The notes beneath the pieces were generated by a model. That model saw only the letters and a list, made by a program, of their open reading frames with translations. It was not told the origin of the DNA and made no database searches. Of a stretch of 64,000 nt of DNA, positions 1 through 64,000 are shown piece by piece. Where the stretch lies: contig NC_086373.1 of NCBI RefSeq assembly GCF_036588685.1, forward strand, positions 62,868,001 through 62,932,000, read 5' to 3'. The stretch is from Mytilus trossulus. Its lineage: Eukaryota. Each line of letters starts with the position of its first letter. The first letter of the stretch is position 1. Both the position numbers and the translations under genes were made by a program.

Positions 1-288
1 TTCGCATAGGATTTTTTTAATAAAAAAAATTCATCAGGTTTAAATTTATAATGCATTGTGAAAAACGAATATTTCATCAATGAAATTCAAGTCAGATATT
101 CTCATGAATATCTTTTTCATATTGGATACAAACTTTTTTAAGTCTGATGCAGACATTTCGTAGTCAAAGTGTTTCAACTGAGGTACTTCACAGGCGTCAT
201 TATGGAGTAAAGGGGGTGGCGTCAAAAAGCGTCATTATGGAGGAAAGGGGGTGGCGTCAAAAGGCGTCATTATGGAGGAAAGGGTTAA
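1..288. mobile_element. Right end of a piggyBac-like non-autonomous element
   Basis: Ends in GGAGGAAAGGG-TTAA at 284-288 and has three subterminal GCGTCATTATGGAG repeats. The terminus matches the mini-element at 55440-55508. Confidence 0.6.
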
Positions 289-663
289 GGATTCATATCA
301 TACATATCAATACCAAGACTTCATAAATTCAATACTCTTCAAACTCCATAAATGAGTAATGAATAAACAAGTATATATGTGTCAAAAGGACACTAAGTCC
401 AACTTATACTTTTACATTTCCATGTTCAGTGAACTGCAAAATCTGGGTCAAAGTCCTCATCTTGCATATTTATGTTTTCAAAATTAAAATCATGATGATC
501 ATGTGTATGAAGTTTCATGACAATGTGCACAACTTTAAAACAAAACACAGGACCAGTGGCTACTATTGTAGGCAGAGAATAACATTTTTTAAAGAGTTTG
601 GTGTATACAGTAGTAAACTTTGTAAACTTGGTAAACACAGTACATGTTAATGTATAAACTTAC

Positions 664-2712
664 AGTAGTCATCAACTATATCAGGAGCATCTAGAATCCT
701 TTCTGGAAACTGTGGTATGTTTCGTGTTGTCTTCTTGGCTGTACTTACAGGTGATTTACAAGAGCTGTACAACACTCGTAAGTTGTTCTGGTAACCTGAA
801 AAATGAACATCCACTTTAATTAAATCATGAAACAAATTGAGTGCAATAATCTAATATAAACATATATACTTTATAAGAGTTTAATTGTAAAAATTATCTG
901 TAGCTTAAACACTCCACCACTATATTTATCAATACCATATAAATTTCTTCATAAATTATTTGTGATTTATTGAGAAAAAGACTGTTTCTTATATTATTAA
1001 AACATCCGTTTGTATGTACTTGTCCAAGTCAGGAGCCTGTTCAGTGGTTGTTGTTTGGTGATAGGTTCACAAGTGCTTATCGTTTTTCATATAGATAAGG
1101 CCGTTGGTTTTCCTGTTTAAATTGTTTTTCATTACTCATTTTGGGGTCCTTTTGAAGTTATACCTTTATAGTTTGCTGTTCAAATTGAGCCAAGGATCTG
1201 TGTTCAACTTTTAAAGGCTGTGTGTTGACATATAATGGTTTAATTTTTGCACATTGTGACTTGGATGGAGAGTTGTCTCATTGGCACTCATACCACATCC
1301 TCTGATTTTTATGTAAACATGGTAAAGGACAATTCTAAATACCAAAACACTGATGAACATCAGAAAGTAAATCTGAGAAATAACTGGTCACCTACCTTCT
1401 GGAGCACTTGGAGCTTTGTTTTTGTAGGAAATGATCTTGTTACTCATTATGTCAGCCCCATTTAAATTCTCACTCATAACTTTCTGGAACTCTTTCTGTG
1501 ATGGACTTAATAATTCTGGATTCTCTCCTTTCCCATCATTCATTATCTTGAAATGACCAAGGTCAAACTGTGTAGCATTCCTGTTAGGAATAAATCTATC
1601 TCCACCACTTGGAGTCTTTGGTGCTTTAGCTGGAGTCTTGGATTTCCCTATAATCAAATAAGTATACATACAATTTAATTGTAGATCAGCATGACAAGAT
1701 ATCAACCCCATCTGAATTATAATCTTTTTTTTTAACTGTTTATAATTGTGTATTGCATGATTAGCATTTCAATTATCCTATCATTTAAAGAATGTATTTA
1801 AAATAGAGTGCGCTTTTTAATTTTTTAATAGAACCCTGTCAATTGTGAATTTCTTTTTTTTGACAAGAAGTTTTTTTCCATTCTGTATCAGTTTTTCATA
1901 CACTCACATACAGTGTGTTAATTAAAAATATAACTCAATCAATCTCAATCTGATAACATATTTCATTGAAAGGCTGATATCCTACTTCATTTAACAACAG
2001 GGACAAACTACTGCATATATATATATAAATATCTAGAATGTAATATAAACTTTTAATAATAGATTTATGGATTGATATATATTCTAAAGCCTCCATGTAT
2101 TTTTCACGATCGATTGGTATGAACTATACAGTTGTATAACACATACATATATTTACAAATAAATATTTTCTTTGTGTGTTTTTAACAATAAATACTATTA
2201 TCACTATTTAACAAAAATTTCCTTTGATCTTACGGACTGATAATTTAATTTCCTTTAGCGACACAGTAGACATGTAGAGTGATAAGAAAAAATTATCACT
2301 AGAAACTAAAGGTAGCACATGCCCTTTGTCAATGAAATTAACAAGTTGTCATCGGTAAAATAGCGATAAAAAGATAATCGTTGGTCATCTCAACTCCATT
2401 GCTTTTCTCACATTTGCAGTTCTGGCTCAAGCCATCAATCTTGTTGAGATGATTAACGATAATCTATAAGTGTAGCATACCTTGAGATTTAGGTGTTTTT
2501 GATCCAGACCCAGTTGATGGTGTTTTAGGATTATTTACAGATCTGTTTACATTTTTCATTGGTGTTTTGGAAGCAGTGCTGATGTTCAGGGAGCTGTTGA
2601 CTGAAGCATTACATTCCTCTTTCCGTTGCCATCGAATTGATGGTCCTTTTGACATTGGAGCATCCATTCTGAGGACACTATTCAATTCATTCTCAAAGTT
2701 AAACTGTGACAT
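664..2712 (-). CDS. CDC20: Cell division cycle protein 20 homolog (APC/C activator), 5' part; the gene continues past the left edge
   Basis: Coding exons 2712-2481, 1647-1396 and 795-664 have GT/AG boundaries and matching phases. The protein has the C-box DRFIPNR, a MAD2-interacting-like segment KIISYKNKAPSAPEG, and the WD40 entry PERILDAPDIVDDY. Confidence 0.96.
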
Positions 2713-3837
2713 TGGTCAATCCAAAATCTTTCTTCAGCCTACAATAGAAAAATGATTCTTAAACAGAAATAGAGTTAACTGATGAAGTTCTTTAAAAGTA
2801 ATATAATAGTGAAAATAAACACCTGTAAACGATAAAAAAGAGAGGATTTTTTTCTTGAATTTCACATTTGGTTCCAAATTTACCCTTAAAAAAATCAGTT
2901 GTGACTTTGAAAGTAATTTCATTCAACATAGATTTCCACACAAAATCCAAATTATATTCCTGGAGTACATCAACACCAGTGCTGCTGGAGGAACACATGT
3001 GTCCACACAAACTGTGCCCGAGAGACACATATGTCCATATTTTAATTTATGCAAGCTTCTTGCCAGTGCTATACCTTTATTAAAATAAAAGAATGAAAAA
3101 AATAAAAAGTGTAACAAGTTTGTACAATGTCTCAAATGTAACGGTCAATACAGCCTGACATCATATATCAAATGACGTCATTGTTTTGCATGTCACGTCA
3201 CAAACGTCGAGTGGTCGTATTTTCTGGCAAATGAAATGTAACCCTGAAAAACAACTGGCAGCAACAGGGTTAAATTTACAGCAAAACAATTTTCTTTATC
3301 TTCAGTACACATTTAATGTGTCATGTGTCTAAATGTCACTCATTGAAGACTACACTAACAGGCATACATAATATCTGATCTGATACAGACCTCATTCATA
3401 TCATAATTGATTTACCGATTCACAAGGCCGTTGGCACCAGATATCAGCCTATGCATTTTGGACAGGCAAATATCCACTTTTTGATATGGGACAAGCTCTG
3501 ATGTACCACGACCCCAGCTTGTCTGGCAAAAAGCTGTTGGACGTCAGAGTAAATATCTCTCGGACTACATAATTTTTTAGTCCAAATCAATGATTGACTT
3601 CTACCTACCTACCTACCTGGATTCTACCTGGATTATTGCGGCGATCATTAAGTTGAAAACTTCTTTTGCCGCCTCATAATTTACTTGATATTAAATTACT
3701 TATTTTAACTGTGAGCTGTGCGCATAAATAGAACGAATAATTTTTCTGTACTTCTATACATGTTGTACGATGGTTTCCACAATATTTTAAATACTTGTCG
3801 CATACATTTATAAACTGCTGCATTTATATTAAAATGT

Positions 3838-4682
3838 TATGTAGGATTTAACTTCTTCCCATTCCAATGTTCATCATTAATATGATTTTTTTTTAAATAT
3901 TGACAGATTCTGCACAAACTTTTACTGTTGAAAGCTATATAATATTAAGACTATTCCATTATGTAGGATTAAACTTCTTCCCATTCCAAAATGTTCATCA
4001 TTAATATGATTTTTTTAAATATTGACAGATTCTGCACAAACTTTTACTGTTGAAATCTATATAATATTAAGACTATTCCATTATGTAGGATTAAACTTCT
4101 TCCTATTCCAATGTTCATCATTAATATGATTTTTAAAAATATTGACAGATTCTGCACAAACTGTTACGGTTGAAAGACTATTCCATTGATCAATGATCCT
4201 TTGAGAAAATGAATGGAGACGCTGAGTTGAATTACACCTCTTTTTACTTAATTTCCAAGGATGTCCTCTAGTAGAATTTGTAGATAACTCAAACATATTT
4301 TGCCATTTAATATCATCTATCCCATGTAAAGCTTTATAAACTTGTATCATATCATAACGATCTCTTCTGTATTCAAGTGTTGGAAGGCCCAAGGCTCTCA
4401 ATCTTTCAACGTAACTTAACATTTTTATACTAGGCACTAATTTGGTAGCTCGACGCTGGATCTTTTCAATTCTCCTTATATCTTTCTTCAAATATGGTGA
4501 CCACACTGTAGTGGAGTATTCCAACAAAGGACGTATAATTGACTTGTATAAAATAATAAACATATCTTTTTCCAAATAGTCGAAGGAAATACGGATTAAT
4601 GCCAAGACTCTCTGGGCTTTATTCACACAGTTAGTAATATGTTTATCAAACTTTAGGTTAGGCTCAAAAGTTATTCCTAAGT
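3838..4682 (-). mobile_element. 5'-truncated CR1/L2-clade LINE (RT C-terminal region) in a CDC20 intron, with tandem re-duplication of its 3' end
   Basis: ORF 4081-4626 contains LYKSIIRPLLEY, WSPYLKKDI, EKIQRRATKLVP, LPTLEYRR and TRGHPWKL, typical of CR1/L2 ORF2. Two degenerate ~120-bp copies of its 3' end occupy 3838-4080. Confidence 0.9.
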
Positions 4683-5062
4683 CCTGGCTAAGCTATTTTA
4701 TTTTCTGGGACGCCTTCCTACAACCTCGTAAGCGTCCCAGAAAAAAAAAGCCTTGCCAGAGTCATAATTATTTGGACTAGGACTGTACATCTATGTATGA
4801 AAGAACAACAGTACCACTTCAATGCTACATCTTTTACTATTACAATTGAGCCCTTTCAATCTCGTGTTTTACAAACCCAAGTGCATAATACGTATCACTT
4901 AACTAGATGTTTATTGTATATATACGTACATAAAAAAGGAAATTTTCTGTTCTGATTTAAACACCCCTCCCCCTTTTTTTTTTTAAATATATTGGATTTC
5001 ACACGTTTTTTGTGTTAAAATGTTGTTCAAACCGTTTCGATGTAAAATTCATTTGTCGTTAC

Positions 5063-5227
5063 CTTTCTGTTTCCGTTTGTAAAGTGTTTGTTCAATAGTC
5101 AGAATATTGATTGTTGTTTTGATTACTGTTGACAGTTTTGTTTTTCTTGTTTGGACAAGCTTTTTGTGTTTAAAGTTTACCGCCTCGTAATTGGTCCGTT
5201 CAATTTTGTAATACAATATTTCATTGG
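5063..5227 (-). promoter_or_regulatory. Probable CDC20 non-coding first exon and G2/M-type promoter (two CCAAT boxes, CDE-like and CHR-like motifs)
   Basis: A minus-strand donor AAAG|GTAACG ends at 5063. CCAAT boxes lie at 5227-5223 and 5194-5190 (33 bp apart), GGCGG at 5184-5180 and TTTAAA at 5174-5169. Confidence 0.6.
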
Positions 5228-7639
5228 TCCATTTTCCTAAACAATATTTTGAAATGTTCTAAAAGAAATATTTCGTCCCGATATGTTAGGTTCAAACCTT
5301 ACGGTTAATATATATTGTTTAATTATTCTTTTTATTCAAATTAAGAAAAAAACGATAGATGTCATTTTTATCTAATATGTTGTTTTAGTTATTACATATA
5401 TCTATTCAGATTATTGGAATTATCCAATATTCTTTAATTATCTTTCATCTGCCGACAGGTAGCATTATATGTTGGCATTCAAGGAAACTAGTTTCTCATT
5501 GAAATTAAGTGTAGTCAAAACAAACGGTAATTTTAATTACTGCTTTAGGCGTTTTTTGTTTGCTCTTTTGAAATTTGATAAATATTTTATTTGACACAAT
5601 AAATTTTCTGCTTGATTGAAACAAAGGAAGATTTTTTCAGAATCATAAAAAAAAAACTATTTACAGCTCTTGCTGTCCGATCAAGTATTTTTCAACTTAA
5701 ATAAAAAGGAACATCATAATTTTTATGTTTTTGAGCAAAGACGTGTATGTGCACAATACAAATACTTATTATATGGGCTAAATTAATTATAGAATACTAC
5801 AGTCCCAGACAAAAACAAGTACCTTTAACAGGGAATTCTAGTCTAACATATTCTGGTATAGAAAGTCACTGCTTCAAATGTTCAGTGTTTATTAGATCAT
5901 TAAAACAAGCACATATAGTATATAAAACCAGAAAAAAAAAATTTTTTTGCACATAAATATGATATAGTTCATGGTATTCTCACATACAAATGTTTAAAGC
6001 ACAATAATGATTTATATTCAAAATAATATACATAAATAGTAACGGGCATAACATGCATAACAAGCACACACTATTTAGTCTAAGTTTGGTAGGTATGTGC
6101 CATAAGACTTAAAGTGAGGGGGTTATAATTGATCCATATACGATTTGAAAGGCGAAATATCCAAGTCCGTTCTAAGGCCTGAATCTATAAGTTTTGGAAT
6201 AAGGTTTGGCAGATGATAAGGCCGCGCCTGGGCATATATTTCATCATTCATAGGCGGATCCAGGGAGGTGCTTGGGCCCGGGCCTCCCTTTTGAGGGAAG
6301 CCATTACATAACACGTGCATGTAAACAAACATGCATGTATAAACCATGAAGTTGTGTACTTTCCAAAATAAAACACTATTCGCAAACTAACTTCATAATT
6401 TTCTCTTTAAACAAAGATACCTAGTTTCAGTTTTTCTGGCTGTGAACAGTAACGTTATAAAAAATAATAATATTGCAATGAAATGAACGCAAAACGTCTT
6501 ATAAATTATGATACAACGAAGCGGCTAAGCTAGGTTTGGGAGATCATGTAACACTTTGTTATGATTTTCACAAAATTAAAAATGATGGTGTTCAGGGAAC
6601 TATGTGATTTTACTGAATACTAAATGCTGTATCTTAAAAATCTCCATGTGTCTGAAGCAGACATGAAAGCCATACTTTTAACTTTTTTATAACTGAATCC
6701 ATTTAGAGCAGTGAACATGGATTGATCTAAGTATCAATATGCATACTTAGTACCCCAATTTTTTACTTTTGACTTAACAAGTCAAAACAAACACACATTA
6801 TATATATTTGAATTATAAGCGACTATCATACAATTGCGAGGTTTAGCTATCTGTAAAACCAGGTTTAATCTAACATTTTCTGCATAAGGATATGTCGGCT
6901 GTACCAAGTAAGGAATATTATAGTTGTTTTCCATTCTTTTAGATGTTTTTTTATGTTTTTGTTTTGAATTTAACCAGGAGTTCGGTATTTTTGTTATTTT
7001 ACTTTTTACACTATATCATTTGATTCTTTAGGTTAACGGTTTAATAAAATTTTAGCAGCTTTTTAATTATTTCTTGAATATATGGTCATCCAGTGTCATC
7101 ATCAAGTCTAAAACATTGAAATAACAAGAATGTGTCCCCATAACACGGATGACCAACTCACAGTATCATTTTCTATATTCAGTGGACCGTGAAAATGGGA
7201 GAAAATCTCTCATTTGGCATCAAAATCAGAGAGATCATATCATTGGTAACATGTTTAATAAGTTTCAAGTTGATTGGACTTCAACTTCATCAAACACTAC
7301 CTCGATCAAAAACTTTAACCTGAAGCGCGGCATGGCGGCGCCGGAACGAACGGACCCCCGGGACGCACAGACCAGAACACATAATGCCATTAAATGAAGC
7401 ATAGAAATGCATATTCAACGACTACTGGACTGAAACATTACAATAAACAAATGGTTTTGTGTTAAAATGGAATCGTCAAGATTATTTGTAAGGCAATTTA
7501 TGGAACAGAAACCGAAACCGATGCAGGGTTTTAGGTATTTTTTCCCTCGCTTAGTTATCGCCCCTGAATGTCCGAATACACGTTGAAGATAAACCACGTT
7601 GCAACGTCTAAACTAACCAAGTGACAACAGTCTTTCATC

Positions 7640-10600
7640 ATGATGCACCAGAGAAGCTTAATTTATATTTCATTATTAATTTGTTCTTTACTATATATCG
7701 TAAAGAGTAAAGACGAGAACGACATAAATTTTGCAAGCAAACAAAGTGGATATGAAAAAGCAGACGACGCTTGGGACGAAGATGAGGATGACAAAAGTGA
7801 AGAAGATGTCGAAGAGGATGCCAAAGATGCAGATATGAAAGAGCAAGTTAAAAGAGACAATAATGGGAATTTTTACAGCTTTACAGTGCTTGATTCAGAA
7901 GGAAAGGGTGTTGACTTGGGGCAATACAAGGGAAAGGTAAGGTATCATTGTTGACATGTAATTGTTGAATTAAATGTACCTAGCATTACTAGGTTACCTT
8001 CTTTAAATAAGGGATTTTTATTTTATTATTATTATTATTTATGGTACACACAATACCATACCATACATAACGGTAAACCTCTATTAGGTTTTACCATGCA
8101 CTGTCTATTGAGCATTTGTCCACAGGAGTTTGAAATCCTATCAATAACGGAGTAAAAATATACCAAACTCGACTATCACAGTAGAGCTTCGCTCGCCAAC
8201 TCATCTATCACAGTAGACATGGTAGAGCTTCTCAAGTTTGAAATCCTATCAATAACAGGGTAAAATTATACCAAACTCTACTATCACAGTAGAGCTTCAC
8301 TTGCCAACTCATCTATCACAGTAGAGCTTCTTTTGTCGAAGAGAAGTTCTTCTGTGATAGTCTAGTTTGGTATATTTTTACCCCGTTATTGATAGGATTT
8401 CAAACTCCTGTGATTTGTCAGGCATTCAAGACACAGCAATCCTGTTATTTATATAATAAAGTAGTGCTTATAACATGTATAACGTGTATAATCGGTTCAT
8501 ACAGTGGAGATTGTATTGACCACTAAGCTCAGATTCTCAAGCTGTGGCATACTTTGCAAGAGTTTGATTTGTGGATGGCACATGTACAGTGTCACTGTCA
8601 GAGGTACATGTAGTTTTGGTGTACTGAGTTATTTTAATACATTATTTCAAGAGGCCAACTTACAGTTTTAACAATAAACAAGCTGCTATTGCAAGTTTCA
8701 AGTCTACATCACAGGGAGTCTATACTGTTTAACAAATTGTGAAAACATTTAGCTGGTACATGTACAAAATATCAAACATTTGCCACTGGACATTAATGAA
8801 ATATCCTCTTCCTCAAATGAGAAGAAAATCAAGATATACTCAAAGACAATTACTCTAATACAAGGCTTCTTCCAGTTACTTTGGACAAACACAATCCAAT
8901 GACTTTGTTTGAAACCGTTTTGAAATGTACATCCCAGATATGCATTTGAAATTTTCTTGGTGTTAAGACGAGTAATTATAACACTCTTTAATTTCCCTGT
9001 TTCAAGTTTTGTCTGGAATATTATATGAACATGTACATATATACAAATACATGTATTTAACACCACAATCCAATAGACCACTTTCGAGTTCATCCGTCAC
9101 CTGCAAAAACTAGTCAATTATGCACGCCTTTATGACGTCATTTACCAGATAGAGGGGCTCGCCTGTATCCCTGCACTATTTACGTTCATCAAGCGTCTTA
9201 GTGATCGTCTTTGTGCAGGATAAACTAGAAATAACCGTTGCTATGTAGGTACTTACTGACAATTCTCTATTGACAGCAGAGTTGATTGTCTATTTTCAGA
9301 ATTCAATTTGCCGAATAATTTGTACAATATAGAATTATAATTTTCCAACCACTCGCTCAACATTGGAAGGGAAGTGACGACGCCCCTAAACACACAGATG
9401 ACGGTGATAAAGGCGCGTATAATTGACGATTTTTTTCCGGTGACGGATGAACTCGAAAGTGGTCTATTAGAATGGAGACAATACATGTAGACTTGAAAAC
9501 CACCAAATTTTACAATGACAGTTGCTTACTTAAAACTTGTAAAATTCGTTATTTTATATTTGATTTTTCCTTATTTGATAAAGCTACATGAAAATATTAT
9601 TTATATTTTTAAGATAACATTGGTTGTTAATGTTGCATCAGAATGTGGATATACTGATAACCATTACAAAGCACTATCAAAGATACATAACCATTTAGTT
9701 ACAACTGGACGATTTTCAGTATTAGCCTTCCCATGCAACCAGTTTGGAAAACAAGAGCCAGGGGTAAGTACATATTTGCCTCTTAGTGTATAATTGACAG
9801 TAATATAGTTAAAAAAAGAGGTTGCTTTTCATGGTCGAATTTGTTGTTGCCATATACATTGATATATACCATACATCATGAAATTGTACAAAAAATGATG
9901 GTGGTGCAATAGACTATTTTGATTAAGTGGTGTTGTTAAACTAAAAAAGTTCAGGGCAATTCTATTCTGTGAACATTTCTTTTGGAAATTCTTTAAAAAG
10001 TTGAACTTAAATTTCCTTCTTGACAATTGGAGAGATAATTTTATAATTCTGATTGTATGACCAATGCTATACTAAGGACATCTGCATAAAGCAAGTCTTA
10101 TGAATTATGCTGATTAATTTGTAGATGATTGAATATAACAACTTTTGAATTATACATTAATGCAATAGGCACTTCTAGTAAGTTTGAAAATATCCTATTT
10201 TAAAGCAATGGAAAAAAAATACATACAAATAGCAACTTATTAAAATTTAAAGGAACTTTAAAAATCTTTTAAAAATCAATGAATGTCTGTCACCATACCA
10301 ACCATTTAATAACACTACAGGCTTCTGTTCATTTGAAACTCATATTTCCAGTTGAAATTTAGTGGCAGATCCAGAACTTTTCAAAAGGGGGGTGGGTGGG
10401 GGTTGATTGACCTAAAGGGGGGGGGGGGGGCTGGATCCACCTTGTTGTTAATTTTTGTGTCATTTTGGTCACTTGTGGACAGTTGTCTGCTTGGCAATCA
10501 TACCACATCTTCTTTTTTTATATTGAATCTACTTTTGAATTTATAAGGGCCAAACTTGGTTTCTAGATTACTTTATGGTTGTAAATTTGTTTTTCCTGGA

Positions 10601-12481
10601 CATCACTGTTACAATCTGTATATAAACAATAAATATATAATGAAACAATATTTAGACTTTTCATTCACTATATATATTAGTTACTACTTTGTTACAAACA
10701 TTATCAATATTGTTAGACAGTCCTCTCAGGGAATAACTGTGTCATGAAATCAATAGTTTACATTTTTGGTTTGATGTGGCATATTTTTATTATGATGAGT
10801 TGTATATGTGGACAATCATACCACATCATCAAATATAAAATGTATTTCATAAAGGTGTGCATGAACTGTATTGATTCACATGATTTATAGAAATGAGTAT
10901 TGTTAACTTGACTTCTTAGACAAACAAAATTTACACAATCTGGACAAGACACCACCAGATGTTACAGTCAATACGTTCTATAAAAATATGTTGTAATATA
11001 GTATTATTTATCAATGATTTTATCATAAAAGGCCATTGATTGATATTGAGTGGCTTAGAATTTTAATTCCCATTTCATAGAATCATTTAACGTTATACAG
11101 ACTAGGTTTAACTCATTTGCTTTCCAAGAACTAGTACAAATTGAAATGAATGGAATTGGAAAATATAAAAAAGAAGATGTGATAAAGTCTCTTTTAAAAA
11201 TAATAATGTAACAATTGATTGGTACATTAAAGGTCACAGAGACATGCAGTTAGTTAGGAGAATTTCATGAAAAGACAGAAAAGAAAAAAAAAGTACATTG
11301 TCCTTCAAAAAATATATACTGTTAATCCAATAGTTTTCTATAAAGGGTCAAAACAGAGTTCTTTACAGGAATAAATTTCAAAAAAATTTGTTTGGAATAT
11401 TTTGTTTTACAATGTATATAGTCTAGTTAAATTTTGGTTTGTTCAGCAAATCATAATTGTTCCCTGGGCTAAATTTAGGCATCTATGCCAGCTCTAGGTA
11501 GTCTTGAAGTAACAGTATAGAAGGTTGTACAATCAGCTAAAGTGAGATTATCTTATAGTTTGTTGAATATACATGTACAAGAAACAGTAGAAATACTTAG
11601 TTCAGACAAGTGCTTGAATATTTTTATCTTTTGTAATTAAAATATTGTTAGTCAACCATTTCATCTGTCTTTTTTCGTTTAATATTTATAAATTCCTTTT
11701 TTGCAGACTAATGCAGAAATCCAAAAATTTGCCAAGGATAGATACAGGGCTAAATTTCCTGTATTTGGAAAAGTTAATGTTATTGAAAGTGATGTATCAC
11801 CAGCATGGCAGTATTTAATAGGTAAGCAGAAAAAAATATCACCTTGGATAACTTAATTTTATATCAGAAATGGAGACTCAAGTTTCCCCCATGCTACCTC
11901 ATTCAATGTTTAAGGTTCCAGCTTGAAAGCAATTGTAATGGAACATTTATATTTATGAACCAGGAAAAAAAAACGCAGTTGGTTTCTGGTGTTATCTGTT
12001 TGTCGGTATTCAACAATGAGAAAACCCCATACTAAAAAGTTGCCTATATAAGGCCTGACATGAAAAATATGAAATAATTCAATTGAGAAAACCAACGGCC
12101 TAATTAATAACAAAACAGTTTACTAAAAAGAAAGATAACACATGAACCTAAGACAACCACTTGTCTTTTTGATTGAATCGTTTACTTGAAGATTAGTAAC
12201 AATTATCTTATGGATTCAGAGACAAAAGTTTTATACCACAAGTATTTCAGAACTAAAGAGTCATTAATTTGAATGAGTTGATATATTTTTTAATTTAAAA
12301 CATTTTCTCTCTCACAGATGAAACTGGTGAAGCTCCTTCCTGGAATTTCTTTAAATATCTTGTCAATGAGAATGGTGATGTACTGCATGCTTGGGGAGCT
12401 TGGACATCTGTGGATGAAATCTATTCAGTAGTACAACAAGCAGTGACAAATGCAATGAGAAGACCAAAAACTGAACTGTAA
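7640..12481 (+). CDS. GPX7: Glutathione peroxidase 7/8-like (Cys-type, ER-resident), 241 aa
   Basis: Exons 7640-7936, 9614-9763, 11707-11821 and 12318-12481 are GT/AG and in phase. The protein has an N-terminal hydrophobic signal, the GPx motifs VVNVASECG, LAFPCNQFG and WNFFKYLV, and a C-terminal KTEL. The active-site codon is TGT (Cys), not TGA. Confidence 0.93.
8121..8412. mobile_element. MITE with ~60-bp terminal inverted repeats and a 7-bp target-site duplication
   Basis: Termini CACAGGAGTTTGAAATCCTATCAATAAC...GTTATTGATAGGATTTCAAACTCCTGTG, with ATTTGTC on both flanks. The left arm is partly duplicated internally. Confidence 0.85.
9072..9468. mobile_element. MITE with 30-bp TIRs
   Basis: AATAGACCACTTTCGAGTTCATCCGTCACC at 9072, with its reverse complement ending at 9468. 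Confidence 0.85.
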
Positions 12482-15400
12482 ATTGTTAGACAATCAAAAT
12501 GATCAACACAGACATGCAAAGAATGTTTCCCTACTTTTTCTATTGCATTCTATCAAACCCATGTTAAATTATTTTTTACAGAATACAAAATTATAGGGAT
12601 TTTCACATTATCATTGGCCAATTCACTAAATTTTGTATCTTTTTCACATCTTCCTTTTATTTATCTTGTTCTTTAAACTTTTCATAGGATATTTTTTTAT
12701 GAATGAAATTTTTGAATTCATGGGATAAATTGTCCCTAGTTAACAGTTGTTTAAAATATAGAAAGAATACATTTGAAAATTTGAAAAAAAATATCATTCT
12801 AGACAAATGTATTTAAAAAGCATCAACTATAGCTTTAATCTTTCATTGAAATGTTTTCATAGACCTACTGTATAGAGAATTTTCTGGTTTGCAATAAAGA
12901 ATAAATTTGCCAGGTTCTTTCACCAAATTAATTGGGCTATATGACTGGTATATCTTAATAGATAGCCCACTGATCACTATTTGCATGTCTGTAGTTTGTA
13001 TTGTTCGTGCCTGTTACTTATTACATTTAAACTTATGGAAACATATCAAATCATAATAAATTGTGTATATGTCGGTGTCTTAATTGATAACATAAATAAT
13101 GTATAGTTTTGTAATATGTGCTATTTTTAGAATTACTAGAATTTGATGTTTTGTTTGTACATGAATTAATAAGTTTTGTATTTAGTTTTGAAATTTTTCT
13201 CATCTATGATGATCTTTGTATATTGAATTACATTAGGACTATTGCAAATTACAATACTGAAGAGGGTGTCCATGGAAAAACCAGACAGTGGATGGCACAT
13301 GACATATTTTGTTTTCAAATTTTTTTTCATCTATTTCATATCACAAATTTATTCTTTCTCAAAGTTAAATTTGTGTTTTTATATTAACTGCAACAATTGA
13401 AAAAAAATACATAGAAAGCACTGAAAATTCATTGAAAAGGGGAGATAACTCTTCAATTTGTACAAAATTTTGTTGCATTGTTAGTGAACTTTTAAATCAT
13501 TTTCTGAGCCATCCACTGTTAATTCAAAAATATTTTTGACATGTATATCCTTTGTATGATATAGACATTGCATTGGAACCAAAAATTCAGTGGGAAAAAA
13601 ATTATGTTGTACCATCCATATCATAGGATTTGCCTGATATTTAATTGGACAGCCTCTTAATAATATGAAAGATGAACTTTAGTTTCTCACAAAGTACGAT
13701 AGTCTTGTAATCATAATATGGTAAGGACTGATCAGAATTTGCCACATCATAGATTTACCAAAATTTACTTGAATAAATCATCACAAAATACCATGTATAT
13801 CTTTACTTGTAATTTTACAGGCTTAACTTTAAGTTTTTAAAGATCTGATTTCATTTGTTTATACTTCGTTTTATTAGGTCAGTATTATATTTGTCAGAAT
13901 TTTACTTTTAAATAATTAACAGTTTTGTTTTAATTGATTTTATGTATTTCAGATATACATTCTTTTTGCATGTTTATGTTTTGTTTTATTTTTGTATTCT
14001 TATGAATGATACTCAGATGCATATGTTGTTTTTCATCATCATCCTTTGCATGTGTTCTGATCATAAGAATTTTCCCAATATCATGTAAGGTTGTCAGAAA
14101 TTGGGGTTGTGTTGATACAGATTTGTAAGTCAACTTATACAATAGTTTACAAATATTTTGTCATTTTGCATTGAAAGTTACTGAAGTAAATGGTTTTACA
14201 ACAATGAATTACCATTTCCATATATATATATTAATGCTTACTATTTTTGGGGTGACCAAGCTACTTTGTAACATAGTTAACATTCAATAAGGTTATGATA
14301 TATTTTTATATAGTTGGATACCAGATTTTTGTGTGTTTTACGGTAACAGGTGAACACAAATATAAATGTTCAACAAATTTTAAATTTCTATGCATATACA
14401 TACTTTGGAAAACCAGCAAAATCAAATGTCCATAATTATTTTTATTTAAAGTTTTACTCTATCCACAAAATCTGTACTGACAATCTACAGTTGTTTATTT
14501 GTTTTTTAATCCTTAATATTGTCAAATTAATTTACTTAAGTACTTTCCCAATACAATTCATTTTGTCCATGAATATGTTAAATATGATCAAAAGTGTGTT
14601 TTTTGTTGTTGCTTTTAATGTAATTTGAATGGTCTTTAACACTCATGACTGGAATTTTGTAATTTAATCTGGCAACTTTTCATGGAATATAAATCTATTT
14701 GAAGGCATTTAATTGTCAGAGAAGTTGGTAGAATTCATATATGTGCCTAGATAGGGACAGCAAAAGTGAGATGATTAAATTGAATGAAACAGTATGTCTG
14801 TTATCCTTATTAGGATCTTTTTGTTTTGTTAACATCATTTTTTTATGGTCTTTCTATTTGTAACTTGGTGTAAACTATTGTGTAGGTAATCAATGGACCA
14901 TTTGTTATAGGTATTGTAGATACTTATCATTTTATGTTTAGTAATATGCATAAGCAGTGAAACAAAAGGGAGTTTTCATCAATTAGTATTTTAGATTGGG
15001 AGACTATATAGATATTATAATTGTATCCAGTAGGGGTAGAATATTATCTTTTGAAACTTTTGAAGTAAGGCTTTTACAGCTTTTTAAATATACAAGCCAT
15101 ACAAAGAACTGGCCTTTTTTTCCTTTCAAACACAAAGAGCAATAGAAAAATCAACAACTTGTTCAAAACAAGATAATAAATGGGAGAATTAGATAAAAAA
15201 ATATATAAAATAGAAATGTGAGTTTTTCAAATATTAAATTTATATGACAAACAAGACAGCTAAAAAATGTTTGCTTTTTTTTTGCTTTCGAATTTGTCAA
15301 ATGCATGTAGGATTTTTAAAAATACAACTGTCCCTTTCCCATAGATGGACCAAAATTGTTATTGTTCACCTTGGCAGCTGATATTGTTGTTCCCACTGGA

Positions 15401-18400
15401 ATTTTTGTTCTCATTTATTATCGTTGTCATCAAATTTCTTTACACTGCTTATGCTATTACTTTTAGGGATGGGAAATATATATGGTGCTACTGAATCTTA
15501 ATTCGTGCAATATTTTTTGTTTTGTTTATTTTAGAAATAAATACTTTTCTTTGTATATAAGTGTTGTATTTGGCCTTTTTAAACTTAAAAGATGAAAGGT
15601 GGAGCATATTGCCATTACACAATAGCTGTGGAAACAATAACGTTTGTTTTTATCAATATGATGTTCTGTAGACATAGTTACTTATACTGATAATAATAAA
15701 GGAATAACAGGTGTTGGAATCATCCACATTCCATCTCAGCATTTGGTTGTGGCCAGTTATCTATTTCCTTCATAAAGAGATATTTCTCTTATGAGGTTGA
15801 ACAAAGTGTGGTATAAATAAGTGTTACACAATATGTGACATAAATGCGTTAATTTTGTTGGCTTATTCTGCATTTGTTTTGAAATAATGACATCACCATG
15901 TCAATGTTGACTTTCAGAGTCTTTATTCCCCCTTGGCAATATGTTTGTGATTTCTTTGATAATATACTTAACACTCGCATGTTTGACCTAAAATAAACAT
16001 TTTGTAAATAAAGGCAACACTAGTATACCACTATTCATAAGTAATAAATAAATATAGAGAAAACAAATTTGGGTAACCAAAACCAAGGATAGCACATAAA
16101 AAAAGATTTCACAAGGACACACATTTTTACCATTATATAAATGGTTAACTAGCAACTTCTTCGTCCGTACTGCTCTTAAACTTCATTCTTTATTTGGCCC
16201 TTTTAACTTTTTGGATTTGAGCGTCACTCGTGAGTCTTTTGTAGACAAAACACGCGTCTGGCGTATATACAAAATTTAGTCCTGGTATCTATGATGAGTT
16301 TATTGGCAATATCCAATTTTCACTCATGAAACCACAATTCCTTAAAAATTTGCAAAGTTCTATTGATAAATGAAAAGGTTGATATGACCTGCACAATTAG
16401 CATTGAAATATCGATTGTGATGTAGTATGGCATAACCATGTAGACATTGAATATTTGACCTATAATAGATATTGCTATACACCACAACACTTTTTAAGGT
16501 CATAAGGCACAGTGTTATAAGGATTGACCGATCTGTTAATCAGTCCTCTTATTTTGGGGGGATAAAACATTTTATATTAGAACTGAACATGTGAATATAT
16601 GGTCACATATAATCAGAGAAGAATACCTATTTATTTCATTATCACTTTGTGTAAGGTCAAGATAGTATTTACTTTCTGTATAAACTGGAATTGATTCCAA
16701 AAACAGTTTCCAGAATCGAATAACAGATTGAACTTAACTGAAATGAATGGTCATTTTTATTTGAAGAATGCTATCAATTTTGAGACCACAGAGTTCAGGG
16801 TCAAGATCCAAGCTACTGAAAATATACTGCAATTATTACTTTCTGGATAATAACTCTTGAACCGTGCATGAAATTGCAAGGACGTGTATATATATATATA
16901 TATATATGATCACACACAAATAGAGGAGTATCTCTGATTTTGAGGTCAAGATCATAGTAACTAAAATTATATGGAACTATATATATATACAGAAAAGGAA
17001 TTTCAGTCTTGTGATCCTACAAAGGATTAGAACCAAACCTCAAACGAATGGATAACAACTGTCATATTCCTAATTTGGCAAAGACATTTTCTTAAGTAGA
17101 AAATGGTGGATTAAACCTGGTTTTATAGGTAGATAAACCTCTCACTTGTTTGACGGTCGCATAAAATTCCACTATTTTGACAACGATGCGTACATAAAAC
17201 AATTGTAAAAATGACAAAAAAGGGAGTGGAATCACTATGGATTAAACACCACTGACCCATCTAACAGACGATTAGTGTTTTCATGCAATTAACTGTTCGT
17301 TTCCTTTGCGCTGAAATAATTTCATGTTTCTGATAATTAAAAGATTATTAATTCACGAAGTACAAATCTTAAGTCAATTCATCTAAATGTTAAGAAGTTA
17401 AATCACTAAAAATGAACTAGTAAAATTCAAAACGGAAAGTCCCTTATCAAATAGCAAAATCAAGTGCACCCTGCATAAAATTTACAATAATTCCATTTAT
17501 TACATGTATCTGTGTGAGGTTGATGTTTGATAATCACCATAACCATCATTTTGGGAGGCCAGTGTTGTCAATTTATCAATTAGTAGGTGATTTCTAAAGA
17601 TTACATTTAGCGAGGGGATAATGTGAGTATTAAAACAAAATGGTACTAGTAACTTAAGTAATTGCCAATGAGAAACCATCACTAGTCTAGATACCAAATT
17701 TTACAGACTGAGATGGTTTGATATTAAAGGTCATCGTACGGTCAACGAAGGTTCTTAATATAATACACATATGGTTATTTGGATAATTAGATATATTTGA
17801 CAAAGTCGTACATCAAAAGATGTTTTGTTGTAATTGCCACAACTGCTTGGAATTTTTAGAAACGTGCATCTGGCGTATTCAATGACAAGCCTTGTACCTT
17901 TGATAACTATTTACCCATGTAAAAATCTTATAAAAATCTGTAAGCAAAGCATCTTATTGTGTAATATTTTGGGTTATATTTAAACATTACGACAATGACT
18001 CAAAAAGAAGATGTGATATCAGTTGTTGTTGATCTGCATTAAACAAATGTTGTACACCCAAAGAATTTTATACTAGTATTCAAAAATATAAGTACTGATA
18101 TTTGACATTGTGTAAAACTTCTCATACCTTCTTCTTTGGTTTCATAAATTTCAGTATTGAAATTACTGCTATCAATACATAATGCAGATCTATTTTGCTC
18201 GATATGTCCTAAGTTTGTAACTGTTGTCTTATGATATATCTGATGTTCAGCAATGTTCAATGCCCCTTAACATAATTTTGTTACATATCTGTTATTTTTA
18301 TAGTGATTAAGATTATAACACAATACTAACTGCAGTACTATTTTGACATTCTTATCTATTGTGTCTGTTTGTTTTGTTCACACATCGTTTTCAATATACT

Positions 18401-21244
18401 AGTGCTGGAATTTTTGCGACTGTCATATACGAGTTAGAGGTTTAGCTAGTTATACAACCAGGTTTAATCCACCATTTTCAACATAAGAAAACGCCTGTAC
18501 CAAGTCAGGAATGTGGCAGTTGTTATCCATTCGTTAGAAGTAATTGAAATTTTGATTTTGCCATTTGAATAGGGAAAACGGTTTGAATTTTCCTCGGAGT
18601 AAGGTATTTTTATTATTTAATTTATAAATAATTTCATATTAAAAAATGTAAGTTCTGAAATCTGCCAATTTGATATTGTGTGAAGTTTTGACGTCTGTTA
18701 ATTTAAGCTTTTGATGAGGGACAACAGTTTAAATTTTCCTCGGAGTTCGGTTTATTTGTTATTTTACTTTTTTCATACAGGAATAAGATTGCGTTTGCCT
18801 TTAAAGTGTGTTTACTTGATTATAGTGTCACTGTTATAGACGAAACGCACATCTCGAGTCCCAGGTTATAAGTTTGACATCTTCAATGTTCAGTGTTTTG
18901 TGAACTGATGTCTTATTTTCGTATTGTGTATGTTTTTCTTTCAAACAAACACTGGTTGTATACCACTGCTGATAACGTTTCGTATCGATTAATGTACTAC
19001 CAGCCCTGCATCAGTCAGCACTATTTTTGCGACATGAAAAATTGAGGATGTGGTCATTTCGGTAAGTTAGGCTGACAATAGTTTGCCGATGCTCAAATTG
19101 TGTACATTAATCGGACAAATTGATGATACAAACCGATTCTGGGAGAATTGTTCATAAAATTTAATGAACCCCAAAAGGAACGAAACCGGGTGCGTCGACA
19201 GGGTAAGTTTTTTGCTTTTCATGCAACGTGCATTATCACTTACTATGTAGAATGTCCTCTAATCAGGAGTAGGACACATCGATAAATTTACAGTTTTGTC
19301 TATGGATAAATGTTTAAATGACCGATTTAGTAATTTGGAGTTTTCAATGATTTTCGTAACTTAAATAAAACCTTCCACCTATTTTGATTTTAGCGAAATT
19401 GAGGAACTTATCACACAGTTGAAGAAGCACGCGACTGAGAAGTTGATTTATAAATTGAGTATCTTTCATTCGTGTGACGCACAATTCATATTTCTATTGT
19501 GCTATTGTGTGAATTTGTCGTCATTTAATTTAAGATGTTCGCTGTTATTCTAGCTGACTTTACATCTTGAAATAAACTACTGTGTTGTTTATTTGTGTAT
19601 TTCTCTGGCTTGAGTGTTCTCATATTTATTTATACTGTATTCCTGGCACGAAATGTTGTCATTAAGCGGGTTAGCCATAAAACCATTTGTATATGTCTCT
19701 TCTTATATTTGATGTGTTTTACTCAGTTTTAGTTTGCAACCCGGATTTGTTTTTTCTCAATCGATTTATGAATTTCGAACAGCGGTCTACTGTTGACTTT
19801 ACTGTACCAAGTCAGTAATATTGCAGTTGTTTCGTGTCTGTTTGCGTTTGTTTTTGAAGCAGTACATTGGTTTTTTTTGTTGTTCTGTTGTTTCCCCTTT
19901 TATAGCTGATGTGTTGTCTTCGGTTTGTTACCCGAATTTGTTTAATCGACCATTGAACAGCGGTAATATTGCCTTTGTTTATAGCTCTTTGCTATAAATT
20001 TGGTTGATACAAATTAGGGTGAATGTTTCGTTTCAATGCTATAACATTTATATCGGTAGTGATGTGGTGTTTTGAAATATTATTGATGCTATCGTTTTCT
20101 AATTTTTCATAAATGTTATAATGATTCTAAACACAATGGTTTTTATATCTATGGATAGATAAGCTATGCCAGATTCGACAGAACGCCTAATAATGCATAG
20201 TTTTTTTCTCCGAGCGCCACTTAATATTTGGTTTTAATATTAACTGATCATGAAACTAGTGTCTGTCACACAAATAAAATAACTGATATATTTCATGTTT
20301 ATTAAGAAGGTTCTTTTTCCCATGCCCTTACAAATTGAGTTGGATTTCAAACTTTTCGGACGAATACATAAAAGTGTTATTTTCATCTTAGAGTCGAGCG
20401 CAACTGTAGATGCAATGTAGATAAAACGCCAGTATGGTGTATTGCATTGTAAACTTGGTTTCTTTGGTAATTTCTACACAGGTTAGAAACCCCTGTTACA
20501 AATCTTAACTGTAATCAATAAGAATATGCCCAGCTCAGATTTCTCACACAAAGTGCCATTACATGTGTCATAAACGGTCATAAGTATCCCGACCTTTTGC
20601 TTTGCATGCAGCAGTCTGAATGCCAGAGGAAAACACGACCAATAATTAAAAAAATATAAATAAAAAATCAGAAAGGCATGCGCACTAGAAAACGACAACC
20701 AACACTGACAAAATTTGCGGAACTTCTGGTAAGTCGAAGATGAAACATCCCCAACATGACATAACAAAAACAGACTACAACTAAGTCATGTGCATGGCGT
20801 GTCAGTCCTTGTCATCGAGGCAAAGGGATCATTGCACACGGAAAGCCTCGTTGATATCCTTAATCAACTACTATCCTATTTTTAATGCGCTTGAATTATC
20901 AACTATTTTTGTAAATATCTTGTATACAGATAATTCACAGATGGTACATGATACATTATTATGGTATCTTTAAACATGACAAAAAAAAAATCGCATTAAT
21001 GACAACTCAAAATGGAAAGAAGGAACAGAAATTATACAAACATTTGGACATATGTAAAATCTTGTAATATTTTAAATACACTGACGCTTACATTCGTATT
21101 TGATTTTGCCATGTGATTATGGACTTCCCAAATTTATTTTCCTCTAAGTTCATTATTTTTGTGATTTTACTTTTTACACCAGACTGTAAAAAAAAAAGCT
21201 GTTATACAATAAATAAAAGCAAAGAATCAAGTTATTAACCAATG

Positions 21245-21250
21245 TTTATT
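21245..21250 (-). terminator. SELENOP polyadenylation signal
   Basis: AATAAA on the minus strand, about 30 nt downstream of SECIS2. Confidence 0.6.
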
Positions 21251-21279
21251 TTATAAATGTAACAAAACATGATGTAAAC

Positions 21280-21381
21280 GTGATCTAAAGATCAGTTTTT
21301 TGTCGGTTATTCTAATCCATTACCCTATTGTGTAGTTTCGTAATGAACCGTCATACTGACAATTCTCAATCTTAAGATCAC
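21280..21381 (-). promoter_or_regulatory. SECIS element 2 (SELENOP 3'UTR)
   Basis: On the minus strand, the outer helices are GTGATCT/AGATCAC and TGTC/GACA. The core is ATGAC (21354-21350) ... AGAA, helix II is GGTTCATTAC/GTAATGGATT, and the apical AAA precedes a CTA..TAG mini-stem. Confidence 0.88.
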
Positions 21382-21461
21382 AGGATACAATAATATAAAC
21401 GGTTCTAACATACAACAACAAAATGTGTTAATCAATAATAATTATTTCAGCATGCTGACAA

Positions 21462-21559
21462 CGAGTTCACGGTTTAATCTGTTCAGCAGTCAGTCATCAA
21501 AATATCGTTCAAGCGTTTCATTTTGAAGCGTCATCATTAACAATTAAACGGTGAACTCG
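21462..21559 (-). promoter_or_regulatory. SECIS element 1 (SELENOP 3'UTR)
   Basis: On the minus strand, helix I is CGAGTTCAC..GTTTAA / TTAAAC..GTGAACTCG. The core is ATGAC (21534-21530) ... TGAC, helix II is TCAAAATG/TATTTTGA, and the apical AAA is followed by a mini-stem. Confidence 0.85.
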
Positions 21560-21646
21560 AAGTGTGCTTATGGTACATATTACACAAACCAATTAAAAAA
21601 TTATGCACTTTTTAAAAGAAATTGGAAATTCCACTGATGACCCAAT

Positions 21647-24600
21647 TTACGAAAGCATGTGACTGTTCTGTCATCGTCAAGCCTGTGAATCATGGTGTCA
21701 AAGTCAAATACCATGTCCGTCATTTTCATTACGTCAATGGCACGCGCCTACTTGTCACTGACATCTTGTCTGTCAAGGTCAAAGCTGTCCATCCTGACGA
21801 CTCTCCTCTCATGTTTGTCCTGATGAAGTCAAGCCTTGTCATTGTCAGTCATTACCAACAGTGAGACATTGTCAAGTTCTGGTTGACCTACGACCAGAAC
21901 TAGGTCAAGAACAAACGTCTGCCTCGTAATGTTGTCCTGAACAGTGTCAGTTCAAAGATGGTCCCTCGCTATGTCACTGGCATCTCCTCTGACATCTTCA
22001 TGAAGGAGAACTACTTCTTGGACTGGTTCATTGGCATTGTTCTTCGTGACTCATGGTTGTTTGTCATTGTCAGCGTTCGTCTGATTGGTGACTTTGTCAT
22101 CGTATTTCAGCAGAGACAGTTTCACCAATTGGTCAGTTTCATGTAAGTTCTCCACTGTCTGAAGTTATGCATTGTCACATGCAGTTCCCAGATAAATGGT
22201 CTCACTGTCATGTCTTCGTTCCAGATTCGCTGTTTTGTCAGCGTCAAGGACTTGAAGTGCTCTTTGTTGAACATTGTCAAGGTCCGGAACTTTGTGATCA
22301 ATTGCATACTTGCTGGTTTGGTCACTGTCAGCTAACGTTATCACCCTCCGTCTGTCACGAGCATGTATCGTCTGTTTGAGGTCATGAACATATCTGAACA
22401 CCAGTCTCTTCAGTTAGTCACTGTCATGATGGGTTGGCTGATATATCCAAGGGTCACCTACAAGTAGCAGATGAGTTGGTTGCATGAAAATCACAAGGTC
22501 AGTCAGTCAAAAATTCTCAATTAGGTCTAGCAATTTCACTATGTAAAGAGTGACGTCTCAAAAATGAATCTCAGTTTAATCATACACATTCTTGAACAAC
22601 AGTCAAATTGAGCTCTTCACAAGAGCACAAGCCTAGTCTTTCAGGGAAAAACGCTTGTCTACAAGCACAGTTATTTTCTAGATCTGATGAAACGGAAGGA
22701 CAAACTCATGCGCGTCTGTTTCTTTGATTTTTATAATGTTTTTTCATAAAATTTCATAATTTTCTAATTACTTTATGCGTGGGTATTGGACGGTTTCATC
22801 TATTTCTAATTCAATTTGGTGTACGATTCATGTCTCGTACTGCTGATCTTCCCATTCCTACGACAATGGCGCTACCTCCAGATCTATGACTATGCGGACG
22901 TTCGTGGTTGTGTCTTCTACGACGTCGGTGTGATCTACGTAAACTGCGTTGACATCCGCATGGATCTGTATCGTATGCAGTACGGATTGCCCAATCTGTA
23001 AGATGGTAACGCAACAAGCTTGATGGAAATGGTATAAAGTAAACTAATTTGCCGCATCTGTGAACGAAAAAAGACTATATGTTTGGCTTTATAAGCGTAC
23101 GTATTGCATCCCTGCTGCATACCATTGTGCAAAGATTTAATAAGATATATATACATTATCGTTGCTATGTTCGCACACATTTCACTGTTACAAAATAAGT
23201 ATAACAAAGAGCTCCAACAATGATCAATTTAAATTGCAAGTAAATTTATATTGAATGTCATTAATCCTGATTATAACTTCATTGAATAGTAGTAATTGTT
23301 TTCTTAATTTTCTCGTTTAACGTTTATGCTCAGTTCAATAGCTATTTAACTATAGGAATCTTAAATATGTCCTCTGGTTGGATTGTCTTTTAGTAGCTCA
23401 CAATGCATCTATATTATAAATTGCTATGATTTATATGTTTTTTTAAAATTTTAAATGTACAGGAACCTGATATTCAGTGGTTGTCGTCTGTTAATGTGAT
23501 CCTTAAATGTTCTTGTTTCTCGGTTTTTCTATAGATTATACCATTGGTTTCCCGTTTGAATGGTTTTCCACTGGTAATTTTTGGGGCCTTTATTTCTTGT
23601 CTTCTATGAGAGCCATGGCTCCTTGTCGAAGACCTATATATTGGTTAACATTTTTACAAATTGTGACTTGGATAGAGAGTTGTCCCATTGGCACTCATAC
23701 TATATCTATATGATATAATATTGCAATATTTTTTCAATTCTTACAAATTGTGACTTGGATAGAGAGTTGTTCCATTGACGCTCATACTACATCTTCATTT
23801 ATCTATATGATAATATTGCAATATCTTATCAATTCTTACCTATCATATATCAATACGTCATCTTTTCCGCCATTTAGTTTATTCCATATGTTTGTAGTGC
23901 TTGTATCTTGGTACACAGGAAAGTTAGCTCTACTGGAAAGTTGTCCAATTTGTTCAGGAACTTCTTTGGAATTTACAATCATAAAACTGATTTCTGTACG
24001 GCCATGGGCGATGTATTCTTGACGAATAGTCTCAAGCCTACATTGTACACACATTAATTTATTTGAAGTAGTTTTAACAAATAAAGACGAATGAAAGGAG
24101 GGGATTAATTACACAGAGTACTAATTTCCTAAATACCTTTTTTTTGTATTTTTTCCCCAGTTTATTATCCCAGATACGATTCATTTTAACTCCTATCGAG
24201 CTGCCTAATCATGGAATCCCACTATAACCTACATCTCAAACTCGTATTTGATCTTACGAGTATTTGATACAATAATGTGATATAAGAAGTATAGGCATTT
24301 TTTCATTAATTAATAAAATCTTAAATCTAAAATTATCCAGACATAAACGTTTTTTTTTACTTTCAGACTGTTCATAGTTAATCATTTGAAATCTGTTGAA
24401 TGTGAAATGTGAAGAAAAGGAATAAGACAAATTCAAATATTACAAATTTGCAGTATTTGATTATAAACACAATCAATTTAAGTAAAGGAATTGATATTTT
24501 CAAATCCTTTCCCATACATGAGGATGTGGATGGGGGGTTTACAGAATACAAAATATTGGACAAAAAATAAAAGGTGTAAAAAAATAAACTTAATAGACGA

Positions 24601-24867
24601 AAATGCTTTACACGTATAACACCATTCACTATAGCAATCCGTAAATATTCATCTAATAAATGATAACACATACCCTGCCGCTTGTTGCTGACACATGGGT
24701 CATGTAGCCAGCAGTAGTGACACTACTGTTACTTTGCCACGCGTGTCCAGCATCGGCTGATCTCCACTGGGGGTTCGCCAGGTTGGTGGATCCTGACAGA
24801 ACCTTCCAGATACGCTGACAAGTAAAGCAGCAGCGAGCAACCCGGTCAACATACCGGGGCTCCTCAT
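21647..24867 (-). CDS. SELENOP: Selenoprotein P, 600 aa, with 45 in-frame UGA (Sec) codons
   Basis: Coding exons 24867-24674, 24037-23840 and 23057-21647 are GT/AG with phases 2/2 and total 1803 nt. The protein has a signal peptide, then FCQDPPTW..DQPMLDTRGKVTVVSLLLAT-U-PMC (UxxC, TGA at 24702-24700) and IWNKLNGGKDDVLIYDRCGKLVY, collinear with the vertebrate SelP_N domain. An Arg/His-rich linker follows, then 44 more TGA codons with no TAA/TAG until the TAA at 21649-21647. Two SECIS elements lie downstream. Confidence 0.97.
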
Positions 24868-25909
24868 TGTTCCTCTTCTGAAAGAAAAGAAAAATGAGTT
24901 AACTAAATATCTGTCATTAAGCTAAACGAAAGGTATTTCTATTGGCCGGGTTTACAACAAAATCATTATAATATGAAGCTTCGTAAAAATAAATTGAAGG
25001 TAATATGAAAAAAATTATCAAAGGTACCAGGATTATGATTTAATACGCCAGACGCGCGTTTCGTCTACATAAGACTCATCAGTTACGCTCCGATCAAAAT
25101 AGTTATAAAAACAAACAAGTACAAAGTTGAAGACATTGATACTCATGAAAGTTAAACATTGCAAACATGTTTATATATTTTTACGTAAACCCCGAATAAA
25201 AATACGTACAAAGAACGGGGAATTAGTTCAAGTCAATATACATTTACATCTATGTGTTGCAATAAACGTTCTGAACGAGTGAAATGTTGAACTTTGAAAA
25301 TGCCTGTACTAAGTCAGGAACATGACTGTTGTTGTCGATTCGTTTGATTTGTTTTATAATTTGATTTTACCATTTGGTTAGGGACTTTCCGTTTTGAATT
25401 TTTCTCGGAGTTCAGTATTTTTGTGATTTTACTTTTTGGTCACAATTTTACAATGATCACTATTTTCAGCATAAGGCCCCTTACTAAAAGCAATTTTATT
25501 TTTTATTGACACAATTGTTGTCTACATTTTTTCTATGATGGAGCTTCCGTAAAAGATTAATTGTGTAACTAACTGTGTAAACTTCTTGTGTTGTGGTTAG
25601 AAGCAACCCACTTATACTTTAACAAATATATCCGGAAAGTTCGTTATTGTAAATAATGTAATTGCCAAAGTAAAAAAAATAATATAACGCTTAGTTTAAG
25701 ATTAATTTCATCAGAGATTCTAGGCTTACAATAATTATGTTATCTTTATGCACGCGTTGTCTACAAAAGACTCATCAGTAAAGTTTTAACTAAAAAGTTG
25801 AAGGCCATAGTTGAAAATTATATTTAGTTCTTCCAACAAAAAAGTTCTGTAATAGAGAGCACAGAATATAAATGGCTTTAGCTAAAATGTAAATTAACCA
25901 CATGATTAT

Positions 25910-26000
25910 CATCTTCGCTAGCCAAGGGTTACGATCCACTTCCGTTCTCTTCACTTTGAAAAGAGCGGGAGTTGATCGTAACCCTTGGCTAGCGAAGATG
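25910..26000. mobile_element. 91-bp near-perfect hairpin MITE in SELENOP intron 1
   Basis: 27-bp perfect inverted arms CATCTTCGCTAGCCAAGGGTTACGATC / GATCGTAACCCTTGGCTAGCGAAGATG, with further inner pairing. Confidence 0.7.
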
Positions 26001-27387
26001 TATGATTATACGATGGCCTTAAAAGTTATAAGTTTGTACTTTGGGATATCAAGTAACCTCCAATAAATTGTGTTGTTATTGCTCTTGCTCTCATTGATGT
26101 AAAACTTATTCCCCCCCCCCCCCCCCCAAAAAAAAAATACAATCAGCTTGACATGGACACGAAATTTTGACATCTGCAGAATCATTTTTGCTGGCATTCA
26201 AGTTTACGTTTTCGCTAAAAGAGAGACGAAAAATGCCAGAGGGAGGGACGTCAAACTTAGTTATGTTATGTTAAATCGGTTCCAATTGAAACTGACCGTG
26301 CGATCCCTCATGGGTAGCATGGTCGTTTAACACCCCTATCAGAAGTAGTACCTCTCATCTATGTAGATCACACAAAGTTGGCCAAATTAAATGATGTCTT
26401 TTTATTGTTGTGCAATCACATTAGTTATTCATCAGTTCATTGTCAATAACGTTATCTATATATATATATGGTTTAAACTCCAGTTGATAAATATGTGAAA
26501 AACAAGTTCAACGGCCCTATGCACCTGTCCTTGAAATAGATAATAGGGCAATAAGATGTAAGACTTTAATTTTTAAAGATGCTTTAAATACTAATTGGTC
26601 CTGTTTCGTTCATCTTGCCTGCAGCTCAGGAGATATAAAACGCTGACAGGGATATGAGCCCATATTGCCTGTGACGATCCCGATTGTAAAACTCATTAAC
26701 CATTGAAGTTAGTTCGTAGAGCGAGGTCTTTAAAACCAGACAATTTCGTTAAAAACACAATCATCAACACTGGGAACATTTGTCACCTCTGTAACCATAC
26801 TTCTCAATTGACATTAACTGATATTCCAAACAAACAACTACAAACAATAAAACACGGTCAATGCAGATTGTCTGACACACAGCGACTATTCAGACAACAA
26901 TCAAAAAGAAAGGGCATCGACCAATTTTTATACTTAGTTCAAATTTGGAAAACATCAGTAAAAGCCTAAATTTACTGATCTTCCTAAGTTTTGAAAGGGC
27001 TATTGGACGCGCTGTCGGACGTCGTTATACTTATGCACTCACGTCGAGATTTTAAGTATGTTTTCATGACATACAATATTTTTTTTATATTCCTTTATTT
27101 GAGTGTTCGTGTGTTTTATGACAAGGAATATGACAGTGTCCATTCGTTTGATGTGTTTTATCATTTGATTTTGCCATTTGATTATAATTATATTTTCCGT
27201 TTGAATTATCCTCGGAGTTCAGTAATTTTGTGGTTTTACTTTTAACAATTACTTACACGTGTATATAATTTATAAATATAAGAAATGACTAGATTTCATA
27301 ACAATATTAGATGGTCGGAAGTCTCTCATCACACCACCGACAGTGCCTAATGTAAGATAACATGGATAGAAAAACCAACATTCTTAC

Positions 27388-27484
27388 CTTATATGTAAAA
27401 GTGTTCCTGTGCAAAAAGTGGATGTCGATTACAGTTTATTCGTAATATAATGTCGACAACAATTTTCCTATGCTTTTATATATA
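27388..27484 (-). promoter_or_regulatory. Probable SELENOP TATA box and non-coding exon 1
   Basis: TATATAAAAG near 27484-27473 and a strong donor AAG|GTAAGA at 27388. The first coding exon begins with an acceptor only 10 nt before the ATG, so an upstream non-coding exon is required. Confidence 0.5.
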
Positions 27485-28102
27485 CTTTGTGGTGGACGTG
27501 ATATGAATATTCAAAGGGGGCAAAGATTATGTGACAAGTATCTAATTATAAACTAACTTTAATAAAACCTTATGTAAGATTAACATATAATATGCAGGTA
27601 CATAACCTGTGTTGCAGTGGATAAGATAACGGACAGAACTGGTTGTTGCTACAGGATATCTTGTTTTATCTAGTCACTTATGTAAACACCTACTTTTGGC
27701 AATTATATTTCACATTTCTTCAGAATGTGAACTATATGAAACGAGTTACCCTTCCCCGTTGTCATAAAGCGGGAGGTTTGGCAAGCCATTAAACCAGGTT
27801 CAACCCAGCATTTTTCTTAAAATGTCCTCTTCCATGCAAGTAATATGGCAGTTGTTATCAAATACAACAATGTAGCTCGTTTCCATGTATTTTGGCGTTT
27901 GTTTCTGTTGCACTTCAGTGATTCTGTTGTTCCCCCTATTTTTCCGCTGATAGTTGATGTGTTTCCCTCGGTTAAAGTTTGTTACTCGGATTTTTTTTCT
28001 CTCAATCGATTAAGACTTTGAAACACCGGAGTACTACTGTTACCTTTATTCATATACATTTTTATCGTTAAACATTACTGAAAATTAGTTATAGCCTGAA
28101 TT

Positions 28103-29461
28103 TACGGGGCGCCGAATGGGACTCTTGTGGTTTTGTACAAAATTCAATTCTGTCATAACAAAATCATTTTTGTCTTACAAAACTATGTGCTACAGACTTG
28201 TTTTGTGAGAACTTCAATTTTGTGATGACAAAATTCATTTGTGTAGACAAAATTCATTTTTGTCATGACAAAATTCATTTTTGTAGACAAAATTCATTTT
28301 TGTAGACAAAATTCATTTTTGTAGACAAAATTCATTTTTGTAGACAAAATTCATTTTTGTAGACAAAATTCATATTTGTCATGACAAAAGTCAATTTTGT
28401 CTAAAAGGTATGCAAATATAAACATATTTGCATACAAAATTGACTTTTGTTACCTGATATGGAAATTAAATCACAAAAGTCAATTGTGTGAGGTAAGATT
28501 CAATTTTGTGAGACAAAATTGACTTTTGTGAGACAAAATTGACTTTTGTGAGACAAAATTAAATTTTGTGAGACAAAATTCAATTTCGTTGAGACAAAAG
28601 TCAATTTTGTCAATTTTGTTGAGACAAAAATCGATTTTGTCAATTTTGTTGAGACAAAAGTCAATTTTGTTAATTTTGTTGAGACAAAGTCAATTTTGTC
28701 AATTTTGTAGAGACAAAAAGTCAATTTTGTGATGACAAAATTCATTTTTGTGACGACAAAATTCAATTTTGTAACAAAAAAATTTACTTTTATGAGACAA
28801 AATTGACTTTCGTGAGACAAAATTGACTTTCGTGAGACAAAATTGACTTTCGTGAGACAAAAATCAATTTTGTTGAGACAAAATTCAATTTTGTTGAGAC
28901 AAAATTCAATTTTGTCAATTTTGTTGAGACAAAAGTCAATTTTGTCAATTTTGTTGAGACAAAAGTCAATTTTGTCAATTTTGTTGAGACAAAATTCAAT
29001 TTTGTCAATTTTGTTGAAACAAAAGTCAATTTTGTTGATCACATTGGTCAATTTTGTCAATTTTGTTGAGACAAAAGTCAATTTTGTCAATTTTGTCTCA
29101 CAAAAGTCAATTTTGTCAATTTTGTCTCACAAAAGTCAATTTTGTGTAACAAAAGTCGATTTTGTATGCAAATTAGTTCACAGAAACCGAACTATACTAA
29201 TTTGAATACAAAATTGACTTTTGTCGCCCAATTTTCAAATTAGGTAACAAAAGTCAAGTCTGTGTAACAAAAATGAATTTTGTCATGACAAAAGTGATTT
29301 TTGTCCGCTGATATATAATTTTGTATGACAAAATTTTAAATTTGTAGTATGATACAAATTTTGTTAAACTGAACTCATTTTTGTTGAACAAAAGTCACTT
29401 TTGTCCGTACAAAATTGAATTTTGAGTACAAAATCACAAGAGTCCCATTCGGCGCCCCGTA
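28103..29461. mobile_element. Foldback-like non-autonomous DNA transposon with internal GACAAAA/TTTTGTC satellite-like repeats (copy 1)
   Basis: TIR TACGGGGCGCCGAATGGGACTCTTGTG / CACAAGAGTCCCATTCGGCGCCCCGTA, with GAATT on both flanks. The interior is made of 20-29-bp quasi-palindromic units. Confidence 0.85.
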
Positions 29462-31185
29462 GAATTTGGACCCAAAACAAAACTGCATGCAGGTAAACTG
29501 AACTTTCCGAATTTTAATTTGACAAACGCATTCCAATTATTAAGATGTTGCAAGATCGTGGTATATATTTTGATTAGCATGTGTAAGTATATGAACATAT
29601 TATATTCCTGTGTTGAAATTGATATTAGACCCCTAAAATATTCAAAGGCTACATATGCGAAACATATACGTACGATGGCGTGAAAACTTTTCAATTTATC
29701 AGATATGAATTTGCAGAGTTGCAAAACACGTGTAAATAAGATAACATTAAACAACGCACACACGATCGTGACATTACTTCGATGAATTCATACGAAGAGA
29801 CAAATGACAAATTGACTTAATCTTGACAAAAAATAGTTACAGACCCAAGTCTGTTGTAATTACTTTATACAGCATGGAATGGAGCTGTATACTTCGCATA
29901 CTTAATGTATCAATAATGCCTATAGTTAAATGATCGTAAGGTTACATCATAAACTCATCATAGATACCAGAATTGAACTTTTGTATTTAAGACAGACACG
30001 TATTTCATCTACGAAACACTCATCAGTAACGCTCGAATCAAAATTTTCTAAAAAGGCCAAATAAGTACGAAGTTGAAGAGCAATAAAGACTTAAAATTAC
30101 TTATAGTTAGCAAAGGTACCAGGATTATAATTTAGTATGCCAGACGCGCGTTTCATCAACATAAGACTCATCAGTGACGCTCAACTCAAAATATTTATAA
30201 AACCAAACAAGTTCAAAATTGAAGAGCATTGAGGTTCCAAAATTCCAAAAAGTTGTGCCAAATACGGCTAAGTTAATCTATGCTTGGGATAAGAAAATTC
30301 TTAGTTTTTCGAAAAATTCAAAGTTTTGTAAACAGGAAATTTATAAAAATGACCATATCAATTATAACTCGTGTCGACACAGAAGTGCTGACAATTATCA
30401 TATTAGAGAATTGTAGGTGGGCGTACAGTTTAATTATGATTTGAATATACTTTTAACCCAAAAATGTGGTATTCTCTTCCCTAGGAGGATTCGAACTCAA
30501 GCTGTTCAGACACACGACAACTGTACTGTGTCCATAGACTAAGACAATGTCCTCGATCAACAGAGCTGTATAAAAGATGGTGGGTTAATCTATATGGATG
30601 AGACACACTACATGGTCCATCGTTATTCGGGTTATATGCCTTTCCTCGTCTACTTACAGGATACAGTGATATAGAGTGGCATGGACGGGCACATAGGTGC
30701 AGTTAATTTTTATTGCAATTAACACTGAGTACATTGTATATTCTTATTGCTCTGATTTTATTTCGAATATAATTACATCAGTGCATCTAATACGTAAACA
30801 AACCGTGACGTAAACAAACAAATTCATGTAAAAAAGTAAAATATCTCTACTAAATCATTTATGAATTTATGTATTTTTCTCACGTGAGGTGTGCATGTAT
30901 ATAGGTCATCCAATGAACTCCAGTCTGTTCTTAGAATAGAAAATAAGTAAATGTTATACGGTCGTCATACGAAAGAATAACTTAGATAGAAGAAGAAAAT
31001 GGTTGCAGTCGTCTGTATAGTTGATCCATTTTCTTGGCAATGCATACAGAACCCAAACCTTTGTTTTCTGTGGTATTTGATAGGCAAGTAATATGGCAGT
31101 TGTTATCAAATACAACAATGTAGCTCGTTTCCATGTATTTTGGCGTTTGTTTCTGTTGCACTTCAGTGATTCTGTTGTTCCCCCT

Positions 31186-32030
31186 TGTGAGACAAAATTC
31201 AATTTCGTTGAGACAAAAGTCAATTTTGTCAATTTTGTTGAGACAAAATCGATTTTGTCAATTTTGTTGAGACAAAAGTCAATTTTGTTAATTTTGTTGA
31301 GACAAAAGTCAATTTTGTCAATTTTGTAGAGACAAAAAGTCAATTTTGTGATGACAAAATTCATTTTTGTGACTAAAAAATTCAATTTTGTAACAAAAAA
31401 ATTTACTTTTATGAGACAAAATTGACTTTCGTGAGACAAAAATCAATTTTGTTGAGACAAAATTCAATTTTGTCAATTTTGTTGAGACAAAAGTCAATTT
31501 TGTCAATTTTGTTGAGACAAAAGTCAATTTTGTCAATTTTGTTGTGACAAAATTCAATTTTGTCAATTTTGTTGAAACAAAAGTCAATTTTGTCTCACAT
31601 TGGTCAATTTTGTCTCACAAAAATCAATTTTGTTGATCACATTGGTCAATTTTGTCAATTTTGTTGAGACAAAAGTCAATTTTGTCAATTTTGTCTCACA
31701 AAAGTCAATTTTGTGTAACAAAAGTCGATTTTGTATGCAAATTAGTTCACAGAAACCGAACTATACTAATTTGAATACAAAATTGACTTTTGTCGCCCAA
31801 TTTTCAAATTAGATAACAAAAGTCAAGTCTGTGTAACAAAAATGAATTTTGTCATGACAAAAGTGACTTTTGTCCGCTGATATATAATTTTGTATGACAA
31901 AATTTTAAATTTGTAGTATGATACAAATTTTGTTAAACTGAACTCATTTTTGTTGAACAAAAGTCACTTTTGTCCGTACAAAATTGAATTTTGAGTACAA
32001 AATCACAAGAGTCCCATTCGGCGCCCCGTA
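31186..32030. mobile_element. Same element, copy 2 (left end deleted)
   Basis: The right TIR ends at 32030. The left TIR is missing because of the unit-2 deletion. Confidence 0.8.
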
Positions 32031-33926
32031 GAATTTGGACCCAAAACAAATTTTAAAACTGCATGCAGGTAAACTGAACTTTCCGAATTTTAATTTGACA
32101 AACGCATTCCAATTATTAAGATGTTGCAAGATCGTGGTATATATTTTGATTAGCATGTGTATGTATATGAACATATTATATTCCTGTGTTGAAATTGATA
32201 TTAGACCCCCAAAATATTCAAAGGCTACATATGCGAAACATATACGTACGATGGCGTGAAAACTTTTCAATTTATCAGATATGAATTTGCAGAGTTGCAA
32301 AACACGTGTAAATAAGATAACATTAAACAACGCACACACGATCGTGACATTACTTCGATGAATTCATACGAAGAGACAAATGACAAATTGACTTAATCTT
32401 GACAAAAAATAGTTACAGACCCAAGTCTGTTGTAATTACTTTATACAGCATGGAATGGAGCTGTATACTTCGCATACTTAATGTATCAATAATGCCTATA
32501 GTTAAATGATCGTAAGGTTACATCATAAACTCATCATAGATACCAGAATTGAACTTTTGTATTTAAGACAGACACGTATTTCATCTACGAAACACTCATC
32601 AGTAACGCTCGAATCAAAATTTTCTAAAAAGGCCAAATAAGTACGAAGTTGAAGAGCAATAAAGACTTAAAATTACTTATAGTTAGCAAAGGTACCAGGA
32701 TTATAATTTAGTATGCCAGACGCGCGTTTCATCAACATAAGACTCATCAGTGACGCTCAACTCAAAATATTTATAAAACCAAACAAGTTCAAAATTGAAG
32801 AGCATTGAGGTTCCAAAATTCCAAAAAGTTGTGCCAAATACGGCTAAGTTAATCTATGCTTGGGATAAGAAAATTCTTAGTTTTTCGAAAAATTCAAAGT
32901 TTTGTTAACAGGAAATTTATAAAAATGACCATATCAATTATAACTCGTGTCGACACAGAAGTGCTGACAATTATCATATTAGAGAATTGTAGGTGGGCGT
33001 ACAGTTTAATTATGATTTGAATATACTTTTAACCCAAAAATGTGGTATTCTCTTCCCTAGGAGGATTCGAACTCAAGCTGTTCAGACACACGACAACTGT
33101 ACTGTGTCCATAGACTAAGACAATGTCCTCGATCAACAGAGCTGTATAAAAGATGGTGGGTTAATCTATATGGATGAGACACACTACATGGTCCATCGTT
33201 ATTCGGGTTATATGCCTTTCCTCGTCTACTTACAGGATACAGTGATATAGAGTGGCATGGACGGGCACATAGGTGCAGTTAATTTTTATTGCAATTAACA
33301 CTGAGTACATTGTATATTCTTATTGCTCTGATTTTATTTCGAATATAATTACATCAGTGCATCTAATACGTAAACAAACCGTGACGTAAACAAACAAATT
33401 CATGTAAAAAAGTAAAATATCTCTACTAAATCATTTATGAATTTATGTATTTTTCTCACGTGAGGTGTGCATGTATATAGGTCATCCAATGAACTCCAGT
33501 CTGTTCTTAGAATAGAAAATAAGTAAATGTTATACGGTCGTCATACGAAAGAATAACTTAGATAGAAGAAGAAAATGGTTGCAGTCGTCTGTATAGTTGA
33601 TCCATTTTCTTGGCAATGCATACAGAACCCAAACCTTTGTTTTCTGTGGTATTTGATAGGCAAGTAATATGGCAGTTGTTATCAAATACAACAATGTAGC
33701 TCGTTTCCATGTATTTTGGCGTTTGTTTCTGTTGCACTTCAGTGATTCTGTTGTTCCCCCTATTTTTCCGCTGATAGTTGATGTGTTTCCCTCGGTTAAA
33801 GTTTGTTACTCGGATTTTTTTTCTCTCAATCGATTAAGACTTTGAAACACCGGAGTACTACTGTTACCTTTATTCATATACATTTTTATCGTTAAACATT
33901 ACTGAAAATTAGTTATAGCCTGAATT

Positions 33927-35239
33927 TACGGGGCGCCGAATGGGACTCTTGTGGTTTTGTACAAAATTCAATTCTGTCATAACAAAATCATTTTTGTCTT
34001 ACAAAACTATGTGCTACAGACTTGTTTTGTGAGAACTTCAATTTTGTGATGACAAAATTCATTTGTGTAGACAAAATTCATTTTTGTCATGACAAAATTC
34101 ATTTTTGTAGACAAAATTCCTTTTTGTAGACAAAATTCATTTTTGTAGACAAAATTCATATTTGTCATGACAAAAGTCAATTTTGTCTAAAAGGTATGCA
34201 AATATAAACATATTTGCATACAAAATTGACTTTTGTTACCTGATATGGAAATTAAATCACAAAAGTCAATTGTGTGAGGTAAGATTCAATTTTGTGAGAC
34301 AAAATTGACTTATGTGAGACAAAATTGACTTTTGTGAGACAAAATTCAATTTTGTGAGACAAAATTAAATTTTGTGAGACAAAATTCAATTTCGTTGAGA
34401 CAAAAGTCAATTTTGTCAATTTTGTTGAGACAAAATCGATTTTGTCAATTTTGTTGAGAGAAAAGTCAATTTTGTTAATTTTGTTGAGACAAAAGTCAAT
34501 TTTGTCAATTTTGTAGAGACAAAAAGTCAATTTTGTAGAGACAAAAAGTCAATTTTGTGATGACAAAATTCATTTTTGTGACGACAAAATTCAATTTTGT
34601 AACAAAAAAATTTACTTTTATGAGACAAAATTGACTTTCGTGAGACAAAAATCAATTTTGTTGAGACAAAATTCAATTTTGTCAATTTTGTTGAGACAAA
34701 AGTCAATTTTGTCAATTTTGTTGAGACAAAAGTCAATTTTGTCAATTTTGTTGTGACAAAATTCAATTTTGTCAATTTTGTTGAAACAAAAGTCAATTTT
34801 GTCTCACATTGGTCAATTTTGTCTCACAAAAATCAATTTTGTTGATCACATTGGTCAATTTTGTCAATTTTGTTGAGACAAAAGTCAATTTTGTCAATTT
34901 TGTCTCACAAAAGTCAATTTTGTGTAACAAAAGTCGATTTTGTATGCAAATTAGTTCACAGAAACCGAACTATACTAATTTGAATACAAAATTGACTTTT
35001 GTCGCCCAATTTTCAAATTAGATAACAAAAGTCAAGTCTGTGTAACAAAAATGAATTTTGTCATGACAAAAGTGACTTTTGTCCGCTGAAATATAATTTT
35101 GTATGACAAAATTTTAAATTTGTAGTATGATACAAATTTTGTTAAACTGAACTCATTTTTGTTGAACAAAAGTCACTTTTGTCCGTACAAAATTGAATTT
35201 TGAGTACAAAATCACAAGAGTCCCATTCGGCGCCCCGTA
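33927..35239. mobile_element. Same element, copy 3 (complete)
   Basis: Both TIRs and both GAATT flanks are present. Confidence 0.85.
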
Positions 35240-37290
35240 GAATTTGGACCCAAAACAAAACTGCATGCAGGTAAACTGAACTTTCCGAATTTTAATTTGA
35301 CAAACGCATTCCAATTATTAAGATGTTGCAAGATCGTGGTATATATTTTGATTAGCATGTGTATGTATATGAACATATTATATTCCTGTGTTGAAATTGA
35401 TATTAGACCCCCAAAATATTCAAAGGCTACATATGCGAAACATATACGTACGATGGCGTGAAAACTTTTCAATTTATCAGATATGAATTTGCAGAGTTGC
35501 TAAACACGTGTAAATAAGATAACATTAAACAACGCACACACGATCGTGACATTACTTCGATGAATTCATACTAAGAGACAAATGACAAATTGACTTAATC
35601 TTGACAAAAAATAGTTACAGACCCAAGTCTGTTGTAATTACTTTATACATCATGGAATGGAGCTGTATACTTCGCATACTTAATGTATCAATAGTGCCTA
35701 TAGTTATTAAATGATCGTAAGGTCACATCATAAACTCATCATAGATACCAGAATTAAACTTTTGTATTTAAGACAGACACGTATTTCATTTACGAAACAC
35801 TCACCAGTAACGCTCGAATCAAAATTTGCTAAAAAGGCCAAATAAGTACGAAGTTGAAGAGCAATAAAGGCTTAAAATTACTAGTAGTTAGCAAAGGTAC
35901 CAGGATTATGATTTAGTACGCCAGACGCGCGTTTCATCAACATAAGACTCATCAGTGACGCTCAACTCAAAATATTTATAAAACCAAACAAGTTCAAAGT
36001 TGAAGAGCATTGAGGATCCAAAATTCCAAAAAGTTGTGCCAAATACGGCTAAGTTAATCTATGCTTGGGATAAGAAAATTATTAGTTTTTCGAAAAAATC
36101 AAAGTTTTGTAAACAGGAAATTTATAAAAATGACCATATCAATTATAACTCGTGTCGACACAGAAGTGCTGACAACTATCATATTAGAGAATTGTAGGTG
36201 GGCGTACAGTTTAATTATGATTTTATAGATACTTTTAACCCAAAAATGTAGTAATCTCTTCCCTAGGGGGATTCGAATTCAAGCTGTTCAGACACATACG
36301 ACAACTGTACTGTGTCCAACGACTAAGACAGTGTTCTCGATCAACAGAGCCATACAAAAGATGTTGGGTTAATCTATGGATGAGACACACTACATGGTCC
36401 TTCGTTATTCGGGTAATGCCTTTCCTCGTCGACTTACAGGATACAGTGATATACAGTGGCATGGACGGGTACATTAGTGCAGTTAATTGCAATTAACACT
36501 GAGTACATTGTATATTCTTATTGCTCTGATTTTATGTCGAATATAATTACATCAGTGCATCTAATACGTAAACAAACCATGACGTAAACAGACTAATTCT
36601 TGTAAAAAAGTAAAATATCTCTACTAAATCATTTATGAATTTATGTATTTTTCTCACGTGAGGTGTGCATGTATATAGGTCATGCAATGAACTCCAGTCT
36701 GTTCTTAGAATAGAAAATTAGTAAATGTTATACGGTCGTCATACGAAAGAAGAACTTAGATAGAAGAAGAAAATGGTGTACAGTCGTCTGTATAGTTGAT
36801 CCATTTTATTGGCAATGCATACAGAACCCAAACCTTTGTTTTCTGTGGTATTTGATACCAAGAATTGGCCAGAAAAGTCATAGTAATTGAAGATAGAAAG
36901 CATAAGCGACAAACTATATCTGGAGTAAATATGAAGTACTTGTATCCCAAAGAAAAATAAACAGGTTACAACGTAAATAACTTTGGCAACACTTGAACCA
37001 GCCATGTGAATTCAATCAAAGACTTTGTATATAGAATCTTTCCAGACACTTTGGTGATATTGTTTGCGGACAAACATTGATGTCTTTTTGTGAATCTAAC
37101 AATTGAAATGTGATAAAGAAGGACATCATCTATAAAGACTAATTTAATTAGTTAACCACAGAACGATAAGCTGATGATTCCTGTGTGTTGAAATGCTCAT
37201 CCATCCTATATAAATATAATATATTATAGGTAAAATAAACATTTAATGACGGATCTTCATCAGAACACACTTACAATTACGTACATAATT

Positions 37291-38025
37291 GCATCTGGTG
37301 CAAGAAAATTGGTACCTTTTATTTTATTACTACCACTGGGTCGATGCCTCTGCTGGTGGACTATTAGTCCCCGAGGGTATCACCAGCCCAGTAGCCAGTA
37401 CTTCGGTACTGGCATGAAAATACGGATTTTTTGTGTTAAAATTTGCTGTTACAAAATATTAGAAATTATTTTAAATTAAGGAATGTATCTCCCTCATGCA
37501 AAGCTCTGATTCCTTTCACTGATTTGGCTATACTTTTTGGACCTTTTGGATTAAAGCTCTTCATCTTTTATATAAGCTTTGGATTTCAAATATTTTGGCC
37601 ACGAGCATCACTGAAGAGACATGTATTGTCGAAATGCGCATCTGGTGCAAGAAAATTGGTACCGTTAATTTTATTACTACCACTGGGTCGATGCCTCTGC
37701 TGGTGGACTATTAGTCCCCGAGGGTATCACCAGCCCAGTAGCCAGTACTTCGGTACTGGCATGAACATATGGATTTTTTGTGTTAAAATTTGCTGTTACA
37801 AAATATTAGAAATTATTTTAAATTAAGGAATGTATCTCCCTCATGCAAAGCTCTGATTCCTTTCACTGATTTGGCTATACTTTTTGGACCTTTTGGATTA
37901 AAGCTCTTCATCTTTTATATAAGCTTTGGATTTCAAATATTTTGGCCACGAGCATCACTGAAGAGACATGTATTGTCGAAATGCGCATCTGGTGCAAGAA
38001 AATTGGTACCGTTAATTTTATTACT
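37291..38025. repeat. Head-to-tail 347-bp duplication of an interspersed repeat
   Basis: GCATCTGGTGCAAGAAAATTGGTACC recurs at 37291, 37638 and 37985, and the units are nearly identical. It is related, in reverse orientation, to the repeat at ~30110-30390. Confidence 0.85.
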
Positions 38026-39259
38026 CGTTTTTCGTCCCTTTTCTTGAAATGATAGTCAGACAGAGTTGCAGTCGTTGGTACTACGATACATGTATAATCA
38101 ATATGTCTGTGAGTTACTTTCGTTTGAATTGTCACACGTTTACATTTGTGATTTCGGTGTCTTTTATAGTGGACTATGTGTTGTGGGCTTCATTGTAAGT
38201 GAAGGCCGTACGGCGGTGACCTATACGTGTGCATAGGGGGCTCACGGGTCTAAATCATTTATTTTATTTATTTAATATAGGATTTCTCTATATTTTTCTA
38301 TAACTGAACTTTATCTTATACTTAATAGAAAAATGAAATAAAAAAAATAGGGTCACCGTTCATTTACACTCAAACTCTGCCTCCGAAAGAAGCATACATT
38401 CTTGTAAATGTCTTTTTTTCTCTGTTGAACAAATAGAAGAAATACTGAGCGGTAATATCGAAATAAAAAAATAACTGACATAACTGAATATTACAGAAAT
38501 CGCGTAAATTTTACAATTATTTAGGTTATGTACTTATTCGAAAACAACAATAAACAATATAGGTCACCAATGAGTTAAAAAGATATTTCAATGTTAATGC
38601 CAAAAAATGCATTTTTGCACCAAAGGGAGATAATTTGGAGCTTTTTCAATGATATCTACATTTCAAAAGTCACCTGGGTTTAACACGAATTAAATTTTTG
38701 GAATAATTTTTGTACCATATGATAAAGATCGATAAAGTTACAACTAATTAAGGTAATACATAAAATTTGTAATGAAAAAATAATGTTTATTTTTTTCCCT
38801 GAAAATCTTATACCACCCGCGAGCCTTCTATGTTATCCATGTGTTAATTTAATCAGGTAATTGGCAGGAAATTATGCTTATTAAAATAAGGACGTATATG
38901 ACTAACATTTACGTCCTTGATTAAAATTTGATGTGAATATCCTAAAACAGTGCACTTTACTTGTTTCCGATTTCTACGGTTACTAGTACTGCTTTTGGCA
39001 TATTAACAAATATGCAAGCCACTAGCAACAGACACATAATTATTATAAAGGAATGATGTAAACAAAGCCATGTGACACAGTCACATGTATTTGTTGATAT
39101 ATATTTTTAAACCAATCAAAATTATTCTAATTTTACGAACACCAATCAAACAGAGTTATAATCTTCAGTGCCGAAACATTTTTTCTACTTCCTGCAAAAT
39201 ATAAACAATTACGCACAAACCAAAACAAAGGAAAGTGAAAAGTGAAAAATTGTTAAAAC

Positions 39260-42200
39260 ATGCCGTTTCTAGGACAAGACTGGCGATCACCAGGGGATCA
39301 GTGGGTGAGAACAAAAGAAGGATGGGAAAGACTTAAGTTATGGAGGATAAAAGTGTTTGAAAATTTAAACGAAAGCATCCTTGCAAGGTAAGTAGCTATA
39401 AATATCGATCAGCTGATTTTCTTGTAATATTTCCGCACGTTTAATTTTAGTACATCTTAGTCATGACATTAGATTTACGTGTCAAAACAATATCACGATA
39501 CCGTTAAAAAATCATCGCAGTTGTAAATAATGTAAAAAAATATATGCAATATTGCATTTCAAAAAATAGTTATGCTAATTTATTCCAAAGATTGACAATA
39601 TTAATCGAAAATAGTTTATAAAGACTCAAGGAATAACCCAATTTCTTTTCTTAAAAGTATGCCATACTTAAGAGTGGTCTAATAAAACAAAGACTCCAAT
39701 TTTTTATTTTGTCTAATAATTTTTTATATAAAATATTTTCGGCCTATGGAATGCAACAAACAGGCTGTACGGCTACTTGGCTATATCTCCATGGTTTCCA
39801 CGGCGGATACACAAATAATATTTATGGAATAGTTGCGAAACAAAAGAAAGGAATATGCAATCTGATTCCCCTCATCCTAGAATAAGTGGTTTGCCCTGAA
39901 AAAAAATCTGCTCTTGTTTCAGGCAAATCTAGTTCAGTAAGCCCGGAAAACTTAAGGGAAACATTATATATATAAGTCTAAAGATTAGTACAATGGATAT
40001 ATAAAGATATATAAATTGTCTAACAATGTTATTTTAACATCTTATTACATCGAGCATTTTTTTAACACACTAGTATGTTCATTTAAAAATGATAAAAAAA
40101 TTATAATTGCTCCATAACTATTACATAAAGATTAATATTAAGATTTCATGGATTTTTATGGTCCTCGATTCACGTTTCAAAGTACTCCAAAACCGGCTGT
40201 AGCTCTTGATATCAGTCGAAAATCACGGTTGTTTGATAACAAATTTGTTGTTTTCCATTTTCGAACGTGCAATGTTCACCAGAAGTTAGACATCAACAAA
40301 CGAAAACCATGCACTGAATTACAGCCTCCTGGCTTGGGACAGGCACTTACATGTACATACAGAATGTGGCGAGGTTTTACATGTTAGCGGAATCCCAACC
40401 CTCCCCTAACCTGGGACAGTGGTATAACAGTACAACATAAGAACGAACTATAGAAACCTGTTGAAAAAGCCTTAACTCATCAGATGAGTACAAATAACAT
40501 ATATCTAACAATACACAGTACATGCAATTAAACGAGCACAGTTCACCAAAATTGAATGACTCCGAAGATAAGGCGAAGAATAAAAGGTTATTGACATCTA
40601 GCCACATATATCATTTGTGCTTAAATAGTTTCCATAAAAGTATGCTTCATATAGATTTGATTAAATATTTGAAATAAGACCGGCTAAATAGCAAAACTCT
40701 ATGTAAAATGCCGGCAAAATAGCGCCAAGGAGGCTGTTATGCCGGAGCCGGCAACATAGCCACTGCCTATTCTTTATCTTTCTTGTCTTTTCTCTTTTTC
40801 TCGTCTTTTTCATTTATTATTTTAAAACATAATCAAAATGATGTGTCTTATAGCGGCGACTGAGATGTCTTGTGAATGGACAAAAATTGTTGGTCAGTTT
40901 GTACCATGATCGATGGTTATTTAGCCGAATATAATTTGTCAATTGTTCCTCTCACGTACGTACAGAATGAAACAGGTGATATTTAAATTGAGGTTTTCGT
41001 TCAAGTTACAGTTGTAATTTACATATAGGTAGTTTTGTATACAGATTTGTATTGACCCTTGAATTTCCTGAATTGTTATGAAAGTGCATGTATCTCGACA
41101 AACTTTGTTTTCCTGTTTGCTTGTGAAAAGGTGTTATTGCTTTCTTTATTTTAGAAACTTACAATCTTTTTTTTGTCTTCTAGTCCTTCGATATCTCCCC
41201 TCAATAAAGATGATAAATTTGTCCTCTCTATGGGATAATTTAGGTATATAAAGTGACTGCTCTCAAAACTGTGTAAGCAGGGGCGGATCCAGCCATTTAA
41301 AAAAAGGTGGATCCTAACCTAGGACAAAATAAGGGGGGTGGGGTGGGGTTCCAACTACATGTCTCTATTCTAATACATTGATCGTCAAAAAAAGGGGGAT
41401 CCAACTCCTGGAGAAGACTTTATGTTTCAAAACCCTACTTACCTGCTCGGCTGCAAATGCATGGCAAGATGTATATATTTATGAGATCCATTATACGACT
41501 GTCACCGGAAAGATGTATATAGTTAAGAGATTCAATTTGCTGTTGTGTTTCTGAAACCCTCTTCCGATATGACATATAATAATACTGGAATTCAAAAAAA
41601 GAAGAAAAAATGTTTATATATCAGTCAGACTACTTGATAAGGACCACAAGCACACTTGTCTAAGCCCCCTATATACCTTAATATGAGTTATATAGGTGTT
41701 TTTTTTTTAACTTAAACCATCTTGTCTTTTACAGGTTAATCCGATTGGCTGTATTAAATTTTGAAGGCGAGAATGGCAATGACCAGTACACGCACCAACC
41801 AAGGATTCATTTCATCAAAACTTTGTCAAGAGAGGTAAGAATAACCAAGACTGTCTTGGAGAGGTAATTATACATGTAAGTACATTCGATCACACGCGAA
41901 AACGGAATCGGATATTGTAAAAGTAAAGAAAAGAATTTTGACTATTTTTAAATTGATCATCCATGGTAATATCGTTAGTTCTCTTTAACGCGAAAACGGA
42001 ATCGGAAATCGTTAAAGTAAGAGAAAAGAATTTGGACTATTTAATGATCATCCATGGTAATATCGTTAGTTCTCTTTAACGCGAAAACGGAATCGGAAAT
42101 CGTAAAAGTAAGAGAAAAGAATTTTGACTATTTTTTAAAATGACCATCCATGGTAATATCGTTAATTCTCTTTAACGCGAAAACGGAATCGGAAATCGTA

Positions 42201-45200
42201 AAAGTAAGAGAAAAGAATTTGACTATTTAGTGATCTATGGTAAAATCGTTTGTTCTCTTTCAGCGTAAAGTCGTGACGACATTGAGCGAATCTTTCATCC
42301 TTCTAGATATGACAGGTGCTGTGAAAGATATCAGAAGGTTTAATTATGTCAAAAAGGTAAGAAACATCAGAGGCAATCTCGTTATAGGAACAAAAATTGT
42401 GTACCAGTTAGCCAATATTCAGACTTTTCTCCGCATTTTGAGAATATAGATGCTGTACGCGACGTTGTCGACTCTCTAAGTTTGATTGATTGATAAGTGT
42501 TCCGGGATTGACTTAGTTGGACCTAATCTTAAGTATAGCATAATGTTACCATAATGACTGTGACCACCGTGGCTACATGTAAATGAAAAAAAGTAAACAG
42601 TCAAGTTAACTTTACTTCAACAGGTAAATTAAGTGAAATAAAGAACCGTATCAGAGTTGATAAGCACCGAAAAAGGGTTATCATAGTGATAATTGTGTGT
42701 GGCACAAAAATAGTAAAATAATAAAAATAAATAAATCAGTGAATGTTTTTTTTTATTCAAATCGAGTACCCAAGCGCCTATATGTATGAAGAAATCATGT
42801 ATACTATATAACTATAAGTTCAGTATTTTTTTTTTTTATAGATACTTCATTTATTGTTGAGTCAAAGTTTAGTGAACATGTCAGGAACTTCACAGAAATA
42901 TATCTTTAGTATATTAGACGAAATGGTAAATCAAGGTAAAGATTATGTTATATGATAAGGGACATTCTTAATCTTTCGCGATTTAGGAAAAAACATAATT
43001 TGGGGACTGTACACAGTAACGCTTGGATAATCATTATTTTAAATTTATACAGAGGAAATTTTCAACTTTTCTTAACTCATTTTTTTTTTTTATTTTTTTT
43101 TTTTTAAACTTTTTACTTTTCTTTCATTTTGATTAATTTTAAATTTTTTTTGATATTTTTTATGTGGGTTGTACATTCTTTTATATTATTCTATTTAACC
43201 GACAATCAATGTTTTATTTTTAAACGCCACTGCTCAGAAATTGTATTTATGTGATTGTATATTTTGCTTTTACCTTATGTATCTTATTTTTTTGTTTATT
43301 CATGTTAAGCGCTTAGGGTATTTTTTTCAAATTATATAATGCGCTATATAAATATTGTATAATAATAATAATAATAAATTGGTTTATGGCATTTGACTCG
43401 GAGGTAGTATCATCTGACTGTGATCATGACCTTCACTTTTGACCTCAAGTTCAACATATTAATTGATTTTATTCAACATTTTAAAACTGAAACAACTTTT
43501 TTATCCTATGAAATCAGCTTTGATGTTTGACACAATGGAAGTGTTGCATGTCATAATGGAATATGACCTTTGGTCTTCAAGGTTGAATAATTGATTTTTA
43601 ACCGGATTTTGAAAGAAAAATTGGTTATTGCTTTGGGGATGCACAGCAGGAAATCAGGCTGGCTGTTGCAAAACCATGTCAGTTAATTTAAGATATGTTG
43701 TTCTCTACATGACAAAATAAAGGTCAAGTTCAAATTTCACCACTTTAGCTTTTCTCGTAGTGATTATAGACCCTCACAGTAGCCAAAAATGATACTTATT
43801 ATGTGATTGAGTTATTTCCCTTTGAACAGAAATAAATAAGTTTATGTTTAGATAGTTTATCAATGATTGTATCAGATCAATTGATTAGGCAAAAACTTTC
43901 TATAATGGGTGTAATTGTCCTTTTATTTACTTAAATGACTTTTATAGATGAATATGATTTTAGTCAACTAAACCAGTTCACCTAGCTCATATCTAAATTG
44001 TTTTCAAATCATTATAAAAAAATGTTCTTAATTACAACTACACCTAGACAAGAATGAGTCTAATGCAGTGCATTTTCTGACCAAATATTTACTTGTAATT
44101 TTTAGTTGTAAAGACTAAGAACAACATGAAAGCCATGACAGATTTACTTGATTGTGCCACAAATTCTTTAAATGACGGTAGATATAGCCATATTGGATGT
44201 ACGACCTTGTGGAACAAACATTTCCAAGCAGTTCAAAAAATGAAAAACAAATTGAATGGTTGCAAAACTTTCACGGTAAGGATGCAAGAAGGACATATAG
44301 TAGTCGCAGGAATTAATCTATTATTAGGATAAACACATCATTATTATTATTGCATTGAAGTCACATGGGTGGATTCAACTACTTTTGAAAAAAAGGGGGA
44401 TTATTAGGTCCTGGATTTTTTTTTATTGAAAATATTGGGATGAATTCTATTCTTATTTATACTAATTCTGCTTAATATTTCAGTAATATTCTAAAGACCT
44501 CCCCTTTTTTTCATCACAATATAATGGCCAATACAAAAAGGACATCTCATTCATTGGCACATTGGCACTCACACCACATCTTCCTATATCTATCATTTAC
44601 ATTTACTGAAGAACTATTCTAGGGCACTTTTTCACTTTTTACTAGATAATTTTTGTAAAACCATAAGCACTAATGGATCGTCATATATATGCCATTATTG
44701 ATTGATGATTTGATGCAGTCACATTTATATTTTTACATTGCTTATCTTATAGAGAAAGGAAGATGGTAAACCTACAATATCTGATTTACCAGAAGATTGT
44801 ATAAGATGTATCTTGGAAAGACTGGCCGACCATAAAGATGTAGTCCACACTGGCATGACAAAGTCCAGTATCTTTCATATCACAGAATCACAGCTCATAT
44901 GGAAACACATGAGTTTCTTCCATTTCACGGACAGACAGTTACTTACCTTTGTACCAGACCAACTTGGTGTGGACGAAGACTTTATTAACTGGAAACATAT
45001 CTACAGAAAATGCTTCTTGTAGGTTTTTTAAGCAGAAAGGGAAAAGGGTGGGAAGGGATAGATTAATATGAGGAGAAAAAATATCAATAAGACTACATAT
45101 TATAGTGTTGGGTATTGAAGAGATATATTTTTGGGTGAAATGTCTCGCAAAATATCATTGCATCTTAAGACAAGTTGTGAATCAATTAAACAGAGAAGAT

Positions 45201-46117
45201 CAAATATCTAAAACCAGTGCTAAATTTTCAATAGACACAAAACAAAAACGTATAGAAACAACCACTTACGAAAAAACTACATGTAGTATTTAAAAGGCAA
45301 AAAAAAAAAAACCCTGACAAAAGACCTAAAAATAAAAGATGCTTGCTTTAACACAGTCAACATCAACAGTATACTAAAAACAGTATCAATCTATTCAGAT
45401 TAAATAGTAAATGCATCAAAAGACATTTCCGTTTTCAACACATTATCAACAGATCATTTTAAACTATTGAAGCATTCAAATGTATGTAATGAAGCTGAGA
45501 CTATCATGTGTTCATTAACAATTATAACAAACAAGTTAAACATACAAAACATTCAGAAATATTTTTGTGTTGATGTATAAAAGTAGGTTACATATATCTC
45601 TTTGTTATCAGTTCAATAATGTTGGCAAATTACGTTGCAATTTATTAAAAAAAATTTAAACTTGTATAGGAGATATGGAAGAAAAGAAATCTATGCAGAT
45701 ACATTGGCAATATGTTTACATTGTGACAACATCTTTTGGAAGGTAAAATATACATGTTGAAATGATACATTTATTGACCTAGCCTATGCTAGTTTAAAAT
45801 ATCATATTCATATTCTTACAATGTTTTCACAAAGAAATAGAATTTGATTAAGATTTTTGATAAAAACATGATATCCATTGGGGAGATAACTTGTGGTATA
45901 AAACATAGAAAATTGACTAAATAAAATCAGAAAATCTCTGCCAATGAATTTTTAAATTAAGTTCTGCAATGTTAAAAAATGTTTGATTGTTCTACTACAT
46001 CATTTATATTTTGTATTGTTTTTATTTTAGTCAATTGGTCATCCCTGTATCAGTGAACAAGAGCCAGCTGCCAGAATCCTTCAGCCAGAAGCTTTTCTGA
46101 AACTGTTCCATTTCTGA
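39260..46117 (+). CDS. FBXO32: F-box only protein 32/25-like (atrogin-1/MAFbx family), 336 aa
   Basis: Exons 39260-39387, 41735-41834, 42264-42356, 42842-42935, 44106-44275, 44753-45018, 45670-45742 and 46031-46117 are all in phase. Diagnostic motifs are the N-terminus [24 protein letters not shown], the F-box [18 protein letters not shown], and the C-terminal [14 protein letters not shown]. The FBXO32 versus FBXO25 assignment is not resolved. Confidence 0.93.
41895..42263 (+). repeat. ~92-bp tandem repeat x4 in FBXO32 intron 2
   Basis: CGCGAAAACGGAATCGGA starts at 41895, 41989, 42080 and 42176. Confidence 0.9.
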
Positions 46118-47391
46118 ATCTCCATGGTAACTACAGATCTCAGCGCAAGGATAATCATACAATCAGATCTGAAATCGTAAACAATGCAATAAACATTTAT
46201 TGGAATACAAGTGTTCATTAAGAAAATGCAATAAATAAGTGATACTTAAATGGCTGGAAAAGTCCAAGCAACTAAAATTGCCAGAACATGACAATTTGTT
46301 ATTTTAGAATCTTAAGGTCATATTTTCAAGGGCATCAAAATATTGTTGCGATTGGTTATAATTAACCAATGAACATTCAGCAAATGCAATGGCATATTGT
46401 TTTTTTCATTTTTGCTTAACAAAAACAAGATACAAATGGCAAGTCTGATTTTGAAATCCAATTGGAAATATGTTATCTTTTCTTGTTTGTGTGTTGTTTA
46501 TGTTGTTTGTTTAATGTACTATTTTTTTGGTCCAATACTGTTATACATTGTTTGGATTGGACCAGTTGTATATATTAGGTAAAAATATTTTTCTATAATA
46601 GATGTGATGAATGCTTGCCTATTTTCTCAACATTAATCTGTGATATACCACTTTTACATATTAATTACTGTTGTCATGGTGATATTCTGCCATTTTACCA
46701 CAAATTATTGTTGTCTGGGTATATTGTTAATCATCTAGTCTAAACTGGCTAGTTAGATAGTCTTTCATTATTGTCCCATTTAAAATTCTGATTAGTTTGT
46801 AGTACATGTGCTAATATTTTTGCAATTTCTGTTTATTTTTCCTTTAACTATTTTAAGTTCAACAATTATAACAAATTGTGTTTAAATGCAAACTTGCCAC
46901 AAACTGTTACATGTTTTAATAGTATAGCAAACTTTTGTTTAATAATAATAATAATAAATTCTTTATTTAACAAAGGTAACTCATTTAACATACAATTGTT
47001 AATCTCACACAAGGCCTTCACACATTTAAATGAATAATTCATATAACAACGCATATGGAACAATAACAAATAAATATGTACACAATTACAAAATATTTAT
47101 TAAGTCTTGCATTAAATTATTTCCTGTTTTAACATTATAGATCTTTGTTTCATGTTCTGTCAAAATTTAATATTACAGAGTTGCATAACATTTCAAGTTC
47201 AAAATGTATAACATAAAACTTTTAACAAACTCATTGGATATTTATTTACTTTAAACAGATCTGGATTTGCTTATATTAAATCCTAACTAGAGGCAAACAT
47301 ATGGTTTCACGAATAGTGAAATATGTCATGCGGCTGCCAACAATTTCCGTGCAAAACAAAAGTAGTGTAAACAATGCTTTTAAAATATTCT

Positions 47392-47568
47392 TGAGGGGGA
47401 TAGGAGGGTCCTGATTCCAAAATCCCGGGCTTAAAAAACAAAATTCCGAAATCCCGAGGTCCTGAAATGCGAATAAAGAATTCCCAGATCCGGAAAGGGT
47501 CAATCCCGAAATCCTGAGCTTAAAAATCCCCGATCCTGGAGTCCCGATAAAGGTCCTATCCCCCCTCA
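47392..47568. mobile_element. Short MITE with a 4-bp TSD
   Basis: Termini TGAGGGGGATAGGA / TCCTATCCCCCCTCA, with TTCT on both flanks and internal AATCCCG repeats. Confidence 0.7.
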
Positions 47569-49940
47569 TTCTTACAGTGACTAGAGTAGTTCATTTGAAT
47601 CTCAGAAGACATCATAAATTGTGCTGATTATAAAGAAAATTTAGTGCTTTGTCCTGTTACATTCAGGGAAGTTTTATTAGTGCATTTACTTTCATTTGTT
47701 ATATATTCTGGAGTTTGAAATTTTTTATTGACCATGTCAATTTTTATATAAAAACATGAATATATGTTTTTAAATATATTCGTTCAAGTTGAAGTTTTGT
47801 CTTTCATGTTGTTGGTATGAACTGATACCAATCTATATCTATATCATTGTTACATATTATTTTACAAGTTTGTTTTTTTTACTTGTCTCAAGCATTTATT
47901 GTTGTTAAAATTTATAAATCAGAAAGTTTTTGTGTCTCTTTTTTGATGTTGTTATGTTGCCCATGCATTTGAGTAAACATATAAATTCTATTTAATGCAA
48001 TATAGCTTTTTGCCTATTTGATAAACATGTATACAAATTAATACAAGATCATCAATCAAGTTTGTATATTGTTCATAATTGGGTATAAAAGTAGGTCAGC
48101 TGGAGCAAAGGTCACATTTTGCAATTAGTGCATGTATATGTTCAATTTCTGACTGTATCAGTCTTTATTGTTATATTTTTACTAGCATAGCAAAAATATG
48201 ACTGAGGCCATGCAAAAATTGTTGATGGTTTCCCCTTATCCTTCTGGGTCAGTTTTTACCCTCCACCCTTTTGCTCAGTCCTCTTTTTTTTGGCAGATGA
48301 AAAAAAAATGTTCCTTCGGTTCCGTTTGACAGTTTTCAATGATGCTTTTTAAAATGATAATCTCTTAAATTTGTGTCATAATTGCTCAATTATCATCCCT
48401 TCAGCTTACACAGTTTATACCACATAATAGTATGTCTGACAAGAATTTATTATCTGAAAGTTAACAACAACATTCACTGACTCTGTATAGTGAAACTGAT
48501 TTTTCACACAAGAAAAAAAAATCTTGTCTGCCTGGCCTTAATAATTTTCACATATTAGGGAAAACTAACATTCATTTTTCTTTGGCCTGATCATGCGTGA
48601 ATCTCACAGACCTGAACAAAAATAAAAAGTTTCAAGTGAGGGCAAAACTGTGTGTAGACTGCAGTTTGTATGTGATATTATTGTTGTTCATTATGTTATT
48701 CTTGTTCATTTTAAGAAAATATTAAAATTTATGAAGGATGTTTTTGTGTTTTTAATGCCATATAATCATTAAAATGAACATTTTGCTGTCCTGTATACAA
48801 AAATGTGTATTCAATTCTTCATTGACACACATTTTCATGGATTTAGAGATTAAGTATTTTTGTAGATACTTGATTTCACTGTTTTTTGCTTTTACAAACA
48901 ATCCTGATACATGTGTACTTAGCTCAAAAATAAAATTTGAGGTTTACTTATACCATTGCAATACACAAAAATTTGGACCAATAATTTTATATAATAATGA
49001 ATTTACTGTATATCATTCAGGTTACTGTGGATTCCTTTATTTTCGTGGGTACCAATTTTCGTGGATAAGGGAACACTTGCATGTTTGTCGATATTTAATT
49101 TTTGTGGTTTCGATACAGTCTACATACAAGCCTATTGTTTGTGGTACATTTGATTTCGTGGTTCATGTGACCTGTAACCACGAAATCCACGAAAATTGGT
49201 ATCCAACGAAAATTAATGAATCGACAGTATTATGATGAGGAACACAAACTACGGTGAATCATAAAAATGTCATAAACATGCATCAACAAGATAATTGATT
49301 GGTGTTTAATGCCACTTTCATCACTTATGTTCCACTTCTTGGAATTCAGTTTGTATTGATGAGAGGCTTGAGAGAACCATGACCTTTATAAGGGAAACTG
49401 ACAATCAATTAAGATAAGAATCTGGCACACCTGCCACACAGAAGATACAAACTGACAACCTCAGTGTTGACCAGCTAGTGTCTGTGATACAGTAGTTTGA
49501 ATACCTAGACCAATATAACACCAAGAACCCTTTCAAAAGATAAAATCTGAGCTTTTGCTCACTAGTGATGCCCACTTATGTGATAGTTATTATATAAATA
49601 TAATATGAAAAGATACTTGTAAAACATTTAGCATTCACTATAATTATAACTTTCAAGTGTAAATATTAATATACTATACATTTAATACAATCTCAACTCA
49701 TAAATGCATAGTTGTAATAAGTTAAAGAGACACACAGAAGTCACTAATCAATAACAAAATTTACAAAATTTCATTTGAAAAGTTAAGAATATAGAGTTAT
49801 CTTCCATTAGTTATAAATTTGCTAGTAGTTCAAACATCTCAACTTTTGGGATCATATTTAGAGGTATCTCTCCTTAACTATTAAATTGCTAACACAATGT
49901 AATGGTGCAACATCTCAACAAAACTGAAATTTGCATGCTC

Positions 49941-51519
49941 TTTTTATAGGACCGCAAAATTTGAAATTTTTTTCGTCGTATATTGCTATCACGTTGGCGT
50001 CGTCATCTGCGTCGTCGTCCGAATACTTTTAGTTTTCGCACTCTAACTTTAGTAAAAGTGAATAGAAATCTATGAAATTTTGACACAAGGTTTATGACCA
50101 CAAAAGAAAGGTTTAGATTGATTTTGGGAGTTTTGGTCCCAACAGTTTAGGAATTAGGGGCCAAAAAGGGACCCAAATAAGCATTTTTCTTGGTTTTCGC
50201 ACCATAACGTTAGTATAAGTAAATAGAAATCTATGAAATTTAAACACAAAGTTTATGACCATAAAAGGAAGGTTGGTATTGATTTTGGGAGTTTTGGTCC
50301 CAACAGAATAAGGGGCCCATAGGGTCCAAAATTAAACTTTGTTTGATTTCATCAAAATTGAATAATTGGTTTTTTTTTATATGCCGAATCTAACTGTGCA
50401 TGCTGTGTATGTAGATTCTTAACTTTTGGTCCCGTTTTCAAATTGGTCTACATTAAGGTCCAAAGGGTCCAAAATTAAACTTAGTTTGATTTTGACAAAA
50501 AATGAATCGGTTGGGTTCTTTGATATGCTGAATCTAAAAATGTACTTAGATTCTTGATTATTGGCCCAGTTTTCAAGTTGGTCCAAATCGGGGGCCAAAA
50601 TTAAACTTTGTTTGATTTCATCAAAAATTGAATAAATGGGGTTCTTTGATATGCCAAATCTAACTATGTATGTATGTAGATTCTTCATTTTTGGTCCTGT
50701 TTTCAAATTGGTCTACATTAAAGTCCAAAGGGTCCAAAATTAAACTTAGTTTGATTTTAACAAAAATTGAAATCTTGGGGTTGTTTGATATGCTGAATCC
50801 AAACATGTACTTAGATTTTTGATTATGGGCCCAGTTTTCAAGTTGGTCCAAATCAGGATCTAAAATTATTATATAAAGTATTGTGCAATAGCAAGTCTTT
50901 TCAATTGCACAGTATTGCGCAATGGCAAGAAATAACTAATTGCACAATATTTTGCAATAGCAAGATTTTTTTTTAATTGGAGTTATCTTTCTTTGTCCAG
51001 AATCAACTTAAATCTTTGTTATATACAATATACAATGTATATTCACTTTTTACTACCAACTGATAAATGAATATAATCTTTACCATTCAGTGATAACAAG
51101 CAGTTTTTTTACATCTTAATATTTTATGATGTATTTGAATGAGTAGTGATTGTTGCAAACTCCATTAGAAATTTTAATTGAGATTAGTTTTGCAATAAGG
51201 GAAAGGGGGATGTGATTAAAAAAATTGGGTTCAATTTTTCTCATTTGAAATTTCATAAATAAAAAGAAAATTTCTTCAAACATTTTTTTGAGAGGAATAA
51301 TATTCAACAGCATAGTGAATTGATCTAAGAGAAAACAAAAATTTTTAGTTCATGAGAACACATTTATTCTGTGTCATAAACCTATGCTGTGTCAACTATT
51401 TAATCACAATCCAAATTTAGAGCTGAATCCAGCTTGAATGTTGTGTCCATACTTGCCCCAACCGTTCAGGGTTCAACCTCTGCGGTCGTATAAAGCTACG
51501 CCCTGCGGAGCATCTGGTT
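49941..51519 (+). mobile_element. Helentron/DINE-like non-autonomous element with internal tandem repeats
   Basis: Subterminal inverted repeats TTTATAGGACCGCA / TGCGGTCGTATAAA, a GTCGTC microsatellite, internal tandem GGTCCAAAATTAAACTT units, and a short GC-rich 3' end inserted in a T-run. Confidence 0.65.
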
Positions 51520-52133
51520 GGAATTGGTGCTGATGAATCTTTCAGTGTGAGTAAATTAAATCAACAAAGATTTTAAAAATTTTTCATTATATCTGTGTAT
51601 TGCAAAATCTTTAGGTGTTTTCCCTATGGGCAGGATGTTGGTATCTCTTTCAATCTCTGAAAAACATTTTCAATATAAGTGAGGTCATCTTGGGAGAGGT
51701 ATGGTACAGTGGCGGATCCAGAACTTTTCATAAGGGGGGGCCCGCTGACTGACCTAAGGGGGGCCTGCTCCAGTCATGCTTCAGTGATTCCCTATATAAT
51801 CAACCAAATTTTTCCCATGAAAGGGGGGGGGGCCGGGCCCCCCAGGCCCCCCCCCCCCCCCTGGATCCGCCTATGTGGTAATATGATAATCAATAGTTCC
51901 TCTGGCAAGGTCTCAATCATCATGAGGGTTTCTGGGAAGAAAAAGAAACATCATAAAATAAATCTACTCTCAAGGATTTAAAGACTGTATATTCAGAAAT
52001 TATTGCTAGGATATTGCCTAAATGGGGGCCCACTCCAGTCAATCTTTAGTGATTCCCTATATAATCAACATTTTTTCTTCTAAACAGAGAATGGCCATAT
52101 GACCAGATTATCAGTGATAAATATATGTATTAA

Positions 52134-52603
52134 GGTGTCATACCACCAATTACTCCCTCAAATTTAGAAAGTATGCAAAAGTAGGCCTACTTGGACAAAA
52201 AAATAGTGCATTTGATGTCATTGTTCACCTAAACTGACCAACAAATTTGCAGAAATAAAACTTTTTTTGAAAGAGAAATATATTAAGACCATTTTGAGCC
52301 AAATTTTACCTGTCTAGGAGTTTGCATTTAAAATTGAGGATTAATGCACTCCATGGTATACTAATTTAAGATTTCCAGAAAACCAGGGGTTATTTTTAGT
52401 GGTACCTCCTTTCGGGAGCTCTCTTCTTACTTATATGATTTTGAATGTATGTTGAAAATTGGCATGCAGAAAGGTGACACCTGTACAATTCAGGATATAC
52501 CTAGTTTCTATGAAGTTAAACTTAGGGTAAAATATTTAGAAAGCTGTGAAAATTGCAAAATTTGGTTAAACATATAGGGACTTTTAATTGGTGGTATGAC
52601 ACC
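52134..52603. mobile_element. Kolobok-like non-autonomous transposon (TTAA TSD)
   Basis: TTAA-GGTGTCATACCACCAATTA ... TAATTGGTGGTATGACACC-TTAA. Confidence 0.75.
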
Positions 52604-52927
52604 TTAAGGATCTACAAAAATTTGTAGTGATTGATAAGTTATTTTTAATTTCTTAAAATACATGTACCGTACATGATATTCAATATTGTAAGCATAACTG
52701 ACCTGACTTGAAACATATATACATGTACTGTAATAGACAATTCATTCATAAATCATTTGGGAATATGACATCCTCACGTCAAAATTAACCAATGTGCAAA
52801 GACACAGAAAAATCCTGCATTTCTGTACTTTCAAAATATTTCACTTGTCTGGGACAAGACACAACATAAAGTAAAGCTGTTTATTTTCATGATCAACTAA
52901 TAGGATAAGATACTTACTTATACCTCT

Positions 52928-55803
52928 TTAAACCTTATTTGAAACACACAATGCTACTCCTAATACAACCATAGCCACTCCAATGAATGTTTCTGAAAAA
53001 AATATATTTAAAAGTAAAATGCTAATGAATATCTTTCAACTATAAGAAACTAGAATGTGTCCATAGTACATGTACATGGATGCCCCACTGGCACTATCAT
53101 TTTCTATGATCAGAAATTGAAATTGGGGTAAAAACTCTAATTTTGCATTAAAAAGTAGAATTTATAGAAAAATCATATCAAAGGAAATATGTACATATGT
53201 TTCAAGTTGATTGGACACCAGCTTCATCAAAAGGTACCTGGACTAAAAACTTGAACGAGACAGATGAACAGACAAACACACAGACCAAAAAACATAATGC
53301 TCATAAATGGGGTGTAAAAAATGTACAGGGCAAAATAACCTCATTGAAAATTGAAAAAAAACAATCTAAATACAACTGCAATTATATAAGATATAGACAA
53401 AGACAACCACTGAAAAGGTCTCTAAATTTTTACAGGAACTTTATATATAATGAGTAAGTTAAAATGAATGAGAGACAAAGTCTGTAATCCATTTGAAAAG
53501 AAAACTAGCATCTATCTAAGGGCATCAAAATCCTTCCTTTCTCATTAGTATATCATTGGTTCATGTTTAATAAAAAGGTCATATACTTGTGGCCCGGTAT
53601 AAATCATAGTTCATACCTGCCAATTTTTCAAAATCCCCATGGGGGTTTTAAGTGCAAGAGGGTTCTTGTGGTCCCAAAAAACCTTTAAGGGGGCCTTAAA
53701 ATGCATTTTAATGTTGTTGTTTTTTGCTTCTTCATACTTTAAATAGCTTAAAGCATTTATAAAATTAACTGTTTTGTTTAAGATTGTGGACAAAATTGCT
53801 CTTTCAAAACTTCCATTTGGGAGCTTTTAATGGGGGAAATCCCCTGCAAAAAGTGACTGTTGGCAGGTATGATAGTTGAATTTTAAAAATCTAACTCACC
53901 TAAACTCTGAATCTTTTCTCCCAAGAAATGACCAGATAACATAGTAAATATAAAAGTGAGAGAATTCGTCACAGGAACAGCTAAGGACAACTCTACAATT
54001 AGATCAGACAGATAAAAATTGGTTATTAAAAATCTAGTGGCTTTTATTTTAGACTGTCAATGAAAGTTAAACATATTGTGATAAGCTGATATACTCATAA
54101 AGCAATCATTATATATGTTATGAAAAAAAAGAAGAAATCCTGCATGGCATGTGAAATTAAGAAATACATTCATAGGTTCCAGACAAAAATAATATAAATT
54201 GTTTTATTCTTTTATAAGAAATGCATACAAAAATGATAGCTAATAATTTTTTTCCCCCCTTGATAGATATAAATTCTTTTTTATTTAAAAAAATCTTTAA
54301 AAAATTTGATACACTATCAAGCTGATTTTGATATACATTTGTTTCAGATAAAATAAAGAGATAAATGGTTCTGTTTGAAATTTAATTTGAGAACTGCTGA
54401 AGGGAGATAATTCACGCTTATACATATACAGCCAAACCGAGTTATATCAAAGTGTGGATATATTTGACCTGATTATTGTCTTATAGGTTTACCAATGTAA
54501 AATTAATCAGACTGTTTTTTTTCCTTCTTGAATTGTTGCACATTTAAAAGTTTTATCAACCCAGGGCTTTTTATAGATTAAGCACTTTAATTTATTGGTT
54601 ATGGTCACTCTTTATTTTCCTTTTTTTTTACTGGTATATATATTTTATTCTAACATGACGTCCTTCAAACGCTTTGAGTACACACCCGTGGTAAAATATG
54701 AATATATTGTTAGGGCTGTTCCGATTGTTCTCCCACGTCATATATTTTTTTATGAATTGGCTACCCGACGTCATAGAACAATGACGTCAGAATGTAAGCA
54801 TTTTACGGGATAATAAATGCCATCACAACAAGGAAACGTAAACACACGATTCTAAAATGTAATATAAGCCATTTTTTTAAACATATAAAACATATAAGTA
54901 AATAATCATGATTTAATTCAATCAAAACTATCTTAATACGTTATTGTAAATAGTTTAAGCATGTCACTAATGCAGTTTGCTCCGTTCTTTTACGCCAATC
55001 TAATAGTGAGTTTATTCATGGGAACGGCATATAGCTATCGCTCAGGGTAAAATATTTGTCATAAAGGGACAACCCGTGGTAAAATCGCGATATATTCAAG
55101 CCCCCATGAATTATTTCTTAATCAGTTTAAACTTCATGTACATACCAACTGAAGCTAGAGTCAGGTAAAATAACACAGATCCAGATTGATTCAGAAGAAA
55201 TGCCATACAGTACTAAAATGAAAAGTTATATGGTGTTTCTGTAGCGTTCTGCAATTTCAAAAGCAGGTCAATAGTGTACTGTAATTAAATAAGTCTTACT
55301 GTGTTCCTCACAATAATTTGATACAACTGAGTTATTACAACAATCAAAGGTGAGTATGGGATCCAATACAAAGATATTATATGAAATTTTTTTATGTTAT
55401 TTCTTCATAGACAGAAAAAATATTACAGTCATTTCTTAACCCTTTCCTCCATTGAAATTTTTTTTTTGCATACTTGATTCGCAAAAGGCGTCATTATGGA
55501 GGAAAGGGTTAACTATTTAATGAGTCACATGGTATTTTGAGAAACTGCTGCGGACACAGATTCATATTTTGAGGGTTTGTACTGTTGAGGAACTAAAATA
55601 AATATTTAAAAAAAAGTAAAATGGAATAACTACATAAAAAAACAAACCTTCCAGTTAGAAAATAGGAAATAGAGCTCTGCAAGAATCTGCTTAACTTTGC
55701 TATTTCTTCTTATTCTTTCAACTCCTTGACTTTCTCTTTTTATGAGAGGATTTGTTCCACCCCACAGGGTGGCCACAACTACAAACCATAAGACTTGTGA
55801 CAT
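52928..55803 (-). CDS. TMEM234: Transmembrane protein 234 homolog, 126 aa
   Basis: Exons 55803-55648, 55212-55146, 53992-53900 and 52992-52928 are GT/AG and in phase. The protein reads MSQVLWFVVVATLWGGTNPLIKR..FLLNQSGSVLFYLTLAS..ELSLAVPVTNSLTFIFT..LGE..GVAMVVLGVALCVS, collinear with human TMEM234. It is not present in the ORF track. Confidence 0.92.
55436..55512. mobile_element. 69-bp piggyBac-like mini-element with TTAA TSDs in a TMEM234 intron
   Basis: TTAA-CCCTTTCCTCCAT...ATGGAGGAAAGGG-TTAA. Confidence 0.8.
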
Positions 55804-58800
55804 AATATTTCTGAAAATAAAATCAATATTTTAAAAAATCTGATGTAAAAAATGTTTTATACTGACTAAATTTTATATAAAACTGATTCGTTACATTGTA
55901 AGTTGCAATTGGTCATCCATAATTCTATTTGAGACATATTTGCCCTTCACATATATTGCATATTTTTCTGTTACCATGAAGCTAAATTCAAGGATAAACT
56001 TCATTATATCTTAAAAAGCATAAAATGAATTTTTTAGTTGATAAATAAATATTTAAAAAGATTTACTGACAGTTTTTTTTAAAATAATTTGAAATTTAGA
56101 ACTATCAGAGCTATGAGATGAGTTAAATCTACTGTTTAAAAGTAAGATGATAGGATATTTGCCATAAAGAGAAAATTTCACCTATCTCACTTTCAGTAAA
56201 TAACATTTGTTCCAAAGGCAGGTGTGCATTTTACACCCATCCCCCTTTTTCAAACACCTAGCCACTGACTGAGTACTGTACAATATTTGAAGTCATGTGT
56301 AATTTTGTAAATAGTGACATTTATAAAAGCATAAGAACAATATTAAGACCTGTAGATTACAGTGACACTGTTTTATGTTTCATTTGGCAGTGATGGGGAA
56401 AGTCCAATTTAGGGAATGGGTCAAGGACGTCTGTGATTTATGCGCCACCTTCCATTTGTCAACTTCCGGTATATTTTCGAAGTGTAAGTTGTCACTTTTA
56501 TTAGTTTTTCTTTAACAGACCTGCTGTATTATCTTATGTTTGTGTACATTGTGTAGGAAACCAAACTAATATAGTTAACTATGAAGAAGATAGATATATC
56601 AAAACAAAGCATTATTTACCTCCATTGTTTACAATGTTGCCCCTACTTTGCTGCAAAAATGTATGGAATGTAGGTGTAATTTACGTGTAGCCGCTAGTCT
56701 GATGTATCATTTTCAAACAAGAATTTATCTCCATACCTTGAATTAACGGACTCTCAGGGAATATAAACCGTACATCGAAAACATTAAATAAACGAATTTG
56801 ATGTATTTCTATCATAACAAAGTACATGTATGCAGTGGTATGATCATGATGATGTACAAATCATATGATAACATACACATATGTTATTGTTTATGTTAAA
56901 TGTTAGAACAATGTATGTAAGATAAATGTCCCAGATAAATAAATGTATAGAGTAGTGAATGTTTTATTTAAACAAAACCCAACAATTAAAATCAGATCTT
57001 AATAAAGAAGTAAAAGAAATCAGTACATGTACAATGTAGTTGCATTTCAGTCCAAAACTGTCTTGGTGCACATCATTTTCGAGTTTATGGGCGTCGTCAC
57101 TTCTGTTCTCATGTTGAGCGATCATATTGAAAATAAAATTGATGCCAATTATTAAATTGCATGAATTTTCGCCAAATTAAACTTAAAGCCTTGCATAGGA
57201 AACCTCAAATCAAAAAAAATAATTCATATGTTTTTATAACTCAATGGATAGTTTTCATTATAAAACTTATGTACATATACTTTTTTCTGAAGAAAATTCT
57301 TTATTTATTCATATTTAGAAGAAGTTTACTTTATTTGAACTGCTTCTTTCCAGGAAGCAATTCCCCTGACATATTTTCTGTATGCAAAGTGACCTCAGTG
57401 TGACCCATGGTGAAAAATCCGGTGATCGAAATACGCATGGATGTCCTTAAAATAAACTATTATCTGAATTTACATGTTAAACATGTGCTCAATTTCCATG
57501 CTTTTTTGTTTATTTTTCGTTGACAAACAGGTGACAATCGTTAAACTTTGGCTTCAAAACACAAACTTTAATTACCTGCCATATTTTCACAACAATACTG
57601 ACCGATTGAAAAAAAAATTAACGATTATACAAAATTTACATGAAAAAAATGATAAATTTGAGCACAGGAGACTAAGTTTATGATGTTTGTATGCATTGGT
57701 TCATAAATTGGAAGAACATTATTTTTCACCGGTCACTCGTTTCTTATGACTTTAATTAAACTAAGGTCATCAGTAAAAGAGGGTAAAAAGATACTGGAGG
57801 GAAATTCAAACACATAAATCTAAAATAAACTAATTATGCCATGGCTAAAAAAGAAAAAAGACTTACAGAAAAAACTATAATTCACAAAACACAACCATGA
57901 CAACATAGAAAAGTAAAGACTAAGGCTAAGCAACACCAACACCACCAAAAACTGGGGGTGATCCCAGGTGGTCCTGAAGGATGAACAGATCCTGCTTCAT
58001 ATGTGGCACCTGTCATGTTTCTAATGTTAGAACAAACTCCACTAATAGGTTTAATTCGGTGGGTCACATTCATGAAAAGGAAACAGGATTGCAGTTACTA
58101 CATAAGGGTTATATCCACTATCATCTGTGAAATGGATCTTCCATTAAGATCAACCAACTTCACCATTTGGAATTCGTAATTTAATAACTTCCTATTGCAT
58201 GTTGTGAGCAGCAACCCTATATCAAGGAAATCATGATAGGAAATACAAGCCCTTGAATATAGTATCAATTAGGAGATACATGAATATACTCCTTGGTCAG
58301 GTGGAAAAAAGCATCAATTTTTACGATTTTTTTGTCCTATTTCTTGACCCAAAACACCCAGGGATGCTGATACAGGTATTCAGCTGTAGTCTGCATGTCG
58401 AGTGGATCCCAGTTACCAAATCGACCCCAAATTTGTAAATTGGGAGTGAAACTGATCTTGGTTTTAATAGCAGTCTAAAAAAGTTCATTTGGATAAAAAA
58501 TATGGAAATTTTTTAAATTTTTTATTTCAACTGGACCTGAAACCGGAAGTAGTGATTTCCTATGATTATTTCAGTAATAATTACGATCAGTAGTTGTATG
58601 TCTACGGGTTTGCACTATTTTTGCAAGTTTTAGGCCTCTGAACTTTCTGTGTATGACATTGAAGGGAAGCCCACCCATGCAGAAAACAAACCTAGTTATC
58701 GTCCCATTTCAATTTTCCAAGTCCGTATTTGAGCTAAATATATATGCAATTTATGCATGAGAAATATGAAGGAACATGCATAACTTTCGAAATAAGTATC

Positions 58801-59922
58801 ATGAAGTTGACTTCTAAAAGTCTAAGATCAAACTCCTTATATATTTGTTGTGCTGATTATATATTTAATACAATGTATTAAAAATTGATTTACTTTAGAT
58901 GAAATTTTTATTGAATATAATAAACTGTGGTTTTCACAATAAAAATACTTAAAATGCAAACACTAGAAATGTTCAAGCAATTGAGTTTTGTGTAAATGAA
59001 ATATATTGCAATCTGTTTGTTTTTTTTAACTTTATATTTTCCAATTGTTTTTCAAGTTTCACTTTGTTTTCAACAATTTCTCCTGCATTTACATGTAGTT
59101 AGAAATTATCCCTTAATATAAAGTGACATTTTTTGGCCTATTTGGTAGATTTTTCATATTTGAGCTTGAATCGGATCGTTTTTAATGACTAAATCAGCTA
59201 AAATCTTTCACATGAACTAATTGAATCAAGTGAAATAGACACTTCAGTGTTTAAAAAGTGGTCAAAATCTTTCGTCAGATGAACATGAAATTTGAGGCCA
59301 AAATCAGCCCTTACTGGACCTTCTCCTTTATAAACATGATAGAATAATGTGAAAGCCTCCAGAGCTTTGTTCACAATGTATTACAATAAATCATATAGAA
59401 AAGTCCATAAAAATCATACAATTTGTTCATGAAATTGAATGTCAAATAAAAAGTTATTTCACAAAGATTTACATAAAATGCCCTAAAATTTTTTTCTTCC
59501 AAGTTTAACACACCACAATGGTGTCGAAAGTCAAGTGATATGACAATATACATGTATATAGATCCATGATAAGATTATAATTAAATTATTAGCGTATACA
59601 ACATTAAAGTTATTAATATATCATGTTTGAAAAATATTATTTTGTGAGATGATTATTTCTTATTAATAATGATGATGTTACCAAAAGGAGGATTGGACTG
59701 GCTAAGCAAAATAAACATATACATATTGTCACATGCATCAAAAATACATTGTTACTAAGCTTGATCTACACATTTGTAAATGGAACACACTCAGAAGCCT
59801 ACATGTACATTCATGTACCTTTTCATGTTTATATATACATTGTACATTGTATGTGATTTATTTTGTTCTTTTTCAGATTATTATGGTAATTTGAAGATTT
59901 TATCCACCAGAGAAAATTTAAA

Positions 59923-62900
59923 ATGTCGTTAGTGACAGGTGAGTTAAAAAAGGATTAGATATGCACTTGTCATAAAATCGTTACATTCGATCACCACACT
60001 GTGATTTTCCAGACCTGTATGAGCTATCTTCAGCTGTCAGACAATGTTTTATTTAAATACAGTCTTGTCTTATATTGTTTTCTTATGAATGAATATTTCA
60101 TCATTGAACAAGTCTTTAATAGGGATAAAAGTCCTTAAACTATTTCGTTGTGTTGCTTACATGAATTTTACAAATGGTTGATTGCTTAGCTGAAATCTAA
60201 GCAATATTAAGTCATGAAAATTGCATAGCAAACTTAAAAAACATCTTAGCTTGGATAATGGTAAAGTGTCATCAAATTTCTTGTTGCAGTACAAAAATGT
60301 ATGCTTTGGACAAATTTTTGTGATAGGTAATTGATTATTGAAAAGTTAGTTTTCATTTGTTATGTCATGGTCAAATGAATTTTTCTTGCTTATCAATTGC
60401 TGCAATCATGGTGTACATGAATGTAAACTGAAGCAGTTTTCTAAATTTTAAAATGTGTTGTCAGTGTAAATATTATTCATACATCAAATAGTATTGAACA
60501 GATTATCAATGAATCATTGATTTATATGGTGTAATATCCATAAAACATAAATCAAGCTATTTTGTGGGTAATCTCTTCCCTCATGCAGTGAGACAAATTA
60601 CAAAATAAATCTAGCTGATACATATGAAAAATGATATGATTTTATGATGAGATACATCACTGGCAGTATCTGACAGAATGAAAAGCTGAGGTTGTGACAT
60701 AGACGTCACATAGCCTATTTTTCTAAAGCATGTACAATGTATTATTGTCCTGTAGAACATACATTTTTTTTTGTAGAAGTGCAATTTATGAACTGTTACA
60801 ATGGTTTTGATTTATCAAGTTGTTGAGATAAAATATAAGTTGATCATTTATATTTGGTTTGTATTGAAACCTCTGAAAAGTACAGTTGTACATGTATAAT
60901 AAATCAGAAGAAACCCAAACAAACACCATTTAATTCTGAAGATCTTCTTTCACTTATATAGATAAAAAGAATTTATTGAAGAAAAACAAGTCAAATTTAA
61001 AAACGTAACTTGGTCTCAGCACTTCAGACAATGTACCCAATGTATTTATATAAAGTAAATATTTGTACTGAGTCAATGTTTTCAGTCTGATGTATTTTTA
61101 TTATACCAAGTACTTGTTGGAAGTTTTAAAAAACATGTTATACATATTTTGTAGACACAGATCAAGCTTCAGGATTCCTGGATCATTTACAGAACAAGTT
61201 ACGTGAGCAGGGGGACTACACAAAGGATGATGACATCACATCAATCCTTTCTATGTTGGAGAGTCCATTGTTTAAACAGCTCTTAACTCTACAAGAATCA
61301 CTTCATGAACTTAAGCAGGTCACCAAAACTTACCCTGTAACTGAGAATGCATTTGAAATCTCTAATTCAGGTAAAGAAATACACTGTATCTTTTAGAGTT
61401 ATTTTCATAGGGTAGAGAGAGGGGCTTCGGTGGCCAAGTGGTCTATGTAGTTCTACTACTGTGATTATTATTATTTGCCATTCAACACTGAGGTTGAGAG
61501 TTCAAAGACCGCTCGTGTGAGTGCACTCTACTCTAATCTTACTTGGCCAGGATTGTCAGTTTTCCAATCAAAAGTTGTTGTTTTATCCAGGCCCCTCCCC
61601 CTTTCCTCCACCAATAAAAAGTGGACACCATGAAATAGCCCAAATATGGTGCTTGAAAGTGGCGTTAAACACAAAACAACCAATGAATCAATCATGGTGT
61701 AGTGAGGTTTTTCCACCTTATGCAACATAAACTGATATAGTCCAATTGTAGGATTGAATAGTTTAATACTTCTCGTACCATTGTATATAGTTTTTGCAAA
61801 AACAGAAAGACATATATTGCTGGACACTTTCTCCTTAACAGTAAACTTAAATGTCAAGACATTTAAAAAATGCAAATAAGTTATACATGGAATTTTAATA
61901 CCTCTTTAAATCTGTCAAATCTTTATTCCTGTCATTGCACAATAATGGAACATTATTTTCATGGTATTAAATTAAATTCCAATCTGATTTCAAGAGTTGC
62001 CCCTCCAAATTTTCATTCATACAAAATATTCCGGTCTGGAAGTCATATATTAAAAAGATACCAGTTGTAGATAAGTCTATTAGTAAAAGATTATTGTTAA
62101 TGTTAGTATCAACTACAACCCCATAATATAACCAACCAAAGTTAGAATCGACTTAGTAAAGTTTTTCTGTCAAAATTTACATCAAAATTATGACATTATA
62201 TATCACCTGTCATTTTAATGTGAGAATGTAATTTCTGGCACTTTCAGTTATTCATTTTCTCATTTTGTAAAATTCAGGGTAGATTTGTAAGATGAAAATA
62301 TAGTGTATGCCAATACACATAGTTAACAGTGTCTGACTGGTTTAAATATGTGACATGTCAAAAATTGTCAAAATTATGACATTATATATCACCTGTCATT
62401 TTAATGTGAGAATGTAATTTCTGGCACTTTCAGTTATTCATTTTCTCATTTTGTAAAATTCAGGGTAGATTTGTAAGATGAAAATATAGTGTATGCCAAT
62501 ACACATAGTTAACAGTGTCTGACTGGTTTAAATATGTGTACAGTATATATGTAAGGGATTTGTAAGATAGTAATTAAGTGACTAAGTGTAGAAGAAAATA
62601 AGATACTCTAATCTCTTGACAAAAGACAAAGAAAGATAACTCTGACTCTTAAAATTTTATTTCGTATTTAGGTCTAACATTTCGATTAGATTTAACACGT
62701 TTGTTGTATAAGGAAAATATATATATGTGATATCAACATGAAACTGCATCAGTTTGTACATCAAAATATATGTCAAAATTCTATTATGATCAAATTGTTT
62801 AAGTTGATCTTTTGAGGTGATGGTTTATGTGACATGTACAAAATACATATAATTTTATAAAAAATTGATGTCAGCATAAAACTTTATCAATGTAATATTG

Positions 62901-63441
62901 TAGATTTAAACAAAAAAAAGTATGTGTAGTTTTATTACAAGGTTAAGGGGTCACAGTTCTATATTATTTTTTTTGTACATTTAAGCTTTGTTATTAGTGA
63001 GACATTCAACATGCCTAATGAATTCTCATTACATAGAAGCGTATAATGTACATTTTATAGTCATTTGCCTACTTTAAGAGAAAATATTAAAAGAAAACAA
63101 AATGTATTATAGGTTTTTCAAGTTCAAGTTAAATTTTTCTTTACAGGAGAATTGATCTTAAATGTACCTCCAGATGGAATCACCAATCCTAGTTTTAATG
63201 ATACGACTGCTGACCATGATACTTATGCTGTTTCTGAGGGACCTATTGCCATGCCTAGTTACGATGTTGAATTCCAAAGGGCAGTTGAAAGATCAGCTCA
63301 AGGGAGAGAAGTGGAAACTATCAAGTTATTTAAGCCAGAGAACAGCAGCTTGGGATTCAGTGTTGTTGGGATGAAGAAGAAGGATAATGCTGAGTCTGGA
63401 ATATTTATACAAGATATACAGCCTGGTGGAATAGCTGCAAG
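59923..63441 (+). CDS. MPDZ: Multiple PDZ domain protein / PATJ (InaD-like), 5' part with L27 domain and PDZ1; the gene continues past the right edge
   Basis: Exons 59923-59938, 61155-61370 and 63147-63441 are in phase. The L27 domain reads LDHLQNKLREQGD..MLESPLFKQLLTLQESLHELKQ and the PDZ reads LGFSVVG..GIFIQDIQPGGIAAR. The MPDZ versus PATJ assignment is not resolved. Confidence 0.9.
61420..61694 (+). mobile_element. tRNA-derived SINE
   Basis: tRNA-like head GGGGCTTCGGTGGCCAAGTGGT with A-box and degenerate B-box, and a tail GTGGCGTTAAACAC followed by an (AATC)n-like repeat. Confidence 0.6.
62182..62538. repeat. Near-perfect 186-bp tandem duplication in an MPDZ intron
   Basis: TCAAAATTATGACATTATATATCACC occurs at 62182 and 62368 with identical continuation. 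Confidence 0.9.
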
Positions 63442-64000
63442 GTAAGCAATTTATATAGAATACTGCCGATATATTGGCACTCATGGGTTCTCAATTTTTA
63501 TAGATTTTGTGAGAAAAGGTAAACCATTAATTTAAGTGTTCACAGAAGTTCACATTTTCATTAGGCTTGTAAATGGATCTGGGCTGATCCTTGAATTCAA
63601 ATATCCATGAAAATACAAATAATCCTTCAACCAGGAAAAAGTTATATTCATGAAAATAAATGAATTGCTGCAAGTTAGTGGAATAATATACGATACACAC
63701 AGCCTCATGACAAAGTAAGGCATTCACACAAGATATGCAGCATAGTAGATTTTCTTCAAGGTAAAGCATTTAAAGACAGACTTCAGCCTCATGGAATCTT
63801 GAAAAGTAAGAGATTTATCCCAGATATGCAGTAAAGTAGTTGTAGATTTGCTGCAGGGTAAGGTATTAATTCCTGACAGGACAGGAAACCTCACATTTCA
63901 CCTGTTTCTAAGCCATTTACAAATAGATTTTATATGCCTGGTCAATGTATAGGTGTTCTGAATATATTTAATAACACACAAATAAGAAAGCTCACTTTTG

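Follow-up and report, generated by a model that had tools for sequence, protein, structure and literature searches.

Behind a long, UGA-rich open frame in the 64,000-nt stretch of Mytilus trossulus DNA analyzed here (contig NC_086373.1; hereafter the window) lie two hairpins, which raise the question of whether they are the SECIS elements of a selenoprotein P (SELENOP) gene and, if so, how they share the decoding of its many UGAs. A first-pass annotation, made from the letters alone, had taken them for a tandem SECIS pair and had pointed to the mammalian arrangement, in which one element is thought to serve the first UGA and the other those downstream. We asked whether the gene is real, whether each hairpin has what a SECIS element needs, and which account of their joint action fits best.

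The hairpins, the SELENOP gene, its motifs and the poly(A) signal are all on the minus strand, which the first-pass annotation had left unstated; a plus-strand reading of the hairpins, which fold there as mirror images, was rejected on this ground. With TGA translated as selenocysteine (Sec), the Mytilus SELENOP frame extends over three coding exons and 600 codons, contains 45 in-frame UGAs, as the first-pass annotation had counted, and has a terminal TAA as its sole other stop:

24674..24867, minus strand: first coding exon of SELENOP (ATG at 24867, exon start at ~24877), with a signal-peptide-like N-terminus and a U-P-M-C redox motif
24702-24700, minus strand: UGA1, codon 56, within the U-P-M-C motif of the first coding exon
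23840..24037, minus strand: second coding exon, thioredoxin-like domain
21647..23057, minus strand: last coding exon, encoding a linker rich in His/Arg and a Sec-rich tail that accounts for 44 of the in-frame UGAs
21649-21647, minus strand: stop codon TAA

Alternatively, this could be a pseudogene in which UGA means stop, followed by structures that arose by chance in AT-rich DNA, and it is true that RefSeq annotates merely a 155-aa product here, which by eye matches residues 58-212, between UGA1 and UGA2. Such a pseudogene is difficult to reconcile with a last-exon frame that holds 44 TGAs, no TAG and one terminal TAA over 469 codons, with 24 and 9 TAA/TAG codons in the other two frames. Moreover, all 44 tail UGA positions (44/44) align with W or C alone in seven of seven homologues, full-length proteins that we picked from larger match lists and that form four clusters, 49-82% identical; the W is presumably TGA translated as Trp by a gene caller. 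Judged by this alignment, the in-frame UGAs of SELENOP are sense codons.

Multi-Sec SELENOP proteins are recognized by a UxxC motif together with a SelP_N domain, by a tail in which UGA alone exchanges with Cys, and by two downstream SECIS elements. Here, the UxxC motif is U-P-M-C, and Pfam SelP_N (PF04592) scored 34.4 bits on the first coding exon and 36 bits on the second (cutoff, 23.2), with no Pfam match on the last coding exon. The UGA/Cys tail is seen in the window, in the seven homologues and in L001, an orthologous contig considered below, and two SECIS elements follow, the first of them weak. A 155-aa model named "selenoprotein P-like [Mytilus trossulus]" matches the second coding exon with 100% identity, and public NCBI Mytilus models of SELENOP end at a UGA, omit the UGA1 segment or change frame. 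We offer an annotation correction, in that the gene likely encodes not a 155-aa RefSeq-type fragment but a 600-aa protein with 45 selenocysteines, which bears on selenium storage in mussels.

Within the tail (21650-22450, minus strand), 31 of 44 UGAs are followed by C, and a U-x-U pair recurs roughly every 10 to 12 codons, a pattern that suggests modular repeats. At codon 570 (window 21740) the window has TGC, and L001 and contigs of three of four sequencing runs have TGA; the Sec count therefore differs among close relatives.

Spliced contigs from four public runs, whose status as RNA is a guess, likewise argue against a pseudogene. The GT-AG intron at joint 23057/23840 is skipped in contigs of all four runs and that at joint 24036/24673 in contigs of three of the four. 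One contig (run X1) covers 21278-21690, a span that takes in the stop along with both hairpins, and shows no differences from the window; another (X14 record 7) carries 18 differences across 21325-21484. Contig depth was lower over SECIS2 than over SECIS1 in three of four runs, but depth of this kind cannot rank the parts of a gene, so that it gives no sign of cleavage between the elements, and run contigs cannot reveal a 3' end or an expression level.

Several further features were seen upstream of the coding exons. A contig of run X1 has 33 unplaced letters beyond 24879, and a candidate noncoding first exon lies at about 27455-27388 (minus strand), where a TATA-like box stands near 27483, a GT donor near 27388 closes the exon and no AUG was noticed; when an upstream exon was sought with peptide motifs taken from annotated N-terminal extensions, none turned up. 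Hammerhead_1-like matches occur on the minus strand at 25045-25088, 30137-30180 and 32713-32756 (28.5 to 29.3 bits; cutoff, 34). All three are likely dispersed retroelement-type repeats, and the first, upstream of the first coding exon, is probably in an intron. Also upstream of that exon is a 44-bp inverted repeat at 25910-26000, 91% complementary and with a loop of 3 nt; no other local hairpin of the window is as stable. A very common dispersed repeat has copies at 21124-21174, 25386-25436 and 27193-27243, one of which starts ~70 nt beyond the poly(A) signal, and elsewhere in the window a 203-aa open frame (4081-4692, minus strand) resembles, and presumably represents, the C-terminal portion of a reverse transcriptase of LINE type.

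The first-pass annotation had described, in a 3' UTR of about 400 nt, two hairpins with an AUGA..GA core, a helix II of about 10 to 11 bp, an apical AAA and long outer helices, starting about 90 nt past the stop and followed by AATAAA. Both hairpins were recovered where it had put them and with these parts, except that helix II of SECIS1 is imperfect. The first helix of SECIS1 begins 87 nt past the stop, the distance from the stop to the end of the AATAAA is 402 nt, and the features are as follows:

21462..21559, minus strand: SECIS1 (proximal element), predicted type 2, 20 outer pairs (9+7+4)
21559-21551 and 21470-21462, minus strand: first outer helix of SECIS1, CGAGUUCAC / GUGAACUCG
21534-21531 (AUGA), 21518-21516 (AAA) and 21492-21489 (3' core UGAC, GA at 21491), minus strand: core of SECIS1
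21529-21519/21504-21493, minus strand: helix II of SECIS1, 10 standard pairs, one U.U and a bulged A21494
21382..21461, minus strand: spacer between SECIS1 and SECIS2, 80 nt, U-rich (46% U), unstructured (z +0.84)
21280..21381, minus strand: SECIS2 (distal element), predicted type 2, ~19 outer pairs (7+7+5)
21381-21375 and 21286-21280, minus strand: first outer helix of SECIS2, GUGAUCU / AGAUCAC
21354-21351 (AUGA), 21338-21336 (AAA) and 21313-21310 (3' core AGAA, GA at 21312), minus strand: core of SECIS2
21349-21340/21323-21314, minus strand: helix II of SECIS2, a clean 10 bp with three G.U pairs
21250-21245, minus strand: AATAAA, likely polyadenylation signal, ~30 nt past SECIS2, cleavage site unmapped

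The spacing from AUGA to AAA is 12 nt in both cores, and the core GA is present on both strands (AUGAN ... NGAN), as AUGAC/UGAC in SECIS1 and AUGAC/AGAA in SECIS2, all retained in L001. The preferred consensus is UGAN/KGAW, a tendency, given that search patterns ask only for NGAN (PMC3753652); the UGAC of SECIS1 departs from KGAW at the W, where the UGAU of L001 fits, and the AGAA of SECIS2 departs at the K. A SECIS must stand more than 51 to 111 nt from a UGA according to the same source, and here 137 nt separate the last UGA from the AUGA of SECIS1, with the run X1 contig joining the stop to both hairpins.

Could a pair of this kind arise by chance? In DNA this rich in AT, SECIS patterns have little specificity by themselves: the bare motif has 165 matches in the window (134 expected) and the strict SECISearch pattern has 17, six of them inside a satellite. 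The AT-rich satellite blocks at ~28200-36200, which lie upstream of SELENOP in repeated multi-kb segments, produce false matches to SECIS patterns and to miRNAs. The strict pattern was re-implemented here from the supplement of PMC3753652, the SECISearch program itself not being used. As re-implemented, it matched both elements, with the helix II of 11-13 nt and the unpaired AA after it that a SECIS calls for, although SECIS1 needed one bulge and one mismatch. In dinucleotide shuffles of this UTR, one strict match appeared in 93/2000 and two in 0/2000, and thus the pair in this UTR exceeds chance.

Scoring of the hairpins gave a divided answer, in that both elements match the strict pattern and yet both fall below the Rfam gathering score of 35, at which the window as a whole has no matches. 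SECIS2 misses it narrowly (SECIS_1, 34.7 bits; E 3.6e-5 in 601 nt) and is the sole SECIS match among the 21 Rfam matches at E<=1 in the window; SECIS1 scores 15.3 bits (E 1.4) and emerges only when 116 nt are searched. Scores below the cutoff leave the ability to work like a SECIS unaffected. When we applied the SECISearch3 filter by hand to the modeled structures (loop 8-30, stem 7-15, bending <=2, energy <= -4), both fell within its limits, with loop 14, stem 11, bending 1 and -5.9 kcal/mol for SECIS1 and loop 16, stem 10, bending 0 and -9.0 kcal/mol for SECIS2. Matches of C/D snoRNA and miRNA models over SECIS1 (10 to 19 bits; cutoffs, 36 to 98) were taken as chance.

Thermodynamic stability was less telling. 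Whole-hairpin z-scores of -4.4 to -4.8 were obtained with boundaries picked from the structure itself; a fixed 100-nt scan gave z -4.2 for SECIS1 and -0.6 for a step that clips SECIS2, and when the window's 479 local structures are ranked by stability, both hairpins fall outside the first 30. We do not count hairpin stability as strong evidence, and its modest level, together with the 17 strict matches, is what a chance origin would have in its favor. The frame, the homologues, the spliced contigs, the shuffles and a distal core that is invariant in L001 all contradict a chance or pseudogene origin, which is already largely refuted and which we regard as scarcely credible.

In the context of the full UTR, most helix pairs of both elements have predicted probabilities above 0.8. 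The whole of SECIS1 folds at -27.0 kcal/mol, and its helix III has 2 bp (probability 0.92-0.95; 3 bp in L001). Its weak point lies near the core, where the bulged A sits two pairs above and the adjoining G-C pair has a probability of 0.22. Because the 65-nt core of SECIS1 alone is no more stable than its shuffles (z -0.42), and yet its upper helix II pairs reach 0.92-1.00 in the full UTR, we infer that the basal stem holds the register. A register starting from the overlapping AUGA at 21537 was rejected, as it matches the loose pattern only; L001 has ACGA there but keeps the AUGA at 21534, the AAA and the GA, and the 21534 register is therefore favored. In SECIS2, helix III (CUA/UAG, 3 bp) is invariant in L001 and aligns to the Rfam helix III, yet its predicted probability is 0.1. 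SECIS2 is a near-canonical SECIS, and from its modeled structure it is almost certainly functional as one; SECIS1, modeled in the same way, very probably is.

To see how the two elements have been maintained, we compared them with the one orthologous UTR found, that of L001, a metagenome contig recovered by DNA pattern and a close relative of the window gene. The same DNA-pattern search returned no orthologous UTR among genome and viral contigs, and protein-based scans of metagenome and genome contigs returned none. In the coding region, 56/1086 bases differ; L001 has 41 UGAs over the compared stretch, 40 of them in common with the window, and both differences are UGA/Cys swaps. With four-fold sites as the neutral reference (19/123 changed), the core of SECIS2 is strongly conserved (0/45; P 5e-4 versus four-fold sites), and that of SECIS1 is not below neutral (5/46; P 0.27), although SECIS1 as a whole element is (7/98; P 0.011) and its outer helices changed at 1/43. 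The 80-nt spacer changed at about the neutral rate (13/80), and the linker from the stop to SECIS1 is fairly conserved (8/87). L001 also retains AATAA and terminates there.

Nine of 67 pairs changed between the window and L001, of which five remain paired, two were gained and two were lost; in SECIS2, all five changed pairs remain or are gained. No pair changed on both sides, in a comparison of two sequences with 97% of cells paired and five one-sided changes, and paired positions did not differ significantly from unpaired ones (9/134 versus 8/66 changed; P 0.28, from two close sequences). The long outer helices are conserved without compensatory change. For two such close sequences, the comparison with L001 is compatible with the predicted structure, but it is not covariation.

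The imbalance between the two cores raises the potential that SECIS2 is the sole efficient element and that SECIS1 is weak, conditional or decaying, its outer helix being kept for, e.g., protein binding or mRNA stability. SECIS1 scores 15.3 and 18.5 bits in the window and in L001 (L001 1177-1273), against 34.7 and 28.0 for SECIS2; its bulge lies close to the core, its core changes near the neutral rate above a well-kept outer helix, and helix II in L001 has a second U.U. The L001 copy also matches the default and loose patterns alone, not the strict one. However, AUGA, AAA, GA and their spacing are all retained in L001, three of the five core changes make for better pairing or a closer consensus fit (G.U to A-U, C.A to U-A and UGAC to UGAU), SECIS1 lies within the hand-applied filter limits, and even SECIS2 narrowly misses the Rfam cutoff. 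We consider this reading of SECIS1 improbable.

The reading that we prefer, and that we hold to be probable from the modeled structures, is that both hairpins of the Mytilus SELENOP 3' UTR are SECIS-type elements that bind SBP2 and have 45 UGAs read as selenocysteine, perhaps acting largely interchangeably. The AUGA/GA core of each would form a predicted G.A/A.G kink-turn bound by SBP2, and SBP2 on each hairpin would recruit eEFSec/Sec-tRNA, so that UGAs are read as selenocysteine; this established pathway works remotely, serving any UGA that is in frame (PMC8704476). Outer helices of ~20 bp may let each element fold independently and prop up the weak core of SECIS1. Together, the two elements would raise the local supply of SBP2 and eEFSec instead of splitting the first UGA from those downstream. 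Interchangeability, argued by analogy, is the least secure step, for which we see about an even chance. Baclaocos et al. (2019, J Mol Biol 431:4381) are reported to have seen no functional differentiation in vitro between the two SECIS elements of oyster SELENOP. That the two Mytilus cores differ in score and in conservation (Fisher P 0.056) fits poorly with full interchangeability.

A mammal-like division of labor, with SECIS1 driving the 44 tail UGAs processively and SECIS2 serving UGA1, is the arrangement established in mouse by deletion and ribosome profiling, in which the downstream UGAs fall to SECIS1 and the first one to SECIS2 (PMC5727441; PMC5133445). In the SELENOP family, the first UGA is described as decoded inefficiently and the downstream ones efficiently (PMC5133445). 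The layout in Mytilus is similar, with one N-terminal UGA near an exon junction and then a UGA-rich last exon, and the two cores differ in sequence and are both retained in L001. Against such a split, both Mytilus elements are predicted to be of type 2, rather than form 2 plus form 1, and it is the proximal one that is weaker; the vertebrate SECIS2 is described as having arisen at the vertebrate gene duplication, which would make the positions equivalent but not homologous (PMC5133445). The result reported for oyster would also speak against it. We think a mammal-like split unlikely in Mytilus. The transfer of the mammalian scheme in the first-pass annotation was thus overstated, as far as structure goes, the proximal element being both weaker and more variable. 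It is also conceivable, though quite improbable, that mytilids invert the vertebrate arrangement, with an invariant, processive distal SECIS and a proximal one that is bulged just over its kink-turn, stands on a near-invariant 20-bp basal stem, has low affinity and is tuned by selenium; the long basal stems of both would then help a UTR of half the human length to sustain 45-fold processive insertion.

Returning to two largely interchangeable elements, the claim that these two alone must service all of the UGAs also went too far, since vertebrate SELENOP needs structures in the coding region as well, the ISL and SRE1 (PMC5727441), and weak candidates for both are found here:

24820..24877, minus strand: weak candidate initiation stem-loop (ISL-like), over and just past the AUG; z -2.26, 5/200 shuffles as stable
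24674..24725, minus strand: weak candidate for an SRE1-like hairpin, topped by UGA1; z -2.04, 7/200 shuffles as stable

How does this gene compare with known systems? Two downstream SECIS elements are the usual layout of multi-Sec SELENOP across Metazoa (PMC13134290), and the view of such a pair as a SELENOP hallmark agrees with what PMC5133445 and PMC13134290 describe. The suggestion that 45 UGAs make the gene a standout model fared less well, in that the number is matched by the 46 Sec of oyster SELENOP (PMC8230778) and exceeded by freshwater mussel (132 UGAs, PMC13134290; 133 Sec, PMC8744743) and by lampreys (162 and 139 UGAs; PMC13134290). The closest system is the SelenoP of the Pacific oyster (Magallana/Crassostrea gigas), a bivalve gene with a like Sec count (46 versus 45 here), although the oyster belongs to a family other than Mytilidae and the likeness concerns Sec count and described layout, not SECIS sequences. 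We found no paper on the SECIS elements of Mytilus SELENOP in a search confined to papers outside subscription access and judged on titles and the starts of abstracts. The oyster study by Baclaocos et al., or its supplements, may already contain Mytilus elements.

Mammalian SELENOP shares with Mytilus the two SECIS elements per 3' UTR, the AU-rich UTR, the U-rich spacer and a poly(A) signal soon past the second element. It differs in size, the human UTR being 843 nt with an inter-SECIS region of 358 nt (PMC9337670) against ~400 nt and an 80-nt spacer in Mytilus; in type, being form 2 plus form 1 (PMC5133445) with 10 UGAs, whereas both Mytilus elements are predicted to be type 2 and there are 45 UGAs; and in that the less canonical element of Mytilus is the proximal one. 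The fish pair is of type 2 throughout (PMC5133445), as is predicted for Mytilus, and is probably of independent origin. Relative to the Rfam (RF00031) and SECISearch models, both elements have the AUGA-N12-AAA...GA core, a helix I, a helix II of 10 to 11 pairs and an apical mini-helix, but both score below the Rfam gathering score, each 3' core is off KGAW by one base, and each element has ~15 extra basal pairs beyond the modeled helix I.

Thus, the two-hairpin arrangement behind Mytilus SELENOP is real but ordinary, and it alters no current view, since bivalves and lampreys are already documented to have SELENOP genes with two SECIS elements and many UGAs. With its 80-nt spacer and its pairing of a strong element with a weak one, the ~400-nt UTR is a convenient swap-in for existing SELENOP reporters, which could ask whether processivity hinges on SECIS position, on type or on the length of the basal stem.

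Follow-up and report, generated by a model that had tools for sequence, protein, structure and literature searches.

The closest described relatives of the gene analyzed here are the multi-Sec SELENOP molecules of molluscs, metazoan proteins that share with it an N-terminal domain with a UxxC motif, a basic and His-rich linker, tens of UGA codons and a 3' SECIS; at the level of the family, the mussel gene does not differ from them. The base that follows the stop codon (+4) is said to have been linked to termination in selenoproteins in a context paper of 1995 and in later reviews. Ribosome profiling of mollusc SELENOP in the oyster by Baclaocos et al. 2019 (J Mol Biol 431:4381) reportedly revealed about 5% passage at UGA1 and nearly 100% passage distally. 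Multi-UGA mollusc SELENOP and the +4 effect were already known, and since they were, the finding presented here refines a known mechanism.

Sec residues number up to 133 in bivalve SELENOP (PMC8744743). How ribosomes get through tens of UGAs, and why certain UGAs are sites of truncation, is discussed mostly with reference to SECIS elements, RNA structures and the reprogramming of ribosomes (PMC5727441; PMC5133445). Studies of stop codon readthrough establish that UGAC is the leakiest four-base stop and that purines at +4 stabilise eRF1 binding (Wangen and Green 2020 PMC7089771; Cridge 2018 PMC5829715; Dabrowski 2015 PMC4615788), and bases adjoining Sec codons influence recoding (PMC8704476 section 2.1.2). 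The mussel gene shares with UGA-C readthrough the same base, the same position and the same expected competition with eRF1, and 16 of its 37 distal UGAs are followed by CAR, resembling the CAA found after leaky stops in viruses and yeast. Unlike readthrough systems, it repeats UGA-C 31 times serially in one frame, with a cognate Sec-tRNA. A full-text literature search, the coverage of which excluded the main mollusc and classic context papers, found no description of +4 patterning along SELENOP.

The minus strand of the window (the whole stretch of 64,000 nucleotides of Mytilus trossulus DNA that was analyzed) carries a locus that, judged from its sequence, is a three-exon SELENOP gene, and the +4 pattern sits in its last coding exon. 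Its features are the following:

24674..24867, minus strand: SELENOP coding exon 1, with the ATG, a hydrophobic N-terminus (by eye) and the UxxC motif
24702-24700, minus strand: UGA1, in exon 1, in the motif U-P-M-C; the next codon is CCC, i.e. UGA-C
23840..24037, minus strand: SELENOP coding exon 2, SelP_N domain, Pfam PF04592 match
21647..23057, minus strand: coding part of SELENOP exon 3, with the SelP_N end, an Arg/His-rich linker and 44 in-frame TGA
22516..22813, minus strand: proximal block, UGA2-UGA8, with +4 bases A,A,A,G,T,G,G and 34% GC; sites kept as Sec or Cys in orthologues
21668..22501, minus strand: distal block, UGA9-UGA45, with 31/37 UGA-C, 16 UGA-CAR and 45% GC; Sec/Cys-x-Sec/Cys dyads
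21740..21742, minus strand: Cys codon TGC, for which the second copy of the locus (G000:C27) has TGA; the next codon is CAT
21649-21647, minus strand: TAA stop of SELENOP, in the same frame as the 44 TGA
21479..21543, minus strand: probable first SECIS, a weak Rfam SECIS_1 match (15.3 bits, E 2.2) with an AUGA...AAA...GA layout by eye
21300..21362, minus strand: SECIS element, matched by Rfam RF00031 at 34.7 bits (E 3.6e-4; gathering score 35)

Exon borders were taken from GT/AG sites, and the three exons joined in phase yield 600 codons with 45 TGA. A Pfam search placed PF04592 above cut-off on exons 1 and 2, and exon 2 matched at 100% a segment of the protein labelled Mytilus trossulus selenoprotein P-like. 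The splice between exons 2 and 3 was confirmed by loose ends at that point in contigs of three of the four sequencing runs compared. The tail frame, followed from 23057, holds no TGG. From the family, the SECIS elements and the interchange of Sec and Cys we infer that the in-frame UGAs encode Sec. A second copy of the gene on contig C27 differs from the window copy by 15 substitutions over 1421 bases and is probably the other haplotype. This copy (L002) has 46 UGAs, the extra TGA replacing the Cys codon at 21742-21740, a site that already had C after it.

An earlier note on this DNA had described a polarised stop-codon context, in which proximal UGAs avoid C at +4 and distal UGAs are almost always followed by it. 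Both of its counts were exact. The bases after UGA2 to UGA8 (at 22813, 22798, 22756, 22708, 22582, 22573 and 22519) are, in order, A,A,A,G,T,G,G, none of them C, and a recount over 22501 to 21673 returned UGA-C at 31 of the 37 UGAs from UGA9 to UGA45. The codons after the six distal exceptions are TCA, GAC, AAC, ACC, AGA and GAG, and these exceptions are not accounted for by the spacing of UGAs (gaps of 2-12). The last eight UGAs are all UGA-C. UGA-CUA occurs a single time in the distal block with A as the next base, and the CUAG motif is absent. Background rates of C-start among other codons are 18/90 in the proximal and 39/210 in the distal block, and of 2928 TGA window-wide, 619 have C as the next base. 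One side of the described polarity is weaker than the other: the distal enrichment is upheld, whereas 0/7 fits a 20% background (p ~0.21, 0.8^7) and does not demonstrate avoidance. Since the proximal count is unremarkable at the background rate, the signal is the distal enrichment.

When contexts were shuffled and the best boundary was sought in each trial, the observed split was reached in 15 of 100000 trials, and in 96 of 100000 when UGA1 (TGA-C) was added. This bears on the reading of the pattern as an artefact of chance or base composition in a single sequence. The boundary between UGA8 and UGA9 was picked after seeing the data, and other NGA codons of the distal block are also somewhat followed by C (6/13), which counts against UGA specificity as well. 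However, the p value corrected for the choice of change point is 1.5e-4, out-of-frame TGA in the SELENOP tail precedes C in only 6 of 20 cases, and the pattern recurs in 8/8 orthologues. Together these refute a chance origin of the distal enrichment, and we find the artefact reading hardly credible.

Other comparisons within the window tie the bias to UGA. In the distal block, C follows 31/37 UGAs but only 6/16 Cys codons (p 0.002). Cys at the first position of dyads is not equally C-biased (4/10, against 14/16 for UGA), which answers a check proposed in the earlier note. Outside dyads, a C-start codon comes after UGA in 17 of 21 cases and before UGA in 5 of 17 (p 0.003). A further proposed check, on whether Arg and Leu prefer C-start synonymous codons after Sec, gave a borderline outcome: C-start codons were used in 5/6 cases after distal UGAs and in 14/40 at other positions of the tail (p 0.036). 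In three deiodinase genes of this genome, C-start codons make up 60/110 of the Arg/Leu codons; against that baseline 5/6 is not significant, which makes the synonymous test weak. Overall, the distal +4 C bias behaves like an mRNA signal, being stronger at UGA than at Cys and present on the 3' side only. Folding of 44 windows of the single sequence showed no enrichment of 3' stem-loops of the SRE type and no difference between the blocks (mean folding z -0.37 proximal, -0.41 distal), and the same windows held no compensating stem-loops behind proximal UGAs.

Protein searches recovered eight full or nearly full orthologues translated with TGA as W, with identities ranging from ~91% to ~30%. P0010 shares its cluster with a Saccostrea protein, and P0004 closely resembles one from Mytilus coruscus. 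Full-length forms of relatives were seen only as accidental code-4 translations; public annotations of the P0002, P0003 and P0046 genes are cut at UGAs or shifted to another frame, and that of P0003 runs on in an alternative frame of exon 3. P0004 also has W at the column of the Cys codon at 21742-21740. The mussel exception UGA17 (22300-22295), which is UGA-UCA (Ser), is W-Pro, and hence UGA-C, in close relatives such as P0018-P0021, and its column is W-Gln, W-His or W-Pro in most of the distant relatives. Contigs of the four sequencing runs compared showed variants of relatives. Two scans of metagenome contigs for orthologue DNA gave 135 pattern hits with none confirmed, and then none.

Orthologue tests were therefore tests at the protein level, in which W stands for TGA and TGG alike and the codons of R, L and S are ambiguous. 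Because every codon for Gln, Pro and His begins with C, Q/P/H served as a proxy for +4 C, with Arg and Leu left ambiguous. The polarity, the absence of which in orthologues would have spoken against the interpretation in the earlier note, was kept in 8/8 of them. In the distal region of the eight orthologues Q/P/H follows W in 211/290, Cys in 40/121 and other residues in 178/1401 cases, with W exceeding Cys in each of the eight. The proximal rates are 3/41, 9/63 and 105/670, respectively. Outside dyads, Q/P/H comes after W in 117/147 and before W in 10/149 cases, and the middle residues of dyads track the residue upstream (WxW 65/96, WxC 29/47, CxW 12/45, CxC 5/13). At 39 columns that switch between W and C, Q/P/H follows W in 140/194 and C in 38/108 cases (Mantel-Haenszel OR 3.8), and three lineage pairings at such columns favored W by 14:4, 16:0 and 15:3. 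A model with column and lineage effects gave an OR of 3.6 (bootstrap p 0.003), which fell to 2.5 (p 0.078) when R and L were scored as C-start. P0014 was left out of the 39-column tests, since its tail aligns poorly, but was kept in the counts of follow rates, asymmetry and dyads. Kinship among lineages means that the pooled orthologue counts overstate independence.

Not all of these data point to UGA alone. Distal Cys sites are also enriched over background (40/121 versus 178/1401), which argues against a purely UGA-specific reading. Replacements of Gln stay within the C-start set in 31/53 cases after Cys and 40/64 after W, a comparison that fails to distinguish Sec from Cys. Of the 114 distinct states that follow distal W, 40 are Gln, the most frequent residue, and 11 are Ser, which leads the non-C followers at the protein level. 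Were these Ser residues specified by UCN codons, the context would be UGA-U, and the rule may then be one of pyrimidines and not strictly of C.

An account at the level of the protein would have the distal tail grow by duplication of a unit resembling Sec-Gln-Sec-Pro that was retained for structure or binding, making +4 C a by-product and the polarity a domain boundary. The abundance of Gln among followers and the partial enrichment of Cys sites for Q/P/H agree with such a history, as do the shift in GC at the boundary (34% to 45%), the visibly tandem-repeated tail of P0014 and a structure model that passes from helix-containing to all-strand near residue 184. The model is a hint only, with a mean pLDDT of 41, and because of this low value it was not used for fold search. 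The account is confronted with the fact that only the 3' neighbor is biased, though both neighbors of a residue in a strand face the same way. Moreover, dyad middles depend on the first residue being Sec, the bias tracks Sec/Cys switches within columns and persists at ~30% protein identity, and Gln, His, Pro and Arg have little chemistry in common. We consider the protein-level history quite improbable as the main cause.

Our preferred explanation, which we hold to be probably correct, is that C at the +4 position of distal UGAs reflects selection for the weakest termination context, which would let Sec insertion outcompete eRF1 at successive UGAs. The contrast between UGA and Cys and the polarity of orthologues support the proposal of the earlier note that the distal run is optimised for read-through. 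The ribosome would face 44 such contests in exon 3, and small gains per codon would multiply. With some 37 serial distal decisions, compounding gains could push the first base of the next codon to C, which would be fixed wherever the protein tolerates Gln, His, Pro, Arg or Leu as the next residue. Selection of this kind would explain why these chemically unlike residues dominate after Sec, and likely helps make the Sec-Gln/His/Pro motifs of the tail. Two considerations temper this explanation. A pure cost model predicts the strongest optimisation at proximal UGAs, and this is not observed. In addition, Pro, His, Arg and Leu codons are one-base neighbors of Gln codons, so that descent from a Gln repeat keeps some C for free. 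Nevertheless, the distal bias is real and conserved, and likely an optimisation at the mRNA level.

The +4 base neither guarantees nor forbids recoding. This follows from other selenoprotein genes of the same genome, in which the base is set by active-site residues: exons of Sec-type GPx have UGA-G in 5/5 inspected, and deiodinases have UGA-C in 5/5 inspected.

The earlier note had also suggested that UGA2-UGA8 may be tuned checkpoints prone to termination, giving short isoforms when Se is scarce, and the counts lend this suggestion no clear support. Contexts in the proximal block match background, UGA1 is itself UGA-C, and GPx genes read UGA-G. The residues that follow UGA5 to UGA8 are conserved (V/M/I/L, L/F/Y and mostly D/E), and such conservation of hydrophobic, aromatic or acidic residues makes protein constraint a sufficient explanation of their contexts. 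Most simply, UGA2-UGA8 would be un-optimised, with UGA5-UGA8 likely under protein constraint and UGA2-UGA4 at background, and any greater proneness to drop-off would be a side effect and not necessarily a matter of design. The reading of proximal UGAs as recent gains that have not yet been optimised was ruled out, as nearly every orthologue has W or C there; it is also countered by the standard-code products of relatives (P0005, P0012, P0034, P0041, P0044 and P0046), which stop right before these UGAs.

A narrower version retains part of the checkpoint proposal. Here the distal UGA-C run would serve processivity, while UGA2-UGA4 would be actively kept as strong stops that release an N-terminal thioredoxin-fold isoform, and would do so more often with Sec-tRNA in short supply. 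At the columns of UGA2 and UGA4 the next residue varies (F,I,N,R,T,V and D,K,N,R,S, respectively) but is never Q/P/H, and Q/P/H accounts for 0/13 distinct states at UGA2-UGA4, far from the distal regime. That figure is nonetheless not significantly below background (p ~0.11, 0.843^13), and neither are the 0/7 of the window against 18/90 or the 3/34 distinct proximal states of pooled orthologues (p 0.20). In two orthologues H, Q or P does follow a proximal W.

Vertebrate SELENOP provides evidence on both sides of this narrower version. The +4 bases of UGA1-10, taken by eye from the supplement of PMC5727441, are U,G,C,C,C,C,A,A,A,A in rat and U,G,C,C,C,C,A,G,A,C in mouse; tree shrew and mole have UGA2-G and then mostly C. 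UGA2 is accordingly UGA-G in all four of these mammals, and in the Damaraland mole-rat it is likewise non-C, being UGA-U (PMC5727441 supplement). In 15 fish records, Sec2 is followed by V/A/G/T in 12 and by L in 3, Sec3 by K in 15 and Sec4 by Q in 15. Rat plasma truncations occur at UGA 2, 3 and 7, with +4 bases G, C and A, that is, at two purine sites and one C site, and UGA4-6, all followed by C, are not among the listed truncation sites (PMC5133445). The rat isoforms (PMC5133445, PMC5727441) thus resemble the mussel gene in having a first tail UGA in purine context followed by a UGA-C run; the measured truncation is that of rat. Rodent C-terminal UGAs return to purine contexts, unlike the last eight of the mussel. 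Against a role for strong stops, rat UGA3 is UGA-C and truncates anyway, the known bottleneck in mammals is UGA1 (PMC5727441; PMC5133445), which is UGA-C in this mussel, and the function of the rat truncations is unknown according to their authors (PMC5133445). A deliberate early-stop programme in mussel SELENOP is possible, and we judge the two-part version described above to be unlikely.

A broader conjecture would extend from mussel to fish and rodents. In SELENOP mRNAs, the +4 base would act as a positional termination code, with strong stops at the first tail UGAs setting the share of a short thioredoxin-domain isoform, the UGA-C run producing the processive tail, and the Sec-Gln/His/Pro/Arg motifs being largely a footprint of termination selection rather than of protein selection. 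We offer this generalization tentatively and regard it as rather doubtful. A gene with 45 UGAs does provide enough sites to detect selection on one base, and the results suggest that the immediate context of each stop aids processivity and has a part in shaping the sequence of the SELENOP protein.

A pattern search of the genome for a second multi-UGA gene returned mostly repeats (3/10 retrieved loci inspected), and a search with PF10262 gave no match. Other TGA-rich frames of the window were rejected as coding, since they are satellite DNA with many TGA in several frames. This AT-rich and nearly self-complementary satellite lies at ~28200-29400, 31000-31300 and 34200-35300, in a segment that is repeated several times. 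Elsewhere in the genome, two near-identical pairs of intronless-looking Sec deiodinase genes lie ~150 kb apart at G000:C8:12.57-12.73 Mb (L007-L010), and a further Sec deiodinase gene is located on C2. Upstream of SELENOP, a Type I hammerhead ribozyme match (25088-25045, minus strand; 28.5 bits, below the gathering score of 34) lies ~180 bases from the start codon in a repeat that recurs in the window, and is probably the remnant of a retroelement. On the plus strand, a Cys-type glutathione peroxidase gene (9611-9766 and ~12250-12450) that is GPx7/8-like, with an active-site Cys and a C-terminal KTEL, converges on SELENOP, and the same pair is present on contig C27.

Follow-up and report, generated by a model that had tools for sequence, protein, structure and literature searches.

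The 64,000 nucleotides of Mytilus trossulus DNA analysed here (contig NC_086373.1, positions 62,868,001 to 62,932,000; hereafter the window) very probably carry on their minus strand the Mytilus selenoprotein P (SELENOP) gene. The predicted product is a secreted protein of 600 residues in which UGA1 and 44 further UGA codons in the tail would be read as selenocysteine (Sec), a reading to which we assign a probability of roughly 0.93.

Gene model, N-terminal domain and public annotation

The coding exons and their landmarks are listed below by window position or, for the two parts of the tail, by residue.

24867-24674, minus strand: coding exon 1, with the ATG, the N-terminus, the start of SelP_N and UGA1 (codon 56)
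24702-24700, minus strand: UGA1, codon 56, within the U-P-M-C redox motif of exon 1
24037-23840, minus strand: coding exon 2, the core of the SelP_N thioredoxin-like domain
23057-21647, minus strand: coding exon 3, with the SelP_N end, the His/Arg-rich linker, the proximal Sec/Cys region and the distal dyad array
Residues 213-331: proximal Sec/Cys region, 8 UGA and 8 Cys; a distinct block, conserved in all five full-length relatives
Residues 332-600: distal dyad array, 36 UGA
21649-21647, minus strand: TAA terminator that ends the 600-codon frame

Rebuilding the exons from the sequence gave canonical introns (GTATGT..TAG and GTAAGA..CAG), and the joined three-exon frame runs for 600 codons to the TAA with 45 in-frame TGA codons and no TAA or TAG. 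One TGA is codon 56; the other 44 are spread over codons 213-593 and belong exclusively to exon 3. This agrees to the base with the first-pass annotation of this DNA, which had proposed a minus-strand frame of this length with the same number and placement of TGA codons. A likely splice acceptor lies 10 nt 5' of the ATG, which points to a further, predicted exon carrying the 5'UTR.

The stop codon content of exon 3 is peculiar to one frame. Over its 469 codons, frame 0 has 44 TGA, 0 TAA and 0 TAG, and the corresponding counts in the alternative frames are 8/4/5 and 13/7/17. When the 388-codon tail was shuffled with its dinucleotides preserved, none of 5000 sequences reached 44 in-frame TGA codons (mean 18.3, sd 3.8, max 32), and again none of the 5000 was free of TAA and TAG (mean 7.4, minimum 1). 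Codons 213-331 have a GC content of 0.35, and given the base composition of this part the absence of TAA and TAG has a probability of ~0.001. The earlier suggestion that a last exon free of TAA and TAG is not expected by chance therefore holds, for the AT-rich proximal part as well. All three sections of exon 3, N-terminal, proximal and distal, share one pattern of GC by codon position, with the lowest value at position 3.

Each exon was searched separately against Pfam, and all three matched SelP_N (PF04592), with 28.1, 36.0 and 23.5 bits against a cut-off of 23.2 bits (E-values of 1.6e-6 for exon 1 and 6.1e-9 for exon 2). The matches cover profile positions 3-35, 47-116 and 118-160 and are thus collinear on the profile. 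The TGA at codon 56 is followed by P-M-C, which makes a U-x-x-C redox motif, and the same column reads W-P-M-C in four of the relatives described below (P0121, P0002, P0122 and P0022). The N-terminus encoded by exon 1 is hydrophobic and, judged by eye, resembles a signal peptide. Residues from about 170 to 190 are rich in Arg and His and include a block, R-R-R-R-H-N-H-E-R, that is kept in mytilid relatives. The SelP_N fold, the His-rich linker and the Sec-rich tail that had been named as marks of SELENOP in this frame are thus all found, the last as 44 UGA codons whose aligned positions in relatives hold W or C, with a single P.

The distal part of the tail is built of 24 (U/C)-x-(U/C) dyads, spaced mostly 7-10 residues apart, with abundant Ser, Gln and Thr. 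Neither Tandem Repeats Finder nor self-BLAST detected a DNA-level tandem repeat in the tail, indicating that the dyad array is old and diverged rather than a recent expansion.

The gene is already represented in public databases, in a much reduced form. A HMMER search with exon 2 (1.84 billion representatives) retrieved RefSeq XP_063396993.1, a 155-aa 'selenoprotein P-like' entry from Mytilus trossulus that equals residues 58-212 of our model exactly. It is the same gene, started after UGA1 and ended at UGA2, and so leaves out the putative signal peptide, the redox Sec of codon 56 and the 388-codon tail of the present model. Because the identity extends across the exons, both splice junctions agree with the NCBI gene model. 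Other public Mytilus models behave likewise: they are 55, 114, 155, 209 or 217 aa long and end at UGA1, at UGA2 or before UGA2. Truncation of this kind had been predicted, with ends at residue 55 or 212, and is indeed what standard annotation has produced.

Conservation of the tail in bivalve relatives and in a second copy

The exon 2 search gave 97 relatives at E<=1e-3. Five full-length proteins of 590-623 aa were obtained (P0002, P0121, P0122, P0018 and P0022), encoded by contigs of 2.2-3.3 kb from ENA and Logan. Trp had been assigned to TGA in these contigs by the public gene caller, and W is taken below, at the protein level, as a presumptive TGA. SelP_N was recognized in P0121, P0002 and P0022 with E-values of 1e-33 to 1e-38 (129.5 bits for P0121); no match to Pfam SelP_C turned up in the relatives. 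The closest comparison is with P0121, a 599-aa protein of a congener, which uses the same start Met and is identical to the window exons at 55/64, 61/65 and 426/468 positions. Its 2264-nt contig is too short to accommodate 1.4 kb of introns and so has its source in a transcript, and the collinearity of P0121 with the window supports the splice junctions and an uninterrupted exon 3 in the congener.

All five relatives align collinearly with exon 3 through the entire tail. At the 44 columns where the window has a tail TGA they read as follows.

P0121: W 44, C 0, other 0
P0002: W 41, C 3, other 0
P0122: W 29, C 15, other 0
P0018: W 32, C 11, other 1 (P)
P0022: W 37, C 7, other 0

From this pattern we strongly infer that W at the TGA columns of the relatives stands for TGA, and hence for Sec. 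The converse exchange also occurs, as several Cys columns of the window are W in the relatives. Exchange of TGA with TGY at fixed columns had been proposed as a check on the reading frame, and the outcome is positive both in this alignment and, at one codon, between the two mussel copies described below. P0121 has ~48 presumptive UGA codons, and the close Mytilus relatives range over ~45-48. We conclude from the sequences that close relatives, and possibly alleles too, differ in Sec count through a drift of single Cys/Sec steps.

Outside this group the family was met at greater distance. When metagenomes were scanned with P0002, the only SelP_N genes to emerge were distant ones (L006 and L007, 35-42% identity). 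One of these, at positions 3593-4018 of L006 (11.9-kb marine metagenome contig Ga0114996_10007892), is an apparently intron-less SelP_N homologue with 35% identity to residues 3-144 of the mussel-type protein.

We also considered whether codons 213-331 could be a hidden intron. This was rejected: the protein is conserved here in the five relatives, including those from transcript-sized contigs, and the GC periodicity of coding sequence is kept.

The same genome assembly holds the gene a second time.

G000:C27:1333796-1337005 (L005 2796-6005): second SELENOP copy, with a SelP_N match and 46 TGA

The locus containing this copy (L005) and the window are 97.4% identical over 4.4 kb, introns included, and the 4.08-Mb contig on which it lies (C27) is collinear with the flanks of the window for at least 30 kb at 88-98% identity. 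On the strength of these collinear flanks and of an identity that extends to the introns, the C27 copy is probably an uncollapsed haplotype, or else a very recent segmental duplication. Its coding sequence is free of indels and departs from that of the window by 16 substitutions in 1803 nt (99.1% identity). The introns differ by 8 indels in 1418 nt; at this rate 10 would be expected in the coding sequence, and the probability of finding none is ~4e-5. The second copy keeps all 45 TGA codons and has one more at codon 570, where the window has TGC.

An insertion and several repeats were also noted. Just 5' of the start-codon exon, C27 carries an insertion of ~1.86 kb whose ends share a 10-bp overlap. 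In the window, a type I hammerhead motif is found at 25045-25088 on the minus strand, also 5' of the start-codon exon (RF00163, 28.5 bits, gathering score 34), and a similar CTGATGAG motif occurs near 25780; the hammerhead motif probably belongs to a Penelope-like or retrozyme-type repeat, of a sort common in bivalves. Two high-copy repeats are located at 37292-38026 and 9060-9470 of the window. A repeat unit of ~735 bp forms tandem arrays on many chromosomes (93-98% identity), and a repeat element of ~400 bp shows terminal inverted similarity and is present in dozens of copies (95-97% identity).

Proposed decoding of the UGA codons

The predicted 3'UTR is compact, at ~400 nt, and contains the following elements.

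21559-21462, minus strand: SECIS 1 (proximal), putative, modelled by hand
21362-21300, minus strand: SECIS 2 (distal), Rfam SECIS_1 (RF00031) over the full model length
21250-21245, minus strand: AATAAA polyadenylation signal, ~50 nt past SECIS 2, identified from sequence only

The first-pass annotation had counted two SECIS elements among the marks of SELENOP. SECIS 2 is an Rfam match of 34.7 bits (E=3.6e-4), which is 0.3 below the gathering score of 35; the folding z-score is -3.4, and the landmarks are a core AUGA at 21354-21351, an apical AAA near 21338 and a 3' AGAA at 21313-21310. The core and helices of this element are identical in the C27 copy. The SECIS 1 region gave no match to a Rfam SECIS model, only weak C/D-box snoRNA matches over its AUGAUGA...CUGA letters. 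In the hand model a 20-bp helix I leads to a core AUGA at 21534-21531 that faces a matching 3' UGAC at 21492-21489, and an apical AAA lies at 21518-21516, 12 nt past the AUGA. The fold is the minimum free energy structure (z=-3.0), in which the core stays unpaired. It has the same geometry as the SECIS_1 consensus of Rfam, and the C27 copy differs at two bases, both unpaired. We regard SECIS 1 as likely, not proven, to be genuine.

The genome contains two tRNA-Sec genes, scoring 77-80 bits (C9:67288420-67288505 and C1:41171809-41171894). Elsewhere, two long tandem arrays with periods of ~891 and ~900 bp, of which at least 49 units are listed, occupy G000:C10:63843916-64492367. Their unit includes an 81-nt tRNA-like sequence that scores 45.9 bits on the tRNA-Sec model (cut-off 47), and these are likely long-variable-arm tRNA genes, not tRNA-Sec.

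The nucleotide that follows UGA divides exon 3 into two zones (window 21668-22813, minus strand). The first 7 UGA codons are followed by A, G or T, never by C, but C comes next in 31 of the 37 distal ones, an excess with a binomial P of ~4e-12 when C makes up 28% of codon position 1 in the background. Among the relatives, Q, H, P or R follows 71-93% of the distal W residues and a smaller share, 30-60%, of the distal Cys. At this protein level the two-zone pattern is largely common to the five bivalve relatives, with P0018 departing from it in the proximal zone. It would fit a built-in design of a gate followed by a processive zone, in which the context after each UGA would tune the competition between release factor and Sec-tRNA.

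It could be argued that only the N-terminal part is made, with termination at UGA1 or UGA2, and that the stretch rich in TGA is left over from an ancestral tail and is not translated. Every public Mytilus annotation does stop at or before UGA2, the seven proximal UGAs lack a following C, and UGA1 decoding in the oyster is reportedly inefficient, at about 5%, with distal UGAs near 100%. However, untranslated DNA would not hold one frame clear of TAA, TAG and indels, nor would it keep the two SECIS elements (one of them hand-modelled) or a tail whose protein sequence is conserved across bivalves down to 36% identity with 44 columns restricted to W and C. We therefore consider this very improbable. 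Decoding of the UGAs as Trp, Cys or Arg by near-cognate tRNAs, in place of Sec, is less probable still. Public gene callers did obtain open frames by taking TGA as Trp, and most of the distal UGAs stand in UGA-C, the leakiest eukaryotic stop context. Yet where the gene does encode Trp it uses TGG, and this in the N-terminal domain only, with no TGG anywhere in the window tail. When a TGA column is exchanged, the partner is Cys, chemically analogous to Sec, rather than an aromatic residue. SECIS candidates follow the gene, the genome supplies tRNA-Sec, and UxxC falls on the redox position of SelP_N. A decaying pseudogene or a chance open frame in AT-rich DNA, for which nothing speaks beyond the presence of the stop codons themselves, is effectively refuted by the shuffles, which matched neither the TGA excess nor the lack of TAA and TAG, and by the maintenance of the frame in two copies and five species.

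The Sec reading of the frame suggests a mechanism along lines worked out in other animals. In mammalian SELENOP, UGA1 is a bottleneck and later UGAs are decoded processively, and in the mouse SECIS 2 serves mainly UGA1 and SECIS 1 the processive UGA-rich zone (PMC5727441). By analogy with vertebrates and the oyster, UGA in the mussel would be redefined through SECISBP2 and eEFSec, the latter with Sec-tRNA, both brought in by the SECIS elements, and the two elements of the 3'UTR would direct Sec reading of the 44 tail UGAs. UGA1 would act as a slow gate, as in vertebrate and oyster SELENOP, and ribosomes that pass it would decode the later UGAs processively. From the same analogues we infer translation through the UGAs and a physiological role for mussel SELENOP, in which the Sec/Cys dyad array would be a high-capacity selenium store or the transport form of a secreted protein.

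Relation to known selenoprotein P

Mussel SELENOP has a close counterpart in the Pacific oyster (Magallana gigas), described by Baclaocos et al. 2019 (J Mol Biol 431:4381), a paper further cited in PMC13134290. According to two other articles that draw on it, oyster SelenoP has 46 Sec and a bivalve protein up to 132 (Baclaocos et al. 2019, via PMC8230778), and no other metazoan group has as many Sec residues in SelP as bivalves (PMC8557442, citing Baclaocos et al. 2019). The count of about 46 for the Pacific oyster, which the first-pass annotation had given, matches PMC8230778. Like the mussel protein, that of the oyster combines SelP_N, a UxxC motif and a very long Sec-rich tail, its two 3'UTR SECIS elements correspond to the two mussel candidates, and the UGA counts are close: 46 in the oyster compared with 45 (window) or 46 (C27) in the mussel. 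The oyster-group protein P0022, which falls in a 90% cluster with a Saccostrea 'selenoprotein Pb-like' entry, is collinear with the mussel gene. Full-length translation and ribosome profiling have reportedly been described for the oyster. The mussel belongs to a different family (Mytilidae), and the tails are about 36-50% identical.

Vertebrate SELENOP and the mussel gene agree in domain order, in having a U-x-x-C motif and a His-rich linker, and in a U-x-U-type C-terminal end; the two SECIS elements of vertebrates have their counterpart in the mussel candidates. In contrast, the human protein has 10 Sec, so that the mussel has 4.5 times more, and vertebrate SELENOP has neither the regular 24-dyad (U/C)-x-(U/C) tail nor the extra conserved proximal Sec/Cys region (213-331).

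Multi-Sec bivalve SELENOP has thus been known since 2019, and the mussel gene is a mis-annotated member of this family and no new phenomenon; it leaves the picture of recoding, as established for bivalve SelenoP in 2019, unchanged. Two features might set it apart from a routine family member, although we think it rather doubtful that both do: standing Sec/Cys variation within mussel populations, and gate and processive zones tuned by UGA context. The difference between the copies at codon 570, together with the spread of UGA counts among close Mytilus relatives, suggests that Sec/Cys exchange may exist as standing variation within populations and not only between species. The pair of copies with 45 and 46 UGA codons is a natural contrast of Sec with Cys.

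The consequence for mussel biology lies mainly in the annotation. Current Mytilus gene models shrink a predicted 600-residue, 45-Sec protein to fragments of 55-217 residues, and this truncation hides what would be the main selenium-carrying protein of a sentinel and aquaculture animal from proteomics and expression studies. The corrected model opens the way to a gene-level study of mussel selenium biology and possibly of mercury or cadmium handling.
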